64,000 bases of DNA from positions 32,001 to 96,000 of the forward strand of contig CAVTCR010000019.1 of NCBI GenBank assembly GCA_963733195.1. Reading direction: 5' to 3'. Position 1 is the first letter of the stretch. Each line of letters begins with the position of its first letter. The translations under genes and the position numbers were made by a program. The notes beneath the pieces are model-generated. The model searched no databases, was not told where the DNA came from, and saw only the letters and a program-made list of their open reading frames with translations. This DNA is from an uncultured delta proteobacterium. Lineage in GTDB: Bacteria; Desulfobacterota; Binatia; Bin18. Below, piece after piece: positions 1 through 64,000 of the stretch.

Positions 1-34
1 TTTGCCTTTTGACTTTTTCTTTCGCACGACTTCG

Positions 35-1183
35 TTATAGTATGCCTAATTGTCGCAAAACCTCCTCCGTATGCTCCCCCTTGAGACCGCCGGGACGCAC
101 CGGACCAGCCGGAGTTTTCTCGAAGTTCCACGGTATCCCGTCAACCGCAAGAGTTCCCCAGTGTGGCGTGTCAAGGTTCACAATCTGTTGATTCTGCGTC
201 ACCTGCGGATGATATCGCAATGCCTCGAAATCGCCGATTCTGCTATTCGGCACTGCTTCCTTGGTAAGACGAATTACCCACCAAGCCGCTGGCTTCGTAC
301 GCAATCGTTCTTCCAGCAATGGAATCAGTTCTGCCCGATGTTCAACACGTTTGGGATTGGTTGCAAAACGTGGATCGTCACAGAGCGCCTCTAATTTCAC
401 AGCACGACAAAACCGCGGCCATTGGTCTTCACTGACTACCCCAACTGCAATGTACTTTTTGTCTTCACAAAGAAACGCTTGATGCGGGACCGTTGTTGGA
501 GCTGCACTGCCCATCGGTTGCGGTTGCTGATTGGTTGCGAAATATTCTGCTAAGCGAGTACTTTGCAGCGACAGTGCTGCCGAAAGCATTTCGATTTCAA
601 TCTTCTGTCCTTTGCCGGTGCGCTCGCGAGCCAACAATGCTTGCAACACAGCTTCGACGATCATCGTGCTGGTGGAAATATCCAAGTGTGCCAGGTGGCG
701 GAACATCTCCCCCTGGCTCCCTGGTTGCCCAGTAATGCTACACCACCCACACAGTGCTTGGAGGTTCGGATCAATACCTGCCTCTTTCGCCATCGGCCCC
801 GTGCGACCGTACGCAGACGATGCCACGTAGACGATACGTGGATTTACTTGTGACACAACGTCATAACCAAGCCCTAAACGCTCGACCGCACCGGGTCGCA
901 TGTTTTGAATGAATACGTCACTCTTCTCGATAATCTTCAGTGCTGTCGCCCGATCACCTTCTTGTTTCAGATCAAGCACGATGTGGCGTTTGTTGAAATT
1001 AGCAGAAATGTACAACACCGCAGTACCTTTGATCGGCGGCGGAATGACGTGCGAGAGTTCTCCCTCTGGGGCCTCAATCTTTATGACATCAGCTCCCATT
1101 TCACCCAAAAGTTTTGACGCCCACGGCCCCACCGCCGCAATCGTCAGATCAAACACGCGAATACCATCGAGAATGCCTGCCAT
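35..1183 (-). CDS. CoA-transferase family III (CaiB/BaiF)
   Basis: LDGIRVFDL..GP..SKLLGEMGADVIKIE, NFNKR..LDLK, NMRPG motifs; Asp at the expected catalytic position (AHLD); ends GEHTEEVL. Confidence 0.93.
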   Translation of the reverse strand: MAGILDGIRVFDLTIAAVGPWASKLLGEMGADVIKIEAPEGELSHVIPPPIKGTAVLYISANFNKRHIVLDLKQEGDRATALKIIEKSDVFIQNMRPGAVERLGLGYDVVSQVNPRIVYVASSAYGRTGPMAKEAGIDPNLQALCGWCSITGQPGSQGEMFRHLAHLDISTSTMIVEAVLQALLARERTGKGQKIEIEMLSAALSLQSTRLAEYFATNQQPQPMGSAAPTTVPHQAFLCEDKKYIAVGVVSEDQWPRFCRAVKLEALCDDPRFATNPKRVEHRAELIPLLEERLRTKPAAWWVIRLTKEAVPNSRIGDFEALRYHPQVTQNQQIVNLDTPHWGTLAVDGIPWNFEKTPAGPVRPGGLKGEHTEEVLRQLGIL

Positions 1184-1204
1184 GAGACCTCCACAAAACG
1201 CACA

Positions 1205-1310
1205 TGAAACGTGGTGCGTAATACGTAAAGAATAACTATCCCACTATTCTTACGTTTTACGTGTTACGCTTTATTCTTTCCCTTATATTACTCGTGACTC
1301 ATTACTCGTT
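1205..1310. repeat. Degenerate heptamer arrays: (NCGTAAN)n/(TTACGNN)n inverted pair plus (TTACTCG)n
   Basis: gcgtaat acgtaaa gaata...tattc ttacgtt ttacgtg ttacgct; ttactcg tgactca ttactcg. Confidence 0.7.
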
Positions 1311-1722
1311 ACTGCCGAATAGGCCTAAACTTCGCCAACGTCACATCCTCGGTCACATCGTCAAACACCACTTCCACTGACATGCCGATTTTGATGTCGG
1401 CGTTGTCTATTCCTACGAGATTGGTCAATAGACGTGGACCTTCATCCAACTCAACCTCGGCGACATTGTAGGGAATCTCATCTTTGACTGCGGAAAAATA
1501 CGCTTGGTGGAACACGACCCAGGAATTGATCTTTCCTCGGCCACTCAGCTTTTCCCAAGTGAAATTACGCGACCAACAGTTTGGACAAAATGGTCCCGGT
1601 GGATACCACAAGTTGTGACAACTATCGCAACGTGGGAGCTTGACTTCGCGTTGCCTGAGCCCATCCCAATATGGGCTGTTCAAGGACGAGATCGCCGGCA
1701 AAGGTTTTTTGTATTCAGCCAC
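1309..1722 (-). CDS. Zn-ribbon/OB-fold protein (DUF35, ChsH2 C-terminal-like)
   Basis: PYWDG...CDSC...CPNC, SGRGKINSW, VELDEGPR, IGMSVEVVF; directly downstream of a thiolase-like gene. Confidence 0.92.
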   Translation of the reverse strand: MAEYKKPLPAISSLNSPYWDGLRQREVKLPRCDSCHNLWYPPGPFCPNCWSRNFTWEKLSGRGKINSWVVFHQAYFSAVKDEIPYNVAEVELDEGPRLLTNLVGIDNADIKIGMSVEVVFDDVTEDVTLAKFRPIRQ

Positions 1723-1726
1723 GATG

Positions 1727-2905
1727 TTATCCTCTCCGATAGATCAGTGAGTCGCCATAGGCATTCGCCCATTGAATGACTTCAGCGTTTGCAACCTGCC
1801 TCGGTCCACATTCGCCGCGCAACTGACGAATAATCTCTACTTGATGGTTCCAACCCATAATGTGGGCTTCGGAAATCAACCCACCATTAGTATTGATTGG
1901 AAGTTCGCCCCCCACCTCAATGCGCCCATTCTGCGTAAATGCTGCTGCCTCTCCAGGTTTACAGAATCCCCAGCGTTCGAGCGCGGTCCAAACGAGGATG
2001 GAGAATGCATCATACGTAAACAAAGCGTCAATATCTTTATGGGTAACACCCGCCATCTCATACACAGGTTGCAGCCCTGCCTTGTAGTCAAACACACTTT
2101 GCTGCGAGGTGCCAAAGCCTGGATATGTCCAGATGAACTCCTCTCGTCCTGCTGGTAGTCCTTGCATACCGCTGATGTAGACTGGGCGCTTTTTCAGATT
2201 ACGCGCCTGATCACTACTACTCACGATCACACACGCCGCCCCGTCATTGATCTGGCAGTAATCAAGCAAATGCAGTGGTTCGCAAACAAAGCGGGAGTTC
2301 TGATGATCTTCGACCGTAATCGGGTTACGCATGATTGCTGTGGGATTAAGTGAGGCATGTTTACGTTCCGCTACTGCAACTGCAGCAAGCTGGCGACTGG
2401 TGGCGCCATATTTCGCAAAATACTTTTGTGCGACCAGCGCGGCTCCAGCTCCAGGAGAGGTCATCCCATACACCGGATCTTCGCCGTGTCCTCCACCACC
2501 TTCACGTGCACCTTCGCTATCTCCCACTCCACCCATCATCGGTTTACGGAAGCCGGAGAAACTAATCGAAGCCAGACACGCAACATAATTTGCCAAGCCA
2601 GCACTGACTGCCATTGCAGCATTTTGGATGCAGGTGGCGGTAAACCGTCCATGCGCCCAGGTTTGATTATACATTTTCAGCTTGAGCCCTAGTGCATACG
2701 CGAGCGTATCTGCATCGGCACCGATCGGCGTGCCGAAACTCACAATCAGTCCGTCAAGATCATCGCGGGTCAACCCCGCATCGTCGAGGGCGTTACGAAT
2801 CGCTTCACCGGCAAGGTCAATCGTACTCCGGTTAAGTCGTTTGCCATAAGGTGAATGTCCGACCCCGCAGATCGCGGCTTTATCTTTAAGATCCCATGCA
2901 GGCAT
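1727..2905 (-). CDS. Thiolase-superfamily protein (SCP-x/Ltp2-like)
   Basis: AAICGVG, ALDDAGL, PLHLLDYC..NDGA, YDAFS, PINTNGGLISEAH, RQLRGE. Confidence 0.9.
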   Translation of the reverse strand: MPAWDLKDKAAICGVGHSPYGKRLNRSTIDLAGEAIRNALDDAGLTRDDLDGLIVSFGTPIGADADTLAYALGLKLKMYNQTWAHGRFTATCIQNAAMAVSAGLANYVACLASISFSGFRKPMMGGVGDSEGAREGGGGHGEDPVYGMTSPGAGAALVAQKYFAKYGATSRQLAAVAVAERKHASLNPTAIMRNPITVEDHQNSRFVCEPLHLLDYCQINDGAACVIVSSSDQARNLKKRPVYISGMQGLPAGREEFIWTYPGFGTSQQSVFDYKAGLQPVYEMAGVTHKDIDALFTYDAFSILVWTALERWGFCKPGEAAAFTQNGRIEVGGELPINTNGGLISEAHIMGWNHQVEIIRQLRGECGPRQVANAEVIQWANAYGDSLIYRRG

Positions 2906-2975
2906 CGCCTGTCCCTCCCTGCGCGATACAGTAGGATAGAAGAACGACGTGTGTCAACTGAACATATGCACTCTC

Positions 2976-3010
2976 TTGACCCGTTCCAGAGGGCTGGATA
3001 CTACAGCCTT
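2976..3010 (+). promoter_or_regulatory. Putative sigma70 promoter giving a leaderless mRNA for the LLM gene
   Basis: TTGACC-17nt-TACTAC, 6 nt before ATG 3011; no obvious SD. Confidence 0.45.
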
Positions 3011-4222
3011 ATGAATACATACGCGCCATTACGCTTTGGGATCTTCCTTCCCCCCATGCATCCTGTGGGACAAAATCCAACCCTTACCATGCAGCGTGAC
3101 CTCGAATTGATGGAGCACCTCGATCGTCTCGGTTTTGATGAAGCATGGATCGGTGAGCATCACTCTGCTGGTTATGAAACGATTGCATCACCGGAAGTGT
3201 TTATTGGTGCGGCTTCGCAACGCACTCGTCACATCAAGCTTGGCACTGGAGTGAATTCGTTGCCGTATCACCACCCGTTAATCCTCGCCGATCGAATTGT
3301 CATGCTTGATCATCTCACTCGCGGACGAACAATGTTCGGGGTCGGTCCTGGCCAGCTCACGTCTGATGCCTTCATGCTCGGTATCCAACCAGATAACCAA
3401 CGACGCATGATGCAAGAAAGTTTTGAAGTGATCATGGCCTTGTTCAACGGAGAGACGGTGACCCGCAAGACGGACTGGTTCACTATCCAAGAAGGAGTCT
3501 TGCAGTTACGACCATACACTCACCCCTGCTTTGACATCGCGGTCGCAGCCTCTATCTCGCCTTCCGGGGCTACTCTTGCTGGCCGGTTTGGCGTTGGTCT
3601 TCTTTCTCTTGCGGCCACGAATCCACTCGGCTTTCAGATGCTACACGACCACTGGCAAGTCGCTGAGGAACAAGCAGCAAAGAATGGAAAGACAGTCGAT
3701 CGTCGCAACTGGCGTATGGTCGGCCCGATGCATGTGGCAGAAACAGAGAAGCAAGCGTTGGAAGATTGTCGCTATGGCTTTCTCAACGTGATGACGTATA
3801 TTTCCCATATCCTCCCGATGGGACCGTCCACCGCCACGACCTATGAAGAGGTCGTCAAAGAAGTCAATGAAACCGGCGCCGGGGTGATCGGTACACCAGA
3901 GATGGCGATTGCGCAGATTGAACGACTACTGAAGCAGTCCGGCGGGTTTGGCTGTTACCTGTCGATCGGAGCCGACTTTGCCGACTGGCAAGCCACGCTG
4001 CGTTCGTACGAACTCATTTCACAGTACGTGATGCCGCATTTCAAAGGGCAACTAGCCCTACCTCAAGCTTCCTACGATCGTATTATCAAAGCCGGAGATA
4101 AGTTTGTCTCGGCCACAGCTCATGCCATCGAAAAGGCCATCAAAGAGTACGATAGTACTACTTCGTTAAGTAGGCTGATAGACTATGGACAGGTGAGTAA
4201 CAAGGGTGGGCATGGGCAGTGA
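3011..4222 (+). CDS. LLM-class flavin-dependent monooxygenase (limonene monooxygenase-like); C-terminus runs into the IS701 end
   Basis: RFGIFLPPMH, GFDEAWIGEHHSAG, IKLGTGV..LPYHHP, LDHLTRGR..FGVGPG.L.SDA. Confidence 0.9.
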   Translation: MNTYAPLRFGIFLPPMHPVGQNPTLTMQRDLELMEHLDRLGFDEAWIGEHHSAGYETIASPEVFIGAASQRTRHIKLGTGVNSLPYHHPLILADRIVMLDHLTRGRTMFGVGPGQLTSDAFMLGIQPDNQRRMMQESFEVIMALFNGETVTRKTDWFTIQEGVLQLRPYTHPCFDIAVAASISPSGATLAGRFGVGLLSLAATNPLGFQMLHDHWQVAEEQAAKNGKTVDRRNWRMVGPMHVAETEKQALEDCRYGFLNVMTYISHILPMGPSTATTYEEVVKEVNETGAGVIGTPEMAIAQIERLLKQSGGFGCYLSIGADFADWQATLRSYELISQYVMPHFKGQLALPQASYDRIIKAGDKFVSATAHAIEKAIKEYDSTTSLSRLIDYGQVSNKGGHGQ

Positions 4223-4625
4223 AGGTATCTGACATAAAGAGAGTCGAGAAGGAGTTGGGAGCCTTTGTTGAGGACTTTGCCCCAGAGTTCGGGCGGACGG
4301 AACGGCGGTACTGGTGCAAGAGGTATCTGACGGGGTTGTTGCTGGATGGGGAGCGGAAGTCGATTGAACCGTTAGCCCAGCGAGTACCGGGGGCAATGCG
4401 CAAGCCCTGCAGCAGTTTGTCAACCAAAGTCCGTGGGCGCATGAGCCGGTGCAGGACAAGCTCTCGCGGCGGCTGGTGCGTCGGAGCGGCAAGGGGAGAG
4501 GGGTCCTAGTCTTGGATGACACGACGCTCCCCAAGAAAGGCAACGCATCGGTGGGGGTGGCTCGGCAGTAGTGTGGGGCATTAGGGAAAGTCACCAATTG
4601 TCAGGCCATTGTCACCTGGCATTAG
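4153..4625 (+). mobile_element. IS701-family remnant (left end plus truncated transposase pseudogene 4219-4625)
   Basis: End-like TAGTACTACTTCGTTAAG; YLTGLLLDGERKSIEPLA, frameshift, then LQQFVNQSPW...LVLDDTTLPKKG..SVGVARQ*CGALGKVTNCQ with an internal stop; truncated. Confidence 0.88.
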
Positions 4626-4699
4626 GTCGTTTTTCAGATGTGTTGATAACGGGCTACAAGCTTTTGATTTTTAATGTCTTTTAAGAAAGCCAGCAACAA

Positions 4700-4783
4700 T
4701 TCTGCGACACTACCCGCGGTTCCCGCCAAGGTCATCCCCAGAAACTCCCGCCGGCTCCAACTTTCAGTGTGTCGTCTATGCAT
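4700..4783 (-). pseudogene. 5' stub of a Tat-signal protein (probably an ABC substrate-binding protein)
   Basis: RBS AAGGGAGA, then MHRRHTESWSRREFLGMTLAGTAG, followed by unrelated AT-rich sequence. Confidence 0.5.
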
Positions 4784-4876
4784 GGAAATCTCCCTTTCCT
4801 TAGGGGTCATGATCTGTATAGAAGGTGAGGGTGCTGACCTTAATCTCACCTCAGTCCGTCGTCAACATTTTCCTGC

Positions 4877-4904
4877 TTGACCGGGTCTCCAGGGAACGTA
4901 TAGT
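4877..4904 (+). promoter_or_regulatory. Putative sigma70 promoter of the antitoxin gene
   Basis: TTGACC-16nt-TATAGT. Confidence 0.55.
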
Positions 4905-4940
4905 TTTATCGCATAACAAATGAGCGCTCGGAGATGTTCG

Positions 4941-5423
4941 ATGGCGGTCAAGACTATTCCCCTCAGTGAGGTGCGGCAGAAGCTGAAAGACATCCTGGCC
5001 ACCTTGGAGGCAACAGGCGAGCTGTATCTCATTACGCAACACCACCGTCCGAAGGCGGTCCTGGTCCGCTATGAGGATTACACTACGCTGGTCGAGCAGA
5101 CAGCCGAGGGACATCCTCACATCGTTCGCCGCCCTACTATTAGTGGAGGCGAGCCTATCATCCGTGGCGCCCGCATTTCCGTTCGTCACATCATCGAACG
5201 CATTCAGGCCGGTCAATCAGTAGAGGATATTCTGGCTGCCCTCCCCCATCTAACCGTCGCCCAGGTCTATGACGCCCTCTCGTACTACCATGACCACCAA
5301 GCTGAGATGAACCGACTTATAGAGGAAAGCCGGCCTGAGCGGGTGATCGCAGCGCAGGGCCTGAAGGTTGAAAAGATTGCCGAAGGGGTTGCCGTAGCAC
5401 ACGATCAGCGGGGGCGATGGTAG
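4941..5423 (+). CDS. Phd/YefM antitoxin domain fused to DUF433
   Basis: N-term KTIPLSEVRQKL...LITQHHRPKAVLV..EDY (Phd); C-term HIVRRPTISGGEPIIRGARISV...PHLTVAQVYDALSYY (DUF433). Confidence 0.85.
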   Translation: MAVKTIPLSEVRQKLKDILATLEATGELYLITQHHRPKAVLVRYEDYTTLVEQTAEGHPHIVRRPTISGGEPIIRGARISVRHIIERIQAGQSVEDILAALPHLTVAQVYDALSYYHDHQAEMNRLIEESRPERVIAAQGLKVEKIAEGVAVAHDQRGRW

Positions 5424-5512
5424 AGCCGTCCCCGCCCCGCCTTGCCCGGTTGTACTTTGATGAGAAGGACTGCTTACTATTCCTCGGCGCTGAGTACGAT
5501 TCTCCAACTTGA
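5417..5512 (+). pseudogene. Stub of a DUF5615/PIN-like toxin
   Basis: ATG overlaps the antitoxin end; after a frameshift the sequence reads ARLYFDE, the typical N-terminus of DUF433-partner toxins, then similarity ends. Confidence 0.55.
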
Positions 5513-5574
5513 TGCCGCTGTAGATTGAGGCCCGTAAAGAAAAGGTTTCATAGCCCTGAGGCAATCTACGAATC

Positions 5575-5660
5575 AGCAAGACAGAGATAGAGACCAAAAA
5601 ACAGACAGAGATAGAGATCACCCTACCCTTCTCTGTCTCTATCTCAAATTTCTGTCTGTT
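5575..5660. repeat. AG-rich (GAGATA/GACAGA)n array with partial inverted copy
   Basis: acagagatagagacc...acagacagagatagagatc...ctctgtctctatctc; same family at 62760-62830. Confidence 0.6.
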
Positions 5661-5665
5661 ATGGC

Positions 5666-5752
5666 TTACCCCTTCAACTCCTTCCTAATTTCATTAAGAA
5701 AGCGCCAGTCCGTGCCCTCGGCGATGATCTTCTGTGGAGTGCTCTTGATCTT
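5666..5752 (-). pseudogene. 3' remnant of an ABC substrate-binding protein (NitT/TauT-like)
   Basis: IKSTPQKIIAEGTDWRFLNEIRKELKG* resembles SBP C-termini; upstream part missing. Confidence 0.55.
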
Positions 5753-5935
5753 CCGCAGATATTCTCTTGCCGTTATTGTCAAGGTAACTACATTTGATGG
5801 ATAAGGGTGGGGTGATGAAACCCGGTGTCGGAGAGGAATGGAACCGATGACTCGCTCGTAGGCAAGACGCCGCCAAGACGATAAAACATAAAAGCATCGT
5901 CTTGCCGTGACAGAGATAGGTGGAGGAGACAATTT

Positions 5936-6954
5936 ATGGCTAAATTCGATTACTCTGCGTATTACCGTCGTCTCCAGGACCTCAAGAAACTACAGATCCC
6001 AACAGAGTCGGTTTGCTGGACCGAGCAGTATCGTCCGCCGGAGCGAACGTATGACATTGTTCTGTATCTCGGCTGCAATATTTTACGCACGCCGGATGTG
6101 GCGGCTGATGTTGTCACTGTGTTCCGGGCGCTGGGGCTCGATTTCATCGCGGTGGCTGGGGTGCAGTTCTGTTGCGGGATCACCTGGGATCGGTTTGGCA
6201 ATGTCGCCAAGGGACAGACTGTGGCGGATTTGACGATTGAGCGACTCGCCTCATACAAGGCGCGGGTCGTCGTCCACTGGTGTCCGTCGTGTGACGTGCA
6301 TTTCTCTGATGTCGTCACTGGACGGGATGCGAAAACAATTCCCTTTGAGGTAACTGATGCACCAGCATTCTTAGCCGCACTCAGTCAGCGCGGGCAGATA
6401 CCGTGGCGTCATGCCGTCGCCGGTCGCGTGGCACTTCATAGCCACAGCGGACGAGAAGGCCACGAGGCCGGCCAGCGGCGCGCACACGCCGATCAAGAGC
6501 ATGTCAGTTATCTTCTGTCGCAGATTCCCGGCCTGCACTTCCTTGGCGCGGTTACGGCTCCAGGAGAGTTTGATTACGATTGTGGTCCCAGTTCAATACG
6601 CGTAGAGCGCGCGCGTTGGCTCGCGCGCGTGCGGAACAATTGGGCACCGTGCGGCGACTTGGCGCGGAGACGTTGGTGACAGTCTCGCATGCGTGCCAAC
6701 GTGAATGGTGCGATGTGAGTGACAACACGCTGACCGTACGTAACTACATCTCTCTTGTAGCTGAAGCAATTGGCTGCACCCGGAGTTACGAGAGTGATAC
6801 ATTAGGGCGTTTGAAGCACCTGGGGGACCTTGACGCTCTTGTTGAGAGTACCCAGGCCAATTGGACGAGTCATGGATTAAGCAAAGAACAGGCAGAAGAG
6901 ATTGCCCACAAGTATTCCTGGGCCACTCCAGCGCCGCGCTCGTCGGCACCGTAA
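5936..6954 (+). CDS. (Fe-S)-binding CCG-domain protein (HdrB/GlpC-like), frameshift near 6640
   Basis: LYLGC, FCCG, WCPSC, then degenerate second repeat DCGP...SHACQ across ORFs 5936-6679 and 6580-6954; RBS GGAGG. Confidence 0.75.
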
Positions 6955-7173
6955 GGGAAGCCCGCTGCTGCATAAAAGGAGGTTGTCAGCAGGCAGCGTG
7001 AACAATGAATCATACGGACTCTCTGTGAGGCCTATTCATTTCCGCATGCTTCGACTCCGCTACCGCCGCAGCGTACCTTGAGCCCTGAGACCTGTATGAT
7101 GGATGTTGAGCTGAACAGCGAGTGCTCTTGTACATGGTGGCAAAGCCCACCAGAGCGGCCAGGAGGCACGACG

Positions 7174-8405
7174 ATGAACAGCGCAGCATTCATTCCGATG
7201 GAATACGATATTTTTGCAGGACTCGATGTGGACAAGCGACGGTATAGCGGTGACGTTTACCGATCACCAAGGAGGAATGCGCTCGGTGGGAATGCCCTAT
7301 AAGGTGGACCATTTGGTAAACTATGTCCGCAAACATTTTCCCGACAAGAAAGTGGCCTTTGCCTATGGAGCTGGACCGACGGGGTATGGATTGCATGATG
7401 GGCTGGAGGCGCAAGCCTATCGGTGTGTGATCGCCTCGCCCGCGATGATTCCACAAGCACCGGGACAACGTGTGAAGACTAATCGCCTCGACAGCCGCAA
7501 ACTGGCAGAGAGTTTGCGGGGAGGACAACTCAAACCGATTCACGTGCCCTCCGGCCCGTATCGAGAACTGCGGCATCTGACCCAGTTGCGCGATGCCTTT
7601 GTCAGTGAACTGGTAGGGATGAAGCAACGGATCAAATCGTTGCTGTTGGTGGAAGGGCTGGAGTTTCCGCCCGCCCCCGCGGGCAGTCAGTGGTCGGGGC
7701 GTGTCAAACAGCAATTGCGCCAGTTGCCCTGTACACTGACGGTGCGGTTCAAACTCGATCAATTGCTGGACAGTGTGGAGTTTACCGAAAAACAGGTGGT
7801 CAAAACCACCCGCGAGATTCGCCGGTTTTGCCAGACCGAGCCCGAGTTGGCGCAGTGTCTCCACTATCTGATGAGCATCAGTGGCATTGGCTGGATTGTG
7901 GGGACGCAATTGTTGGCGCGTATCGGGGATTGGCGCGAGTTGAAAAATATCCGTCAGTTGGCAGGCTTTCTGGGCTTGGTCCCGACCGAGCATTCCACGG
8001 GCGAGAAAACCGTGCGGGGCTCGATTACCCACAGCGGCGATCCGCGGCTCCGCAGTAAACTCATCCAAGCCGGCGTGGTCGGCGATCCGTCAAGACGGGG
8101 AGTTGCGCGAATTCTATCGCTCCGTCTGTCACACCCATCCCCGCCATCTCGCCGCGCGAGTGGCCATTGTCGCCGTGGCCCGCAAACTCAGCGTGCGCAT
8201 TGCTGTAGTCCTGATGCAACAACGCCCTTATGAGGTCCGCAAAAAAGTTGTGTTTGACTCCGTTGACCCAAGAGGAGACCGCGCCCCAGGGCACGACTCG
8301 ACAACAAGCAGAAACAGGAGAGAATCTCTCCTAACGGTTCGCTCCTTGAGACAGAGAGCCCGGGGCCGCAGGCCCATGAGAGGGGCGCATCCCATGTCAG
8401 TGTGA
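7174..8405 (+). CDS. IS110-family DEDD transposase/bridge recombinase (frameshifts near 7240 and 8075-8100; true stop may be near 8260)
   Basis: RBS AGGAGG; FAGLDVDK, AYGAGPTGY, RVKTNRLDS, LMSISGIG, LAGFLGLVP.EHSTG...GSITHSG, AIVAVARKL. Confidence 0.92.
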
Positions 8406-8470
8406 CGGCCGTCGTGCCGTGCCACGTATAGCAGCCAGTCTCTCTTTGGTCAGACGGTACAGAGTCATAA
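8278..8470 (+). ncRNA. Predicted bridge/seek RNA of the IS1111-type element
   Basis: Two stem/internal-loop/stem units whose loops match the target (TCGACAA, CCTTGAG) and the circle-junction donor (ATAGCAG, TACAG); folded by eye. Confidence 0.7.
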
Positions 8471-8546
8471 AAAAAGAGACCTCGTATGTTTGTACCTTGA
8501 CATCCACATAGCAGCTTGTCGAAGGGGCGAAGGGGAAGTCGAAGGC

Positions 8547-9555
8547 TCATCCAATCGCGTGGTCTCCAAGAGTAAGCACGATCTTGCCAATTTGGGCATC
8601 GCTGAGCATGTAGGCATGCGCCTCGGCAATCTGCTTGAACGGGAACGTACGGTCGAGTACGGGTTTAAGTGCACCCGTAGAAAAAGCACCCAGCAGGTCA
8701 GCGGCGCAGCGCTCACTACAAACTAATGCTTCTTCTGGCGTGCGAGTACGAAACGTAACGCCAATAATACTCGCACGTTTACGCGCAACCTCATCGAGGT
8801 TACAGTCGCCAACCTGGCCGGCGTTGCGTCCGACGCTCACTAACCGCCCCTTAATCCCCAGCACGCGAATATTATCGGCGAGCATCGGCCCACCGACTTG
8901 GTCGATAATCACATCAATGCCATGCTGGCCTGTCGCGGTGAGAACAGCCTCAACCCAACCTGCTTGACTGGTGTCGATGATCTCAGTGCGCACCAAGCGC
9001 ACGCAGAGCACCCCCTTTGGCCGCTGACCTTGTCGTGGCCATCACCGGATGTGCGCCGAAGTAGCGTGCGATCTGAATCGCCGCTGTGCCGACTCCTGAT
9101 GAACCAGCAGTGACCAGCACGGACTCGCCTGGTTTGATCGCAGCATTGCTGACTATGGCATCATGTGCAGTAACGAAGACATTGGGAATAGCGGCAGCTT
9201 CGGCCCATGACATGCCATCGGGAATCCGCATTAAGGCGCGCTGAGATACTACCGTGTACTCGGCGTAACCAGCACCGCGGGCCATGATACGATCCCCGGT
9301 TGTCCATCCGCTTACTCCCTGACCGAGCGCGACGATTTCACCAGCGAATTCAATACCCGTGCGCATCGGTTTGGCTGCCGGATTGTCTGACCGTAGAAGC
9401 GGGCGCGCAAGCAGTTCGCCGCGATTAGTCCCTGCAGCACGTACAGCCACAAGGACCTCACCAGGCCCTGGAGTTGGCACGGGGATTTGACGGAATTCGT
9501 ACACTCCACCCTCAGGACCGGGAACAACAAACAATGCCTGCATGGTTTGGGTCAT
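8547..9555 (-). CDS. MDR-family NAD(P)H quinone oxidoreductase (frameshift near 9000)
   Basis: PTPGPGEVLVAVRAAGTN, GIEFAG, VLVTAGSSGVGTAAIQ, GIDVIIDQVGG, AEAHAYM...GKIVL. Confidence 0.88.
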
Positions 9556-9607
9556 GATGAAATCTCCTCTTTTTTCAAGAAAGGTGCGTCGGCAACGCAA
9601 CTCGGTC

Positions 9608-10588
9608 TTACGTCTCGCGAAACGCCGGCATCACCTCTTTGGCAAAGCGGCTCAGAAGCTTTCGCTCGGTCGGAGCGAGCGAGATCGTAAAATGGCGAAT
9701 ACCAATATCAGCGAGCGCCTGAATCTGACGGCGTAACTCCTCTGTCGGTCCGTTCAATTGCGCTGAACGCAAGGAGATTGCCTTTTCGACTTCAGCCGGA
9801 TCACGATTTATCTTGCGACAAAGGTCGTCAAAGGTGGTACAAAGCTTCTTGATCTGCTCTGGCTCAACCTCTCGCACCCGTAGGTGCCAGATATTCGCAT
9901 GTCGAGCAATCACTGGCAGGATGAGCTTTGGCCCCTGACCACCAATCAAGATGGGGGGATACGGTTTTTGCACTGTTCTGGGTTGAAACGGCGCATCCTT
10001 GAGTTGGTAGTATTTCCCTGTGTACGTGCTCTTCTCCTGCGTAAACAACAGCTTCATCACCTCTAGAGCTTCGCCAAGCCGTCGCGCCCGGCCACCGTTC
10101 GTAGAGAAGGGAATGCCATAGGCTGTATGCTCCAACTCAAACCATCCGGCCCCAATCCCCAAGATGAGCCGCCCCTGACTCACATGATCCACAGTCGCCG
10201 CCATCTTGGCTAAGACCGCAGGATTGCGATAGGTGTTACTGGTGACCAGCAAACCCACCCGCACTCGCTTGGTCTGCGCGGCCAGAGCGGAAAGCAGCGT
10301 CCACCCTTCAAGACAGGGACCAGTGGGATCAGAGTAGATGGGGATAAAATGGTCAAAAACAAAGGCGGAATCAAATCCTAACTCGTCCGCCTCCTGCCAG
10401 ACTGAGACGAGATCACTATAAGTTACATGCTGAGGAGGAGTCTGTATACCAAAACGCAACTTTCCTGTGGGAGCCGCAACGGCCCACGCCGCCCTCGGCG
10501 CTGGCGCTCGCTCGGTCAGTACGGTAGCGGCCGCTACTGTCCCTACACCCTTCAGAAAGCTTCTTCGCGATACCGAATTGACTGCCAT
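9608..10588 (-). CDS. F420-type LLM oxidoreductase with twin-arginine signal peptide
   Basis: N-term SRRSFLKGVGTVAAA...AWA; GFDSAFVFDHF, EGWTLLSALAAQT, YRNPAVLAKMAATVDHVSQGRLILGIGAGWFELEH; RBS GGAG. Confidence 0.87.
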   Translation of the reverse strand: MAVNSVSRRSFLKGVGTVAAATVLTERAPAPRAAWAVAAPTGKLRFGIQTPPQHVTYSDLVSVWQEADELGFDSAFVFDHFIPIYSDPTGPCLEGWTLLSALAAQTKRVRVGLLVTSNTYRNPAVLAKMAATVDHVSQGRLILGIGAGWFELEHTAYGIPFSTNGGRARRLGEALEVMKLLFTQEKSTYTGKYYQLKDAPFQPRTVQKPYPPILIGGQGPKLILPVIARHANIWHLRVREVEPEQIKKLCTTFDDLCRKINRDPAEVEKAISLRSAQLNGPTEELRRQIQALADIGIRHFTISLAPTERKLLSRFAKEVMPAFRET

Positions 10589-10599
10589 GTATTTCTCCT

Positions 10600-11040
10600 T
10601 CAACTCTTGGCCAGGGTGCGGTCGATGGACCACTTCCCGCCACCGTGGATCATAATGGCGAGGGCGAGGCCGACCGCCAAGATATGGAACTCGAATCCTT
10701 CTCGTACCGGCTGACCGGCCCAATTCATAAAGAAACCAAACTGCCAGTGAACAAAAAATATGGCTCCGAGCATGATGATGCCAATCCCAGCGGCGGAGAC
10801 CCGTGTGAGAAAACCGACGAGCAAACCGAGCCCACCGAAAAACTCACCGATAGTCACCAGTACGGCAATGATGGTCGAAAATCCAAGCTGATGAAAGAGA
10901 TCGATCGTGCCGAAGAATCCTCGACCGCCGAACCAGCCGAGCAGTTTCTGCGCACCGTGCGGGAACATCACAATCCCCAGCGCTAAACGTAACACGAGCG
11001 CCGTTATCGTATCGTCCGTCCGTGTGAGTTGTTGCCACAT
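10600..11040 (-). CDS. DoxX family membrane protein
   Basis: LRLALGIVMFPHGAQKLLGWFGG, EFFGGLGLLVGFLTR, GFFMNW...GFEFH, GGGKWSID. Confidence 0.93.
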   Translation of the reverse strand: MWQQLTRTDDTITALVLRLALGIVMFPHGAQKLLGWFGGRGFFGTIDLFHQLGFSTIIAVLVTIGEFFGGLGLLVGFLTRVSAAGIGIIMLGAIFFVHWQFGFFMNWAGQPVREGFEFHILAVGLALAIMIHGGGKWSIDRTLAKS

Positions 11041-11314
11041 GGGTCCCTCCTTTTGTCCCTACTTATTGCCAGGATGGCCTAGAAATCAACTAGGGCGGTC
11101 TTCCCGAGCAAGGGGAAACCGAGTTAGTGAAGCAAGACCCTAGAGATTACGGTCCTCCTTCTTCTCCCACGATGAGTTCTATGCGTACGATCGGCGTGCC
11201 AACAGCTCACAGCACGCAGAGGCTGTAAGGTTTCCTCGAATCAGCCAGCGTAGAAAAGCTAGCGATGCGGCACAGTGGAGGGCAAAGAACAGAGCATCTG
11301 TCCTTCCTTAAAAA

Positions 11315-11345
11315 GAGATTCTTCGGCCTCCAGCCTCAGAATGAC
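11315..11345. repeat. REP-like element (GAGATTCTTCG...CTCAGAATGAC class)
   Basis: gagattcttcggcctccagcctcagaatgac in the intergenic region. Confidence 0.55.
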
Positions 11346-11372
11346 TACCCCACAAATCTGTGAGGATATCGG

Positions 11373-11720
11373 TCACGCAGCCGCCGGGCTTTTCCCTTTG
11401 GTTTTCTCGCAGGTCGTACAGAGATTATTCACGTTGTCGGGGTCTTCGATCAGCCCCTCATCAAGGTTGTGGCAGATCTTTTTGCACGCTGCACAAATAA
11501 AGTAGATTCCCTCAATCGTTTTGTTGATACGTTCCCGATTGAGCACGCGACCTTTGAGCTTTTCGATCCGGATGCCGAGCAGTTCTTCATAGCGTTTCTT
11601 GATCTTTTTTCGCCCGGCTTCGTCTTTAGGTAGCTCTTCTTCTGAGGCTTCTTCTGTGGGCTCTTCGTCGAAAAGGTTGAGATCTTTTGCTTCTTTGTCT
11701 TTCTTGCGTGTTCGCGGCAT
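11373..11720 (-). CDS. Hypothetical protein: charged N-terminus and C-terminal CxxC...CxxC zinc finger
   Basis: RBS GAGG; FICAACKK...LCTTCEK; protein-like composition. Confidence 0.7.
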   Translation of the reverse strand: MPRTRKKDKEAKDLNLFDEEPTEEASEEELPKDEAGRKKIKKRYEELLGIRIEKLKGRVLNRERINKTIEGIYFICAACKKICHNLDEGLIEDPDNVNNLCTTCEKTKGKSPAAA

Positions 11721-11738
11721 GGTCACCTCTCTTGGGGA

Positions 11739-11909
11739 CTAGCGAGTTCGGCTGACATGGTCAGGATTCTTGTCACACACCCAGAAGAAGCCTTTCATTT
11801 GTCCAAAGCCAGCATATTGCACCACTTTGCTATCACCACCACAGACAGGACATACACGTTTCGTCCGCGACGCGTCGGCCTTTTGCGCGGTTTTTGCTTT
11901 TTCAGCCAC
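11739..11909 (-). CDS. Small 56-aa zinc-ribbon protein (not in ORF track)
   Basis: GGAGGAG RBS before GTG; MAEKAKTAQKADASRTKRVCPVCGGDSKVVQYAGFGQMKGFFWVCDKNPDHVSRTR. Confidence 0.75.
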   Translation of the reverse strand: MAEKAKTAQKADASRTKRVCPVCGGDSKVVQYAGFGQMKGFFWVCDKNPDHVSRTR

Positions 11910-12074
11910 GAGTCTCCTCCAAAAGTAAAAATAATACGGTAGGAATTTTTTTTGTCAGAATGAATCTATCCAGGATAGGAAGGATAGCTTTTACTGTCAA
12001 GGGTTCTTGTCGGTCTAGAGACTGCATGGTACGGTGCGCCGCGCCTTGTAACAGGACGTAAGAGTGAACTCATT

Positions 12075-12929
12075 ATGTCTGACCGCTCGCTGCTCCGCAC
12101 CGGAGAGTCCGTTCTTTTTATCGACACCAAGGAGCGTGAGTATCTCCGTACTCTCAAAGCCGGCAATCGGATTTCCTTGCATGGAGGCTTGTTACCAGCA
12201 GATAACATCATCGGTATTCCCGAAGGCAGTCTCGTACGCAACTCAACTAATGACGCCTTTTGGGTGTTTCGCCCGACTTATGCCCACCTGATACCGAACC
12301 TCCCCCGTCGCGCTCAGGTCATCTACCCGAAAGACGTTGGTATCATGTTGTTATGGGGTGATGTGTTTCCCGGAGCTTCAGTGGTCGAAGTCGGTGCTGG
12401 CCCTGGCTCACTTGCAATTGCACTCTTGCGTGCGATTGGCCCAACCGGCAAACTGACTACCGTCGAAATTCGTGAAGATCACTGTGATATGGCGCGTGAG
12501 AACGTGGCAAAATTCTTTGGTGAAGCGCCCAACTGGACCCTCGTGATCGGTGATGCCTACACCAGTATTGATGTTCAGGACGCGGATCGCCTCTTTATCG
12601 ATGTTCCTGAGCCGTGGCGGGTACTCCCACATGCAGCTCAGGCGCTACGACCAGGTGGGGTGGTGGTTGGCTACAGCCCAACTGTCATCCAGGTAAAGTC
12701 GTTTGTCGATGAACTTCGCTCTTCTCCGTGCTTCACGGCAATCGAGGTCATGGAAAATCTTGTGCGCGGGTGGCACATCAAAGGGCTCTCAGTTCGTCCA
12801 GATCATCGCATGGTCGCGCATACTGGATTCCTTGTTATTGCGCGGCGTACGAGCCTCGATCCGACGAGTACTGAAGTTCTGCCAAATCTTTTGGATGACC
12901 CTGAACCACCTGACGAATTAGAAGAGTAA
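12075..12929 (+). CDS. trmI: tRNA (adenine-N1)-methyltransferase
   Basis: LPRRAQVIYPKD, PGASVVEVGAGPGSL, DVPEPW, SVRPDHRMVAHTGF. Confidence 0.92.
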   Translation: MSDRSLLRTGESVLFIDTKEREYLRTLKAGNRISLHGGLLPADNIIGIPEGSLVRNSTNDAFWVFRPTYAHLIPNLPRRAQVIYPKDVGIMLLWGDVFPGASVVEVGAGPGSLAIALLRAIGPTGKLTTVEIREDHCDMARENVAKFFGEAPNWTLVIGDAYTSIDVQDADRLFIDVPEPWRVLPHAAQALRPGGVVVGYSPTVIQVKSFVDELRSSPCFTAIEVMENLVRGWHIKGLSVRPDHRMVAHTGFLVIARRTSLDPTSTEVLPNLLDDPEPPDELEE

Positions 12930-12934
12930 CGATC

Positions 12935-14209
12935 ATGCCCCAGCGCCGCATCATTCACCTCGATATGGATGCGTTCTATGCGGCGATCGAACAGCGCGAC
13001 TTTCCGGAGCTGCGCGGTAAACCAGTGCTCGTTGGTGGCGACCGGGCACGGGGTGTTGTCGCGACTGCCTCTTATGAAGCTCGACCCTACGGTGTTCATT
13101 CCGCCATGCCGATGGCGCAAGCGCTTAAACTCTGTCCTCAGGCTATCGTGGTTCCGCCACGACGGGAGAAATACCTTGAAGTCTCGCGGCACGTGTTTAC
13201 TATCCTTCGATCATTCACTCCGTTAGTTGAGCCGCTCTCTCTTGACGAGGCGTTTCTCGATGTGACAGCGAGTGAACAACTCTTCGGCACCGCACGTACA
13301 ATCGCTCGTACCATCAAGGAACAGATTTACAGCAACACACAACTCACGGCATCAGCGGGAATAGCATCAACGAAGTTTGTCGCCAAAATTGCGAGTGACA
13401 TGCAAAAGCCGAATGGCTTGGTAGAAGTACGGGATGAAGACGCGTTGTCCTTTCTTCATCCTCTTCCCGTCACGCGATTGTGGGGAGTTGGAAAAGTCAC
13501 CGCTCAATCGCTATCGAACATGGGTATTCGCACGATTGGTGACCTCGCCCGTTGGCCTCGTGAGACATTAGTCTCTCGTTATGGAGCGAATGGTGAGCAC
13601 CTCTTTCAACTAGCCCACGGCATCGACCCGCGCCCAGTTGATCCAAACCAAGAGATGAAATCAATCGGTGAGGAGGAGACGTTCTCACAAGATCTCGATC
13701 AGGACACAGAAGTCCATGCCGCGCTCCTTCGCTACGCACAAACGGTTGCGCGACGGTTGCGTTCGCGGAAGCTGATGGGGCGTACGGTAACAGTAAAGAT
13801 TAAGACCGCCGAACGCTTGGGAGAAGGGCGATTTCGTCTGTATACACGGAGTCACACCCTTCCCTCTCCAACAAACGACGAACAAGAGATCTATCAGACG
13901 GCTCTCGCGCTCTATGCCGTCGTCCCCCGTCGCAGTCAAAAAGTCCGTCTCGCAGGAATCTACGTTAGTAGCATTGAGTCAGAAACGCAGACCCAACAGT
14001 TGTCGTTGTTCACTCCACCGACACATCAGAACGACAAGCGGCAACAGCTCGGCAAACTGATTGACCAACTCACTTCACGTTATGGCAAGAACGTCATCCG
14101 CCTTGGCGAAACACCAAGTACCAGCAAATCGCGACAGCCTGATCCGGGATCGTTTAAAAAAGAAGAACTCTTGGTGGATCCGTTGACGGAAGGGAAGAAA
14201 GGGCGATAA
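12935..14209 (+). CDS. dinB: DNA polymerase IV
   Basis: IIHLDMDAFYA, ATASYEAR.YGVHSAM, SLDEAFLD, KIASDMQKPNG, LWGVG. Confidence 0.95.
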   Translation: MPQRRIIHLDMDAFYAAIEQRDFPELRGKPVLVGGDRARGVVATASYEARPYGVHSAMPMAQALKLCPQAIVVPPRREKYLEVSRHVFTILRSFTPLVEPLSLDEAFLDVTASEQLFGTARTIARTIKEQIYSNTQLTASAGIASTKFVAKIASDMQKPNGLVEVRDEDALSFLHPLPVTRLWGVGKVTAQSLSNMGIRTIGDLARWPRETLVSRYGANGEHLFQLAHGIDPRPVDPNQEMKSIGEEETFSQDLDQDTEVHAALLRYAQTVARRLRSRKLMGRTVTVKIKTAERLGEGRFRLYTRSHTLPSPTNDEQEIYQTALALYAVVPRRSQKVRLAGIYVSSIESETQTQQLSLFTPPTHQNDKRQQLGKLIDQLTSRYGKNVIRLGETPSTSKSRQPDPGSFKKEELLVDPLTEGKKGR

Positions 14210-14239
14210 ATCACACTGAATTGGTGAGTCGAAAACAGA

Positions 14240-14350
14240 AAGGGGCGAAATGGGGAAACGGGTAAATGGGGAAACGGGGAGGAAAAGAAGACTTTCTCTT
14301 CCTTTCGCCTTTTCGCCTCCCACTGTCTCTGTCTCCCCTTCGCCCATTCG
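14240..14350. repeat. Octamer array (GGGGAAAN)n with pyrimidine-rich inverted arm
   Basis: ggcgaaat ggggaaac gggtaaat ggggaaac ... tttcgcct tttcgcct. Confidence 0.7.
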
Positions 14351-14400
14351 TTCCGCGTGACAAGGCATACAGTGGTATTACAAGAAGGAGGGCATAAGTA

Positions 14401-15159
14401 ATGAAGGTCCTATTCGAGAAAAAGGGTCACATCGCCTACGTGACCATCAACCGCCCTGAGCGACTCAATGCGTGCGACTTTGAAACATACGAAACATTAG
14501 CAAAGGTCTGGCGCGAGTTTCGCGATGATCCCGCGCTCCGCGTCGCTATTCTCACCGGCGTAGGCGAGCGGGCGTTTTCTGCTGGTAGCGATATCAAAGC
14601 GAACTATGTCGAACGACCAGGCGAGGAACCGCAGAATATTCTCTTTCCCTTACTCTTTGATCTTTACAAACCCATTATCGCCGCAATCAACGGGCACGCG
14701 AATGGTGGTGGGCTCGAACAGGCGCTGTGTTGCGATATTCGTGTCGCTGCTGAGCATGCACAGTTCGGCTTAGGTGAAGTACGCCTCGGCTGGCTGCCCG
14801 GTGCGGGTGGAACGCAACGACTGCCACGGCTGATTCCGCTCGGTCGTGCCTTAGAAATGCTCTATACCGGAAATCGCATCGGCGCACAGGAGGCGTTACG
14901 TCTGGGATTGGTGGATTATGTGGTCCCGATGAGTCAACTAATGAGCAAGTGCGAGGAGATTGCCACGGAGATCTGCAAAAGCGCACCTTTGGCTGTGCAG
15001 AAGATCAAACAAGCAGCGTTGCGTGGCCTTGACATGTCACTCGCTGACGGGCTCAAACTAGAGCGCGAGTTGTACAACTGGCTGCAAGGAACAGAGGATG
15101 CACGCGAAGGCGCAAAGGCGTTTGCAGAGAAACGATCGCCGCAGTGGCAGGCAAAATAA
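14401..15159 (+). CDS. Enoyl-CoA hydratase/isomerase
   Basis: INRPERLNA, FSAGSD, KPIIAAINGHANGGGLE, GEVRLG..PGAGGTQRL. Confidence 0.95.
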   Translation: MKVLFEKKGHIAYVTINRPERLNACDFETYETLAKVWREFRDDPALRVAILTGVGERAFSAGSDIKANYVERPGEEPQNILFPLLFDLYKPIIAAINGHANGGGLEQALCCDIRVAAEHAQFGLGEVRLGWLPGAGGTQRLPRLIPLGRALEMLYTGNRIGAQEALRLGLVDYVVPMSQLMSKCEEIATEICKSAPLAVQKIKQAALRGLDMSLADGLKLERELYNWLQGTEDAREGAKAFAEKRSPQWQAK

Positions 15160-15175
15160 TAAAGAGGGGCGAACT

Positions 15176-15958
15176 ATGACAACAACATCTCAGGCCGATG
15201 CCATCCGCGAAGCAGCGCGCCTTCTCCTTTCGTCGAAGTATGTCATGGCGCTCACCGGCGCGGGGATTTCGGTGGAGAGCGGGATCCCGCCGTTTCGTGG
15301 TCCAGGTGGGCTATGGACCAAGTACGGCGAGCCACCAATGAATGGCTACGAGATTTTTCTCCGCGATCCTAAGAAAGCCTGGGAGGAGCGATTATCGCCT
15401 AAAGGACCAACCAAAGAAATTTGGTCTGCTCTCAGCACTGCCGATCCCAATCCCGGCCATCATGCTTTTGTGGAGCTAGAACAGATGGGCATTCTGCGCA
15501 GTATGATCACACAGAACGTCGATAATCTGCACAAGCGAGCAGGCAGTCAAAATCTGATCGAGATTCATGGAAATTTCTCATTGATTCGATGTATCGAATG
15601 CAATTCGCGTTACCCCGCCGCAGAGGTCCCATTGAAAGTGCTTCCACCTCCTTGCCCACAGTGCGATGGAATCCTCAAGGCAGATACCGTCTCTTTTGGT
15701 GAGCCGATTCCTCGTGATGCACTCGATGCGTGCTTCCGTGAAGCAGAGCAGTGTGACTGCTTTATCGTTGCCGGGACTTCCGCTACGGTATACCCAGCGG
15801 CATCGTTCCCTCTGGCGGTACGCGAACGAGGCGGCACGCTCATCGAAGTGAACTTATATGAAAGTGAGCTGACCCCGCTTTGCACCTTGAGTTTGCGCGG
15901 CGGATCTGCCGAAGTGATGCCCCAATTGCTCGCCGCGGTGAAAGAGTTACGTCAATGA
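15176..15958 (+). CDS. cobB: Sir2-family NAD-dependent deacylase
   Basis: TGAGISVESGIPPFRG, ITQNVDNLH, EIHG, CxxC/CxxC, GTSATVYPAA. Confidence 0.92.
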   Translation: MTTTSQADAIREAARLLLSSKYVMALTGAGISVESGIPPFRGPGGLWTKYGEPPMNGYEIFLRDPKKAWEERLSPKGPTKEIWSALSTADPNPGHHAFVELEQMGILRSMITQNVDNLHKRAGSQNLIEIHGNFSLIRCIECNSRYPAAEVPLKVLPPPCPQCDGILKADTVSFGEPIPRDALDACFREAEQCDCFIVAGTSATVYPAASFPLAVRERGGTLIEVNLYESELTPLCTLSLRGGSAEVMPQLLAAVKELRQ

Positions 15959-16506
15959 AGAAATGGTTCGCCTTGTCTGCAATTGCTCAGGATCATCCAG
16001 GAATCGTTGCCGATCTCGCTGAACTCATTTACGAATGTGATTGTAACCTCGAAGAGTCGAGCATGACTGTCCTAGGCAGTGAGTTTGCGGTGTTACTGCT
16101 TCTGTCTGGGCAGGGTGTTGATCTGGAGCGTCGTGTGTCCTCGGCGTGTAAACGACTGGAGTGGGAAAAACGCGTCACGGTTTTTCTGCGTCCGCTTGAG
16201 GGAGAGCCCTCTCATTATCGTCCCGGCGAACGCAGCTCCCAATACGAATTGCATGCGACTGGTGTCGACAAAGCTGGAATCGTTGCCCGTATAGCTCGCT
16301 GCTTAGCGGATCACGGAATTAACATTACTGAAATGCACACGCACACGCGCCCGGAACCAGGTAGTGGCACCGCCATCTACACGATGCAGATTCACATGGA
16401 CGTGCCAATGACGGTAGGCATGGTAGCATTCCAAGATCGTCTCGAACACATTGCCGATGAGTTACACATTCATATCGATCTAGTCCCAGATACGAGAAAC
16501 GGGTAG
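15955..16506 (+). CDS. Tandem ACT-domain protein (GcvR-like)
   Basis: AQDHPGIVA...CNLEESSMTVLGSEFA; second ACT GVDKAGIVARI...INI. Confidence 0.85.
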   Translation: MKKWFALSAIAQDHPGIVADLAELIYECDCNLEESSMTVLGSEFAVLLLLSGQGVDLERRVSSACKRLEWEKRVTVFLRPLEGEPSHYRPGERSSQYELHATGVDKAGIVARIARCLADHGINITEMHTHTRPEPGSGTAIYTMQIHMDVPMTVGMVAFQDRLEHIADELHIHIDLVPDTRNG

Positions 16507-16600
16507 AGAACACGAACACGCAACACGTAATACGCAACACGTCACACGTAATATGTCAGGTAAAAGGATAAAAGGATAAAGGAAAAGGGGAAACGAAAAA
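16505..16600. repeat. Heptamer (AACACGN)n followed by octamer (GGATAAAN)n arrays
   Basis: aacacgc aacacgt aatacgc aacacgt cacacgt; ggtaaaa ggataaaa ggataaa. Confidence 0.75.
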
Positions 16601-16635
16601 CATGGGGCGTGATCGTAGAAGAAGGAGGAGTCTCA

Positions 16636-17532
16636 ATGAACGTCGGATTTATTGGTGTTGGCAATATGGGGAACCCAATGGCAGCAAACCTGCTAAAAGC
16701 TGGCCATGCGATGAAGGTCACTGATCTTCGCCGCGAAGCAGCGAAGAATCTAGAAGAGGCGGGAGCAACGTGGGTTAGTAGTGCAAAAGAAGCAGCCACT
16801 GATGTTGATTATGTATTTCTCTCCTTGCCAATGCCTAAAGACGTTGAGAACGTTGTTCTTTCTGAGAATGGCGTGCTCGCGGTAATGAAAAGCGGCAGCA
16901 CTATCGTTGATATGAGCACCAACTCACCAACTGTGGTACGGGGTCTTGCCGAAAAAACCAAGGCTAAAGGCGTTCACTTTCTCGATGCGCCGGTCAGCGG
17001 TGGTGTTCGTGGAGCACGCAATGCTACGTTGGCAATCATGGCAGGAGGGGAGAAAGCGATTTACGACAAATGTGAACCTCTACTCAAAGCGATGGGCGCA
17101 AATGTTTTCTATTGCGGAGATATCGGTGCTGGTAACGTCGTAAAACTGGTGAACAACATGTTAGCCTTCATCCACATGATGGGTGCGGCAGAAGCGGTAG
17201 TGCTTGGCGCGAAGGCTGGTGTCGATCCCAACGTTATCTGGCAAGCGGTGAAAGCCAGCAGTGGCGGCAGTTTCGTCTGGGAATCTGGCACTCGCGCTAT
17301 CTTGCGCGACAAACTCGCTCCTACCTTCACAATTGATCTCGCTCGTAAGGACATCGGCCTTGCAACACAACTCGCGAAAGAGTTTGATGTCCCGCTCACG
17401 ATGGGCAGTGCCGCCGAAGGTCTTATCGATAACTACCAGAAAAATGGCTATGCGAAAGAAGACGTGCTTGCAACAGTGAAAGAGTTAGAAAAACTTGCTG
17501 GTGTCACTGTCCGCGGGACGTGGAAGGAGTAA
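16636..17532 (+). CDS. 3-hydroxyisobutyrate dehydrogenase-family NAD(P) oxidoreductase
   Basis: GFIGVGNMG, DMST, DAPVSGG, KLVNN. Confidence 0.93.
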   Translation: MNVGFIGVGNMGNPMAANLLKAGHAMKVTDLRREAAKNLEEAGATWVSSAKEAATDVDYVFLSLPMPKDVENVVLSENGVLAVMKSGSTIVDMSTNSPTVVRGLAEKTKAKGVHFLDAPVSGGVRGARNATLAIMAGGEKAIYDKCEPLLKAMGANVFYCGDIGAGNVVKLVNNMLAFIHMMGAAEAVVLGAKAGVDPNVIWQAVKASSGGSFVWESGTRAILRDKLAPTFTIDLARKDIGLATQLAKEFDVPLTMGSAAEGLIDNYQKNGYAKEDVLATVKELEKLAGVTVRGTWKE

Positions 17533-17544
17533 GGAAGATTACAA

Positions 17545-17613
17545 GGAATTGGGAGTTGGGAGTTAGGCTTTAGTCTGAAAAACCTAAATCCATAGATCCC
17601 AACATCCCAACTC
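17545..17613. repeat. Heptamer inverted array (GGAGTTG)n/(CCAACTC)n
   Basis: ggaattg ggagttg ggagtta ... cccaacat cccaact cc; same family at 60846-60962. Confidence 0.7.
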
Positions 17614-17631
17614 CTCCGCGGAGCGGAACAC

Positions 17632-18717
17632 ATGCGTCAAACCAACAATCTTCATGTCGTTGATACAACACCGTTAATCACCCCCACGGAACTGAAAGCT
17701 GAACTGCCAATCAGCGAACGTGCAGCGGAAACAGTTGCGTCAACTCGCGATGCGATTCGCGACATCTTGCAGGGTAAAGATCCTCGCCTGATTGCAGTGG
17801 TCGGCCCGTGCTCTATCCACGACGTTGAGGCAGCGCGGGATTATGCCAGTCATCTCATTAAAATCCAGCGAGAGCTGGCTGACCGCCTGTTAGTCATCAT
17901 GCGGGTTTACTTTGAGAAGCCACGCACTACCACAGGATGGAAAGGGTTAATCAATGACCCACATCTCGACGACACCTACGATATGGCAACCGGCCTACGA
18001 TTGGCGCGGAACTTGTTGTTAGACCTTGCCCAAGAAGGATTGCCAGCGGCAACAGAGATGCTCGATCCGATCACGCCGCAATATCTTGCTGAACTGGTCA
18101 CCTGGACTGGCATCGGCGCACGCACTAGTGAGAGTCAAACACATCGTGAGATGGCCTCCGGCTTGTCAATGCCGGTAGGCTTCAAGAACGGGACCGATGG
18201 CAGTATCGCTCCCGCGGTGAATGCTATAAGTTCGGCTCAGCAACCGCACCGTTTTCTTGGCATCGACGGAGAGGGACAGGTCAGCATCGTCAACACCACA
18301 GGTAATCCCGATTGCCATCTAGTGTTACGTGGCGGATCAAACGCACCGAACTATGATCCTGAAAGCGTGAGCATTGCCGAAACCGTCCTCAAACAAGCTC
18401 ATCTCTGCACCCGTATCATGATCGATTGCAGTCATGGCAATTGTCAGAAAGACTTTCGGAAACAGCCACAGGCTCTCTCTAGCGTGGCTTCCCAGATTCG
18501 TGCAGGAAACTCTAGCCTTGGAGGCGTAATGATCGAGAGCAACCTCGTCGCCGGCAAGCAATCGTTTCCTATTCCACGCCATCAACTCGTCTACGGCCAG
18601 AGCATCACCGACCCGTGTGTGGATTTCCCCACGACCGTCACCATGTTGCGAGAATTAGCAGAAGCAACCCAGATGCCGATAAGGAGCAACACAAAGAGTT
18701 TGACGAGAAGTTACTGA
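17632..18717 (+). CDS. 3-deoxy-7-phosphoheptulonate (DAHP) synthase, class I-alpha (AroF/G/H type)
   Basis: GPCSIHD, MRVYFEKPRTTTGWKGLINDP, IGARTSESQTHRE, FKNGTDG, DCSHGN, GQSITDPC. Confidence 0.96.
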   Translation: MRQTNNLHVVDTTPLITPTELKAELPISERAAETVASTRDAIRDILQGKDPRLIAVVGPCSIHDVEAARDYASHLIKIQRELADRLLVIMRVYFEKPRTTTGWKGLINDPHLDDTYDMATGLRLARNLLLDLAQEGLPAATEMLDPITPQYLAELVTWTGIGARTSESQTHREMASGLSMPVGFKNGTDGSIAPAVNAISSAQQPHRFLGIDGEGQVSIVNTTGNPDCHLVLRGGSNAPNYDPESVSIAETVLKQAHLCTRIMIDCSHGNCQKDFRKQPQALSSVASQIRAGNSSLGGVMIESNLVAGKQSFPIPRHQLVYGQSITDPCVDFPTTVTMLRELAEATQMPIRSNTKSLTRSY

Positions 18718-18742
18718 ACATACCGATGAAGGATGGCAAGCT

Positions 18743-19156
18743 ATGCGCAGCTCAGACCACTACAAATCACTCGTCCGCCGCTGGATTACTGAACTGTGGA
18801 ACAAAGGGAACCTCGCGGTGGCAAGCGACGTTTTTGCTTCGACGTATATCCACCGTACTCCGGTAGCGACGTTTCCTGATCTCGCTGCCTTTCTTCAGAT
18901 GATGAGCGACTTTCGCGCTGGAGTACCAGATGTCCAAGTCGCCATTCAGGATTTGTTTGCTGAGGATGATAGGGTCGTGTTTCGCTGGCTGCTCACCGGC
19001 ACTCATCGCGGTACCCTGTTTGGTATTGCCCCGACCAACAAGGCAATCACACACAGTGGGATGACCATTCAACGTGTTGAGAACGGCAAGATCGTCGAAG
19101 CCTGGGCAGAGTTTAATGCCGGCGGGCTGCGGCAGTATTTGCTTGAGGCTTCGTAA
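18743..19156 (+). CDS. SnoaL-like ester cyclase family protein
   Basis: ELWNKGN, PDV....D.FAEDDRVV.RW..TGTHRG..FGIAPTNK, ENGKIVE.W. Confidence 0.88.
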   Translation: MRSSDHYKSLVRRWITELWNKGNLAVASDVFASTYIHRTPVATFPDLAAFLQMMSDFRAGVPDVQVAIQDLFAEDDRVVFRWLLTGTHRGTLFGIAPTNKAITHSGMTIQRVENGKIVEAWAEFNAGGLRQYLLEAS

Positions 19157-19276
19157 CCCGCTTCACGAAGATTCGCGCGGCGGTGTGGACTTTCATAATT
19201 CTCTTTCCTTGTCTGGCCTCGCTATTTTTGCCGAACAATCAATTTCTCATGGCACAAACATACAACCGAGACCAGA

Positions 19277-19762
19277 TCACGACTGTTTCGCCTGATACAC
19301 TTGATCGGCGCGTTTGCCACGATAGACACGCAGTTCGATTGCCCGCCATACTTCCGGGTTGATGCGAAACAGCATCCGCGGTTCGGTGCGCCAGATCGCT
19401 TTGAACTGGTCGATACTTCCAGCACTGGAAACTTTTCCACCACCCAAATACTTCTCAGCTAACAGGTCGTGAATTGGCCAAATATCAAATTTGTCCTGCG
19501 TGAGGGGCTCAGCCTGACCATCGACTTCGGCATGAGCAGGAAACGGGTCCATCGCTTCGATACACAGTGAACAGCGTGGGTCACGTAGCAGTTGCTTACA
19601 CCACACGCGGGTAGTCGTTCCGGTGAGCCAAAAATAGCCATCTTTCCACAGCCAGAATACGGGCACGGTGTACGGTCGCCCATCTTTCCTCAGCGTTGCA
19701 ATCACACCGATATGGGGTTGTTTGAGAAACTCCTCTAACATTTCTCCGCGCATACGGCCCAT
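19277..19762 (-). CDS. Pyridoxamine 5'-phosphate oxidase-like (PPOX class, possibly F420-binding)
   Basis: GVIATLRKDGRPYTVPVFW, LLRDPRCSLCIE. Confidence 0.82.
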   Translation of the reverse strand: MGRMRGEMLEEFLKQPHIGVIATLRKDGRPYTVPVFWLWKDGYFWLTGTTTRVWCKQLLRDPRCSLCIEAMDPFPAHAEVDGQAEPLTQDKFDIWPIHDLLAEKYLGGGKVSSAGSIDQFKAIWRTEPRMLFRINPEVWRAIELRVYRGKRADQVYQAKQS

Positions 19763-19769
19763 ACAGAAC

Positions 19770-19925
19770 TCCAGTAACGAGTAATGAGTATTAAGCGACT
19801 AGACATAACACGCAACATGTAACTCGTGATATATGATGCGGGTGCGTGGTACGTGATACATGAGGCGTGACCATCTTTCTCTCTCCTTACGTTTCACGCT
19901 TCACGCTCCACGTTTTACGTTTCAC
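19770..19925. repeat. Composite heptamer arrays
   Basis: cagtaa cgagtaa tgagta; aacacgc aacatgt; gcgtggt acgtgat; ttacgtt tcacgct tcacgct ccacgtt ttacgtt. Confidence 0.7.
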
Positions 19926-22286
19926 GTTTTTGCCCGCTCAATTGCCTGCAATACACGCTCCGGCGTTATCGGGACCTCATTGATGCGTACCCCAAACGGC
20001 GCCAAGGCATCCGCTACCGCATTGGCAATCGCCGCCGGTGGTGCAATCGCTCCGCCCTCGCCCATACCTTTGATGCCAGTTGGGGTATATGGAGACGGGC
20101 TTTCAATATGACCAATTTCTACCCGTGGAACGTCAACCGCAGTCGGCACGAGATAGTCCATCAAGGTCCCAGTAAGAAACTGTCCGTTCTCGTCGTACAG
20201 CGCTTGCTCATACAAGGCCGTGCCAATGCCTTGCGCCACACCACCTTGAATCTGCCCATCAACTACCATCGGGTTGATAATCGTGCCGCAGTCTTCCACC
20301 ACGATGTAGCGCAGCAACTTCACTTGTCCGGTTTCACTATCGACCTCAACGGTGGCAACATGCGTCGCGTTGGAGTGCGTGGATGGCGGTGGTTCGTAGT
20401 GCGAGGTCGCCTCAAGCCCTGGTTCTTCTCCGACAAACTGCGCATAGAGAATACGCTGGGCAATGTCTTTGATCGGCACTACTGTCGCTCCGTCTTGTTT
20501 TCGTTGCACCATACCGTCAGCCAATTGCAAATCATCAGACGGTACTTCACTGAGCCGAGAAGCAGCCCGCAGCAATTTCTCTCGCACTTTGCGTGAGGCA
20601 AAAATCGTTGCCCCGCCTCCAGTAACAGCACTGCGACTTCCCCATGTCCCCCAACCATACGGTATAGCCATCGTGTCACCTTCAATCACCTTCACATCAG
20701 CCAACGGCACCCCCAGTTCATCCGCCGCTATCTGTGCGAACGTCGTTTCGTGACTTTGGCCATGAGAATGGGTTCCAACCAACACGGTCACCTTGCCGTT
20801 GACATCCATGCGAACAGTGGCGGATTCATAGCCACCTACCGGCGCTCCCATCGCCTGAAACGCTTGAGAACTGGGCGCGGTTCCTTCAATGTAGCAACCG
20901 ACACCTAAGCCAATGTACTTTCCCTGCTCACGCAAGCGTTGTTGTTGCGTACGAAACTCCTCGTGACCAACCATCTCCAACGCCATACGCAGAGCTTCTT
21001 GATGACTGCCACTTTCAACCTCTGCCCCTGTGATCGTGGTATATGGGTGATCAGCCTTGCGGATCATGTTGCGCAGTCGTAACTCCATTCGATCAATCCC
21101 GAGTTTCTGCGCTGCCAGATCCATGAGACGTTCCATCGTAAGCACTGCGATCGGCAAGCCGACACCACGATACGGGCCAATAGTCGTTTTGTTGGTCGCT
21201 ACCGACAACGCCTCGAAACGATAAGCTGGAACCTTGTACGGTCCGGGCATCGCCGAGGCAGCGTGCCCAGCCTCCAAAGCCGAGCCCCACGGATAATCCG
21301 AATAGGCTCCAACATCACTAATATAGCGGCCAGTGATTCCGAGTATCGTCCCGTCCTTTTTGAGCGCGAGTTCACCGTACACAACTTGGTGTTTAGCATG
21401 GAGCGAGGCAGTCAGGTGCTCTCGGCGATCTTCGATCCATTTCACCGGTCGATTTAACCGACGGCTAAGGAATGCGGCCAATACCTCTTCACCAAACAGG
21501 TGGGCTTTGAGGCCAAATCCACCACCCACATCAGGAGCAATCACACGAATGTGGTGTTCAGGAAAATTGATCGCACGCGCGAGGTGAGTACGGACGACAT
21601 GCGGAGTTTGCGTCGAAGACCATACCGTCAGCGAATCCGTAGCAGCTTCAAAACTGGCAGACACAGCCGCGCGTCTCCATCGGCATGGCCATGTGTCGGC
21701 CTGTCACAAAACGTTCGGCTACCACACAATCGGCGGCTTGAAAGGCTTTGCTCACCTCGCCGATCTCGACTTTGATCTCCTGCATGAGGTTGTCACCCCA
21801 CTCGTCATGCACAAGAACCGTCTCAGCGGTCAGCGCTTTCTCGACATCCCACACCGTATCAAGAGGGTCATATTCTACGTCGATCAGATTCGCCGCATCT
21901 TCAGCAACGTAGCGATTGACGGCGACGACCACAGCCACAGGTTCCCCAACAAAACGTACTTTTCCGTGTGCCAGTACCGGCCAATCACATGATTTGTGAC
22001 GTGGGGCTCGTGTCGCATCGTACTCAACTCGTAATGGTGGAATTTCGCTGGCGATGTCCGCACCGCTGAGCACGGCCAGCACTCCTGGGTGTGACTTCGC
22101 TGCACTCACATCGACCTGCGTGATTTTCGCATGCGCATACGGGCTACGCACAAATGCCATCGCCACCGTGCCGGGAAGCTGAACATCGTCCACGTAACGA
22201 CTCTTCCCTAACAGCACCCGTGGGTCTTCAACGCGCCTGACCTCGGCTCCTACCATTTTACCTGTACCAACGAGACTCGTTGCCAT
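19922..22286 (-). CDS. Xanthine dehydrogenase-family molybdopterin subunit (CoxL-like), frameshift near 21655
   Basis: RRVEDPR, VRSPYAHA, METRG, PDVGGGFGLK, PYRGVG, HGQSHET, WGSRS, GQIQGGVAQG, KGMGEGG. Confidence 0.93.
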
Positions 22287-22297
22287 ATGTAGCTCCG

Positions 22298-22372
22298 CAA
22301 TTAAGAATTAAAAATTAAGAGTGAAGAGTTTTTCATTCTTTGCATTCTTCATTCTTCATTTTGCACTCTTCA
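22298..22372. repeat. Heptamer inverted array (AATTAAG)n/(CATTCTT)n overlapping the 3' end of the coxS-like gene
   Basis: aattaag aattaaa aattaag agtgaag ... cattctt cattctt cattttg. Confidence 0.75.
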
Positions 22373-22853
22373 TTGTCTCTGCTGTTGCCATCACCGCCTT
22401 CACAATGTTCGCATACCCCGTACAGCGGCACAGGTTACCCGAAAGACCATGACGCACCTCTTCTTCTGTTGGCTTGGGATTCTTCTGTAACAGGTCATAT
22501 GCACTCATCAAAAAACCGGAAGTGCAGAAACCACACTGGAGCGCATGATTATCCCAGAACGACTGTTGCAGTGGATGCATCTGTCCATCCTTCGCCAATC
22601 CCTCGACAGTCAGCAGCTCTCCACCATCAGCTTGCACGGCAAACAGCAAGCACGAACGTACACTCTCGCCATTGAGGTTCACTGTGCATGCACCGCATAC
22701 GCCATGCTCACAGCCAAGATGAGTAGCGGTCAGTCCAAGATCCTCACGAATAAAGTCAGCGAGCAGTTTTCGTACCTCGACCTCACGCTCGACCTCCTGG
22801 CCGTTGACACGACAGCGGACGACTTGCCGTTCAATGAATTGAGCATGCTCCAT
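22356..22853 (-). CDS. (2Fe-2S)-binding subunit (CoxS-like)
   Basis: GCEHGVCGACTV, RSC, QCGFCTSG, GNLCRCTGY. Confidence 0.95.
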   Translation of the reverse strand: MEHAQFIERQVVRCRVNGQEVEREVEVRKLLADFIREDLGLTATHLGCEHGVCGACTVNLNGESVRSCLLFAVQADGGELLTVEGLAKDGQMHPLQQSFWDNHALQCGFCTSGFLMSAYDLLQKNPKPTEEEVRHGLSGNLCRCTGYANIVKAVMATAETMKSAK

Positions 22854-22884
22854 GTGTCTTCTCCTCATTCAGCGAGACCAACCA

Positions 22885-23035
22885 GGAGAAATGGGGAAAT
22901 GGACAAACGGATAAATGGAAGGGAAAGACGCTTCTTATTATTTTTCCTTTCCTTTTCCCCTTTTCCCCGTTTCTCCATTTATCCCCTCCTCTTTTATCAT
23001 CCCCCTATAGCCTTACGCCTACAGCCTAAAGCCTT
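22885..23035. repeat. Octamer inverted array plus (CCTAYAG)n heptamers
   Basis: ggagaaat ggggaaat ggacaaac ggataaat ... ttttcccc gtttctcc atttatcc; cctatag ccttacg cctacag cctaaag. Confidence 0.75.
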
Positions 23036-23039
23036 TTCC

Positions 23040-23904
23040 CTAAGCTTTTCCCCATGCCTCTTTGAGCGCCCGCACCGTCAATACTCGTACCATCTGCCGA
23101 CGAAACTCAGACGAGCCATGGACATCTGACGGTGGTTCCACAGCCTTCGCTGCAATCTCTGCTGCCGCCTTCAGCGCATCCTCTTCACCACGGCTGCCTT
23201 TGAGGGTTTTTTCGACCTCCCCAATATACAACGGGGTCGAGTGTGCACCTCCAACTGCTAGTGATGCTGCCGTGCAAGCCTTGTTTTGATCAAGTGTCAA
23301 TTGGCACGCAACTGCGGCAAGTGCGAAATCTCCTGGACGGCGACAAAGTTCTTGAAATCCCCACCCAGCCGGAGTCGAAGGCACAGGAAAATGGATCTCA
23401 CACAACAGCTCGTTAGATTGGATCGCTGTTGTCAGTGGCGCAAGAAAGAAATCACGTGCAGCAACCGTCCGCGACCCGTTGTGTGAACGAAGGATAAACT
23501 GAGCATTCAGCGTCACTGCAACCAGCGGCCATTCAGCAGCTGGATCGGCATGGACGAGACTTCCGCCGATCGTCCCACGATTACGAATCGCCAGATGACC
23601 AACCTCAGAAGCCGCACGTGCAAGCAAGGGGTGTGTAGCACGAACCTCGGTAGATACTTCCAAGTTGTCGATGCCGCGTCAGCGCCCCAACACGGAGCAG
23701 TCCGTTTTCACGCTTGATAAACGACAGGTCGTTGAGTCGGTTTACATCGATTAAAGCACTGACTTCGGCCATCCGTAGATTGAGCAACGGCACCAGGCTT
23801 TGGCCACCGGCAAGAATCTTCGTTCCCTCATTGCCTTGTGCTAGGAGAGAAAGCACCTCATCAACTGACTGCGGACATGCATAGGTGAATTTTGCGGGTT
23901 TCAT
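23040..23904 (-). CDS. FAD-binding subunit (CoxM-like), frameshift near 23660
   Basis: MKPAKFTY, LAGGQSLVPLLNLR, IRNRGTIGGSLVHADPAAE, RRPGDFA, SDVHGS..FR. Confidence 0.92.
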
Positions 23905-24077
23905 AGTGCGGTCAGCTATCAGCTTTCACCACCAAGCGCAAACATGGCAAAGCTAACCGTTGGCAACCCTTCCAAGGTATTACACGAAGAAAATTAACCA
24001 GGTCTCTGGTTCTTCGAGATGGTTTGAACCCGATCTTATCAGCTTGATCCTCTGCTTGGACGGAGTATATTTATAGT

Positions 24078-24307
24078 ATGAAAGTCAAGACTTCTATCAC
24101 ACTCTCTGAAGATCTTCTGAAAGCCATTGACCAATTCTCGGGCAATATAAGAACCGCTCTGACTTTATTGAGACAGCGGTGTGGGCATTGATTACGCAAA
24201 TGCTTCGAGATGCACAAAACACCAAAGATCTAACGATTCTTAATCGACGGGCTGACGCTCTCAATCGTGAAGCTGCGGACGTCCTCACTTATCAGGTTGT
24301 GCGATGA
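24078..24307 (+). CDS. Ribbon-helix-helix antitoxin (MazE-like), one-base frameshift; not in ORF track
   Basis: [18 protein letters not shown]...(fs)[11 protein letters not shown]...[15 protein letters not shown]; stop overlaps toxin ATG (ATGA); TTGATC-16-TATATT lies 6 nt upstream (leaderless). Confidence 0.78.
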
Positions 24308-24633
24308 AACGAGGGGAGCTATATCGAGTGGCGAATCCTTCGGCGCGAGATCCGAAAAAATTCCGCGTTTTTGTGATCGTCAGCCGCCAGGTAGTAATCG
24401 AGTCACGGTTTTCCACGGTTATCTGTGCTCCAATTTACTCAGCGTATGATGGCTTATCCACGCAAGTGCCGGTTGGCATTGATGAAGGCTTAAAGCACGA
24501 CAGCAGCATCCACTGCGACGAACTGGTGAGCTTGCTCAAGTCGGTCTTGACCAACTTTGTTGGCACGCTGTCTGGGCAAAAAATCCACGCTTTGAACCAA
24601 GCCCTCGCTCTGGCTTTAGATCTTCCAGAGTAG
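24304..24633 (+). CDS. PemK/MazF-family toxin
   Basis: [38 protein letters not shown]...LNQAL. Confidence 0.9.
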
Positions 24634-24656
24634 TTAGTTCCTCGGAAGACAAGAGA

Positions 24657-27600
24657 TCAAGAGGAAAACAGCGCCAGATTCTCAGCTAACTGGTCCAGCA
24701 GTGCCTTCGCCTCTTGCAAGTCCTTGGTGTCAAACCCTTCGGTGAACCAGTTGTAGATCTCTGACAACATCTTGTGAGCTTCGGTTCGCTTGCCTTGCTG
24801 CTGCCAGAGGCGAGCGAGGCTTGTTGTCGCCCGTAGCTCCCAGCGACTTGGCTTGCTGCTTTCGGGCAATCTCGATGGCTTTGAGAAAACACGCTTCGGC
24901 TTCGCTCTTGGGGGTCGGGGTGTCAGAGGTCGGGGGTTGGTAACTGACAACTTGAGAACTGATGACTGCATAACTTTTGTAAGATGAGTTCCCCCTTGAG
25001 GCGGTAGAGCTCGGCTTCGTTCCAGCGTTCCCCATTCTTCTCCACCATGGCCAGCGCTTCAGCGATCACCCTCAGCCCTTCTTCTGCCTGGCCGCCTTGC
25101 GCATAGGCCTGGGCCAACGCGCCCAGAAATAGTGGGACATACATCTCTGCCCCGGTGGCCTGCCAGGCAGCCAAGCCCTGGCGTATCTGGGCAATGCCTT
25201 TTTCGGCTTCGTCCCCGTTCGGCCAACGCCCAGCCTTGCAGGATAGTCCCCATTGCCAACCAGATCGGAAATCCTTGCTCGGCACAGAGGGCAATCGGCT
25301 GCTTCTGCCCGCTCTTGGGCCGCCTGTCCCTCTCGGCGGAGCTGATGGAGCACGAGGGCATAGGCCAGGGCAAGAGCCAAACTATGGGAGTGAGACAACT
25401 CCTGGGCCAGGGTCAATGCCTCGTGGCTGCTCTTGAGAGCCTGGTCCGGATAGCCCAGAGCCCACAGAGCCCTCGCCATATAGCCCCGGCAGGACACTCC
25501 AGGATCATACCCGCCGTAGAGGAGCGCGTGGGAGCGGTGCTGCGCAGGATTGTACAGGGTCAGCCCCTGCTCCAGGTGCTTGCGGGCGGGACAAACTCTC
25601 CTAACGGCACCAAAGTCTGCCATTGGGCACTATGGGCCTCCAGGAGACAGCGCCGAGTCGTGTCCACGCTGAGCGAGGGTGAGCAGCTCGTTGGCGAGTT
25701 CACGCGCGGTTTCTAACTCCCCCCGTATTTGATAAAACTCCCACAGGCCGCGCAGCGCGGGGAACAGCTGAGGGGTTTCTCCCACCTGCCGGCACAGTGC
25801 CCGAGCGCGGGTGTAGGCGGTTCCCACTTCTGGGGCCCCCGCGACTTTGGTGGCCATCAAAGCCGGCCCCAGGGTGAGATGCAGCGTGAGTTCTTGCTGG
25901 GTCCGTGCGGGACTATCAGGCAGGGTCTGGAGCAGCTCTAAGGCTGTGGTGAGGTGGGTGATCGCTTCCGTATTGGCCGACCGCTGCACGGCCTGTTGTC
26001 CAGCCAGATGGAGATAGGTGATGGCCTTCTCGGTGTTGGCGCTGCGGCTGTAGTGATGGGCTAAGTCGCTGTAGTGCTCAGGTCAATGTCGCGGCGTACA
26101 CGGTTTCCAACGCCTGGCCGGTGCGCTCGTGTAACAGCTTGCGCTGCTCTTGCAGCACCGTGCCATAGGCGACTTCCTGCGTCAGCGCGTGCTTGAAGAT
26201 GTACTCCACTTCGGGAAACGCGGGCTGCTCGTAGAGAAACTCTTTGCGCTGGAGGGAGGCAAGGAGGCGATAGAGTTCGTCTTCGGGCTGGGCAATCACC
26301 TGGCGGATCAGACTCACCGGGAACTCGCGACCGATCACCGCGAGCTGTTGCAGCAGGGCTTTCTCTTCCGGGCAGGCGGTCAATGCGGGCGGCCAGCACG
26401 CCTTGCACGGTGGTCGGAATATGCAGATCGCCGTGGGTGGCGCGCACGAGCGCCCTGGAGAACCAGGCCGAAGCCGTGCCCCTACACCGTCGCGCACAAG
26501 CACCCCTTGCTCCACCAACTCCTGGACAATCTCTTCCATGAAGAACGGCGTGCCTTCGGTCTTTTCCAAGATCAAGTGTTTGAGGGCTGTGGAGGGGCGC
26601 ACCGATGTGTGCGTCCGGTCCCTGTGGGCCGACACTCAGGTCGGCCCCTACAGAAAGACCAGGAGCACGTCAAGGAATTCTTCCGCTTCCGCTTTGCCGA
26701 ATGGCGCCAAGCGCAATTGGGTGTAGTACGTCTTCTGCCCCCACTCCTGGCGGTATTCAGGCCGGTAGTTCACCAGCAACAGAATCCGCGCGCTGGCCAC
26801 ACTCTCACTCAGCACATCGAGAAATCCCTGGGTCTCATTGTCGATCCAATGCAGGTCTTCAAAGATCAAGATCAACGGTTGATTGAGACTCTCGCGCAGG
26901 AAGAGTTTCTTGAGCGCCTCAAACGTCCGCCGCCGCCGAATCTGCGGGTCCATCTGTGCAAAGGTCGAGGGCTGGTCTTCAATGCCCAGCAGGCAAACAG
27001 ATACGGCAGAGTATCTTCCAAGCTGCGGTCGAGCGTCGAGGACCTTGCCAGTGATCTTCTCTCGGCGTTTACGTTCATCATCTTGGGCCTGGATGTCGAA
27101 GTAACTTTTCAGCAGTTCAATCACTGGCAGATACGGCGAGGCTTTGCCATGCGAGACTGAGTAGGCTTCTAATCGTAAGAGTAGGGGCGTATTGCGATAC
27201 GCCCCTACAAATTCGTGAAACAACCGCGACTTGCCTAACCCCGGCTCACCCATCACGCCGACGATTTGCCCATGTCCGGCTTTCACTTGCTCAAGGCCCG
27301 CTGTAGCTGGTCCATCTCACTCTGTCGCCCGACGAAGCGGGTGAGCCCCCGTCTGGCCGCCACTTGCAACTTCGTGCGTAATGGTCCTGCCCCCAGCACT
27401 TCGTAGACGTGGAGCGGCTCTTCCACCCCTTTGATCTGCGTCTTGCCTAAATTCTTGAACTCGAAGTAGCCGTCTGTGAGCTTATGGGTGTAGGCGGTCA
27501 CCAGAATCGAGCCGGGCGCGGCGAGTTGTTCCATCCGGGCGGCCAAGTTGGTCGAGTGGCCCACGGGGACATAATCCGCATGCAAGTCATCTTTGCGAAT

Positions 27601-28287
27601 GGAGCGCAGCACCACCTCGCCAGTGTTAATGCCGACGCGCATGAGCAGGGGCGGATAGCCTTTCGCTCGCAGCGTATCGGCATAGCGGCGCATCTCCTCT
27701 TGCATGCGCAGTGCGGCATAGAGCGCGCGCTGGGGATGATCCTCGTGTGCCAGCGGAGCACCAAACAGCGCGAAGATGCCATCGCCGAGCGCTTGGGCGA
27801 CATAGCCGTCATAGCGATGCACCGCATCCATCATCAGCTGGAGCGCCGGGTCAATAATCGCTCGCGCCTCTTCGGGGTCGAGCCCTTCGATCAGGGCGGT
27901 GGAGCCTTTGAGATCAGCAAACAAGGCCGTGATCGTCTTGCGCTCGCCGTCCGTAAGCCCGCGCGCTTCCATCGCCGCTTGCTCGGCACGGATGCGCTCG
28001 GCGAGATGTGGTGGAGTATAGCTGCTTGGGGGTTGGGGATTAGGGGTTGGGGACTGGGTAGGACTCGGAACTCGGGGCTCAGAACTCGGAACTGGCGCGG
28101 CGCCTGTCCAGACCAGCACTTTTCCGTCCTCATCGAGCGCCAGCCGCTTGGCATCGATGAGATCGGCTTTGAGGTCTTCGACGTATTCGTCGTCAATACC
28201 GAACCGGCGCTTCAGCACACGATAGGCGACTCGTCCTTCGTGTTGGAGCAGCTCAGTCACTTGGGCTAGGATTTCATCAAATGTCAT
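24657..28287 (-). CDS. Class III adenylate/guanylate cyclase + AAA (STAND-like) ATPase + TPR protein, paralog 1 (multiple frameshifts)
   Basis: [85 protein letters not shown]. Confidence 0.88.
26433..26485. repeat. GTAG-type REP remnant inside the coding sequence
   Basis: Minus strand GTAGGGGCACGGC...CGTGCGCGCCACCCAC. Confidence 0.65.
26589..26651. repeat. REP doublet (REPIN-like) inside the coding sequence
   Basis: Minus strand GTAGGGGCCGACCTGAGTGTCGGCCC...GGACGCACACATCGGTGCGCCCCTCCAC. Confidence 0.78.
27181..27208. repeat. Perfect REP palindrome read in frame (VGAYRNTPL)
   Basis: GTAGGGGCGTAT-TGCG-ATACGCCCCTAC, 12-bp stem. Confidence 0.85.
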
Positions 28288-28385
28288 CGTCGCCTCCCCA
28301 CTCTGCGCCGTTTCTCACCGGATGTCCTCGCTTTTCATAGCTGCCCTGTTTACAATTCTCAATCTGCGTTAGGGGACAAACCGCT

Positions 28386-29457
28386 ATGACACTCCTCGAT
28401 CACAACGCTCTCGAAGAAATTGCCCTCGGCGCGACCGTGCTTGGCACCGGCGGTGGCGGTGATCCGACCCTCGGCAAACTCATGGCACAGCAGGCCATGG
28501 CAAAGCATGGCCCGGTGCAATTGCTCCCACTCGACGAAGTGCTAGATGACGGCTGGATCATTCCCACAGCAATGATGGGCGCGCCCACTGTTCTGGTCGA
28601 AAAAATTCCCAGCGGTACGGAAGTGCTCGACGCGTACCGTATGCTGGAGCAACGACTGCAATGTCGTGCAATAGCGACTGTCTCAGCCGAGGCTGGTGGC
28701 GTCAACTCGATGATTCCGATAGTTGTCGCAGCAACTCTCAAGGTCCCACTCGTCGATGCCGATGGTATGGGCCGTGCCTTTCCAGAAATTCAAATGGTCA
28801 CCCCTACCCTCCACGGTGTGTCGGCAACCCCAATGGCAATTGCCGATGAAAAAGGGAACCGGGTGTTACTAGAAACCCCGGACAACTTTTGGACTGAGCG
28901 TCTCGCACGAACGACCACCATACAGATGGGCTGCTCTGCCTGTGTTGCACTATATGCAATGCCCGGCAAAGTTGCCAAGAAAGCATTGGTAAAAGGGACG
29001 ATCTCCTTGGCACGAGAGATCGGACGCACGCTCCGGACCGGTCGTGAGCAGAAACGCGATCCCATTGAAGCATTGACGACGCTGATTACAAGGCCGACGC
29101 TTGTGTGAGGGCAAGATTGTTGACGTACGACGACGCACGGAGCGGGGATTCGCTCGTGGAGAAATGGACATCGTTGGCACCGGGCGAGATGCAGGCTCGC
29201 AGTTCAAGATTTCTTTTCAGAACGAAAATCTGGTCTTTTGGCATGATGGTCAACCGAAAGTCACCACACCTGATTTGATCACTGTGGTCGACGACCAAAC
29301 TGGATTGCCTATCACTACCGAAGCCTTGAAATACGGTCTGCGGGTTGTTGTCCTCGGCTTTCCGTGTCATCCGCAATGGCGGACACCACAGGGTTTGAAA
29401 CTGGTGGGGCCACGGTATTTTGGTTATGAGATCGAGTATGCACCTTTAGAGAAATGA
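28386..29457 (+). CDS. DUF917 family protein, frameshift near 29090
   Basis: LGTGGGGDP, MMGAPTVLVEK, EAGGVNS, DADGMGRAFPE, FQNENL, PDLI, TTE.LKYG, VGPRYFG. Confidence 0.9.
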
Positions 29458-29604
29458 TGAACGATTAACGCGGAATGCGGAATGACGAATGGGGAAGGAG
29501 GGCTGACGACTTTAGGATCCTCATGCCTTCCCTTTAGCCTTCAGCCTGTGGCCTATAGCTTTTTTCCGTTACATCATCTCATCAGCTTCAGTATTGAGAG
29601 AAAA

Positions 29605-31177
29605 ATGGACTCTGAGAATTCTCCCAAAAGTTTCCGTCTTGGTATCGACGTCGGTGGCACCAACACTGATGCGGTTATTCTCGATGCTACTGACCAGGTC
29701 ATCGCCAAAATCAAGTCGCCAACAACGCGGATGTCACTACCGGTATAGTCAACGCGTTGCAAGCAGTTCTCGCGGCTTCGCGACTATCACCCCAGACCAT
29801 CGGCTACGCCATGCTGGGCACCACTCATTGTACCAACGCGATTGTGACGCGTCAGGGACTTACCGCTGTCGGTGTCATTCGTCTTGGGTGCTCCCGCAAC
29901 TCGTCTGTGGAACCCTTGCTCACCTGGCCTCAAGATCTGCGACAGATGGTTTGCCCCAAGCATTCATTCTCCGCGGCGGCCATGAATACAATGGTGAACC
30001 TCTTGCTGCCCTTGATCCACAAGAGGTTCAGCAACACACTTCGGCAGATGAAGGGGAAGTCCAGGCTAGTCGCCATCACTGGCGTTTTCTCGCCAGTAAA
30101 TCCAGAACACGAACTACGAGTTCGCGATCTCGTTCACGAAGAGTTAGGTACAGAGATGCCTGTGAGCCTCTCCAGTGAAATCGGTAGCGTCAGCTGCTGG
30201 AGCGAGAGAATGCAACAGTGTCTGAACGCGGCACTGATCGCGGTCGCACGGACAGCAATTGAGAGGTTTTGCCCATGCGATTCACCAACTCAAATTCCCG
30301 CTACCTTTTTCTTAGGACAGAACGATGGGAGCTTGATGTCCGTTGACTATGCTCTCCATTATCCCATCTTCACTATCGCTTCAGGTCCAGCGAACAGCAT
30401 TCGTGGCGCAGCGTATTTAAGCCAAGTGCGCGACGCAATCGTGATCGATATCGGGGGGACGACTACTGACATTGGCATTTTGCAGAAAGGATTTCCTCGT
30501 GAGTCAGCTCTCGCTGTGGAGATTGGTGGCGTACGAACAAATTTCCGCATGCCGGATCTGTTATCCATCGGTTTGGGAGGTGGCAGTCGTGTTCACCAGG
30601 AGGACTGAATTCCGTAGGGCCGGACAGCGTTGGGTACCGCCTGACTGAGGAAGCCCTCGTGTTTGGTGGCCAGCAGATGACCGCGACTGACTTGGCTGTC
30701 GCTGCGGGTCAAGCACAACTGGGCGATCCTGCCCGTGTCAGCATCTCTCCCGATGAGTTTGCGCGAAGCAGGACTTGCCTATATCAGTCGCTGCCTTGCG
30801 GATCAGTATTGATCGCATGAAACTCACTGCTGATCCCGTACCGGTTATTGTCGTTGGTGGTGGAAGTATCCTCTGTCCCGAACAGCTACCCGGTGTGTCA
30901 GAAATCATCCGACCCACCACACCATGATGTCGCCAATGCTATTGGTGTTGCGATAGCCCAGGTCAGTGGAACGATCGACCGGGTCTTTGCGTTAGACAAT
31001 ATGAGCCGTACGCAGGCACTCGACGAAGCCTCGCGTCTCGCAAAGGAACGTGCCTGTAGCGCTGGGGCCGCACCCGAGAGTGTTGAGCTGGTTGACCTGG
31101 AAGAGATTCCCCTTGCCTATTTGCCTGGCAATGCCGTCCGTATCAAGGCGAAAGCCGCAGGAGCATTAAAGTTGTGA
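29605..31177 (+). CDS. Hydantoinase/oxoprolinase family protein (multiple frameshifts)
   Basis: LGIDVGGTNTDA, MLGTTHCTNA, QNDGSLM, SGPANSIRGA, DIGGTTTD, TNFRMPD, VANAIG, EEIPLAYLPG. Confidence 0.88.
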
Positions 31178-31190
31178 GACGCACTGGAAA

Positions 31191-31561
31191 ATGAAAACCG
31201 ACTCGCTCTTCTACCGCCGCTGAGTCGGGAGGAGATCCAAGCCATGCTCGAATTGACAGATACCGATTTGAAGCAGACGCGGTTTTATCAAGACGTGTTT
31301 ACAGAAGGCGAAAGAACTGGGCGGCAAGAAGGGCGGCAAGAAGAAGGGCGGCAAGAAGGGCGGCAAGAAGGGCGGCAAGAAGAAGGCGTCACGCTAATCC
31401 TCCGCCAACTCCAACGCCGGTGTGGCGAGCTAGCAGCGCCGATGCAGGAACAGATTGCCCGTTTGCGTTTGCCGCAACTGGAAGCCTTAGGAGAGGCGTT
31501 ACTGGACTTCCGTGGGCCAGCAGATCTGGAGCAGTGGTTGGCGAGCCATGGGCGAGAGTAA
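31191..31561 (+). pseudogene. Internally deleted Rpn/DUF2887-DUF4351 gene; intact C-terminal ORF 31244-31561
   Basis: MKTDSLFYR joined directly to PLSREEIQAML; DLKQTRFYQD, (GRQE)n, LILRQL.RRCG, LEALGEALLDF..ADL..WL. Confidence 0.82.
31319..31386 (+). repeat. 12-bp tandem repeat GGGCGGCAAGAA x5 (GRQE)
   Basis: Direct inspection. Confidence 0.9.
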
Positions 31562-31604
31562 AGCAGAGCCCCTCGCCACACAACTTCACCCATGCCTCAA
31601 TCAC

Positions 31605-34600
31605 TCAATGACTCAATTCTTCGAGTAGCACCTTCGCCTCTTGCAAATCCTTGGTGTCAAACCCCTCGGTGAACCAGTTGTAGACCTCAGATAACATTCT
31701 GTGTTCTTTGTCGAGACTAACACGTGTTTCGTGTTGCGTGGTACGTGATTCGGGCTGCACCGCTTGTCGTTGCCGCAGTCGAACGAGGCTCATCACCGCG
31801 CGGAGTTCCCAGGATTTGGCTTGCTGCTTCCTGAGCGATGTCGATGGCCTTCAGAAAACACTCCTCCGCCTTGGGCCGCCAGTGGGGGTTGGGACTGTTC
31901 TCTGTGACTCCGGACCCTTGGACTCCGGACTTTGCTTTCATGCGACTAATTCCCCCTTGAGTCGATACAGCTCCGCCGTGTAATAACCCTCTTTATTCTT
32001 TTCGCCGACGGTGAATGCTTCACTCAAAAGTGCCAAGCTTTCCTCCTTCCGCCCTACTCTTCCATGCATCTTCGCTAGTAAGGCGAGAAACTGTGTTAGT
32101 CCTAGCTCAGCTCCCGTAACTTGAAATGCGGCCAAACCTTCACGCATCAACGCAATGCCAGCCTCACTTTGTCCTTCTTCAGCCACGGACCAGCCCTGAA
32201 ATAATCTCCCCCACGCAGAACCACAACGCAAACCCCTGCTCACTCACGATTGAAAGCAGCTCTTCTGCAGCAGATCGAGCAGCTTGAGCATTCCCCTGGA
32301 AAGCATAGAGCCAAGCATCTGTGGTCAACGCAAATGCCATATGTTGAGATGAGAAAGACTACGAGCGAGAGCAACCGCCGATTACTCCGCTCGATCGCTT
32401 GCTCTGGAAAACCCAGCATCCACAATGTCCACGAAGCAAAAGCTCAGACATGTCATTCCAGGGTCCTGACCGGACACAACGGCAAGAGATCCATGTAATT
32501 CAGGCTTGTAGAGGGTAGTACCGAGTTCCAAATGTTCTCGCGCCTTTTGCAATTCTCCGCGTAACATAAGCGTTTCCCCTACAGCCCAATGTGCCTCCAC
32601 TAGTGAAACCTTGTCCTCAGCATTTTGTACGAAATGGAGTAGTTGCTTGGCAACCTCAAGTGCCGTGTCATACCTACCTTGTACTAGATGTGAGACCCAC
32701 CAGCCCAACAATACGGGGAAGACTTGAGAAGTTTCATCCATGCTTCGGCAGAGTTCTAGAGCACGAGCATACGTAGCTTGCACTTCGGCCGCCCCATAGC
32801 CCTTGATAGCAATAAGTGCCGGACCAAGGGTAGCGTGCAGCATCAATTCTCGCTGAGCACGTGCAGGCGTATCTGATAGGGTTTCGAGCAATTCGAGCCC
32901 TGTAGTGAGGTGACTGATCGCTTCTACGTTGGCCGACCGCTGGACGGCCTGTTGCCCCGCAAGCTGCAAATATTCTATGGCCTTCTCTGAGTTGCCGCTA
33001 CGACTGTAATGATGGGCTAACTCGTTGTAATGGTCATCAAGGCGAGCGTGGTACACCTCTTCGATTGCTTGCGCGGTGCGTTCGTGGAGAATCTTGCGTC
33101 GCTCGATCAGCAATGAGTTGTAGGCGACTTCTTGCGTCAATGCGTGCTTGAAGATGTACTCGACCTCGGGGAAGGCAGGTTGCTCGTAGACAAACTCGCC
33201 TGCCTGTAATCGTGCCAAGAGGCGCAGCAGGTCAGCTTCTGCGTGCGTTGCAACCTTGCGCAACAAGCTCGCCGAAAATTCCCGTCCAATCACTGCTAGT
33301 GTCTGTAGCAACGCCTTCTCTTCTGCAGGTAGGCGATCTATACGCGCCGTAAGGACGCCTTGCACCGTAGTCGGAAGATGGAGGGCAACATACTGGTGGG
33401 CGGTGCTCACCCTACGCGGATCGGTCAATACTCCCTGCTCGCGCAAGGTCTGTACAATCTCCTCCATAAAGAAGGGGTTGCCTTCGGTCTTGTCGAGGAT
33501 AAATTTTTTCAGTGGTTCGAGGGTCTCATTTGACACCCTCACCCTATCCTTCTCCCGTCCCGGGAGAGGGAATTCTCCGGCCTGCCCTAATAACACGGTC
33601 AACATCTCTTCTGCTTGCTCTTTACCTAACGGATCAAGCCGCAGCTGCGAGAAATATGTTCGCCCACTCCAGGTCTGCTGATACTCCGGGCGGTAGTTCA
33701 CCAACAAGAGCACTCTCGCAGTTGCAACACTTTCACTCAGTAACTGCAGGAAGGCTTGGGTTTCATTATCCAACCAATGCAAGTCTTCAAAGAAAATCAG
33801 CAAAGGTTGATTCAGACTCTCGCGTAATAACAGGCGCTTGATCGCCTCTAAGATCCGTTTGCGCCTGAGCTGTAGATCCATCTGCTGTAACGGCGAGGTT
33901 AGCTCGGCGAGCCCTAGCAGAAAGAACAAATACGGCAGCGTATCTTCCAGACTCCGATCCAGGGTCAGAACCTTGCCAGTAATCTTTTCACGTCGTCGTC
34001 GTTCATCATCGTACGGACTTAACTGAAAATAGTTCTGCAATAGATCAATCAAGGGCAAATACGGATACGCCTTGCCATGGGAAACTGAAAAGGTCTCCAA
34101 AACCAGACACCCAGGCTGAGCACGCAACTTGAACTCATAGAATAAACGCGACTTGCCGACGCCAGGCTCGCCCATCACTCCTACGATCTGCCCATGTCCA
34201 GCTTTGGCAGAATCTAGTGCGCGTAGCAGGTGTTCCATTTCACTCTGTCGTCCAACAAATCGAGCTAACCCGCGCCTCACTGATAGTTGCAACTTGGTTC
34301 GCAGTGGACCTACCCCGGCTACTTCATAGATTTTTATCGGTTCGGCAAACCCCTTCACGTGCGCTTCGCCGAGCGACTTGAACTCAAAATAACCCTCGGT
34401 GAGTTTATAGGTCTGTTCACTCACCATGATCGAGCCTGGTGTGGCCAAGCTCTCCAGCCGTGAAGCCAGATGCGTCGAGTGGCCGACGGGCACGTAGTCC
34501 GTATGCAGATCATCTTTGCGAATCGAGCGCAGCACCACTTCGCCAGTGTTCACCCCAACACGCAACTGCAAGTTGATACCTTTCTCTCGCCGCAACAGTC

Positions 34601-35204
34601 CAGCACGTTTGCGCCCTTCTTCTTGCATAAGCAGCGCTGCATACAGTGCTCGTTGGGGATGATCTTCATGAGCAATGGGAGCGCCGAACAAGGCAAAGAT
34701 GCCATCGCCCAAGGATTGGGCTACATAGCCTTCGTAGCGATGCACCGCATCCATCATCAACTGCAGCGTCGGGTCGATAATCGCCCTCGCTTCTTCAGGA
34801 TCGAGGTCAGCAATGAGATCGGTCGAGTCTTTAATATCGGCAAACAGAGCGGTAATGCTTTTGCGCTCACCATCCGCGACACTCCGGGCTTCCATCGCTT
34901 CCCGTTCTGCCTGAATACGGTCGGCAAGATGGGGGGGCGTCCATTGACCAGGGGCTCCTTCCTTTTCGCCCTCCTTGTTCCCGTTTATCCCTTTATCCTT
35001 TTTTCCATTTATCCCTTTCCCTATCCAAACGAGCACTTTCCCCTCTTCATCGCTTGCCACACGCTTGGCGTCGATGAGGTCGGCTTTGAGGTCTTCGATG
35101 TACTCGTCATCGATCTCGAAACGACGCTTCAGCGCGCGATAGGCAACCCGCCCTTCGCGCTGGAGAAGTTCAGTCACTTGGGTCAAGATTTCATCAAATG
35201 TCAT
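31605..35204 (-). CDS. Class III adenylate/guanylate cyclase + AAA ATPase + TPR protein, paralog 2 (frameshifts in the 3' part)
   Basis: 940-aa ORF highly similar to paralog 1 (MTFDEIL.QV, ERKSITALFAD, GEPGVGKSRL, EGNPFFMEE); continues to [15 protein letters not shown]. Confidence 0.9.
33394..33415. repeat. GTAG-type REP inside the coding sequence
   Basis: Minus strand GTAGGGTGAGCACCGCCCACC; related intergenic copy at 46335-46359. Confidence 0.7.
33535..33570. repeat. CCCTCACCC...CTCCC..GGGAGAGGG-class REP inside the coding sequence
   Basis: accctcaccctatccttctcccgtcccgggagaggg, read as FPLPGREKDRVRV. Confidence 0.75.
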
Positions 35205-35236
35205 TGTCGCCTCTCACTCCGCGCCAGCTCACGCTA

Positions 35237-37625
35237 CTATCGCACCACCCGCTGCCCGCGAAAATCAGCAATGTCACTCTGAGTGTAGCCATACTCGCAC
35301 AGGATTTCATCCGTATGTTGACCAAGCAAAGGTGCGGGACGACGAAGCGCGGTCAGTGGCTCGGAGAATTTCCACGGTGGACTCAGGGTCACCATCCGGC
35401 CACACACCGGATGTTCCATCGTTTGCACCGCTCCAATGGCCGCCGTTTGTTCGCTGTGCATAACGCTGTCGAGCGTCTGGAGTACGGTAATCGTACCGCC
35501 AAGTTCATCCTGAATCAGGTGGCGGAATTCTTCGACACTCCACTTCTTGAGATCCTCTCGCAGGGCGGCTTCGAGGTCGCGATTGATGACTAAGAGATTC
35601 CCTACCGCAAAGCGGGGATCGGCAGCGAGATCCATCCGATTGAGCGCAATGAAGAAGCGGTCCCACGCTTCACCATCGCCCCGCAAAGAAAACAACACGG
35701 CTCCATCACGAAGCTGGAACCCCGAGTCCGGTGGTTCAGTGTAGCCAAGCAATTGTCGGCCTGCCCATTCGTCAGGATCATTCTCCGCAGCAAGCTGCCA
35801 CTGGCTGACGGCGATCATCGTACCGAGCATTGAGACATCAACCTGTTGCCCTTCACCGGAATCGCACCCGCCAGAACAGTGCCGCAAGAATACCTTGAAA
35901 GGCGGCAAAAGCAGTCTCGGTCGTCGCCAGATCAAACCCAGTGCGAAGCGGTGGCTCACCGGCTGTGCCCAGGTTCCGATTGACACCGACAAAGGACTGA
36001 ATCGCCAACTCAGAACCAGGCTGATTGGCCAACGGTCCTTTGCGGCCAAAGGCGGAGATGGAGCAATAAACTACCCGGGGATTAAGAGCCGCAACGGTCT
36101 CATAACCAAAACCGAGTTTCTCCATCACGCCAGGACGATAGCCTTCCAGGATGACATCGGCATCGGCAATAAGGCGACGGAATATTGCTTTGCCGCTTGG
36201 TATCTTGAGATCGAGTGACAGACTCCGCTTGTTACGATTCAGGTGGACAAACAACGAACTTTCAGACTTCACAAACGGTCCGATCTTACGTAACCAATCC
36301 CCATCAAGTGGTTCGACTTTGATAACCTCCGCTCCGAGGTCTCCAAGTTGCATACTGCACATCGCACCTGCTGCACCTTGTGATACGTCGATCACTTTGA
36401 GGCCAGACAACGCCAGTGGTGCGCTGGTTGCTGAGGCGGCTGTTTTCTTGCCACCGTTCGTGACCGACAACTCGCGAGTCACTTGCTCAACAATCTCTTC
36501 GTGATGTTGGTCGAGCGCTGGCGATGGACGGGTAATCACTGCGGGTGTCTTACTGAACTGCCAGTGCGGTGCTGCCGAGTGCATCGGCCCCCACTGTGTG
36601 TCGAGGATTGTCATCATCGCGTTGGCCTGTACGTGCGGATGTTGCTGCAAAATGTTGCTGACCAAATCATCACTGAAATATTGTCCGCACGGCACCTCAT
36701 GCTTGCGGAACTGCCACAGCCAATAGCCGGTGGGTCTTGATCGAAAGAGAGGTGATAGTTCGGCAATTAGTGCATCACGGTGAGAGACTCGGTCAGCGTT
36801 AGTGGCAAAACGGGGATCGGTCTGTACATCAGGGCGACCGATGGCATCACAGAATTTGGGCCAAAACCCCTCGTGCGGGACACTGACATTAATGTACCCG
36901 TCAGCAGTGGCAAACGCTTGGTCCGGCACCAGGTTTGGCCGTGCGCTGCCCATTGGAGTTGGGGCCTGGCCAGTAGCGAAATATTCAGCGAAGCGTGTCG
37001 TGCCCGCGACCAACGAGGACTGAAATTGTGAGGTTTCGATCATCATGCCGCGACCAGTATGCTCGCGCGCATATAAAGCAATCAGCATCGCTTCGAGGTT
37101 GATCATCGCCCCGTTCCAGTCGAATTGCGCAATTCCGCGCACAAACTCGAACGGACCACCTTCTGCACCGGTCACTGAAGTCGCGCCGCTACTCGCCTGG
37201 CCGTACCATTCATTACTGGTCATGCCTTGCATTGGCCCTGCGTTACCGTAGGCTCCAGAGCTGAGGTAAATGACGCGTGGATTCAAGGCGGACATGGCGG
37301 TATACCCAAGCCCTAGCTTTTCCATGACTTCTTTGGAACGGAAGTTTTCCAATACGATGTCAGTCCACTGAATCAAGCGACGAGCCATCTCTTTATCGTG
37401 GGGCTGTTTCAGGTCGAGCATGATCCCGCGCTTGTTGAGGTTATTGCCCAGGAAGGTTGTGCCCATGCCTTTCTTAAAGGTGGCAACGTTACGGACCGGG
37501 TCTCCTTCCGGAGGTTCGATTTTAATGACATCCGCCCCAAGAAAACCTAGATACTGCGCCGACACCGGGCCAACTGCCGCGCGACCAAAATCTAATACGC
37601 GAATTCCTGTAAGTGGTCCTGGCAT
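35237..37625 (-). CDS. Tandem two-domain CoA-transferase family III fusion, frameshift near 35855
   Basis: Two units: PLTGIRVLD...GADVIKIEP and ALSGLKVIDV...GAEVIKVEP; ends APLLGQHTDEIL. Confidence 0.88.
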
Positions 37626-37822
37626 GCAATTCCCCTCCTCATGAACTGTCTTCTTCTCTACAACGATGAAGGGGAGAGGGAAAGGGTTGTGCAGTCTGTT
37701 CGCTCTCCTGTAGAGAAGCAATTGACATGACATTGACAACGGCTATCGTGAATCTCGTCGAAACTATTTTATTGTGTAAACTACCAAAGCTGAGTCGGAA
37801 GGATATCCAGTTAGGTACCGCT

Positions 37823-39024
37823 ATGAATACTACTTACACCTTTACTCCAGACGACTTGGTCGCACGTGAGCGCTTTGCCAATCCCTACCCGGTCTACCAC
37901 GCTCTTCGTAGCACTCACCAGTCCATTACCTCAGTATTCCTGCGAGTCCCTCTTCAGGTCTCGACAAACCAATCTGGGCGTGGGGCTTGCTGAAGTATCA
38001 TGACGTATATGCCGCATTGCGCGATCACGAAACGTTCTCGTCCGAGAGTCCAGTGGCCGGACAATTCGGTCCACCTCTGGTGTTGATTCAAGACGATCCA
38101 CCACGACATACGCGCTTTCGCCGTATCGTCAATAAAGCCTTTACTCTGAAACGAGTCGAAGCGTTGGAACCATGGATTACCAAGATTGCCAACGAACTTC
38201 TTGATCACATCGGCAACCAAGAGACTGATATGGTCAACGGCTTTACTGTCCCGCTGCCGATGCGCGTAATCGCGCGGTTGATGGGTATTCCTGAGGAAGA
38301 CTACGCAACGTTCAAACGTTGGTCAGATGCTTTCCTTTCGACTGTAGGTGCGGATCGTAGCGATCGCATGCAAAACGTACAGGACATGGTCGCATACTTC
38401 GGGCAGATGGCGGCTGCGCGGAGAAGTCAAGGCGCAGATGATCTCATTACGGCGTTAGTTGAGGCAGAAATCGAAGGCGAATCACTACAAGACTGGGAGA
38501 TTCTCGGCTTCTGCATTCTTCTGCTTATTGCTGGCAATGAAACGACAACCAACTTGCTGGGGAACATGTTGAATTTGCTGGTTGATCGTCCCAACTTATG
38601 GCAACAGCTGCGAGACGATCGTAATTTGGTTGAGGCAGTCATTGAAGAAACCTTACGCTATGAAAGTCCGGTGCAACGATTATTCCGCATGGCGACCCGT
38701 GATCTTGAATTTTCTGGTATCAAAATTACCAAAGGTGATCGGGTCACGATCTTCTATGGGGCTGCGAATCGCGACCCTAAAGAGTTTCCCAACTCTGACG
38801 AGTTCCGTTTAGATCGTGATCTGCGCAATCATGTCGCGTTTGGTATGGGCATTCACTACTGCCTTGGTGCACCACTCGCCCGTGCTGAGGCACGCATTGC
38901 TCTCAATGCTTTCCTTGATCGCTTTCCGCGTATCACTCACGGTGTAGCTCCAGCGGTACGGCAAACGGATACTCCTATCGTCTTTGGTTTCTCGCACCTG
39001 CCTTTGGTACTAGCGAGCCGCTAG
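37823..39024 (+). CDS. Cytochrome P450, frameshift near 37910
   Basis: ANPYPVYHALR, DDPPRHTRFR, AGNETT, EETLR, AANRDP, FGMGIHYCLG. Confidence 0.95.
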
Positions 39025-39030
39025 GTTAAG

Positions 39031-40657
39031 ATGAGGTATGCTGTAGAAAAAGAGAGCATCAATCCGAGCAACAAGTCTAATATTCCTGTTTCTGCTTCTT
39101 TCCCTGTCGCAGTCGGCCATCGCACGTGACACTGCTGTTGTCACTTTTTCTCAGGGACACCTGTCCGTTCACGCGAAGAATGTGCCTCTCGCACCACTGC
39201 TCCAAGAGATTGCTCGTCAGGTAAAGTTCACTGTCGTTATCAGCCCAGCAGTCACAGCAACTCCCGTAACTGTAGAATTGTCAAACGTCGAAGTCGAACC
39301 TGCCGTAAAAGACATTCTCAGACAAGCAGGTATTGCCAATGCCGCATGGGCGTACCGCAGAAAACCACAGGCATCAGGGAAGCAAGACGAATGGGAATTA
39401 GCCCGCGTGACCATTATCGCTGAAGGTCACGGTTCTTCACTTGCTGCGTTGACACCATCGCCCACAAGCAAACCACAACAAGAAGTGCAGAAAAATACTC
39501 AACCGAGGAAGCCTCTGTTGCGCGAACAATTCCGTGACCCAAAGTCGCAGCAAATGATCGACATCGCCGCCCATGAAGTGATGGTGCGCTTTGACCCGAA
39601 GATGTCAGCAGATGAGATACAGGAAAAAATCGAACGCTTGCATGCTGAAGTTATCAGCGCCATTCCGCTATCCGGCTTTTACCATCTCGCAATCTCAGAA
39701 AGTGATACGGTCTCCAGTTTTCTTGACAAACATCGGAAGGACCCACGACTCCAGGTACTTGAGCCAAACCCCATCGTATCGGTCGAACCAGTCGGCACTT
39801 CACCAAATGACCCCTTCTTTCGTGCCCAATGGTCGCTTGAACGTATCGGCGCACCACAGGCATGGGAGCGACTACCGCGCGACGCAGGTGGAATCGTCGC
39901 CGTCGTCGATAGTGGCGTTGACGAACGTCATCCAGAGTTACAGAGGCACGTATTGCCAGGACGAAATGTCATTGAACAAAATGACGATACGCAGGACCAA
40001 CACGGACATGGTACAGCCATCGCCGGAATTATTGCAGCCACAACCAACAATGCCGTTGGCATGTCGGGAATTTGTCCAACCTGTCGGATCCTGCCGGTTA
40101 AAGTGCTGAACGAATCTGGTGAAGGCACGTACGCCCATGTCATTGCCGGTATTCTTTGGGCTGCAGATAAGAAGGCGCAGATCATCAATCTTAGTTTAGG
40201 CAGTTATGGATTTTCGCGTCTTCTTGCCGATGCCGTTGAATACGCCCATCACAGCGGTGCGGTTATTGTCGCTGCCGGTGGGAATGAAGCCATAAAAGCG
40301 CCGTTGTATCCGGGGGCACTGCCGAACGTGATCTCAGCTTCAGCCACAGACGCTGACGATAACTTGTGGGTTGGATCGAACTATGGCGATGCCATCGACA
40401 TTGCTGCTCCTGGCGTACGCATTCTCAGTCTCGATACGCATAACAATTATCTCTTTGCCACTGGCTCATCATTCTCTGCTGCACAAGTATCCGGTGTGGC
40501 AGCGCTCGTGCGGGCGAAGCATCCGTTGCTCAAGAATACGCACGTCGCACAGGTATTATTTCAAACTGCAGATGACCTGGGTGAAAAAGGCAAAGATCAA
40601 TTCTATGGGTTTGGTCGAATCAACGCCGCGCGAGCGCTACGGGCGGAGGTGCGCTAG
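39031..40657 (+). CDS. Secreted subtilisin-like S8 serine peptidase with N-terminal extension (probable indel near start)
   Basis: Signal-like LIFLFLLLSLSQSAIA in frame upstream of ORF 39182; triad VDSG, HGHGT, GSSFSAA; PNDP, NLSLG, GFGRINA. Confidence 0.9.
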
Positions 40658-40677
40658 TTTCTTTCCGGCGGGTTGCT

Positions 40678-40716
40678 CTATTTGACATGTACATCCATGT
40701 ATAGCGTAATACTCAT
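40678..40716 (-). pseudogene. 12-codon stub of a DUF5615/PIN-like toxin
   Basis: ATGA overlap with the DUF433 stop; MSITLYMDVHVK*. Confidence 0.6.
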
Positions 40717-41024
40717 GGAAGCTTGCCCAGGCTTCGCATCCGTCTTCGGAACGGAGAATCCTGAGCTTGAGCTGCCAATTGATCTACTTCGCGCACTTGC
40801 CGCTCTATTTCTGCATCGATCTCGGCTTGATGGTCGTAGTAATAGGTAAAAGCCGCATAGATCTGCGCTAATGAGAGGTGAGGATGCTGGAAGTGAATTT
40901 CTTCGGGACTCGATCCATGCGCTAATTTATCGAGCACTACTTCAATGACTTTAGTGTTCGTGTCATCGATCCAGGCCACGCCTCTCTCGTCGAGATGAAT
41001 ATGGGCAGTTTCAGTTGCAAGCAT
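40713..41024 (-). CDS. DUF433 domain protein (antitoxin-like)
   Basis: HIHLDERGVAWIDDTNTKVIEV...GSSPEEIHFQHPHLSLAQIYAAFTYY. Confidence 0.88.
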   Translation of the reverse strand: MLATETAHIHLDERGVAWIDDTNTKVIEVVLDKLAHGSSPEEIHFQHPHLSLAQIYAAFTYYYDHQAEIDAEIERQVREVDQLAAQAQDSPFRRRMRSLGKLP

Positions 41025-41150
41025 GTTCAGTTACCTCTTGGATCAGGATAGCGTACTTCCGGTCTGAAAGCTGTTCCAGTAGTGGCTTCGCCTCTTTCGG
41101 TTCTTCGTTCTTGAATTATGGCTCAATGATAAGGGCTCAATGACCCAATT

Positions 41151-41210
41151 CTATTCTTCCCACAACCCCTTCGTCTCTTGCCAGTCTTTCGTGTCAAAGC
41201 CTTCACTGCG
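41151..41210 (-). pseudogene. 3' remnant of a third cyclase-AAA-TPR paralog
   Basis: EGFDTKDWQETKGLWEE* compared with [17 protein letters not shown] in the two paralogs. Confidence 0.6.
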
Positions 41211-41328
41211 TCAGCTGAAGCCTTCGTCCTCCTCGGCCAAGCATTTTCCTGTCTGCCCAACTTCTACCCTTCCGCAAACAGAGGTGCTATAGCCTACGCA
41301 GGAAAGAGAAAGGTTCGGAGTAGGAACC

Positions 41329-43576
41329 ATGCTCTATCACTTCCACGACTTTGAACTCGATGAACGCCTCTACCAACTGCGCCGGGGCGGTAAGCCGGTA
41401 GAGATCGAGCCCAGGGTTTTCGATGTCCTTTTCTATCTCCTGCACAATCGCGATCGTGTAATTTCTAAAGATGAACTTTTGGAGAAGCTCTGGCCCGGCC
41501 AGGTGGTAACCGAGACGGCTCTCACCCGCTGCATCGTCGCCGCCCGCAAGGCAGTGGGTGACGACGGCACCAAGCAGCAGGTGGTCGAGACCCAGCATGG
41601 TCGTGGGTATCGATTCGTGGCCACGGTTAGTGAGCGCGGCGTGGAGCGGAAGCTCGCGGCGGTGCTCAGCGCCGATGTCAAAGGCTATAGCCGCCTGATG
41701 GGCGAGGATGAGGTCGGCACCGTCCGTACCTTGACCGCCTACCGCCAGCTCATGACCACGATTATTCAGCAGCATCACGGCCGCGTGGTGGATTCTCCGG
41801 GCGATAACCTGCTGGCGGAGTTTGCCAGTGTGGTCGATGCCGTGCAGGCCGCCGTTGCCATCCAGCAGGAGCTGAAGATCAAGAACGCTGATCTGCCTGC
41901 TTCTCGCCGGATGGAGTTTCGCATTGGCATCAACCTCGGGGACGTGATCGTGGAGGGGGAGCGGATCTACGGCGATGGGGTCAACATCGCCGCGCGGGTA
42001 GAGAGCTTAGCCGAAGCGAGCGGCATTTGTATCTCCGGCCCGGTGTATGACCAAGTCAAGAGTAAGCTCGCACTCCAGTATGAGAGCTTAGGGGAGCAGC
42101 CAGTCAAGAACATTGCCGAGCCAGTGCGGGTGTACCGCATCAAGCTGGAACCCGAATCTACTTCTTCCGCCGTAGCGGTAGCCGAGTCTCCCCACCCAGT
42201 AGAAACTCAACCACCAGAGATTCCTCTTCCACTTCCCCAGCCACGGGTGTGGCCCAGAAGGACGCTAATCCTGAGTAGCGTGCTCCTGCTTGTAGGAATT
42301 ATCGTTGCAGTGCAGTACCTGTCCCTGCGCCCGCCGGCCCCCTCGGCCAACATTCCTCCTGAGCAATCTCAGCCTCTCCCCCTTCCTGACAAGCCTTCCA
42401 TCGTCGTGTTGCCCTTCGTCAACATGAGCGAGGACCCCAAGCAGGAGTATTTCAGTGACGGCATCACCGAGGACCTCACCACTGACCTCTCCCGCATCTC
42501 CAGCCTGTTTGTCATCGCCCGCAACTCGGCCTTCACCTACAAGGGCAAGGCAACGAAGGTGCAAGAGGTCAGTAAAGAGCTGGGCGTGCGGTATGTATTG
42601 GAAGGCAGTGTACGCAGGCGGACGACAGGTGCGGGTCACGGCGCAGTTGATCGACGCCACCACCGGCTATCATCTCTGGTCGGAGCGCTATGACCGCCCG
42701 CTTCAAAGACATCTTTGCCTTGCAAGATGAGATCGTGCGGAAGATCGTGACGCACGCTGAAGCTGAAGCTCGACGTTGCGAGGAGCAAGCGGTACATCGC
42801 GCAGCAAACGCACCGACAACCTGGAGGCCTATGATTCTTTCTTGCGTGGGATGGGAGTGCTATTAACGCGCCACACGAAAGAGGCGAATCTCCAGGCGCG
42901 GCAGATGTTTGAGAAAGCCGTCGAGCTGGACCCGGCATATGCGGAGGCGTACGTGGGCCTGAGTTGGACTTACTACGCTAGAGTGGATTTTTCTATGGAG
43001 TCCAGTCCCCCAGACGCTGGAGCAGGCTTTGGCGCTGGATGCAAAAGGCCCGAGCTCTGGATGATTCCTTGCGCTCAGGCTCACCTGCTCTTGGGCCGTC
43101 TGTCTGTTGAAAAAACAGCATGACCAAGCCATAGCTGAGGCAGAGCGGGCTGTCGCCGCTCGATCCTAATTACGCCGAGGGCTATGCCGGTTGGGGTTCA
43201 TTCTAGATTGGCGGGCGGCCAGAGGAAGCCATTGGGTTGGTCGAGAAGGCGCAGCGCCTTGACCCCCGTCTATCCGCCCTTTTACTACCCTTTGACCTTA
43301 GGCCAGTCCTATCGCTTGACGGGGCGGTACGCGGAGGCGATTGCACCCGATAAGAGAACTGCTTCATCTAATCCCAATCTGCCGGGTGCCCATGCTGATC
43401 CTGGCAGTTATCTACAGTGAGTTAGGTCGGATGGAGGAGGCCCGGGCTGAAGTGGCAGAAGTCTTGCGGCTCAGTCCCAATCTCTCTCTGGAGGTTGAGG
43501 CAGAGGATTCCCTTACAAAGATCCAGTGGAAGTTAGAGCGGTATCTGCCGCCTTGCGCAAGGCGGGGCTCAAATGA
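41329..43576 (+). CDS. wHTH (CadC/OmpR-type) + class III cyclase + TM + TolB-like + TPR protein (frameshifts after 42620)
   Basis: FHDFELDE...SKDELL...GRGYRF; RKLAAVLSADVKGYS, FRIGINLGD, GDGVNIAAR; TM helix; PDKPSIVVLPF, YFSDGITED; ends LRKAGLK*. Confidence 0.88.
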
Positions 43577-43690
43577 ATTAAGAATTAAGAATGAAGAATT
43601 AAGAATGAGAAAAAGAAGCTGAAGAGAGAAAATAGAAAGGGCGAAAAAGGCTTAAGGCTTGAGGCTGAAGAGAGGGGAATGAAGAGTGCG
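43572..43690. repeat. Heptamer arrays (AATTAAG)n and (GGCTTAA)n
   Basis: aattaag aattaag aatgaag aattaag aatgaga; ggcttaa ggcttga ggctgaa. Confidence 0.75.
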
Positions 43691-43757
43691 CACTTGCCTT
43701 ATGCGTTTCGGCAGCCGAGAAAGGATAGGATAGATGCTATCTGAGGGAGACAGAACG

Positions 43758-44054
43758 ATGACACAATCCCAATTCATTATCGAAGAAGTAACCGATCCAC
43801 AAGAAATCTCCCGTGCCCAAGCTCAAGATGAGCGGCATCGTCGCAACTCCGACTGGCTACAGGCCCATTGGGCGGATGTCCTACCCCAGGCTCGTGGTAA
43901 ATTCCTCGCCGTTGCAGAACAAGAGGCATTTATTGCCGATACGGCGGCAGCGGCGTGGGCATGGGCTGCGGCTACACACCCAGAGGATGATGGAGCCATA
44001 GTCCGCTACATCCGTACCGACAAAGGACCACGCATCTATGGTAATCGTCGGTGA
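43758..44054 (+). CDS. Small hypothetical protein (DUF5678-like), partner of the aspartyl protease
   Basis: RBS GAGGGAG; WLQAHW..VLPQARGKFLAVA; overlaps the next ORF by 17 nt. Confidence 0.68.
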   Translation: MTQSQFIIEEVTDPQEISRAQAQDERHRRNSDWLQAHWADVLPQARGKFLAVAEQEAFIADTAAAAWAWAAATHPEDDGAIVRYIRTDKGPRIYGNRR

Positions 44055-44478
44055 GTGGCAACTGTTCGACGATGGCGTCACGCGACCTATCGTGCGCGCC
44101 AAGGTCCACAAGGGAGACAGCACCCTGATCGCGGAGGATTTTCTCATTGACAGTGGCGCAGACCGTACGGTCTTTCGGGCCGCACTCCTTGAGCAATTGC
44201 ATATTCCTGCTCAGGAGCCGCCCTTGGATGTTACTCTGAGTGGCATTGGTGGAACAAGTGAGTTTGTATTGGTAACAACTATCATAGAGTTTATCCGTGA
44301 TGGTGGCAGGCCGGTACGAGTCCGGGGTGAATTTGCCGGCTTTACCGATCCCACAGCAACAGACTTAAGCGTTCTCGGACGTGACGTCCTGGATAATTTC
44401 GATCTGATTCTCAGTCGTCGTCGTAACGAGATTTTATTGCTTGCCCCCAACCATCAGTATCACGTGGAGCAGACCTGA
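44038..44478 (+). CDS. Retropepsin-like aspartyl protease
   Basis: RPIVRAKV, FLIDSGADRT, GIGG, SVLGRDVL. Confidence 0.85.
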   Translation: MVIVGEWQLFDDGVTRPIVRAKVHKGDSTLIAEDFLIDSGADRTVFRAALLEQLHIPAQEPPLDVTLSGIGGTSEFVLVTTIIEFIRDGGRPVRVRGEFAGFTDPTATDLSVLGRDVLDNFDLILSRRRNEILLLAPNHQYHVEQT

Positions 44479-44672
44479 CTTCCTCTCCCATAATATCTCC
44501 GCGAGCTTTCCACTCGCTTCCATACCGTCCGCAGAGAGCCAGCACTTGCCATCGCCCCTTGTGCCGCTTGAAACATAGCGTAATAAGCCCGACTCGCCGC
44601 TGAATTCACCAGTCCTTCCTGCAAACAGAGTTGCGCCGCTTTTAACGATTCCTGCGCTCGTTCTAAATCCAC
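44460..44672 (-). pseudogene. Truncated HEPN-domain gene
   Basis: RAQESLKAAQLCL...AASRAYYAMFQAA; only 70 aa, central region missing. Confidence 0.7.
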
Positions 44673-45040
44673 CCTGTCAACGTCTCTCCCCTATCATTTT
44701 GGGTCAAATAGCGCCCATCGCAAAATCCTCACGATTTCCTCTTGAAATCCTCTCCTTTTCATCGAGCTTTCTGACCTGCGTCTCGTTAGATTCGCCTCGT
44801 CATTTTGAGCGCGGAAGCAGGGAGCGAAGTGCTCTCGCCTCTGTTTTCGCGCCAAGAAAGGAGGTGATGTCCTTTGCGGGCCAGAGCGCTTCTTCAAGGC
44901 GGATAGGAACATTGATCGGACAACCTATTGGAACAGAAAGGAGGTGAGATGAGCCTAACTGACAATAACCAACACGAAAAACACGAGGCCGAAATTCTCT
45001 TGTCGTTCTAACCAACAAATCAAAAGAGAAAGGACACATT

Positions 45041-46321
45041 ATGAAAAAGATCTTCACATTTTGGTTCGTGCTGGCTGCTCTGGCCAGTCATGTCACAACA
45101 CTTGCGTATGGTGACGCCGTTCTGGATTGGAACCAGCATGCGGCTACTGCCATCGCTTCCCCAGCACCCACCGGGGCCGGGAAACCTGCGGCCATTGGGC
45201 TGGTGGACTTAGCAATCGTCCATACCGCCATCTATGACGCCGTCAACGCCATCGCCGGCTTCCCCTTTGAGCCCTATTATGAGGTCACCCCGACAGTAAC
45301 CATGCCTGCTTCACCCGAGGCGGCCGCCGCTACCGCTGGCCACGATACGTTGGTGGCGCTCTTCCCCGCGCAACAGGCCGACCTTGATACCAAGTATGCC
45401 GTATCGTTGGCTCAGATCCCCGACGGTCCAGCCAAAACCAATGGCATTGCGGTCGGGCAGCAGACTGCCGCCGGGATTCTTCCTTGCGGGCGGACGATGG
45501 CCGCAATGACGCCGTCTCCTATACGCCCGGCAGTGGCCCTGGAGTGTGGAACCCGACACCACCCGCGTTCCTTCAGCCCCAAACCCCACAGTTGGCTACC
45601 GTCCTCCCCTGGACGCTGGATAGCCCCGAGCAGTTTCGTGCTCCTGGCCCGCCCAAACTGACCAGTAAACGCTGGGCACGGGAGTATAATGAGGTCAAGA
45701 GCTTAGGGCGGGCAACTGGCAGTACGCGTACGCCCGAGCAGACCAGCATCGGCGTCTTCTGGGCGGACCAGCCACTGCTGCAATGGAATCGGGCGTGGCG
45801 CGGCATCGCCATCAACCAGGGCCTCTCGCTCGAAGAGAATGCCCGCTTCTTTGCGCTGCTGGCTATGGTCAGTGCGGACTCCTGTATCGCCTGCTGGGAT
45901 TCGAAGTATTTTTATAACTTCTGGCGACCGGTGACCGCGATCCGGGCGGGGACACGGATGGGAATTCGAAGACCGCGCCGGACCCGGAGTGGACGGCCTA
46001 GTGGTGACACCCAATCACCCTGAGTACCCGTCTGCCCACGGCTGCTATAGCGGGGCGGTCACGCACGCCTTGCGGTTCTTCTTCGGGACGGATGAGGTCA
46101 CGTTCACCATCGATAGCAATGTGCCCGACCCTACAGACCTTACAAAACCACTACCAATAGTGCGCTCCTACAGCAGTTTCTCGCAGGCGCTGGAGGAGGT
46201 GCTCGATGCCCGTGTCTACGGAGGGATGCACTACCGCATCTCGACTCGTCATGGGGAGAAGATCGGCAAGCAGGTCGCCCGCTTTGCCTGGAAGCACTTC
46301 TTCCGCCCCGCTAAACCGTAA
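45041..46321 (+). CDS. Secreted vanadium-dependent haloperoxidase/PAP2-superfamily protein (two frameshifts)
   Basis: Signal peptide, DAVLDWN, KYFYNFWRP, HPEYPSAHG, ARVYGGMHY. Confidence 0.88.
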
Positions 46322-46334
46322 GGCGGCAAGCAGA

Positions 46335-46359
46335 GCAGGGTGGGCTGTGCTCACCCTGC
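46335..46359. repeat. REP-like palindrome/terminator
   Basis: gcagggtgggc-tgt-gctcaccctgc just after the stop codon. Confidence 0.6.
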
Positions 46360-46453
46360 TGAGTGAGGATGAGCGTTCGAAACGAGAAACATAACGATTA
46401 GTGAATAGATTCATTGAGATTTATTGGATTGGTCCACATTTGTAGTCACTTCT

Positions 46454-46481
46454 GGTGAGGCATATGGCAATATGCCTCACC
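46454..46481. terminator. Perfect 12-bp hairpin between convergent genes (REP-like)
   Basis: ggtgaggcatat-ggca-atatgcctcacc. Confidence 0.6.
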
Positions 46482-46568
46482 GGCTGAAGTCTGGTTTAGC
46501 ACCCGAGTATTCTCTCTAACTTTGTGTTCTGAGAAGAGGAAGCTGTGCGTGTAGCATCGCTTACGTTA

Positions 46569-46778
46569 CTACTCTTCTTTCAATTGTTTCTCACACTGAG
46601 TTATCTCTTCACGAAACAAGGCTAACTTCTCTTCATCGCCAAGCGCTAACGCCAACACCTCTCCTTCACGAAACGCAGCTAGAGCGTGCTCGAACTGGCC
46701 CTTGGCAAGAAAGACTCCCGCTTTGCGAAATATACGGCTTATCTGTGCCGCCGGAGTACGAGGAGTTGACTCAGTCAT
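46569..46778 (-). CDS. Small TPR-like hypothetical protein
   Basis: Helical; AGVFLAKGQFEHALAAFREG..LA..LGD; start overlaps the dciA stop. Confidence 0.65.
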   Translation of the reverse strand: MTESTPRTPAAQISRIFRKAGVFLAKGQFEHALAAFREGEVLALALGDEEKLALFREEITQCEKQLKEE

Positions 46779-47248
46779 GAGATGGCCCTTTTCGTGTTAA
46801 ACGGCGACGACGAGCGTTAAGCATACGCGCAAAAGCTGCGGCAAGCTCGGCATTGTCTAGTGGAGGAAGTCGTAGTTCGGTGAACGGCGGTAGCGGTTGC
46901 TTACGCGGACTCGGCTCACGCAAGTGAGAGTTCTCGTACCTGGCCAATAAAAAACTGGAGATCCTTCACCGCTCCGGCACCGAGTTTCTGGTTAAGGCGG
47001 TCGCGGAGACGTACTTTCATAAACTGCAATTCTTGCATCAGCGCGGAACTAGAGACTGTCACAAAAAGTTTTCCATTGTGAATCTTGCTTGGCCGCGCTT
47101 TGCGTGCAAGCGCTTCTCCCACCACCTCTTCCCATACCTGCCATACTTGATACTCTCGCCATCGTGCCGTATTCGCAAGCTGAGGAACCAGCCCTGACAA
47201 CACGTCTGAGGTCGCTTTCCACGATGAATTTTCAGTGCGCCGTGACAT
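46771..47248 (-). CDS. dciA: DUF721/DciA helicase-loader family protein, frameshift near 46925
   Basis: WEEVVGEALA..ARP..I..GKLFVTVSSSA..QELQFMK...RLN. Confidence 0.8.
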
Positions 47249-47331
47249 CGAAACCATCATCTCGTAAAAAAACCTGAGAAAAAAGAGGCATTTTCTCGTT
47301 TGCCATAAATTGTGTTCACTTTTGCTTGACA

Positions 47332-47378
47332 ATACTATATATTGTGGTAATCAAAACCATCAGCACAATCGATAGAGT
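47332..47378 (+). promoter_or_regulatory. Tandem NrdR boxes upstream of nrdJ
   Basis: atacTATATATtgtgg (47332) and gcacaatcgatagagt (47363), 31 bp apart, abutting TTGACA at 47326. Confidence 0.75.
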
Positions 47379-47406
47379 CTTAGTGACTTCATGAGGAGGA
47401 GGGGGT

Positions 47407-50306
47407 ATGGCGGAAAAGCTGCGTAAGAAGGTGGCTATGGAACAGAATCACGCCTCACGCACCGAAACGGAAGCAGTCATCCAGCAAACGTCGCGGTCTG
47501 AGCTTCAAACGGTACTTCACCCGTCCAGGTATTCATCCGTACGCTGAAGTCGAATGGGAAAAACGAAGCGCCGTAATCTCTGGAGAAAAAGGCGATACCG
47601 TTTTCGAGCAGCATGATGTCGAGATTCCGAAACCGTGGTCACAACTCGCGACCAACGTCGTCGTGTCCAAGTATTTTCGCGGACAGATCGGAACGCCGCA
47701 ACGTGAGCATAGTGTCAAACAGTTGATCGGTCGCGTGGTTGACACCATCACCGGATGGGGCCGCAAGGATGGCTATTTCGCCAGCGAAGAAGATGCACTG
47801 GTCTTTGCCGAAGAACTGACGCACCTCCTCGTCGAGCAGCGACTCGCATTCAACAGCCCAGTCTGGTTCAATGTTGGCGTCGAACCTCACCCGCAGTGTA
47901 GTGCGTGTTTCATCCTTTCGGTTGACGACAAGATGGATTCTATTCTTGACTGGTACCGCAAAGAAGGCGTCATCTTTAAAGGCGGTTCAGGTTCAGGGGT
48001 GAACCTTTCGCGTATCCGCTCCTCGAAAGAGCGCTTAGCCGGCGGTGGCACGGCCTCTGGTCCAGTTTCGTTTATGCGCGCAGCCGACGCTTCAGCTGGA
48101 GTCATCAAGTCAGGTGGCAAAACCCGCCGTGCTGCAAAGATGGTCGTGTTGAATGCAGATCATCCCGATGTTCTTGAATTCGTCCAATGCAAAGCAACAG
48201 AAGAAAAGAAGGCATGGGCGTTGATCGAAGCTGGCTACGATAGCTCGATCGACGGTGAAGCCTATGGTTCCGTCTTCTTCCAGAATGCCAACAACTCGGT
48301 CCGGGTCACAGATGACTTCATGCGGGCGGTCGTCGATAATCGTCCGTGGTCGACTCGCTACGTCACTACAGGAGATATTTGCGCGACCCTCTCCGCTCGC
48401 GAGCTTTTACAAAAGATTGCCGAAGCCACCTGGTTCTGTGGTGACCCAGGCATGCAGTTTGATACGACGATCAATGCGTGGCATACCTGCTCGAATACAG
48501 GTCGCATCAACGCATCGAACCCATGCAGCGAATACATGCACCTCGATGACAGTGCGTGTAATCTTGCCTCGCTCAATCTGATGAAGTTTCTCAAAGACGA
48601 CGGCGGGTTTGATTCGACCTCGTTTAAGCATGCGGTCGATATTAGTATCACCGCGCAAGATATCGTGGTGGATAATTCGAGTTATCCCACCAGCGAAATT
48701 ACGGAAACCGCCAAGGCGTTTCGTGAACTTGGCCTTGGATATGCGAATTTGGGCGCATTGCTCATGTCACTCGGTCTTCCCTACGACTCAGAAGCTGGAC
48801 GCCAGTACGCCGGAGCTATCACTGCACTAATGACAGGTGAGGCATATTTGCAGTCTGCCCGCATCGCCGAACAGATGGCACCATTCTCTGGTTATGCAGT
48901 GAATCGCGAACCAATGCTCGGTGTCATCGAGAAGCATCGCACGTATGCGCATAAACTTGATCCCTCGCTTGTCCCGCTCGATTTACTCTCTGACGCACGA
49001 AAATCCTGGGACGAAGCCTTAGCCGTCGGCCGTAAGAGCGGCTATCGCAATTCGCAAGCAACTGTTCTCGCACCAACCGGTACTATCGCCTTCATGATGG
49101 ACTGTGACACAACTGGTGTCGAGCCTGATATCGCGCTTGGTGAAATACAAACGGTTAGTTGGCGGCGGATTGTTGAAAATTGTCAACAACACCGTTCCGC
49201 GTGCACTGAAACGGCTCGGCTATGATAGCAAAGCCATTCAGGCCATCGTCGAATACATCGACGAACACGAAACGATCGAAGGTGCACCGCGGCTCCGCAA
49301 CGAGCATCTGCCGGTATTCGATTGCGCCTTCAAACCGTCGCGTGGCAGCCGGTCGATTCACTACCTCGGACATCTTCGCATGATGGGAGCGGTCCAGCCG
49401 TTCCTTTCTGGGGCGATTTCCAAAACGATTAACATGCCGACCGACGCCACGGTTGAGGATATCACTGAAGCGTACCTCGAAGCGTGGCGGCTAGGACTCA
49501 AAGCCGTCGCGATCTATCGTGACGGATGTAAGCGCGTACAGCCATTGGCTACCGGCGAGAAGAAAGCCGAACAGGCGATTCCTGCAGTGGTTGCGGAACC
49601 AACTCCTATCCGCCGACGACTCCCGAACGATCGCGATGCGATTTGTCATAAATTCGACATTGCTGGTCACGAAGGCTATATCCACGTCGGGTTTTATGAA
49701 GACGGCACTCCAGGTGAGATTTTCATTAAGATGGCGAAAGAAGGTAGTACGATTTCTGGATTGATGGATAGCATCGCTACGCTGACGTCGCTTGCGCTCC
49801 AATACGGGGTGCCGCTCGAAGCCTTGGTCAGCAAATTCGGCCATGTACGTTTTGAGCCCTCGGGCTTCACCAAGAACCCAGAGATTCCCTACGCAAAGTC
49901 ACTCACAGATTATATCTTCCGCTTCTTGGGCAACCGCTTCTTACCAGCCGAACAAAGCCAGGACGCCAGCCTGAGTGAAGGGAACGGCCAGCGAGAGTCC
50001 TCACGAGGTGAGATTGAGCGAGCGCATCATCCAGCAGCCCTCACGGATGGAGCCAGGGCGACGCTCAGCGGCACCGCCTCACTGCAGGCAAACAGTGCAG
50101 CAGTGGCGTATATCAACGGTGCTCACCCCTCCCACGAGGATTCTCTCCGGTCAGCGCCTACTGATGTACACTCTTCAACATCAGTGAGTAGAACATGGCA
50201 GTCACAAGCTGATGCGCCGAGTTGTGCCGACTGTGGATCAATCATGATTCGTAACGGGTCGTGTTACAAATGTCTCAACTGTGGCGCGACCAGTGGTTGC
50301 TCGTGA
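47407..50306 (+). CDS. nrdJ: Vitamin B12-dependent (class II) ribonucleotide reductase, frameshifts near 47520-47600 and 49140
   Basis: FNSPVWFN, QCSACFI, GSGSG, SNPCSEY, CNLAS, GLGYANLG, APTGT, SGAISKT, YRDG, TSCPD-like domain, C-terminal Zn ribbon. Confidence 0.95.
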
Positions 50307-50415
50307 GTAACCACCGATGAGATAGCGGTTCCAGGTTTGGGTGAGGAGGCATTGCGACGGGGGTGCGTAGCGGAGAGGAGCCTCCGGGGGAGGGAGTGGG
50401 CCGGATATGAACCGG

Positions 50416-50439
50416 GCGGGGCGTCGTTCAGACGCCCCG
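50416..50439 (+). terminator. GC-rich hairpin downstream of nrdJ
   Basis: cggggcgtc-gttca-gacgccccg. Confidence 0.5.
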
Positions 50440-50490
50440 TGGTTGGTATGTATGTCTCAACTCTTCGTCCCTATTTTGTAGAAGCCTTCT

Positions 50491-50763
50491 ATGAGTAGTA
50501 TCACGAGAATCCGCCCGAAAGTTTACACCGTCACAGAATTCGCTTGTTTATTCGCTGTCTCTCCTCGTCTTGTTCGTGATCTGATTCGCAAAGGCGACAT
50601 CCCTGCCCTCAAAATTGGCCGCTCCTATCGCATCCCTCGTCGAGCCGCAGGTGAATACCTCGCGCGCGCGTTACCGTCGGCTCCCCGCTCAGCACCTAAG
50701 CCGCGAGTTCGTGAAGCGGATCAGCTAACGGGGTTTTTGTTTCCAATAGAAACACTACAGTAA
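50491..50763 (+). CDS. Excisionase-like (HTH_17) DNA-binding protein
   Basis: YTVTEFACLFAVSPRLVRDLIRKGDIPALKIGRSYRIP. Confidence 0.8.
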   Translation: MSSITRIRPKVYTVTEFACLFAVSPRLVRDLIRKGDIPALKIGRSYRIPRRAAGEYLARALPSAPRSAPKPRVREADQLTGFLFPIETLQ

Positions 50764-50846
50764 CGCGGCTATATCAAGAGAACTGCACCATCAGTTCCTT
50801 CTGGGGGTAACATTTTTCACCAACCCCAATCCCCAGCCCCTACCCC

Positions 50847-51164
50847 CTAGTTCGATAGCGTCACCGGCATCGGTTCAGGATCAGAGTACGAGATACCGTA
50901 GACAAGGTGCGGTCCTGCGGTCTTCGCAATCGTCACTTTTTTTGGTCCCATACGAGGAGTGATATGCAAAATGAACCCATTCTTCGCGGTTAATAATCGA
51001 CTCAGCTTTTGATTTTGTAAGGAAGGCTGCTCCATACGTCCCCTGCTGTCGCAATTGAAATGACCAACGTTGTCACCATACGGTCTGGTTGTTCATCTGA
51101 CAATAACCTCACGTTCTTCACGTGGGAAGTGACAATTTGTTTTCTCCACCAGCGCGACGCTCAT
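50847..51164 (-). CDS. Hypothetical 105-aa protein with in-frame UGA at codon 24 (candidate selenoprotein, or nonsense mutation/error)
   Basis: RBS GAGGA, ATG 51164; frame continuous with ORF 50847-51035 except for TGA at 51093-95, which is followed by a stem-loop. Confidence 0.5.
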
Positions 51165-51209
51165 TTGTCAATTCCTCACACGTAGTAGAGAGGGGGGAAT
51201 AGCGTATCC

Positions 51210-52166
51210 CTACTCCACCTGTCCACCTTCGGGATGTGCGAGAGCAATTTGCAACAGCAGGTGATGTCGCGGCGGCATAGCGGGTAGATACTGAGGGGCG
51301 AACCACTCTGCAGCCAGAGTCTCAACACCGTCAGGGATCGGTGTTCCGGCCTCAATCTCTGCACGAAAAAGCGCAGCGGCGAGTTGCACCTGGTTCCCGT
51401 CCCGATAGGTATGAAACATTTGCGGCCCAGTAAAGACACCAACCAACTGGGTCGGACAGATGCGGAGCTGTAACTCCTCATACACTTCCCGAACGATTGT
51501 TCCTGCCGGTGTTTCTCCTAATTCCATAATCCCAGCCGGGAGTCCCCAGGTGTGACTATCAGAGCGGAGACCAAGCAGCACCTTACCCTGTGAGTCTTGG
51601 ATAACCGCACCGGCGGTCATCAGCACGATCCGATCGGTCCCGACTACTTCCCGTAGCGGCCATAGATAACTATTCGTTGATGATGTCGATACCGGTACGT
51701 CAAAGTACGGACAGGCATTCGACCGCAGCGTCTCAATCATCGCGACATACCACGGAGGGCACGGACCCGGTAGGTGATCGAGCGAAAAGAATTCACTAAA
51801 GGTAGACTCGTACCCATCGGGATGCAATTCTCCGCCAGTCACAACGCACTCGATCGCCACGGTAAACTGCTGTACTTCGTCGCCGTGGGGATAACGAAAA
51901 TCCCACTGCGGTGACGCGTAGAGCCCGACAAGGCGTTGTACACGGATCTGTAGGCCTGTTTCTTCTCGTACTTCTCGAACGACACACTCACTAAATGTTT
52001 CACCAATCTCAACAATGCCGCCGGGCAAACCCCACCAATCAAAATCGCTACGACGTTGGAAAAGGACACGCCCTTCAGCATCCCGAATCAGTCCTGTCGC
52101 GTAAGAAAGGAGCGTCTTTCGAGGACCGATTTTGCTACGGAGCCAGGAGATATAATCAGCAAACAT
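51210..52166 (-). CDS. Tandem two-domain NUDIX hydrolase
   Basis: Two Nudix boxes: PGG..EIGE.....VREVREETG and PAG..ELGE.....VREVYEELQ. Confidence 0.9.
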   Translation of the reverse strand: MFADYISWLRSKIGPRKTLLSYATGLIRDAEGRVLFQRRSDFDWWGLPGGIVEIGETFSECVVREVREETGLQIRVQRLVGLYASPQWDFRYPHGDEVQQFTVAIECVVTGGELHPDGYESTFSEFFSLDHLPGPCPPWYVAMIETLRSNACPYFDVPVSTSSTNSYLWPLREVVGTDRIVLMTAGAVIQDSQGKVLLGLRSDSHTWGLPAGIMELGETPAGTIVREVYEELQLRICPTQLVGVFTGPQMFHTYRDGNQVQLAAALFRAEIEAGTPIPDGVETLAAEWFAPQYLPAMPPRHHLLLQIALAHPEGGQVE

Positions 52167-52225
52167 AGGAAAAGGGGGAAGGAGCAGGAGACAGGGACCA
52201 GAAAGAAAAGAGTATCCCTTTCGGC

Positions 52226-53926
52226 TCACTCGTCTTGCGTTACACGCAGGACCTCGGATACGGTCGTCGTCCCTTCTCGAACCTTGCGCCAACCATCTTC
52301 ACGGAGCGTGCGCATCCCCTGAGAGACAGCCAGATTCTTGATGATGTCAGACGAGGTGTGCTTAAGAACCGACTGCCGCACTCCTTCGTTAATGAGCAAG
52401 AGCTCGAAGATACCACTGCGACCATGATAGCCGCTCATATCACAGGCTTCACAGCCTCGCGCGTCATACGCCGCCATGGGTGTCCCATGCGCTCCGTTCG
52501 TCCCGTCGGCGATATTGCCGTTATCGCTGAGTTTTACTCCACCCTCGATCGGACGACGACAGTGCGGACACAGCGTGCGTACCAACCGCTGAGCCATCAC
52601 TGCCAGGAGTGAAGAGGCAAGCAGATAATCCTCCACTCCCATTTCGAGTAGGCGAGAAATCGCTCCTGACGCATCATTGGTATGCAGCGTTGAAAAGACG
52701 AGATGACCAGTTAAGGCAGCTTGCACTGCAATCTCAGCCGTTTCAAAGTCACGAATTTCGCCGACCATGATAACGTCAGGATCTTGCCGCACAATCGAAC
52801 GGAGGCCGTTGGCGAAGGTGAGACCAATTTGCGGCTTAACATGAATCTGGTTAACGCCAGCCAGTTGATACTCAACCGGGTCCTCGATCGTGATGATCTT
52901 TTTATCTGGTGAATTGATTTTATCGAGCGCACCATACAGTGTCGTGGTTTTCCCACTCCCGGTCGGACCGGTCACAAGAATCATCCCATAGGGTCGTGTG
53001 ATCTGAGCCTCAAACTCACTCATTGTATCAGTCGGAAACCCGAGCGTTTCAAGGCTGACACTAATGCTTGAGCGGTCGAGAATACGCATGACCACGCTCT
53101 CACCGTACAGCGTCGGCAAGGTTGACACACGGAGATCGATTTCCCGCCCTAACATGCGAAGCTTAATGCGCCCGTCTTGCGGGAGCCGCCGCTCGGCAAT
53201 GTTGAGTTTAGCCATTAGTTTCACACGCGAAATCAACGCGGCCTGCAGCTTGCGCGGGGGAGCCTCGACGTCGTGCAGTATCCCATCGATGCGGTACCGT
53301 ATCTGGAGTTCTTTTTCAAACGGTTCGATATGAATATCTGAAGCGCGGCGCTCAAGCGCTCGCGCGATTAGCGTGTTCACCAAGCGAATGACTGGCGCTT
53401 CACTGGCAAGGTCACGGAGATGTTCGACATCTTCTTGATCATCCTGCAAGTATTCAACTTCCCCGGTCTCATTTTCACCGTTCCGTTCACTGGAGCCTGT
53501 TGTCCCGTCCGCATAATAGGTATTGAGCGCTTCAAGAATGTCGCGCTCCCGTGCAAGGCAACGCCGAAGCCGTAACCCCGTGGCTTTTTGGAGTGACTCA
53601 ACCACGTAAAAGTCTCCCGGATCGACCATAGCCACAGCGAGTTGCCCATCCTGTACAGCGAGTGGACAGACGCGAGCTTGACGAAAAAATCCAGGGTTAA
53701 TACTCGTAAAAGATGGAGGTGATTGCGGAAAGTCTCGGGGGTTGAGAATCGGCGCTTGGTAGTACTCGGAGAGGAAATTCATAAGATCGTCCTCGGAAAG
53801 AAATCCGAGTTCAACGAGGAGCCGTTCGAGAGATTCACTCCGTTCCTGCTGCACGCGTTGTACGCGTCGTAGATCCTCAACAGAAACTTTACCGGTTGCC
53901 AATAGTAAAGATTCAAAGCGGGTCAT
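52226..53926 (-). CDS. gspE: Type II secretion/pilus ATPase, GspE/PulE family
   Basis: ASDIHIEP, NIAERRLPQDG, GPTGSGKTTT, TIEDPVE, RQDPD.IMVGEIRD, TGHLVFSTLHTN. Confidence 0.92.
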   Translation of the reverse strand: MTRFESLLLATGKVSVEDLRRVQRVQQERSESLERLLVELGFLSEDDLMNFLSEYYQAPILNPRDFPQSPPSFTSINPGFFRQARVCPLAVQDGQLAVAMVDPGDFYVVESLQKATGLRLRRCLARERDILEALNTYYADGTTGSSERNGENETGEVEYLQDDQEDVEHLRDLASEAPVIRLVNTLIARALERRASDIHIEPFEKELQIRYRIDGILHDVEAPPRKLQAALISRVKLMAKLNIAERRLPQDGRIKLRMLGREIDLRVSTLPTLYGESVVMRILDRSSISVSLETLGFPTDTMSEFEAQITRPYGMILVTGPTGSGKTTTLYGALDKINSPDKKIITIEDPVEYQLAGVNQIHVKPQIGLTFANGLRSIVRQDPDVIMVGEIRDFETAEIAVQAALTGHLVFSTLHTNDASGAISRLLEMGVEDYLLASSLLAVMAQRLVRTLCPHCRRPIEGGVKLSDNGNIADGTNGAHGTPMAAYDARGCEACDMSGYHGRSGIFELLLINEGVRQSVLKHTSSDIIKNLAVSQGMRTLREDGWRKVREGTTTVSEVLRVTQDE

Positions 53927-54009
53927 AGTCGGTTACCGGCGTTGCACCATCTCCTCAATCTACCGTTATCGGATACGAGAGAGCAGGCTATAATTGCCCC
54001 CGCGTAGAC

Positions 54010-54708
54010 TTAATGAATGAGATCGCCCAGACGATCCCAACGTACCCATGACGCCTCACTATTCCATGACCAGTAGATTAGAAAAGCTTTCCCCTTTACA
54101 TCATCCAGGTCAACAAATCCCCAGAAGCGACCATCGTGGCTTTCATCTCGATTATCGCCCATAACAAATAGTTTATGAGGTGGGACGGTCATGGGACCAA
54201 GGTTGTCGCGTGGTCCAGGAATCTCTTGGTCTCTATACTTAAAGGTCGCATGGGGATCGTCTACTTTCGTGTCGTTAATATACACCACCTTATGACGAAT
54301 CTCGACCGTGTCGCCACCTACAGCAACGACACGCTTAATAAAATCCTTACTCCGGTCGCGCGGATAGACAAAGACAATGACATCTCCTCGATCCGGCTGC
54401 CCCCATTCCCACAGGGTCGTTTCCAACGGATAGGGCAACCGTAGACCATAGAGGAATTTGCTCACCAAAATATGGTCACCGATTTGCAGGGTCGGAAGCA
54501 TTGAGCCTGAGGGAATTTTGAATGCTTGCACAATGAAACTACGAATGAAGAACGCCAGCAGAAGAGCGACTATTAACGCTTCAGCGTATTCTCGCGTAAC
54601 CGATTTTTGCTGTCCCACCTGTGCTCGGGGAGACGAGCGTTTCACTTCTTGTGTACGTTGGTCAACCGTTACGGTCGATTCGTCAATACTTGGCAGTTTA
54701 TTTCCCAC
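54010..54708 (-). CDS. lepB: Signal peptidase I
   Basis: IPSGSMLPTL, RGDVIVF, IKRVV, GDNRDESHDGRFWG. Confidence 0.96.
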   Translation of the reverse strand: MGNKLPSIDESTVTVDQRTQEVKRSSPRAQVGQQKSVTREYAEALIVALLLAFFIRSFIVQAFKIPSGSMLPTLQIGDHILVSKFLYGLRLPYPLETTLWEWGQPDRGDVIVFVYPRDRSKDFIKRVVAVGGDTVEIRHKVVYINDTKVDDPHATFKYRDQEIPGPRDNLGPMTVPPHKLFVMGDNRDESHDGRFWGFVDLDDVKGKAFLIYWSWNSEASWVRWDRLGDLIH

Positions 54709-54743
54709 AGCTTCCCCTTACCGGCAAACTCTGGAGGTCAAGA

Positions 54744-56546
54744 CTAAGAATCGCGGACTCGTAACAACGCAAGGAAAGCTTCTTGTGGAACTTCCACCTT
54801 GCCTACTTGTTTCATGCGCCGTTTTCCCTCTTTTTGTTTCTCTAGCAGTTTTCTTTTACGCGTAATATCCCCGCCGTAACATTTTGCCGTCACGTTCTTC
54901 CGCAGTGCTTTGACTGTTTCCCGAGCAATGATGCGACCTCCGATAGACGCCTGCAAGGCCACTTCATACATTTGCCGCGGAATCAATTCGCGCATCTTTT
55001 GCGTTAACTCTCGCCCGCGTATGTAGGACTGGTCTTCGTGCACGATGAGGGAAAGCGCGTCAACGATCTCGCCATTGATCCGCATGTCGAGTTTGACCAG
55101 TTTAGCAGGACGTAAGTCGAGATAGTCGTAATCAAAAGAAGCGTATCCACGACTCACAGACTTCAAGCGGTCGTGAAAATCAATCACGATTTCATTGAGC
55201 GGCAATTCGTACTGCAACATTGCCCGATTCATCCCAGGATACTTCAGGTCTCGTTGAATCCCCCGCCGTTCTTGGCAAAGTTGGAGGACATTCCCCAGAT
55301 ATTCAGTCGGCACGTGAAGCGTGGCAAGGATGAAAGGCTCTTCGAGATGATCAATCTCTTGCTCCGATGGTAAGAGGGCCGGATTGTCGACTAGGATGGT
55401 CTCGCCATCTAACTTCACAACACGATATTCAACCGTCGGTGTGGTTGTTATTAAATCCAAACCAAACTCACGTTCCAAACGTTCCTGAACAATCTCCATG
55501 TGGAGAAGGCCGAGGAATCCGCAACGAAAACCGAAACCAAGGGCTAAGGAACTTTCCTTCTCATAGGTAAAGGCCGCATCATTCAGCCGCAGCTTTTCAA
55601 CAGCATCACGTAAGGACTCGTACTCATTAGGCTCCACTGGGTAGAGACCAGCAAACACCATCGGCTTTGCGGCCTTAAAGCCGGGAAACGGTTCAGCCGT
55701 CGGTTGAGCAGGATCGGTAATAGTATCGCCAACGCGGGCTTCGGTCACTTCCTTAATTCCTGCCATTACAAAGCCAACTTCGCCAGGACCGAGCGCCGTG
55801 ACTATCAACGGCTTTGGGGCAAATACTCCCACGCGCTGCACTTCATACAGCTTCCCGCTCGACATGAGCTGCATCGTCATTCCCTGACGTAATACACCAT
55901 CAAAAACGCGAACAAGAATAACAGCGCCTTGGTAGGTATCAAACCAACTGTCAAAGAGAAGGGCTTTCAGTGGCGCTTGCTCGTCTCCCTGGGGCGGCGG
56001 CACAACACGCACAATCCCTTCGAGTACCTCAGTGATACCACGTCCTTCTTTGGCACTCGCAAGCACAGCCTCACTGCTATCGAGTCCGATGATATCCTCG
56101 ATTTCCTTGCGTACGCGCTCAGGTTCGGCGCTGGGAAGATCGATTTTGTTAATCACCGGCAGTAATTCAAGATGATTGTCAAGGGCCAAGTAGGCATTCG
56201 CTAGGGTCTGCGCTTCAACGCCTTGACTTGCATCGACCACCAGAATCGCACCTTCACACGCAGAGAGGCTGCGCGACACCTCGTAGGAAAAGTCAACGTG
56301 GCCAGGAGTATCGATCAGGTTGAGATAGTATTCTTCACCGTTCTTGGCACGATAGCGCAAACGTACCGTCCGGGCTTTGATGGTAATGCCACGTTCCTGC
56401 TCCAAATCCATGGTATCGAGAAACTGAGCACCACTTTCTCGTTCGCTAATCGAACCAGTAGAGGATAACAATTTATCAGCCAGTGTGGATTTGCCGTGAT
56501 CAATGTGGGCAACGATACTAAAATTGCGAATATGATTAGTGTCCAT
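54744..56546 (-). CDS. lepA: Elongation factor 4
   Basis: [52 protein letters not shown]. Confidence 0.98.
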
Positions 56547-57465
56547 GTGTCTGTGCACGGAAGAACTCGACCGTCTGTCGCAGCCCGTCCTCGATCTTGA
56601 CCTCGGGCCGCCACCCGAGAAGTTGTGCGGCGCGTCCCGCAGATAACACACTACGCCGCGATTCACCGGGTTTGGCGGGACCATGTTTCTCTGGTGCCTC
56701 TGAACCTGTGAAACGGCGGAGGTGGTTGAACAACACATTTACGTCAGTCTCAACCCCAGTACCAATGTTGATCGGGCCAGTGAAGTCGATCTGTAAGGCT
56801 GCGAGGTTGGCACGTGCAACATCGCCAACAAAGACGTAGTCCCGAGTTTGTTTACCGTCGCCATTGATGACGGGTTGCTCGCCCGACAAGAGTCGAGTGG
56901 CAAAAATCGCGACGACACCAGCTTCCCCGTGTGGGTTCTGGCGCGGGCCGTAGATGTTTGCATAGCGCAGAGCAACATACGGGATATGATGCTCAGTCTG
57001 GTAGTAATGCAAATAGTGCTCTCCGGTTCGTTTGCTCACTCCGTAAGGGCAGATTGGCTGTGTAGAGTGGGTTTCATCAGCAGGAAACTGTTCCTGCTCA
57101 CCGTAGACAGTCCCTCCAGAAGAAGCAAAAAGAATTTTTTTGACACCTGCTTCTCGTGCCCCTTCGAGCAAGTTCAACATCCCCATGATGTTAACTCGTG
57201 CGTCAAAAAGAGGATCTGCCACCGAACGACGCACATCCATCTGCGCAGCATGATGATTCAAAACCTCAATCTTCTCACGTACGATCAGCTGCCGTACAGA
57301 AGGGTCTTGAATATCAGCTTGCACGAAGTGAGCTTTGGGGTTTACATTCTCCTGCGTACCACTCGACAAGTCATCAACAACAAACACCTCGTGGCCAGCG
57401 TTGATATATGTATCAGCAACATGTGAACCAATAAAACCAGCTCCGCCAGTGACCAATATGCGCAT
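56536..57465 (-). CDS. NAD-dependent epimerase (UDP-glucose 4-epimerase-like)
   Basis: [31 protein letters not shown]. Confidence 0.92.
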
Positions 57466-57483
57466 AGCGTCCTCTCTTCTCTC

Positions 57484-58428
57484 CTACCCTTTGTGCACCT
57501 TATCAGCAAAGAACGCGATCGTTTGTCGCAGTCCGTCTTCGAGTGAGACGCGAGGCTCCCAGTTATTCAACATGCGGCGTGCCAGGGTGATGTCAGGTTG
57601 TCTGACTTTTGGATCGTCAACCGGCAACGGCTTAAACACAATCGTGCTCTTGCTGTCGGTCAACTGAATAATCAACTTGGCAAAGTTAAGCACCGACATT
57701 TCTTGTGGATTCCCAATATTCACTGGCCCGTCATAATCCGAACGGAGCAAACGCACGATCCCTTCGACTAAATCGTTGACATAGCAGAAGCTCCGCGTTT
57801 GCCCACCATCTCCGTATACCGTTACGTCTTCTCCACGAAGCGCCTGAGCGATAAAGTTCGGGACTACGCGACCATCGCGGAGTCGCATGCGCGGTCCGAA
57901 TGTATTAAAAATTCGCACGATGCGGGTTTCCACCTTATGCGTCCGGTGGTAGGCCATCGTCATAGCCTCAGCAAAGCGCTTCGCTTCATCGTATACGCCA
58001 CGCGGACCGATCGGATTTACATTCCCCCAATAATCCTCTCTCTGTGGATGAACCAATGGGTCACCATAAACCTCGGAGGTTGACGCGAGGAGAAAGCGCG
58101 CATTCTTCTCTTTGGCAAGGCCAAGGGCTTTGTGGGTCCCGAGCGACCCCACTTTTAGGGTTTGAATTGGCAATTCGAGGTAGTCAACCGGGCTCGCAGG
58201 TGAGGCAAAATGCAATATCGCATCGACTGGTCCCTTGACGTAAATATAGGTCGTCACATCCTGAGGAATGAAGGAGAAGCGTTTATTGGGAAACAAATGC
58301 GCGATGTTATCGGCATTGCCAGTGATCAGGTTATCGACACAAATGACCTCATCCCCTTCATTGAGAAACCGCTCGCATAGATGGGAGCCAATAAATCCAG
58401 CCCCCCCAGTAATCAACACACGCGCCAT
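57484..58428 (-). CDS. UDP-glucuronate decarboxylase (UDP-xylose synthase)-family SDR
   Basis: [41 protein letters not shown]. Confidence 0.92.
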
Positions 58429-58472
58429 ACAAAATATCCTTCTAATAAAGGAGTCACGAACCGCTGGCTGCT

Positions 58473-59786
58473 TTACTGCGTCACCCCGGCTCGGCCAATA
58501 GGATAATACGTGAATCCTTCTTGTTTCATCACAGAGGGTTCATACAAATTACGACCATCAAAAATAATCGGTGATTTCATAAGCTCACGGACTCGGGTAA
58601 AGTCGGGACGGCGGAATTCATTCCATTCGGTAACGATTAACAAGGCATCAGCCCCAGGAAGCGCATCGTAATTCCCACGATGGTACGAGACACGGTCACC
58701 AAACACCTCCTGTGCACGGGCGAGTGCTTCTGGATCGTGGACTGCAATTTCCGCTCCAGCTTTCAACAGCGCTTCAATAATTACGATCGATGGAGCCTCA
58801 CGCATATCGTCAGTCCGAGGTTTGAAAGCAAGTCCCCAGATCGCAAATTTCCGCCCGCGCAAATCCTTGCCAAAGCGCGCGAAGACCTTGTTTACCAGCA
58901 GTTCTTTTTGCTTTTCGTTGATGATCTCAACTTCCTTCAATAACGAAAAGTCCATGTCATACTCTTCCGCCGTCCGGATCACCGCACGCACGTCCTTAGG
59001 AAAGCACGAGCCACCGTAGCCTACCCCAGGGAACAAGAAATAATGGCCAATACGACGGTCAAATCCGATGCCTCGTCGTACATCGGACACATCAGCACCA
59101 GCTTTCTCGCACAAGTTCGCCACTTGGTTGATAAACGAAATACGCGTCGCCAAAAATGCGTTCGCTGCATACTTCGTCATCTCGGCACTGCGATTGTCCA
59201 TCACCAAGATGGGATTCTCCGTTCGCACAAACGGACCGTAGAGTTCCTTCATCAGTGACAATGCACGCTCGCTATTACTCCCAAGCACGACCCGGTCGGG
59301 CTTCATAAAGTCTTCTACGGCAGCGCCTTCTTTGAGGAATTCTGGATTGGAGACGACATCGAAAGGATGCGTGGTGTGAGCAGACATGGTTTCACGTACC
59401 TTGTCTGCTGTACCTACTGGCACTGTACTCTTGAGCACAACGATGCGGTAGCCAGGCATCGCTTTGGCAATATCCGCCGTTGCCTTGAGCACCATGCCCA
59501 GATCTGCCGAGCCATCGTCATCCTGGGGGGTACCCACCGCGATGAAGCAAACGAGAGCATCTTTTACTGCCGCAGCCAGATCAGTGGTGAAGCGTAAGCG
59601 GCCATCAGTCACATTCCGCCGAATGAGTTCTTCTAATCCTGGCTCATAGATCGGAATCTTCCCATTGCGTAAGTCAGCGATCTTGCCCGCATCGATATCC
59701 ACACACATGACATCATTACCGCCTTCGGCAAAACACGTTCCGGAAACGAGCCCAACGTATCCGGTTCCAACAACACACAGTTTCAT
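58473..59786 (-). CDS. ugd: UDP-glucose 6-dehydrogenase
   Basis: [48 protein letters not shown]. Confidence 0.95.
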
Positions 59787-59905
59787 GCCCTCTCCTATCA
59801 ACTGGAGATAGTTTTACTTACCAACATCTCACGCTTTTGGTTGAGGAAAATTGTCACTATTGTAGCACGTCTCGACGCAGGATGGCGTAGCGACATTCGT
59901 GCCTT

Positions 59906-60844
59906 TTACTCTAGCACTTCTTTAATGAGGTAGACAGGCTTTTGCTGGCTTTCATGATAGGTACGTGCGAGCATCTCGCCTAACAGTCCGGTCGAGACAA
60001 ATTGTACTCCCACAATCACCAATAAAATCCCGAGCCACAATAATGGCCGACCAGCCAGTTCCATTCCAAAGAAAATACGCTCAATGCCTAAGAATGTGGT
60101 AATTCCCCCCCCCAATAATAAGGCCAGAAGGCCGACAAAACCAAATAGATGGCTTGGGCGAGTGGCGTAACTAGAAAGAAACTTCACCGTCAACAAATCG
60201 ACAATTACCCACAGGGTACGAGCTAAGCCGTATTTGGAGATGCCCCGCTGGCGCGCGTGATGCGTCACCGGCAGCTCGGTGATCTTTGCGCCGAGGTCTC
60301 CAACCAGGGCAGGAATAAAGCGATGCATTTCACCATACAACTTTAGCTCCTTAGCTACATCACGGCGGAAGACTTTGAGCGTACATCCATAGTCATGAAT
60401 TTTCACTCGTGTCGTCCACCCAATAATCCGATTGGCAATTTGCGAGGGAAGCCGACGCTGCAGGAAAGGGTCTTGGCGATTGAGCCGCCAACCGTTGACT
60501 AAATCGTAACCTTCATTGAGCTTGGCAATCAAACGAGGGATATCCGCTGGGTCGTTTTGTAAGTCTCCATCAAGCGAGACGATAATCTCGCCATGAGCAT
60601 GATCAAACCCCGCAGCCAAAGCGGCAGTCTGACCAAAGTTCCGGCGAAAGCGGATCACTTTAATCCGTGCATCTTGCGCGTGAAGACTTGTGAGAATCTC
60701 CGCACTGTTATCGATACTCCCATCATCGACCAAGATCAGCTCATAAGTCCACCCTGTTGGATCGAGAACTGTCTGAATCCGCTCACATAGCGGAACAAGG
60801 TTCTCGGCTTCGTTATATACTGGAACGACAAGGGACAAATACAT
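59906..60844 (-). CDS. GT2 glycosyltransferase (ArnC/polyprenol-phosphate type) with two C-terminal TM helices
   Basis: VVPVYNE, DDGS, RNFGQTAA, DGDLQNDP, HDYGC, GEMHRFIP. Confidence 0.92.
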   Translation of the reverse strand: MYLSLVVPVYNEAENLVPLCERIQTVLDPTGWTYELILVDDGSIDNSAEILTSLHAQDARIKVIRFRRNFGQTAALAAGFDHAHGEIIVSLDGDLQNDPADIPRLIAKLNEGYDLVNGWRLNRQDPFLQRRLPSQIANRIIGWTTRVKIHDYGCTLKVFRRDVAKELKLYGEMHRFIPALVGDLGAKITELPVTHHARQRGISKYGLARTLWVIVDLLTVKFLSSYATRPSHLFGFVGLLALLLGGGITTFLGIERIFFGMELAGRPLLWLGILLVIVGVQFVSTGLLGEMLARTYHESQQKPVYLIKEVLE

Positions 60845-60845
60845 A

Positions 60846-60962
60846 GGGATTGGGAATTAGGAATTAGGAGTTGGGGATTCAGGGACCATTTCTCATTTCT
60901 GAATTGTTATCTAAAGGGTTAAAGCTTTTTCTTACCAAATCCTAAATCCCTGTTCCAACCCC
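60846..60962. repeat. Heptamer inverted array (GGAATTA)n/(CCTAAAT)n
   Basis: gggattg ggaatta ggaatta ggagttg gggattc ... ccaaat cctaaat ccc. Confidence 0.75.
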
Positions 60963-61867
60963 TAGAACTCAGTGAGACTCACAAACTGTCTGTATCTGCG
61001 CTCAATATCATCACGGGTGAGGGTGCGGAGGCGATTGAGGCTAAAGTCTTCCACCACGAATGACGCGACAACGCTACCATAAACGATCCCTTTGCGAACA
61101 TTGGTTTCTGAGAGATCACCCGACGCCGCTAGATACCCCATCATTCCACCGGCGAACGAGTCACCCGCTCCAGTGGGATCGAATACTTCTTCGAGTGGAT
61201 ATGCTGGTACGGCGAAGACTGAGTTGGGAGAGAATGAGAGGACACCATACTCTCCGCGCTTTACGAGGAGCGTCTTCGGTCCCATACCCAGGATTTTACG
61301 CGCGGAACGGACGACATTGGCCTCACCACTCAACATGCGTGCTTCCTCATCGTTGATCACCAACATCTCTACACGTTTGAGGAGGGCTTCGAGTTCTTTC
61401 CGTGCGCCTTGAATCCAGTGGGTAATCGTATCGCAGGCAATCAGCCGTGGTGTCGTCGTGAGCTGATCAAGCACACCATCTTGCAGACCAGGATTAATGT
61501 TGGCGAGAAACACAAACGGAGAATTTCGATAGCCTTGGGGCAGCACAGGAGAAAACGTCGAGAAGACATTCAGTTGCAGGTCCAAGGTGTCGCGTATGTT
61601 CATGTCTTCATGGTACCGACCTGTCCAACGGAAGGTTTTCCCTTTACTCACAGAGAGTCCTTCGAGATCAATATTCCGCGAAGCTAAGAAGTCTTTTTCT
61701 TTTGCAGGAAAGTCTTCGCCAATGACAGCTACCAGTTTGACTGGGGCAAAGTAGCTCGCCGCAACCGCGAAGTATGACGCCGATCCTCCCAACACTTCGT
61801 CAGCTCGACCGTGATGCGGAGTCTCGATCGTATCAAAGGCTACCGACCCAACGACCAAAATACTCAT
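60962..61867 (-). CDS. PfkB-family carbohydrate/nucleoside kinase
   Basis: VGSVAFD, LGGSA, INDEE, VKRGEYG, DPTGAGDSFAGG. Confidence 0.93.
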   Translation of the reverse strand: MSILVVGSVAFDTIETPHHGRADEVLGGSASYFAVAASYFAPVKLVAVIGEDFPAKEKDFLASRNIDLEGLSVSKGKTFRWTGRYHEDMNIRDTLDLQLNVFSTFSPVLPQGYRNSPFVFLANINPGLQDGVLDQLTTTPRLIACDTITHWIQGARKELEALLKRVEMLVINDEEARMLSGEANVVRSARKILGMGPKTLLVKRGEYGVLSFSPNSVFAVPAYPLEEVFDPTGAGDSFAGGMMGYLAASGDLSETNVRKGIVYGSVVASFVVEDFSLNRLRTLTRDDIERRYRQFVSLTEF

Positions 61868-61882
61868 GCTATTCTTCCTTTA

Positions 61883-62743
61883 CTACTCGCCAAGATATTT
61901 GCCAACGAAAATCGCCAGCTCCTGCTTCACTGATTGTGGGATCATCGCGCGATCGGTGATGATTGCGTCCTTCAAGGCATGGCCACAAGGACACGCACGT
62001 GCTGCCGGCAATTGCGGGATTACCTGAGCGATGATGTGCTGTGCAGTGGTAACGTTTTGGTTGAGGATTACCAGGATCTCTTCAATCACCACGTCTCCAG
62101 CTTCAGTATTCCAGCAATCGTAGTCAGTCGCCAAAGCTAATGTCGCGAAACAGATTTCTGCCTCTCGTGCCAGTTTAGCTTCTTGGAGGTTCGTCATACC
62201 AATAACATCGGCCCCCCAGCTACGGTACAGAAACGATTCGGCGCGAGTTGAAAACTGCGGCCCTTCCATGCAGACATATGTCCCACCGATATGCACTGTT
62301 GCACTGACACTGCGGGCCACACTGCCAAGGAGTTGGAGCAGATCACTACACACCGGGTCAGCGAAGGCAACATGCGCGACAATACCACGCCCAAAGAACG
62401 TACTGATGCGTCCGCGGGTGCGATCGATAAATTGGTCAGGCAAAACCAGGTGGCCTGGTGCGATCTCTTTCTTCAAGCTGCCGACCGCGCTCACGGCAAT
62501 GAGCCGCTCGACCCCGAGTTGCTTCATGCCATAAATGTTGGCACGAAAGTTTAACTCAGAGGGAAGGAGGCGATGCCCTCGACCATGTCGAGGAAGAAAC
62601 ACGACCTTCACACCACTCATCTCACCAACAAAATAGTCATCCGAGGGATCACCAAAAGGCGTGGTGACTTTCACCCATTCACCACGTTCGATACCGCTCA
62701 TCTGGTAGAGCCCACTGCCACCGATCACACCAAGAGTTATCAT
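61883..62743 (-). CDS. mtnP: S-methyl-5'-thioadenosine phosphorylase
   Basis: GVIGGSG, TPFGDPS, PRHG, SAVGSL, MEGPQFSTRAES, GMT, TDYDCW. Confidence 0.93.
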   Translation of the reverse strand: MITLGVIGGSGLYQMSGIERGEWVKVTTPFGDPSDDYFVGEMSGVKVVFLPRHGRGHRLLPSELNFRANIYGMKQLGVERLIAVSAVGSLKKEIAPGHLVLPDQFIDRTRGRISTFFGRGIVAHVAFADPVCSDLLQLLGSVARSVSATVHIGGTYVCMEGPQFSTRAESFLYRSWGADVIGMTNLQEAKLAREAEICFATLALATDYDCWNTEAGDVVIEEILVILNQNVTTAQHIIAQVIPQLPAARACPCGHALKDAIITDRAMIPQSVKQELAIFVGKYLGE

Positions 62744-62753
62744 CTCTTCTCTC

Positions 62754-63867
62754 TTATCTGGATACAGAGAAAGGAGACAGAGAGCCCGCTCCTTCCCTCT
62801 CTGTCTCTATCTCTAATCTCTGTCTGGTCTGGGGCTGCGGACTCGGAGGGGAGAATTGTGCCGCCAGTTGTCCACACGCCGCCTGCGCGTCTTGTCCACG
62901 GCTTTCGCGGATCGTCGCATGGATACCTTTATCGAGAAGAATCTGGCGAAAATGATCAATCTGTGGTCGCGGCGTGGGCAGAAACTGCGCACCGGGAAAT
63001 GGATTAAACGGAATAAGATTCACTTTCGCACGCATCCCATGCAGCAATCGTGTCAACCGTCGCGCGTCATCACCACTGTCGTTCACGCCTTTGAGCATCG
63101 TATAGGCAAAGGTCACACGCTTGCGGGGAGACATCGGTAAAGTACGGCACGTCGCTAAAAGCTGCTCAAGCGGAAATCGCCGATTCACCGGCATCAACGT
63201 ATTGCGCAGTTCGTTGGTCGTCGCAGTGAGTGACACGGTAAGATTCACATTGGTCTCTGATAACAGACGGTGCATCTGTGGCACTAAGCCAACGGTTGAT
63301 ACCGTCACGCGACGTGGCGAAAAATTGAACCCCCAGTCGGCAGTGATAATCCCCAGTGCCTTCACCACATGATCGTAATTCGCTAACGCCTCCCCCATAC
63401 CCATGAAGACGAGATTCGTCAGCTTTTGTTCAGCGTGCAACGTTTGCTGGACTTCCCATATTTGACTCACAATCTCCGCTTCCGTTAGATCACGCACTGG
63501 TCGTACTTGTGCAGTCGCGCAGAAACGGCAGCCCATCGCGCATCCTACCTGTGAGGAAATACACAAGGTGAGACGATCTTCTGCAGGAATGAGGACAGTT
63601 TCGATCTGGCGATTATCAGCCAGCGCGAAGAGGAACTTTCGTGTGCTATCATTGGCCTGGCGTCATTCGCACGCATGTGAGTCGATCCACAGAGAACGCT
63701 TGCGCTAACAGTGCCCGCAGAGACAGCGACAAATCGCTCATCTCGTCAAACGTAGTAGCACCACGCTGGTACAGCCACTTGAGTATTTGCCCAGCGCGAT
63801 ACGGCTTCTCGCCGTGCTCCACAAGCCAGGTTTCGAGATCGGTCTTAGTGAGGCTTTTGATATCCAT
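62754..63867 (-). CDS. rlmN: 23S rRNA m2A2503 methyltransferase (radical SAM), frameshift near 63650
   Basis: YRAGQI..W, CISSQVGCAMGCRFCAT, VFMGMGE, VSTVG, NLIPFN, AACGQL. Confidence 0.93.
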
Positions 63868-63929
63868 ATGCACGTAAGGCGTAATATGTAAAACGTAACT
63901 GAGAGGCTGGGTGGTTACTCGTTCACGCT

Positions 63930-64000
63930 TTACGATTTTGCGATTTCCATCTCACTAAAGAAATAGCCGATTTCCCACTTTGCAGTGTCTGGACCATCAG
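63930..64000 (-). CDS. ndk: 3' end of nucleoside-diphosphate kinase (partial)
   Basis: DGPDTAKWEIGYFFSEMEI; usual ndk-rlmN gene order. Confidence 0.75.
   Translation of the reverse strand, partial: DGPDTAKWEIGYFFSEMEIAKS

Follow-up and report, generated by a model that had tools for sequence, protein, structure and literature searches.

A probably decayed IS1111-group insertion sequence with readable RNA guides in a REP-like repeat of an uncultured delta proteobacterium

Positions 7090-8514 of the window, the 64,000-nucleotide stretch of DNA analysed here, are best explained as an insertion of an IS1111-group element (IS110 family), whose lineage homes by RNA guidance to a REP-like repeat and whose copy at this locus has decayed or is in part mis-assembled, and we assign this explanation as a whole a probability of about 0.9. 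All features described below lie on the + strand. The element, 1425 bp including the right-hand AG (8513-8514), was delimited by the ends it has in common with relatives in other genomes and in metagenomes. On its left stands the target CCCTG with the core AG (7083-7089, the core at 7088-7089), and on its right the target CTTGTCGAAGG (8515-8525), which includes GTCGAAGG, the 3' arm of the REP-like hairpin. The AG occurs only at 7088-7089 and 8513-8514, empty sites (CCTGAGCTTG) carry a single AG, and there are neither terminal inverted repeats nor any target duplication beyond the shared 2-nt core, as is characteristic of the IS110 family. An initial annotation of the same DNA had proposed an IS1111-type recombinase inserted in such a hairpin, and every sequence string it quoted was recovered at its position, among them CTTCGACT at 7049-7056, AGTCGAAG at 8537-8544 and the right flank CTTGTCGAAGGG from 8515.

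The family assignment draws on two Pfam domains in the 7214-8233 frame (PF01548, E = 4.7e-10; PF02371, E = 5.6e-18) and on the NCBIfam model NF033542, 'IS110 family RNA-guided transposase', whose cutoff of 140 bits is exceeded both by the window fragment (156.4 bits) and by an intact relative (204 bits). Among solved structures, the transposases of ISCro4 and IS621 come closest, and the C-terminal motif G..P....(S/T)G reads GLVPTEHSTG in the window translation and is present in 24 of 32 relatives by the strict pattern. The IS1111-type identity given initially is borne out by three further features: the longer of the two ends, with the RNA, follows the transposase gene (84 nt separate the left end from the start codon, and 180 nt the stop from the right end), subterminal inverted repeats are present, and the target guides stand in the order typical of the group. 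The left subterminal repeat, TGGATGTTGAG at 7100-7110, has its partner at 8496-8506; 7100-7106 and 8500-8506 agree at 7/7 positions and the extended repeats at 9/11, within the 7-17 bp of the group, and in relatives the ends TGGATGTCGAG and TGGATGTCAAG agree at 10/11 by eye.

About 85 relatives, mostly from soil metagenomes, were collected for comparison. A scan of genome contigs seeded with the protein gave 3 loci, and DNA patterns derived from the RNA did better, the first of them returning 80 stretches of which 6 passed a motif filter and 5 were real; used as a DNA query across the phylum, the RNA region gave 1 weak 25-nt match among 400 other genomes. The boundaries recur in these copies. 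CCTGAG ends all 8 of the other left junctions, and at 11 of 12 right junctions AG is followed by 3-6 nt and (G/T)CGAAGG; one relative genome, G011, contributes junctions that lie at the ends of contigs, 5 of them left and 5 right. Among the records compared no named IS was found for the clade, and the recombinases of a plasmid collection are at most ~35% identical to it. The description of the element as a new programmable ortholog is thus acceptable in the weak sense of a clade without a named IS, but public MAGs already carry the lineage under the annotation 'IS110 family transposase' and the window copy is not functional as assembled.

The insertion site belongs to a repeat that is abundant in the host. 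The 5' arm of the hairpin, CTTCGAC at 7049-7055, can pair with GTCGAAG at either 8518-8524 or 8538-8544, and the arrangement CCTTCGAC ... GTCGAAGG is seen also in other genomic copies of the repeat. In the 6.9-Mb genome the uninterrupted repeat, CCTGAG followed directly by CTTGTCGAAGG, has 11 exact matches (the 17-mer CCTGAGCTTGTCGAAGG) and 44 relaxed ones, which we regard as empty sites; a contig with an uninterrupted site was found in a soil run too. Insertion at AG within a REP-like hairpin and homing to repeats, both proposed initially, thus find support in the empty sites and the recurring junctions. Since the guides of the lineage appear tuned to a REP-like hairpin repeat in which the host genome is rich, the element would home to these repeats.

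The bridge (seek) RNA is predicted to measure ~185 nt in intact relatives, beginning ~70 nt upstream of the stop codon, overlapping the end of the gene and extending ~115 nt beyond it. With the stop codon TAA at 8332-8334, the final ~40 codons therefore fall inside the RNA. A single-sequence fold of 8240-8512 (z = -2.5) gave an unhelpful structure, and alignment folding by RNAalifold was used instead, on one alignment of 44 relatives and another of 18 that includes diverged ones. The 44 sequences yield a consensus of 43 pairs, with compensatory changes at 0/43 within this close family; when the diverged relatives are included, 8/40 pairs show such changes, which come from a few sequences of about two lineages. 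Both alignments contain a closing stem, P0, in which 8267-8279 pairs with 8438-8449 and in which one A-U pair is C-G in 3 sequences of the 18-relative alignment. Both also contain an inner hairpin, P2 (8311-8340; GAAAC AGGAGAG ... CTCTCCT .. GGTTC), which closes the target-binding internal loop, and a conserved hairpin, P4 (8400-8425; GTG..ACGGC loop GCCGT..CAC), directly 5' of the donor guides, with an invariant stem and a variable loop. For stem P1 (5' strands 8283-8291), GGG at 8289-8291 pairs with CCC at 8359-8361, and GCCCC at 8283-8287 can pair with GGGGC at either 8362-8366 or 8382-8386. The stem originally drawn, 8281-8292/8358-8369, is present, and the 44 relatives recover it by choosing the partner at 8362-8366; the alignment with diverged relatives, together with its compensatory changes, favours 8382-8386 and adds a hairpin at 8362-8375. 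No Rfam family matched over 6800-8800 at E <= 1. Expression is hinted at by three contigs of a near-identical element in one metatranscriptome run, which carry-over of DNA could equally explain. The consensus structure and the covariation of the guides described below together agree with the initial placement of a bridge RNA in the 3' end.

Two segments of this RNA vary with the DNA that flanks the element. The right-target guide, CAACAAGC at 8302-8309 (family form CGACAAGC), is complementary to the top strand, that is, to the core G and CTTGTCG. Across 37 distinct guide-flank pairs it matches the flank at a mean of 6.97/8 positions, compared with 5.04 +/- 0.19 after shuffling, and 0/2000 shuffles score as high. 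Relatives that carry CGTTGCGC adjoin AG followed by CGCAACG, and these match at 8/8 positions, as do relatives with other wholly different targets, in which AG is followed by CCAGCCG or GCTCTCG. The left-target guide, CTCC[T]TGAG at 8342-8350, shares its sense with the left target and core, and its best fit leaves one U bulged; over 28 distinct pairs its mean is 6.68/8 against 5.88 +/- 0.16 for shuffled pairs, again with 0/2000 shuffles as high, and contiguous pairing reaches only 5.25. As the sequences are related, these shuffle tests overstate independence, a concern eased by the presence of 20 distinct guide 8-mers and 22 target 7-mers. The complement of the top strand (8302-8309) lies upstream of the complement of the bottom strand (8342-8350), which is the IS1111 order. 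That guide segments covary with target flanks, as had been anticipated, thus holds for both target guides. For the left guide, the place initially given, CCTTGAG at 8344-8350, was right and does covary, but a one-base bulge over 8342-8350 fits better than the wobble that had been invoked.

The right guide had been read in a different register, as TCGACAA at 8298-8304, and in the window copy this string is indeed a perfect 7/7 reverse complement of TTGTCGA. The segment is, however, an almost invariant scaffold that reads TCGACGA in 27 of the 37 pairs whatever the target, and its match to the flank (3.38/7) is close to that of shuffled pairs (3.27), which argues for 8302-8309 as the correct register. 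The perfect match is unique to the window copy (1/37) because of a derived A at 8303, where three other runs have G.

One could also imagine that the protein itself recognises the REP hairpin, as do REP-targeting transposases of other families, and that the complementary segments of the RNA are by-products. The target does lie within a hairpin repeat, the GTCGAAGG arm is common to most relatives, and expression of the RNA is a prediction. Relatives with differing guides nevertheless sit in matching, different sequences, including the non-REP-like AG followed by CGCAACGAA and AG followed by CCAGCCGAAT, and RNA guidance is experimentally established for IS1111 and IS110 members (PMC11187229, PMC11208160). 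We therefore consider recognition by the protein highly improbable, and retain guidance by the RNA.

On the donor side, the left-donor guide ATAGCAG (8428-8434) repeats the element's final 5 nt together with AG, as originally noted. Guide and end are both identical in 64 of 71 relatives; the exceptions are one relative with ATAACAG whose end reads TAACAG, so that both sides have changed, five with ATGGCAG, in which a G.T wobble is allowed, and one mismatch. For the right-donor guide, a candidate is found immediately downstream, CCAGTCT at 8435-8441, which overlaps the 3' strand of P0 and complements the left-end AGACCTG with two mismatches or one bulge. Relatives that have CAAGTCT instead have the left end AGACTTG in 21/21 cases, a match of 7/7. 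CCAGTCT occurs with ACCTG in 7 relatives and with ACTTG in 4, and for the subtype to which the window copy belongs its agreement with the left end is 5/7 positions, or 6 with a bulge. With this partial match and the overlap with P0, 8435-8441 is an uncertain candidate for the right-donor guide. A linker at 8387-8399 was also considered for this role and set aside, as it varies while the left end is constant. In the distant subfamilies L117, L131, L147, L174, L178 and L183, simple patterns found no left ends.

The right-donor guide had initially been placed at TACAG (8458-8462), which is complementary to CTGTA in the left end of the window copy. Relatives that keep this left end do not keep the string: they read GGTACGAGAG, GAGATAAAG, GGAAAGAAT and similar, and they include the multi-copy, apparently active element of G011. 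The complementarity of TACAG is a chance match, and 8435-8441 is the better candidate. Taken together, the guide map that combines TCGACAA with TACAG is very unlikely to be correct, and we proceed with 8302-8309 and, as a candidate, 8435-8441.

The two ends also hold the halves of a predicted promoter. A -10 half, TATGAT, lies at 7095-7100 and is found in 38/38 left ends, and a -35 half, TTGACA, lies at 8497-8502, overlapping the right subterminal repeat (8496-8506), and is found in 67/70 right ends. Joining the ends at one AG places 17 nt between TTGACA and TATGAT, a spacing kept in 33/33 cases. The circle-junction promoter that had been predicted is thus conserved in both its halves and in its spacing.

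The transposase frame spans 7174-8334 in four segments, which were traced with tblastn of an intact relative, Pfam, NCBIfam and contigs from other runs. In intact relatives the recombinase is ~385 aa long and of DEDD type. In the window, the tblastn comparison places shifts of frame near 7243, 8070 and 8248, and GGA (Gly, in AFAYGAG) stands at codon 7367-7369 where relatives encode Glu, a residue kept in 29 of 32 relatives' ORFs of at least 335 aa. The D-E-D-D tetrad is consequently not intact in this copy, and the caveat attached to the original proposal, a frameshifted ORF with Gly at the catalytic Glu, is justified on both counts. In addition, the Asn of KTNRLDS aligns to D102 of IS621 in 30/32 ORFs, and the same Asn is present at the equivalent position in a Rhizobium IS110-family protein; given this Asn in place of the catalytic D102, the chemistry of the lineage may differ in detail from that of IS621.

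With three 1-nt insertions and Gly at the catalytic Glu, the copy as assembled cannot yield a recombinase. Its RNA carries two derived changes, A8303 in the guide and A8314, which breaks a P2 pair that is C-G in 43/44 sequences, and the genome's one further copy lacks its 5' part and is 84-89% identical. On these grounds the copy would be a fossil, unless assembly error accounts for some of the damage. The strongest form of that reservation, that the organism carries an intact element and that all three frameshifts arose as indel errors in the assembly consensus, has some evidence on its side. All three are single extra bases in 2-nt runs, and exactly these bases are absent from near-identical contigs (95-100%) from three soil DNA runs and one RNA run, which also have A at 7368. 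Two unrelated genes of the window are likewise split by frameshifts (2/7 candidate ORF pairs tested): a quinone-oxidoreductase-like gene at 8550-9600, with positions 1-36 of the ADH_zinc_N profile in one ORF and 36-119 in the next, and a class II ribonucleotide reductase at 47387-50303, with profile positions 1-413 followed by 408-523 in the next ORF. Three indels in 1.2 kb are, however, much denser than the two found in the rest of the 64 kb, a remainder that was sampled rather than covered exhaustively, and the substitutions that accompany them (G7368, changing Glu to Gly, A8303 and A8314) are atypical of indel errors. Moreover, none of these runs covers the unique flanks of the window (6900-7082, 8547-8700), so their contigs represent other copies rather than this locus, and the genome's other copy is truncated and diverged. 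We consider an intact element unlikely, if a serious alternative, and favour the fossil.

Published relatives suggest how an intact element would work. A ~385-aa DEDD-type recombinase would be encoded together with a bridge RNA overlapping the end of its gene. The element would be excised as a circle whose ends are joined at the shared AG, and the joined ends would create the TTGACA-17-TATGAT promoter, which would drive both recombinase and RNA. The internal loop of the RNA would present the two target guides, a single-stranded stretch in the multi-branch loop (8428-8434 and probably 8435-8441) would pair with both sides of the circle junction, and the recombinase would exchange strands at AG. 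Family membership, boundaries, target, covariation of guides with flanks and conservation of the promoter halves are observed here directly; for circle formation, transcription from the junction, RNA processing and strand exchange, we infer the course of events from work on IS621, ISEc11 and ISPpu9.

The element is ordinary in kind, a member of a large soil lineage without a named IS, and nothing in its mechanism is without precedent: for the family, targeting by RNA, AG cores, promoters at the junction and homing to REP sequences are all published. For the genome it means one dead or mis-assembled mobile element and a REP-like repeat family that serves as a landing pad. For the field its value is modest but real, a natural series of close IS1111-type elements in which each guide can be compared directly with its insertion site, which fixes the guide registers for the lineage and flags features that can be tested, namely the bulged left guide, the adjacent donor guides, the RNA overlapping the coding tail and the active-site Asn. 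One could speculate further that these features belong together in one large lineage of IS1111-type bridge recombinases, uncultured and from soil, and set it apart from the IS621 model: adjacent donor guides in a multi-branch loop overlapping the closing stem, a left-target guide that always pairs across a one-base bulge, an RNA whose 5' half is also the coding tail of the recombinase, and a D-E-N-D tetrad. The lineage would in addition have shed recombinase-less mini-elements with either a whole bridge RNA of their own or its donor half only. We regard this joint reading as rather doubtful. If it were true, mini-elements would be moved in trans, some selecting targets of their own and others not, and the at least 20 natural guide variants would form a ready panel on how guide register and bulges relate to specificity.

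Among known systems, the closest by description are the seekRNA elements ISEc11, ISKpn4, ISPa11 and ISPst6, as characterised by Siddiquee et al. 2024 (PMC11187229). The window element resembles them in its DEDD recombinase with the GL-P----(S/T)G motif, in the long RNA region downstream of the gene, in its subterminal inverted repeats, and in its guide order and specific target; the same paper gives the IS1111 rule, by which the match to the target top strand lies 5' of the match to the bottom strand in the RNA, and reports that ISPa11 targets REP sequences. It differs from them in the length of its recombinase, ~385 aa against the 330-350 aa of the group, in the overlap of the last ~40 codons with the RNA, and in a left-target guide that appears to need a one-base bulge. 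With IS621 (structures 8WT6 etc.; Durrant et al. 2024, PMC11208160) it shares a predicted bispecific RNA with left and right guides for target and, on the right side as a candidate, for donor, a 2-nt core within the pairings, a predicted promoter re-formed across the circle junction and REP-type targets, and the significant sequence alignment is confined to the C-terminal domain (E = 1.3e-7). In contrast to IS621, the RNA is at the right end rather than the left, the order of the target guides is reversed, the core is AG instead of CT, and Asn stands in place of D102; the donor guides seem to adjoin each other in a multi-branch loop, whereas those of IS621 face each other in an internal loop, and the same paper places the donor-binding bases of IS1111 orthologues in a multi-loop. 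Both AG cores and targets in REP sequences have precedents in the family (PMC12288879), and ISPpu9 and ISPpu10 of Pseudomonas putida (PMC12288879) also insert at AG inside REP sequences, in their case often in REP pairs, form minicircles joined at AG, which is how we picture the circle here, and have derivative modules without a transposase gene. Unlike the present element, ISPpu9 is a member of the IS110 group: its RNA lies upstream, it has the extra sRNAs Asr9 and Ssr9 (PMC12288879), and its sequence relationship to the window element is that of two members of one family.

Every string named in the initial annotation was found at its coordinates when 6800-8800 was read. The left flank terminates in CCCTGAG (7083-7089), the element starts at 7090 with ACCTGTATGATGG and ends at 8514 with CCACATAGCAG, and the right flank begins at 8515 with CTTGTCGAAGGG; since AG flanks the element on both sides (7088-7089 and 8513-8514), it measures 1425 bp counting one AG. 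Joining the ends at one AG places TTGACA (8497-8502) and TATGAT (7095-7100) 17 nt apart as the halves of a putative circle-junction promoter. Among relatives, 67 of 70 right ends carry TTGACA and 38/38 left ends carry TATGAT, and the two halves lie 17 nt apart in 33/33 once joined. By analogy with other family members (PMC12288879 and PMC11208160), we infer that the joined ends would act as a promoter.

The insertion lies between inverted copies, CTTCGACT (7049-7056) and AGTCGAAG (8537-8544), and a nearer GTCGAAG (8518-8524) is also able to pair with the left arm at 7049-7056. The element's own genome, 93% complete at 6.9 Mb in 87 contigs, has 11 exact copies of the 17-mer CCTGAGCTTGTCGAAGG, where about 0.001 chance occurrences are expected for a 17-mer, and 44 matches to the relaxed pattern TGAGC.TG.CGAAGG; the repeat usually has CCTTCGAC about 30 nt upstream. 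The proposal that other copies occupy the same site was borne out by their junctions: CCTGAG is terminal in 8/8 left junctions from other loci, and in 11 of 12 right junctions AG is followed by 3-6 nt and (G/T)CGAAGG, the exception being the only further copy in the own genome, which is 5'-truncated, 84% identical and divergent in its right flank. Repeat counts and junctions thus identify the target as a REP-like hairpin repeat, and the element lies within the hairpin loop, immediately before the 3' arm. Matches were found in four of 40 related genomes, all within the 24 of the same family; in one of them, G011, five left and five right ends coincide with contig ends, as is typical of a multi-copy element that breaks the assembly. 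At 29 places in the own genome (e.g. G000 contigs C8, C9, C36, C59 and C86), a near-identical 27-nt palindromic insert, CCTGCGCCAGTGCCGCAGGCACAGGTG, lies in REP-like repeats of the family targeted by the IS, between ..TCCTG and AGC.TG.CGAAGG, 2 nt left of the IS insertion point and without AG duplication.

Each guide pairing of the bridge recombinase IS621 includes the core, the left guides taking the bottom strand and the right guides the top strand (PMC11208160), and IS1111-type elements carry the RNA downstream of the gene, with the top-strand match first (PMC11187229). The right-target guide, 8 nt at 8302-8309, reads CGACAAGC in its family form and CAACAAGC in the window and is complementary to CTTGTCG together with the core G. 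Its mean match in 37 distinct guide-flank pairs, drawn from 44 elements, was 6.97/8, compared with 5.04 +/- 0.19 when flanks were shuffled 2000 times (0/2000 as high); 15 pairs scored 8/8, 12 scored 7/8, six scored 6, three scored 5 and one scored 3. Guide and flank covary, ..ACAAGC occurring with CTTGTCG, ..ACAGGC with CCTGTCG, ..ACACGC with CGTGTCG, CGTTGCGC with CGCAACG, CGGCTGGC with CCAGCCG and CGAGAGCC with GCTCTCG, and in 5 of 27 good matches the register is shifted by one base, with one extra base before GTCG in the target. The 7-mer originally proposed for this role, TCGACAA (8298-8304), lies four bases upstream and does not track the flanks (3.38/7 vs 3.27 shuffled); it reads TCGACGA in 27 of the 37 pairs, independent of target. 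Its perfect match in the window is due to the A at 8303, where three other runs read G; this derived base is itself a mismatch in the right-target guide. The left-target guide (8342-8350, 9 nt, reading in the same direction as the left target and AG) kept its proposed place and does covary with the flank, but not as a contiguous match: with one bulged base allowed, the fifth or sixth counted from the 3' end, 28 distinct pairs averaged 6.68/8 (5.88 +/- 0.16 shuffled, 0/2000 as high), compared with 5.25 without the bulge. As an example, the flank GGCGGTCGAG adjoins an element carrying GCGG[T]TCGAG.

The consensus fold of 44 close relatives (RNAalifold) comprises a closing stem (8267-8279/8438-8449), the stem of the initial annotation (8283-8291/8359-8366), an inner hairpin (8311-8340), by which the two target guides are predicted to lie on opposite sides of an internal loop, and a conserved hairpin (8400-8425). 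Compensatory changes were absent from all 43 pairs of this set, because the close family is too alike; when five diverged relatives were added, they appeared in 8 of 40 pairs. With these relatives the annotated stem was only partly retained, since the partner of 8283-8287 moves to 8382-8386, giving a small hairpin at 8362-8375 and a three-way junction. The guides are left unpaired in both variants. In this copy a derived A at 8314 disrupts a base pair formed by C and G in 43 of 44 sequences. The recombinase, 385 aa in this lineage, has its last ~40 codons inside the bridge RNA (8215-8334); its tail runs through the right-target guide and the 5' strands of two stems, and its stop falls within the inner hairpin, on the 3' strand. 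As frame and guide overlap, guide changes also alter the protein tail (..PLTQEET.PQGT.R..AE.GE..S).

The donor guides lie unpaired between the 8400-8425 hairpin and the closing stem. From pattern-scan and earlier loci, 89 donor-region copies were parsed. ATAGCAG (8428-8434), equal to the element's last bases, holds as the left-donor guide: guide and end are identical in 64 of 71 relatives, one pairs ATAACAG with the end TAACAG, changed on both sides, five have ATGGCAG, where a wobble is possible, and one has a mismatch. TACAG (8458-8462), also put forward as a donor guide, varies in relatives keeping the same left end, the G011 copies included. A better right-donor candidate is the 7 nt directly 3' of the left-donor guide (8435-8441): CAAGTCT occurs with the left end AGACTTG in 21/21 relatives (7/7 match), and CGAGTC with AGACTCG at locus L014, while the window's CCAGTCT occurs with AGACCTG in seven and AGACTTG in four (5/7, or 6 with a bulge). 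We give this assignment about even odds, because the segment overlaps the closing stem.

Relatives were sought in genome and metagenome collections with two DNA patterns based on conserved 3'-end segments. Among the 80 stretches from the genome collection, six satisfied the motif filter, five being true family and one a chance match; the metagenome collection gave at least 120, of which 80 were made into loci. A protein search scored 8000 candidates, of which 6389 had E <= 1e-5; identity is at least 80% throughout the best 120, which are mostly 385-386 aa. Where names are given, they are 'transposase' or 'IS110 family transposase', and some of these proteins come from Candidatus Binatia MAGs. 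The plasmid collection held no match beyond ~35% identity, and in 400 other genomes sampled across the phylum the RNA region had a single weak match of 25 nt. This abundance, together with the plasmid and phylum results, indicates a lineage abundant in soils with a narrow host range. No named IS was found for it in the collections searched. Some loci are reduced: in L047 (about 4860-5290) and L114 about 420 bp remain, comprising both ends and the complete bridge RNA, and in L013 and L014 about 230 bp, with the RNA between the two ends reduced to its donor half. L180 retains the gene, but its RNA no longer has a target arm, and L142 is truncated at its 5' side.

The long frame of the window copy matches DEDD_Tnp_IS110 and Transposase_20 (Pfam), and NCBIfam NF033542 ('IS110 family RNA-guided transposase') scores the window fragment at 156 bits and an intact relative at 204 (cutoff 140). 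The suspected frameshift and Gly substitution are both present: tblastn with an intact relative (78-79% identical) places frame shifts near 7243, 8070 and 8248, which leave the gene in four segments, and aligns AFAYGAGPTG with AFAYEAGPTG. In 32 relatives' ORFs of at least 335 aa, the catalytic position is Glu in 29 and Lys in one, with the pattern unmatched in two. As assembled, this copy is inactive. Three soil DNA runs and one metatranscriptome run yielded near-identical contigs (95-100%) that are one base shorter at 7243, 8070 and 8248 wherever covered, with A at 7368, restoring Glu, and G at 8303, so intact near-twins exist elsewhere; as none covers the window's unique flanks, they represent other copies. 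One soil-run contig holds the uninterrupted target. The metatranscriptome run, X16, contributes three contigs (window 7342-7492, 7766-7925 and 8201-8460), the last spanning the bridge-RNA region and ending at 8460; they are only a weak hint of transcription of a near-identical element, because DNA carry-over is possible and they do not show the ends. Could the damage be purely an assembly artefact? Two of seven candidate ORF pairs tested in the window proved to be frameshift-split genes, a quinone-oxidoreductase-like gene right beside the element (8550-9600, minus strand; ADH_zinc_N 1-36 then 36-119 across ORFs, Pfam) and a class II ribonucleotide reductase (47387-50303, plus strand; Ribonuc_red_lgC 1-413 then 408-523); with such splits in two unrelated genes, the assembly probably contains indel errors. 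However, three indels in 1.2 kb is a high density, and they are accompanied by three substitutions at functional places (7368, 8303 and 8314), which argues against artefact alone; we put the probability that the decay is real at roughly 0.6-0.7.

Apart from an intact catalytic tetrad, the element has the tested features of the IS110 family and IS1111 group. Published precedents already exist for RNA targeting, AG cores, REP targets and junction promoters. Particular to the lineage are the bulged left-target guide, the ~40 last codons of a 385-aa recombinase within the RNA, an Asn at the site of IS621 D102, the recombinase-less derivatives and, probably, the adjacent donor guides. The reading as a new programmable ortholog holds only in a weak sense. 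Many IS1111 orthologues are described in PMC11208160 as having their donor-binding bases in a multi-branch loop, and the present element resembles them in its predicted fold. It differs from IS621 at the site aligned to catalytic D102 (KTNRLDS, window 7480-7500), where 30 of the 32 family ORFs carry Asn. The Asn is shared with the Rhizobium IS110-family protein WP_063473343; a cyanobacterial member and a Bradyrhizobium member carry Asp.

Follow-up and report, generated by a model that had tools for sequence, protein, structure and literature searches.

Small repeats occupy fixed, in-frame loop sites of an expanded cyclase-STAND-TPR protein family in Candidatus Binatia

Ogata et al. reportedly described in 2000 the presence of Rickettsia palindromic elements (RPEs) in protein-coding genes. 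REP/REPIN-RAYT systems are said to have been described by Nunvar (2010) and by Bertels and Rainey (2011), and bacterial heptanucleotide tandem repeats, STRR among them, reportedly by Mazel (1990) and Mrazek (2007). To our knowledge, the movement of REPs and the reasons for their persistence are still poorly understood. Di Nocera, De Gregorio and Rocco (2013; PMC3733652) described GTAG-headed palindromes within ORFs of known proteins, where they encode short peptides. The sections of that paper drawn on here argue that intragenic GTAG/CGTC REPs occupy flexible linkers or loops, report mostly DNA replication and repair genes as hosts, and give one case, recB of two Xanthomonas species, of different REPs at approximately the same site; they name REP/REPIN-RAYT systems REPtrons, and the Background cites RPEs.

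We analysed a 64,000-nucleotide stretch of DNA (the window) from an uncultured soil bacterium of Candidatus Binatia (genome G000), in which two paralogous genes carry small repeats at six sites, A to F. Our findings extend a published oddity, intragenic REPs (PMC3733652, in the sections cited), and do not demonstrate a new mechanism of diversity. In contrast to the REPs in those sections, a single paralog family accounts for about one third of the GTAG palindromes of G000 and carries them at three fixed loops, with heptamer arrays alongside at three further linkers and with in-place exchange over dozens of paralogs in several genera. The likeness to RPEs is that of selfish palindromic repeats inserted in frame into functional genes; however, RPEs are longer and are spread over many unrelated genes of a reduced intracellular genome rather than stacked in one expanded family. 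The variation seen at these sites is exchange of whole cassettes rather than the adenine-directed substitution of diversity-generating retroelement targets. Among the papers returned by literature searches on REP/RAYT systems in coding DNA, RPEs and Binatia adenylate cyclases, none was found to describe the family-level pattern.

The inserts are either 7/8-base tandem arrays, whose periodicity was scored by a lag value against 2000 shuffles each, or GTAG-headed palindromes (REPs). All ten inserts reported by a sequence-only reading of the window (A1, A2, B1, C1, C2, D1, D2, E1, E2 and F2, the numeral giving the paralog) were recovered in place:

24657-28287, minus strand: paralog 1, class III cyclase / AAA_16 (STAND) / TPR gene, from ORF pieces.
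31605-35204, minus strand: paralog 2, the same class III cyclase / AAA_16 (STAND) / TPR architecture, from Pfam and alignment to paralog 1.
28028-28093, minus strand: A1, heptamer arrays of the GTTCCGA type followed by the CCCCAAC type, in the linker preceding the cyclase domain (TRF 28026-28052 and 28063-28093; lag 7 = 0.64, reached by 0/2000 shuffles).
34958-35021, minus strand: A2, octamer array (GGATAAAN), translation GKGINGKKDKGING (TRF period 8, 34979-35018; lag 8 = 0.57, reached by 11/2000).
27181-27208, minus strand: B1, 28-nt GTAG REP past the Walker A helix, a perfect palindrome with a 12-bp stem, translation VGAYRNTPL.
26589-26651, minus strand: C1, REP doublet (REPIN-like), from alignment with nine other G000 copies.
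33535-33570, minus strand: C2, hairpin element CCCTCACCC..CTTCTCCC..GGGAGAGGG, in frame as PLPGREKDRVRV.
26433-26485, minus strand: D1, long degenerate GTAG element (GTAGGGGCACGGCTTCGGCCTGG...).
33394-33415, minus strand: D2, degenerate palindrome GTAGGGTG..CCCACC, translation PRRVSTAH.
24905-24975, minus strand: E1, heptamer arrays separating two TPR helices (lag 7 = 0.47, reached by 0/2000).
31880-31935, minus strand: E2, AGTCCGG heptamer array, weak (lag 7 = 0.43, reached by 36/2000).
31718-31750, minus strand: F2, AACACGN heptamer array (TRF 31723-31752; lag 7 = 0.65, reached by 0/2000).
16509-16599, no strand: intergenic arrays with the units of F2 (AACACG; 16509-16548) and A2 (TAAAAGGA), from TRF and sequence.
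50820-50847, no strand: intergenic CCAACCC/CCCCAAC array, the unit class of A1, from TRF and sequence.

Insert units were also present between genes of the window, as had been claimed, at 16509-16599, 22890-22990, 46335 and 50820-50847. REPs near-identical to B1 occupy site B of four further G000 paralog loci (C77, C74 and two on C59) and are found in relatives. The C1 doublet is flanked in paralog 1 by two compensating 1-nt indels, and doublets of its type are in frame in C59, C26 and C82 as VGADxRVGPQGxGAHxxAxL. C2 belongs to a family, CCCTCACCC..CCCTCTCCC..GGGAGAGGG, with 32 copies in G000, 7 of them in family loci, compared with 1-3 for scrambled motifs. D1 and D2 each represent, in degenerate form, a further GTAG family; D1-related elements of about 50 nt occupy site D of L032 and L061, and site D of L029, L032, L060, L061 and L069 contains a D2-like PRRVGTAH element.

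The two paralogs had been said to align closely, which is not the case because their DNA identity is just 64.3% (2296/3568 aligned columns). Paralog 2 (Guanylate_cyc 114-293, AAA_16 315-500, then TPR) does contain the 940-aa ORF attributed to it, open at 32382-35204, and C2 and D2 are in frame there as translated REPs; however, the gene is broken after residue 940, in its TPR part. Paralog 1 is frame-broken, with at least six frame changes (tblastn frames 2,1,2,3,1,2,3 against the intact relative L013). Class II ribonucleotide reductase, a xanthine dehydrogenase subunit and other genes of the window are split as well, and since housekeeping genes of G000 are thus also broken, the frameshifts of both window genes are probably assembly errors. 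At most 0.11 of the words sampled from paralog 1 were present in any public run, and contigs of four metagenomes that matched at 88% or more were short fragments of related genes. Metagenome joints from 24904 to 28033 were read as repeat artefacts that join the similar CCCC-type heptamer arrays of E1 and A1, and were set aside.

Members of the family carry a double zinc ribbon or a 60-aa N-terminal domain, followed in order by a class III cyclase (Guanylate_cyc), a STAND AAA_16 ATPase and TPR. We detected 158 loci in G000 by tblastn and 33-47 matches in each of seven relatives, mostly as intact ORFs of 1100-1240 aa. Copy number in Binatia is in the tens per genome; Cupriavidus, Ralstonia, Pandoraea and Paraburkholderia have 1-2 loci per strain among the 79 loci listed, a figure that is not a copy count. 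The best Foldseek matches were a STAND-TPR protein (6mfv) and class III cyclases (2w01, 3r5g and 1wc1), and STAND proteins such as Avs3 and Apaf-1 have a similar fold. The nearest NCBIfam model, TIGR03903 (TOMM kinase/cyclase fusion), scored 359.2 bits against a cut-off of 705.75, and the family is therefore not a TIGR03903 equivalog; it differs from that fusion in having no kinase domain.

Indels clustered as anticipated, with the hot spots of 50 intact relatives, and of the larger set of 108, falling at the same sites as in the window paralogs and containing VGAxxxxPL and SPQPSPQRGEGE..GERARVRG segments. REPs were present at 8/116 anchored G000 copies of site B, 13/37 of site C and 9/37 of site D, and period-7/8 arrays at 16/53 of site A and 28/69 of site E, whereas control windows in the cyclase domain contained neither (0/53 for each). 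The lag 7 value of linker DNA was 0.46 at site A (72 genes) and 0.45 at site E, compared with 0.24 in the cyclase domain. Within 108 intact ORFs of relatives (at least 900 aa), 39/39 GTAG palindromes were in frame 0 and read VGA....PL, in agreement with the claim that the inserts preserve frame.

We mapped the sites on an AlphaFold model of L041 (mean pLDDT 86.9). Confidence below 50 was confined to sites A (residues 52-79), C (546-555), D (603-606) and E (1110-1125), and site B (357-370) is coil with a block mean pLDDT of 56. The main body of the TPR array (H729-1084) contains none of the five mapped sites, and E is located between the last two helices of the array. In the predicted structure, sites A-E are low-confidence loops or linkers of the N-terminal linker and the NOD, plus a C-terminal inter-helix loop.

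A scan for palindromes with stems of at least 11 bp identified 92 GTAG..CTAC palindromes in G000, compared with 8-21 for seven of eight control heads; the eighth, GAAG, gave 72 and belongs to another family. (A scan with stems of at least 9 was uninformative, with 141 matches against 133 in the reversed-genome control.) Stem length is 11-13 bp in B1, C1 and many copies in the family, which combine a GTAG head with a complementary CTAC tail. Strict GTAGGGGC-N12-GCCCCTAC 28-mers numbered 25 in G000 and 41-65 in G005, G008, G009, G010 and G011, with none for the reversed-pattern control. The family loci of G000 hold 17/25 strict 28-mers and 31/92 palindromes in their 6.9% of the genome, so that REPs here are not predominantly extragenic, and most of the remainder are in short ORFs or at the ends of genes. 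REP density in the family is far above that of other coding DNA. Its loops also far exceed intergenic DNA in REP density, and tolerance alone therefore cannot account for the bias towards this family. Identical 28-mers were found in intergenic DNA and in family loops, so the inserts do match the intergenic repeat library of the genome. The commonest site B variant in G000 occurs six times, always in the family and never elsewhere, which fits plain inheritance.

Heptamer arrays are also found across the genome. A total of 1053 arrays with a period of 7/8/14/16 was counted in G000, and genes in which heptamer arrays are in frame encode Der, GlnE, PrmC, ProS, CarA, ABC-F and hybrid kinases. These share with STRR-like repeats a degenerate period of 7 nt, a genome-wide distribution at gene junctions and occasional translation in frame; they differ in occurring in Binatia and in forming the inter-domain linkers of an entire paralog family as well as linkers of housekeeping proteins such as Der, GlnE, ProS and CarA.

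The sequence-only reading had called for a search for RAYT transposases. G000 has one protein above the curated 80-bit cut-off of NF047646 (C70, 131.6 bits), whose neighbouring REP is of another type, GTAGGCCGGAAT, and a RAYT-like gene at G000:C26:75262-75879 that falls below it (64 bits; E = 1.3e-17). The C26 gene has one GTAGGGGC REP 18 nt upstream and another within its ORF. Genes of this type are flanked by and contain GTAGGGGC REPs in G000, G005 and G010, and in other homologues a REP lies upstream (G015) or within the gene (G011 and G008); in G005, G011, G010 and G008, different REP variants occupy one same internal place of the ORF. A C26-type gene was present in 8/9 genomes with at least seven strict 28-mers, the exception being G002 with ten, and in 2/12 genomes with two or fewer. 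Perfect stems were seen at 25/123 sites in genomes with the RAYT-like gene and at 1/24 in genomes without it, a trend on few sites. The GTAG head and the singlets and doublets are shared with REP/REPIN-RAYT systems, as may be a tyrosine transposase gene flanked by its REPs, for which the C26-type gene, whose presence REP counts track, is a candidate; in contrast to these systems, most strict GTAGGGGC copies are coding here, and the RAYT-like protein, which falls short of the NCBIfam threshold, carries a REP in its own ORF.

As a side observation, a PF01797 search of G000 returned six IS200-type genes and one RAYT and missed the C26-type gene, which came to light through its REP context alone.

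We compared REPs at the same site between pairs of paralogs. In nine pairs the REP was identical and the flanks were 77% alike; in 41 pairs the REPs were different and the flanks were 76% alike. Because REPs can be identical or wholly different at flanks of the same similarity, they appear to be replaced in place. The presence of a REP at site B requires at least 10 changes for 13 REP-bearing rows on a tree of 72, from a quick search that left 21/69 inner branches unsupported. Outgroups had no REP at any of the three sites (B, C and D).

We favour, at a probability of roughly 0.6, the explanation that the inserts are selfish or mutational DNA which is tolerated, with REPs turning over in place, and not a dedicated hypervariability system. 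The disordered loops and linkers of the family protein would act as sinks for the two genome-wide small-repeat classes of the lineage. Degenerate 7/8-nt tandem arrays would fill linkers A, E and F, as they do the inter-domain linkers of many other G000 proteins, and GTAG REP/REPIN palindromes together with the CCCTC..GAGGG hairpin element, read in a stop-free frame (VGAxxxxPL), would fill loops B, C and D. Gene duplication would pass the elements on, and other REPs from the families of the genome may then take the exact place of resident ones, with length and frame kept. The agent is probably a REP-associated tyrosine transposase acting on the resident REP, or REP-to-REP conversion; no replacement step was observed. 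Loop variability would then be a by-product, and presumably neutral.

Gene conversion or mosaic recombination among paralogs could instead reshuffle a limited set of pre-existing loop alleles, with REPs as passengers. This is possible, with the balance clearly against it. Loop states are scattered over the 72-row tree (10 changes at B, 27 at C and 18 at D), as are non-REP alleles such as GERGxYRLEKxPT. All three sites differ between the sisters L027 and L048, and identity drops beside C and D (0.61-0.67 in the local flanks, compared with 0.80 gene-wide), which fits gene conversion. However, in 7/7 pairs with different REPs at site D the immediate flanks were at least as similar as the whole gene (0.79-0.94 identity over 12 flanking codons, compared with 0.67-0.79 across the gene). 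Passenger status is also hard to reconcile with the same REP types in intergenic DNA and within the single-copy RAYT-like gene, and with one doublet type that occupies site C or site D depending on the paralog.

We consider it unlikely that each site received one ancient insertion whose arms then co-evolved by hairpin-templated (quasi-palindrome) template switching, with no transposition. The single frame of all 39 REPs and the confinement of the G000 site B variant to the family are consistent with such a process, as is the fully compensated stem GTCGAGGCGT..ACGCCTCGAC of L045, which comes from a genome lacking a C26-type RAYT match. However, variants at family sites in several genomes are letter-for-letter those of high-copy types elsewhere (for example GTAGGGGCGACGCATGCGTCGCCCCTAC and GTAGGGGCGACCGGCCGGTCGCCCCTAC in G009), presence or absence differs between sister ORFs, and the REP-free outgroups also argue against ancient insertion. 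Similarly doubtful is a more specific scheme in which the resident REP serves as a landing pad, the candidate transposase cutting GTAG/CTAC ends and exchanging a 27-28-nt module in a frame-preserving manner, and in which the family may exploit this for partner or oligomerisation loops.

The sequence-only reading had suggested that repeats are written into, or swapped between, fixed linker positions as an undescribed route to hypervariability in STAND-like proteins. The fixed loops, the preserved frame and the in-place swaps between close paralogs were borne out, but the functional route was not, and we regard adaptive diversification, in which cassettes are written into STAND loops for the benefit that varied loops bring to sensing or defence, as improbable. 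The enrichment of REPs in one family, the turnover between close paralogs, the STAND-like fold and the tens of copies per genome would be expected of it. However, the sites are low-confidence loops of the N-terminal linker and NOD, with one near the C-terminus and none in the TPR array body, the peptides derive from about ten recurring REP types common to intergenic DNA, the RAYT-like gene undergoes the same swapping, heptamer arrays also fill housekeeping linkers, G009 has 54 REP 28-mers and 2 family matches, and intragenic GTAG REPs are already published. That the inserts are junk inside dead genes, through pseudogene decay or assembly artefact, is scarcely credible and was dropped because the splits also hit housekeeping genes: the broken frames of both window genes, and the ORFs of at least 1000 aa in just 7/77 near-full-length G000 copies, would fit it, but the same inserts are within the intact ORFs of relatives, and the indels at frameshift places 25647 and 25587 of paralog 1 are absent from near-identical metagenome contigs.

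The family offers dozens of alignable, dated REP target sites per genome, at which gain, loss and exact in-place replacement of REPs can be read against conserved coding flanks, and the gene of the candidate transposase itself behaves likewise. REP turnover can thereby be measured in metagenomes and put to the test in vitro. The bulk of the linker sequence in a large protein family can come from two unrelated small-repeat classes, and the 'hypervariable loops' of expanded STAND-like families may represent repeat traffic and not selected diversity.

Two genes of the window share a class III cyclase / AAA_16 (STAND) / TPR architecture:

24657-28287, minus strand: paralog 1
31605-35204, minus strand: paralog 2, with an open part of 940 aa

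On this open part, Pfam placed the class III cyclase domain at residues 114-293 and AAA_16 at 315-500, in addition to TPR. Global DNA alignment of the two genes gave 2296 identities in 3568 aligned columns, or 64.3%; they are therefore diverged paralogs, not the closely aligned pair described in the sequence-only reading. Using paralog 2 as query, tblastn detected 158 loci of this family in the window's own genome (G000, 6.95 Mb). Among 20 relatives there were 33-47 matches in each of seven same-family genomes and 1-8 in the others, with one genome having none. Homologues with 55-62% identity were present in Cupriavidus, Ralstonia, Pandoraea and Paraburkholderia. The family scores far below the cut-off of its nearest NCBIfam model, TIGR03903, and the AlphaFold model of one intact member resembles a STAND-TPR protein (6mfv), class III cyclases, Avs3 and Apaf-1. 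The N-terminus of the family is either a 60-aa domain or a double zinc ribbon, with the module exchanged between family members at the heptamer linker. An ORF at window 41329-42693, in which a Trans_reg_C DNA-binding domain is joined to a cyclase domain, provides a further cyclase architecture nearby. In the closest relative of paralog 2 (locus L002, 75% identity over 32382-35204), a double zinc ribbon replaces the 60-aa MTFDEIL..GKVLVW domain.

All ten repeat inserts attributed to six sites (A-F) of these paralogs were found where they had been reported. The periodicity of the tandem inserts was assessed by lag autocorrelation against 2000 shuffles.

Periodicity of inserts in paralog 1 (A1, E1) and paralog 2 (A2, E2, F2)
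A1: best lag 7, value 0.64, reached by 0/2000 shuffles
A2: best lag 8, value 0.57, reached by 11/2000 shuffles
E1: best lag 7, value 0.47, reached by 0/2000 shuffles
E2: best lag 7, value 0.43, reached by 36/2000 shuffles (weak)
F2: best lag 7, value 0.65, reached by 0/2000 shuffles

At site B of paralog 1 the insert is a perfect GTAG palindrome (REP), and at its site C a REP doublet. The site C insert of paralog 2 is a member of a CCCTCACCC..CCCTCTCCC..GGGAGAGGG element with 32 copies in the genome, compared with 1-3 for scrambled motifs. The intergenic copies reported for these units are real. Directly downstream of paralog 2, within a minus-strand ORF, lies a 12-nt tandem repeat, GGGCGGCAAGAA x5, at window 31319-31382.

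When 50 intact ORFs of relatives were aligned, the main regions of low occupancy matched sites A-F, so that indels cluster at these sites across the family. Sites B, C and D carry different repeat types at one position, depending on the paralog: translated GTAG palindromes (VGAIHESPL, VGAQHAAPL, VGATGRSPL, VGATHASPL, VGARRAVPL), translated REP doublets (e.g. VGADRRVGPQ..GAHxGxPL), and SPQPSPQRGEGE..GERARVRG segments derived from a CCCTC..GAGGG element. Sites A, C and D had been said to keep the frame in the open ORF of paralog 2, and all 39 GTAG palindromes in 108 non-redundant intact ORFs of relatives were in frame 0. Autocorrelation of linker DNA was 0.46 at lag 7 versus 0.27 at lag 3 for site A, and 0.45 versus 0.25 for site E; the corresponding values for control DNA from the cyclase domain were 0.24 and 0.29. 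Per-site occupancy in G000 was scored only at loci with anchored sites.

Repeat occupancy of anchored sites in G000
Site A, period-7/8 array: 16/53
Site B, GTAG palindrome: 8/116
Site C, GTAG palindrome: 13/37
Site D, GTAG palindrome: 9/37
Site E, period-7/8 array: 28/69
Control in cyclase domain, either feature: 0/53

In the AlphaFold model of an intact member, L041 (1148 residues, mean pLDDT 86.9, pTM 0.77), pLDDT was below 50 only at residues 52-79, 546-555, 603-606 and 1110-1125, which fall within sites A (47-90), C (545-572), D (601-616) and E (1100-1135). Site B (357-370), which follows the Walker A helix and precedes the next strand, was modelled as coil, and its block mean pLDDT was 56. 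As predicted by this model, the repeat-bearing sites A-E are loops.

The inserts match the intergenic repeat library of the genome. Identical 28-mers occur in intergenic DNA and in family loops. G000 contains 92 GTAG..CTAC palindromes with a stem of at least 11, compared with 8-21 for seven of eight control heads. The family loci, 6.9% of the genome, hold 31 of these 92 and 17 of the 25 strict GTAGGGGC-N12-GCCCCTAC 28-mers; remaining REP copies mostly occupy short ORFs or the ends of genes. A second palindrome family, GAAGCAATCTCT..AGAGATTGCTTC and GAAGAATCTCTC..GAGAGATTCTTC, also occurs genome-wide (e.g. C1:62470-62502, C5:14897-14928); GAAG..CTTC palindromes with the same minimum stem number 72, versus 8-21 for the other control heads. 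Of 1053 heptamer and octamer arrays, 742 fall between genes or along the edges of ORFs, 199 in family loci and 110 in other long ORFs. Scanning of 20 of these 110 (24 chosen) identified hosts including Der/EngA, GlnE, PrmC, ProS, CarA, ABC-F, hybrid histidine kinases and other AAA_16-TPR proteins. The heptamer part is therefore a genome-wide trait of linkers.

REP turnover takes place at fixed positions. In a comparison of 50 same-site pairs, 9 shared an identical 28-nt REP, with flanks 77% identical, and 41 had different REPs, with flanks 76% identical. In one of these 41, loci L026 and L027, flanks 95% and 83% identical surround wholly different inner stems, each a perfect palindrome. In the 12 codons to each side of site D, identity was 0.79-0.94, versus 0.67-0.79 gene-wide. 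On a quick maximum-likelihood tree (72 rows, 915 columns, insert sites removed), the presence of REPs at site B, seen in 13 rows, required at least 10 changes, and well-supported sisters differed (L041/L031, L024/L039, L027/L048). Outgroups had no REPs at sites B, C and D. One doublet type occupies site C in some paralogs and site D in others.

Both window paralogs are frameshifted: paralog 1 has at least six frame changes relative to an intact relative, and paralog 2 breaks past residue 940. An ORF of at least 1000 aa was found in only 7/77 near full-length G000 copies, whereas family ORFs in relatives are stop-free at 1100-1240 aa. Other window genes are also split. Two overlapping ORFs each make up a class II ribonucleotide reductase (47663-49225 and 49104-50306) and a molybdenum subunit of xanthine-dehydrogenase type (21648-22286 and 19922-21664); genes for a hydantoinase, an S-Me-THD protein and a FAD-binding subunit are likewise divided. 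Compared with nine other G000 copies, paralog 1 at site C lacks a base upstream of the REP doublet and has an extra base downstream; the doublet is in frame in three of the nine (contigs C59, C26 and C82). Near-identical short metagenome contigs lack the indels at two paralog 1 frameshift places, in weak support. Together, these observations indicate that the frameshifts of window genes are probably assembly errors, and single-base indels seem to run throughout the assembly.

As a candidate transposase, G000 has a RAYT-like gene in three copies, in addition to six IS200-type genes and one RAYT flanked by REPs of a different type. The copy at G000:C26:75262-75879 (L159:1501-2118) matched NF047646 with E = 1.3e-17 and 64 bits, under the 80-bit cut-off. 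One GTAGGGGC REP lies 18 nt upstream of it and a second REP is translated within its ORF; in homologues from four relatives (G005, G011, G010, G008), this internal position is occupied by other variants, one read in frame 2. This gene type was present in 8/9 genomes with at least seven strict REP 28-mers and in 2/12 with two or fewer, although kinship makes these 21 genomes non-independent and the comparison an informal one. One relative, G009, has 54 REP 28-mers and only 2 family matches, and REPs are therefore independent of the family. Another, G003 (L006, L045, L046), counts more than 40 family matches but a single strict REP 28-mer and no match to the RAYT-like gene; degenerate relics occupy its family loops, and in one of them the stem is fully compensated.

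Intragenic GTAG REPs and their likely linker position, as well as a single case of different REPs at about one site, have been published, in an article that also cites Rickettsia palindromic elements (PMC3733652). The literature covered by our searches held no report of REP concentration in one expanded family, of two repeat classes stacked at five or six fixed sites, of in-place REP exchange viewed at paralog scale, or of a REP inside a RAYT-like gene.

The proposal that repeats from the genome's own stock are swapped in place at fixed loop sites is supported. Its extension to hypervariability is not supported, and nothing in the evidence gathered points to selection for it. The best-supported interpretation is that small repeats of two kinds collect in the disordered loops of this family, which would act as sinks for them. 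Repeat elements would multiply along with the family genes, and resident REPs would then be swapped in place with length and frame preserved. This exchange could proceed by the candidate transposase, REP-to-REP conversion or paralog conversion, perhaps jointly.
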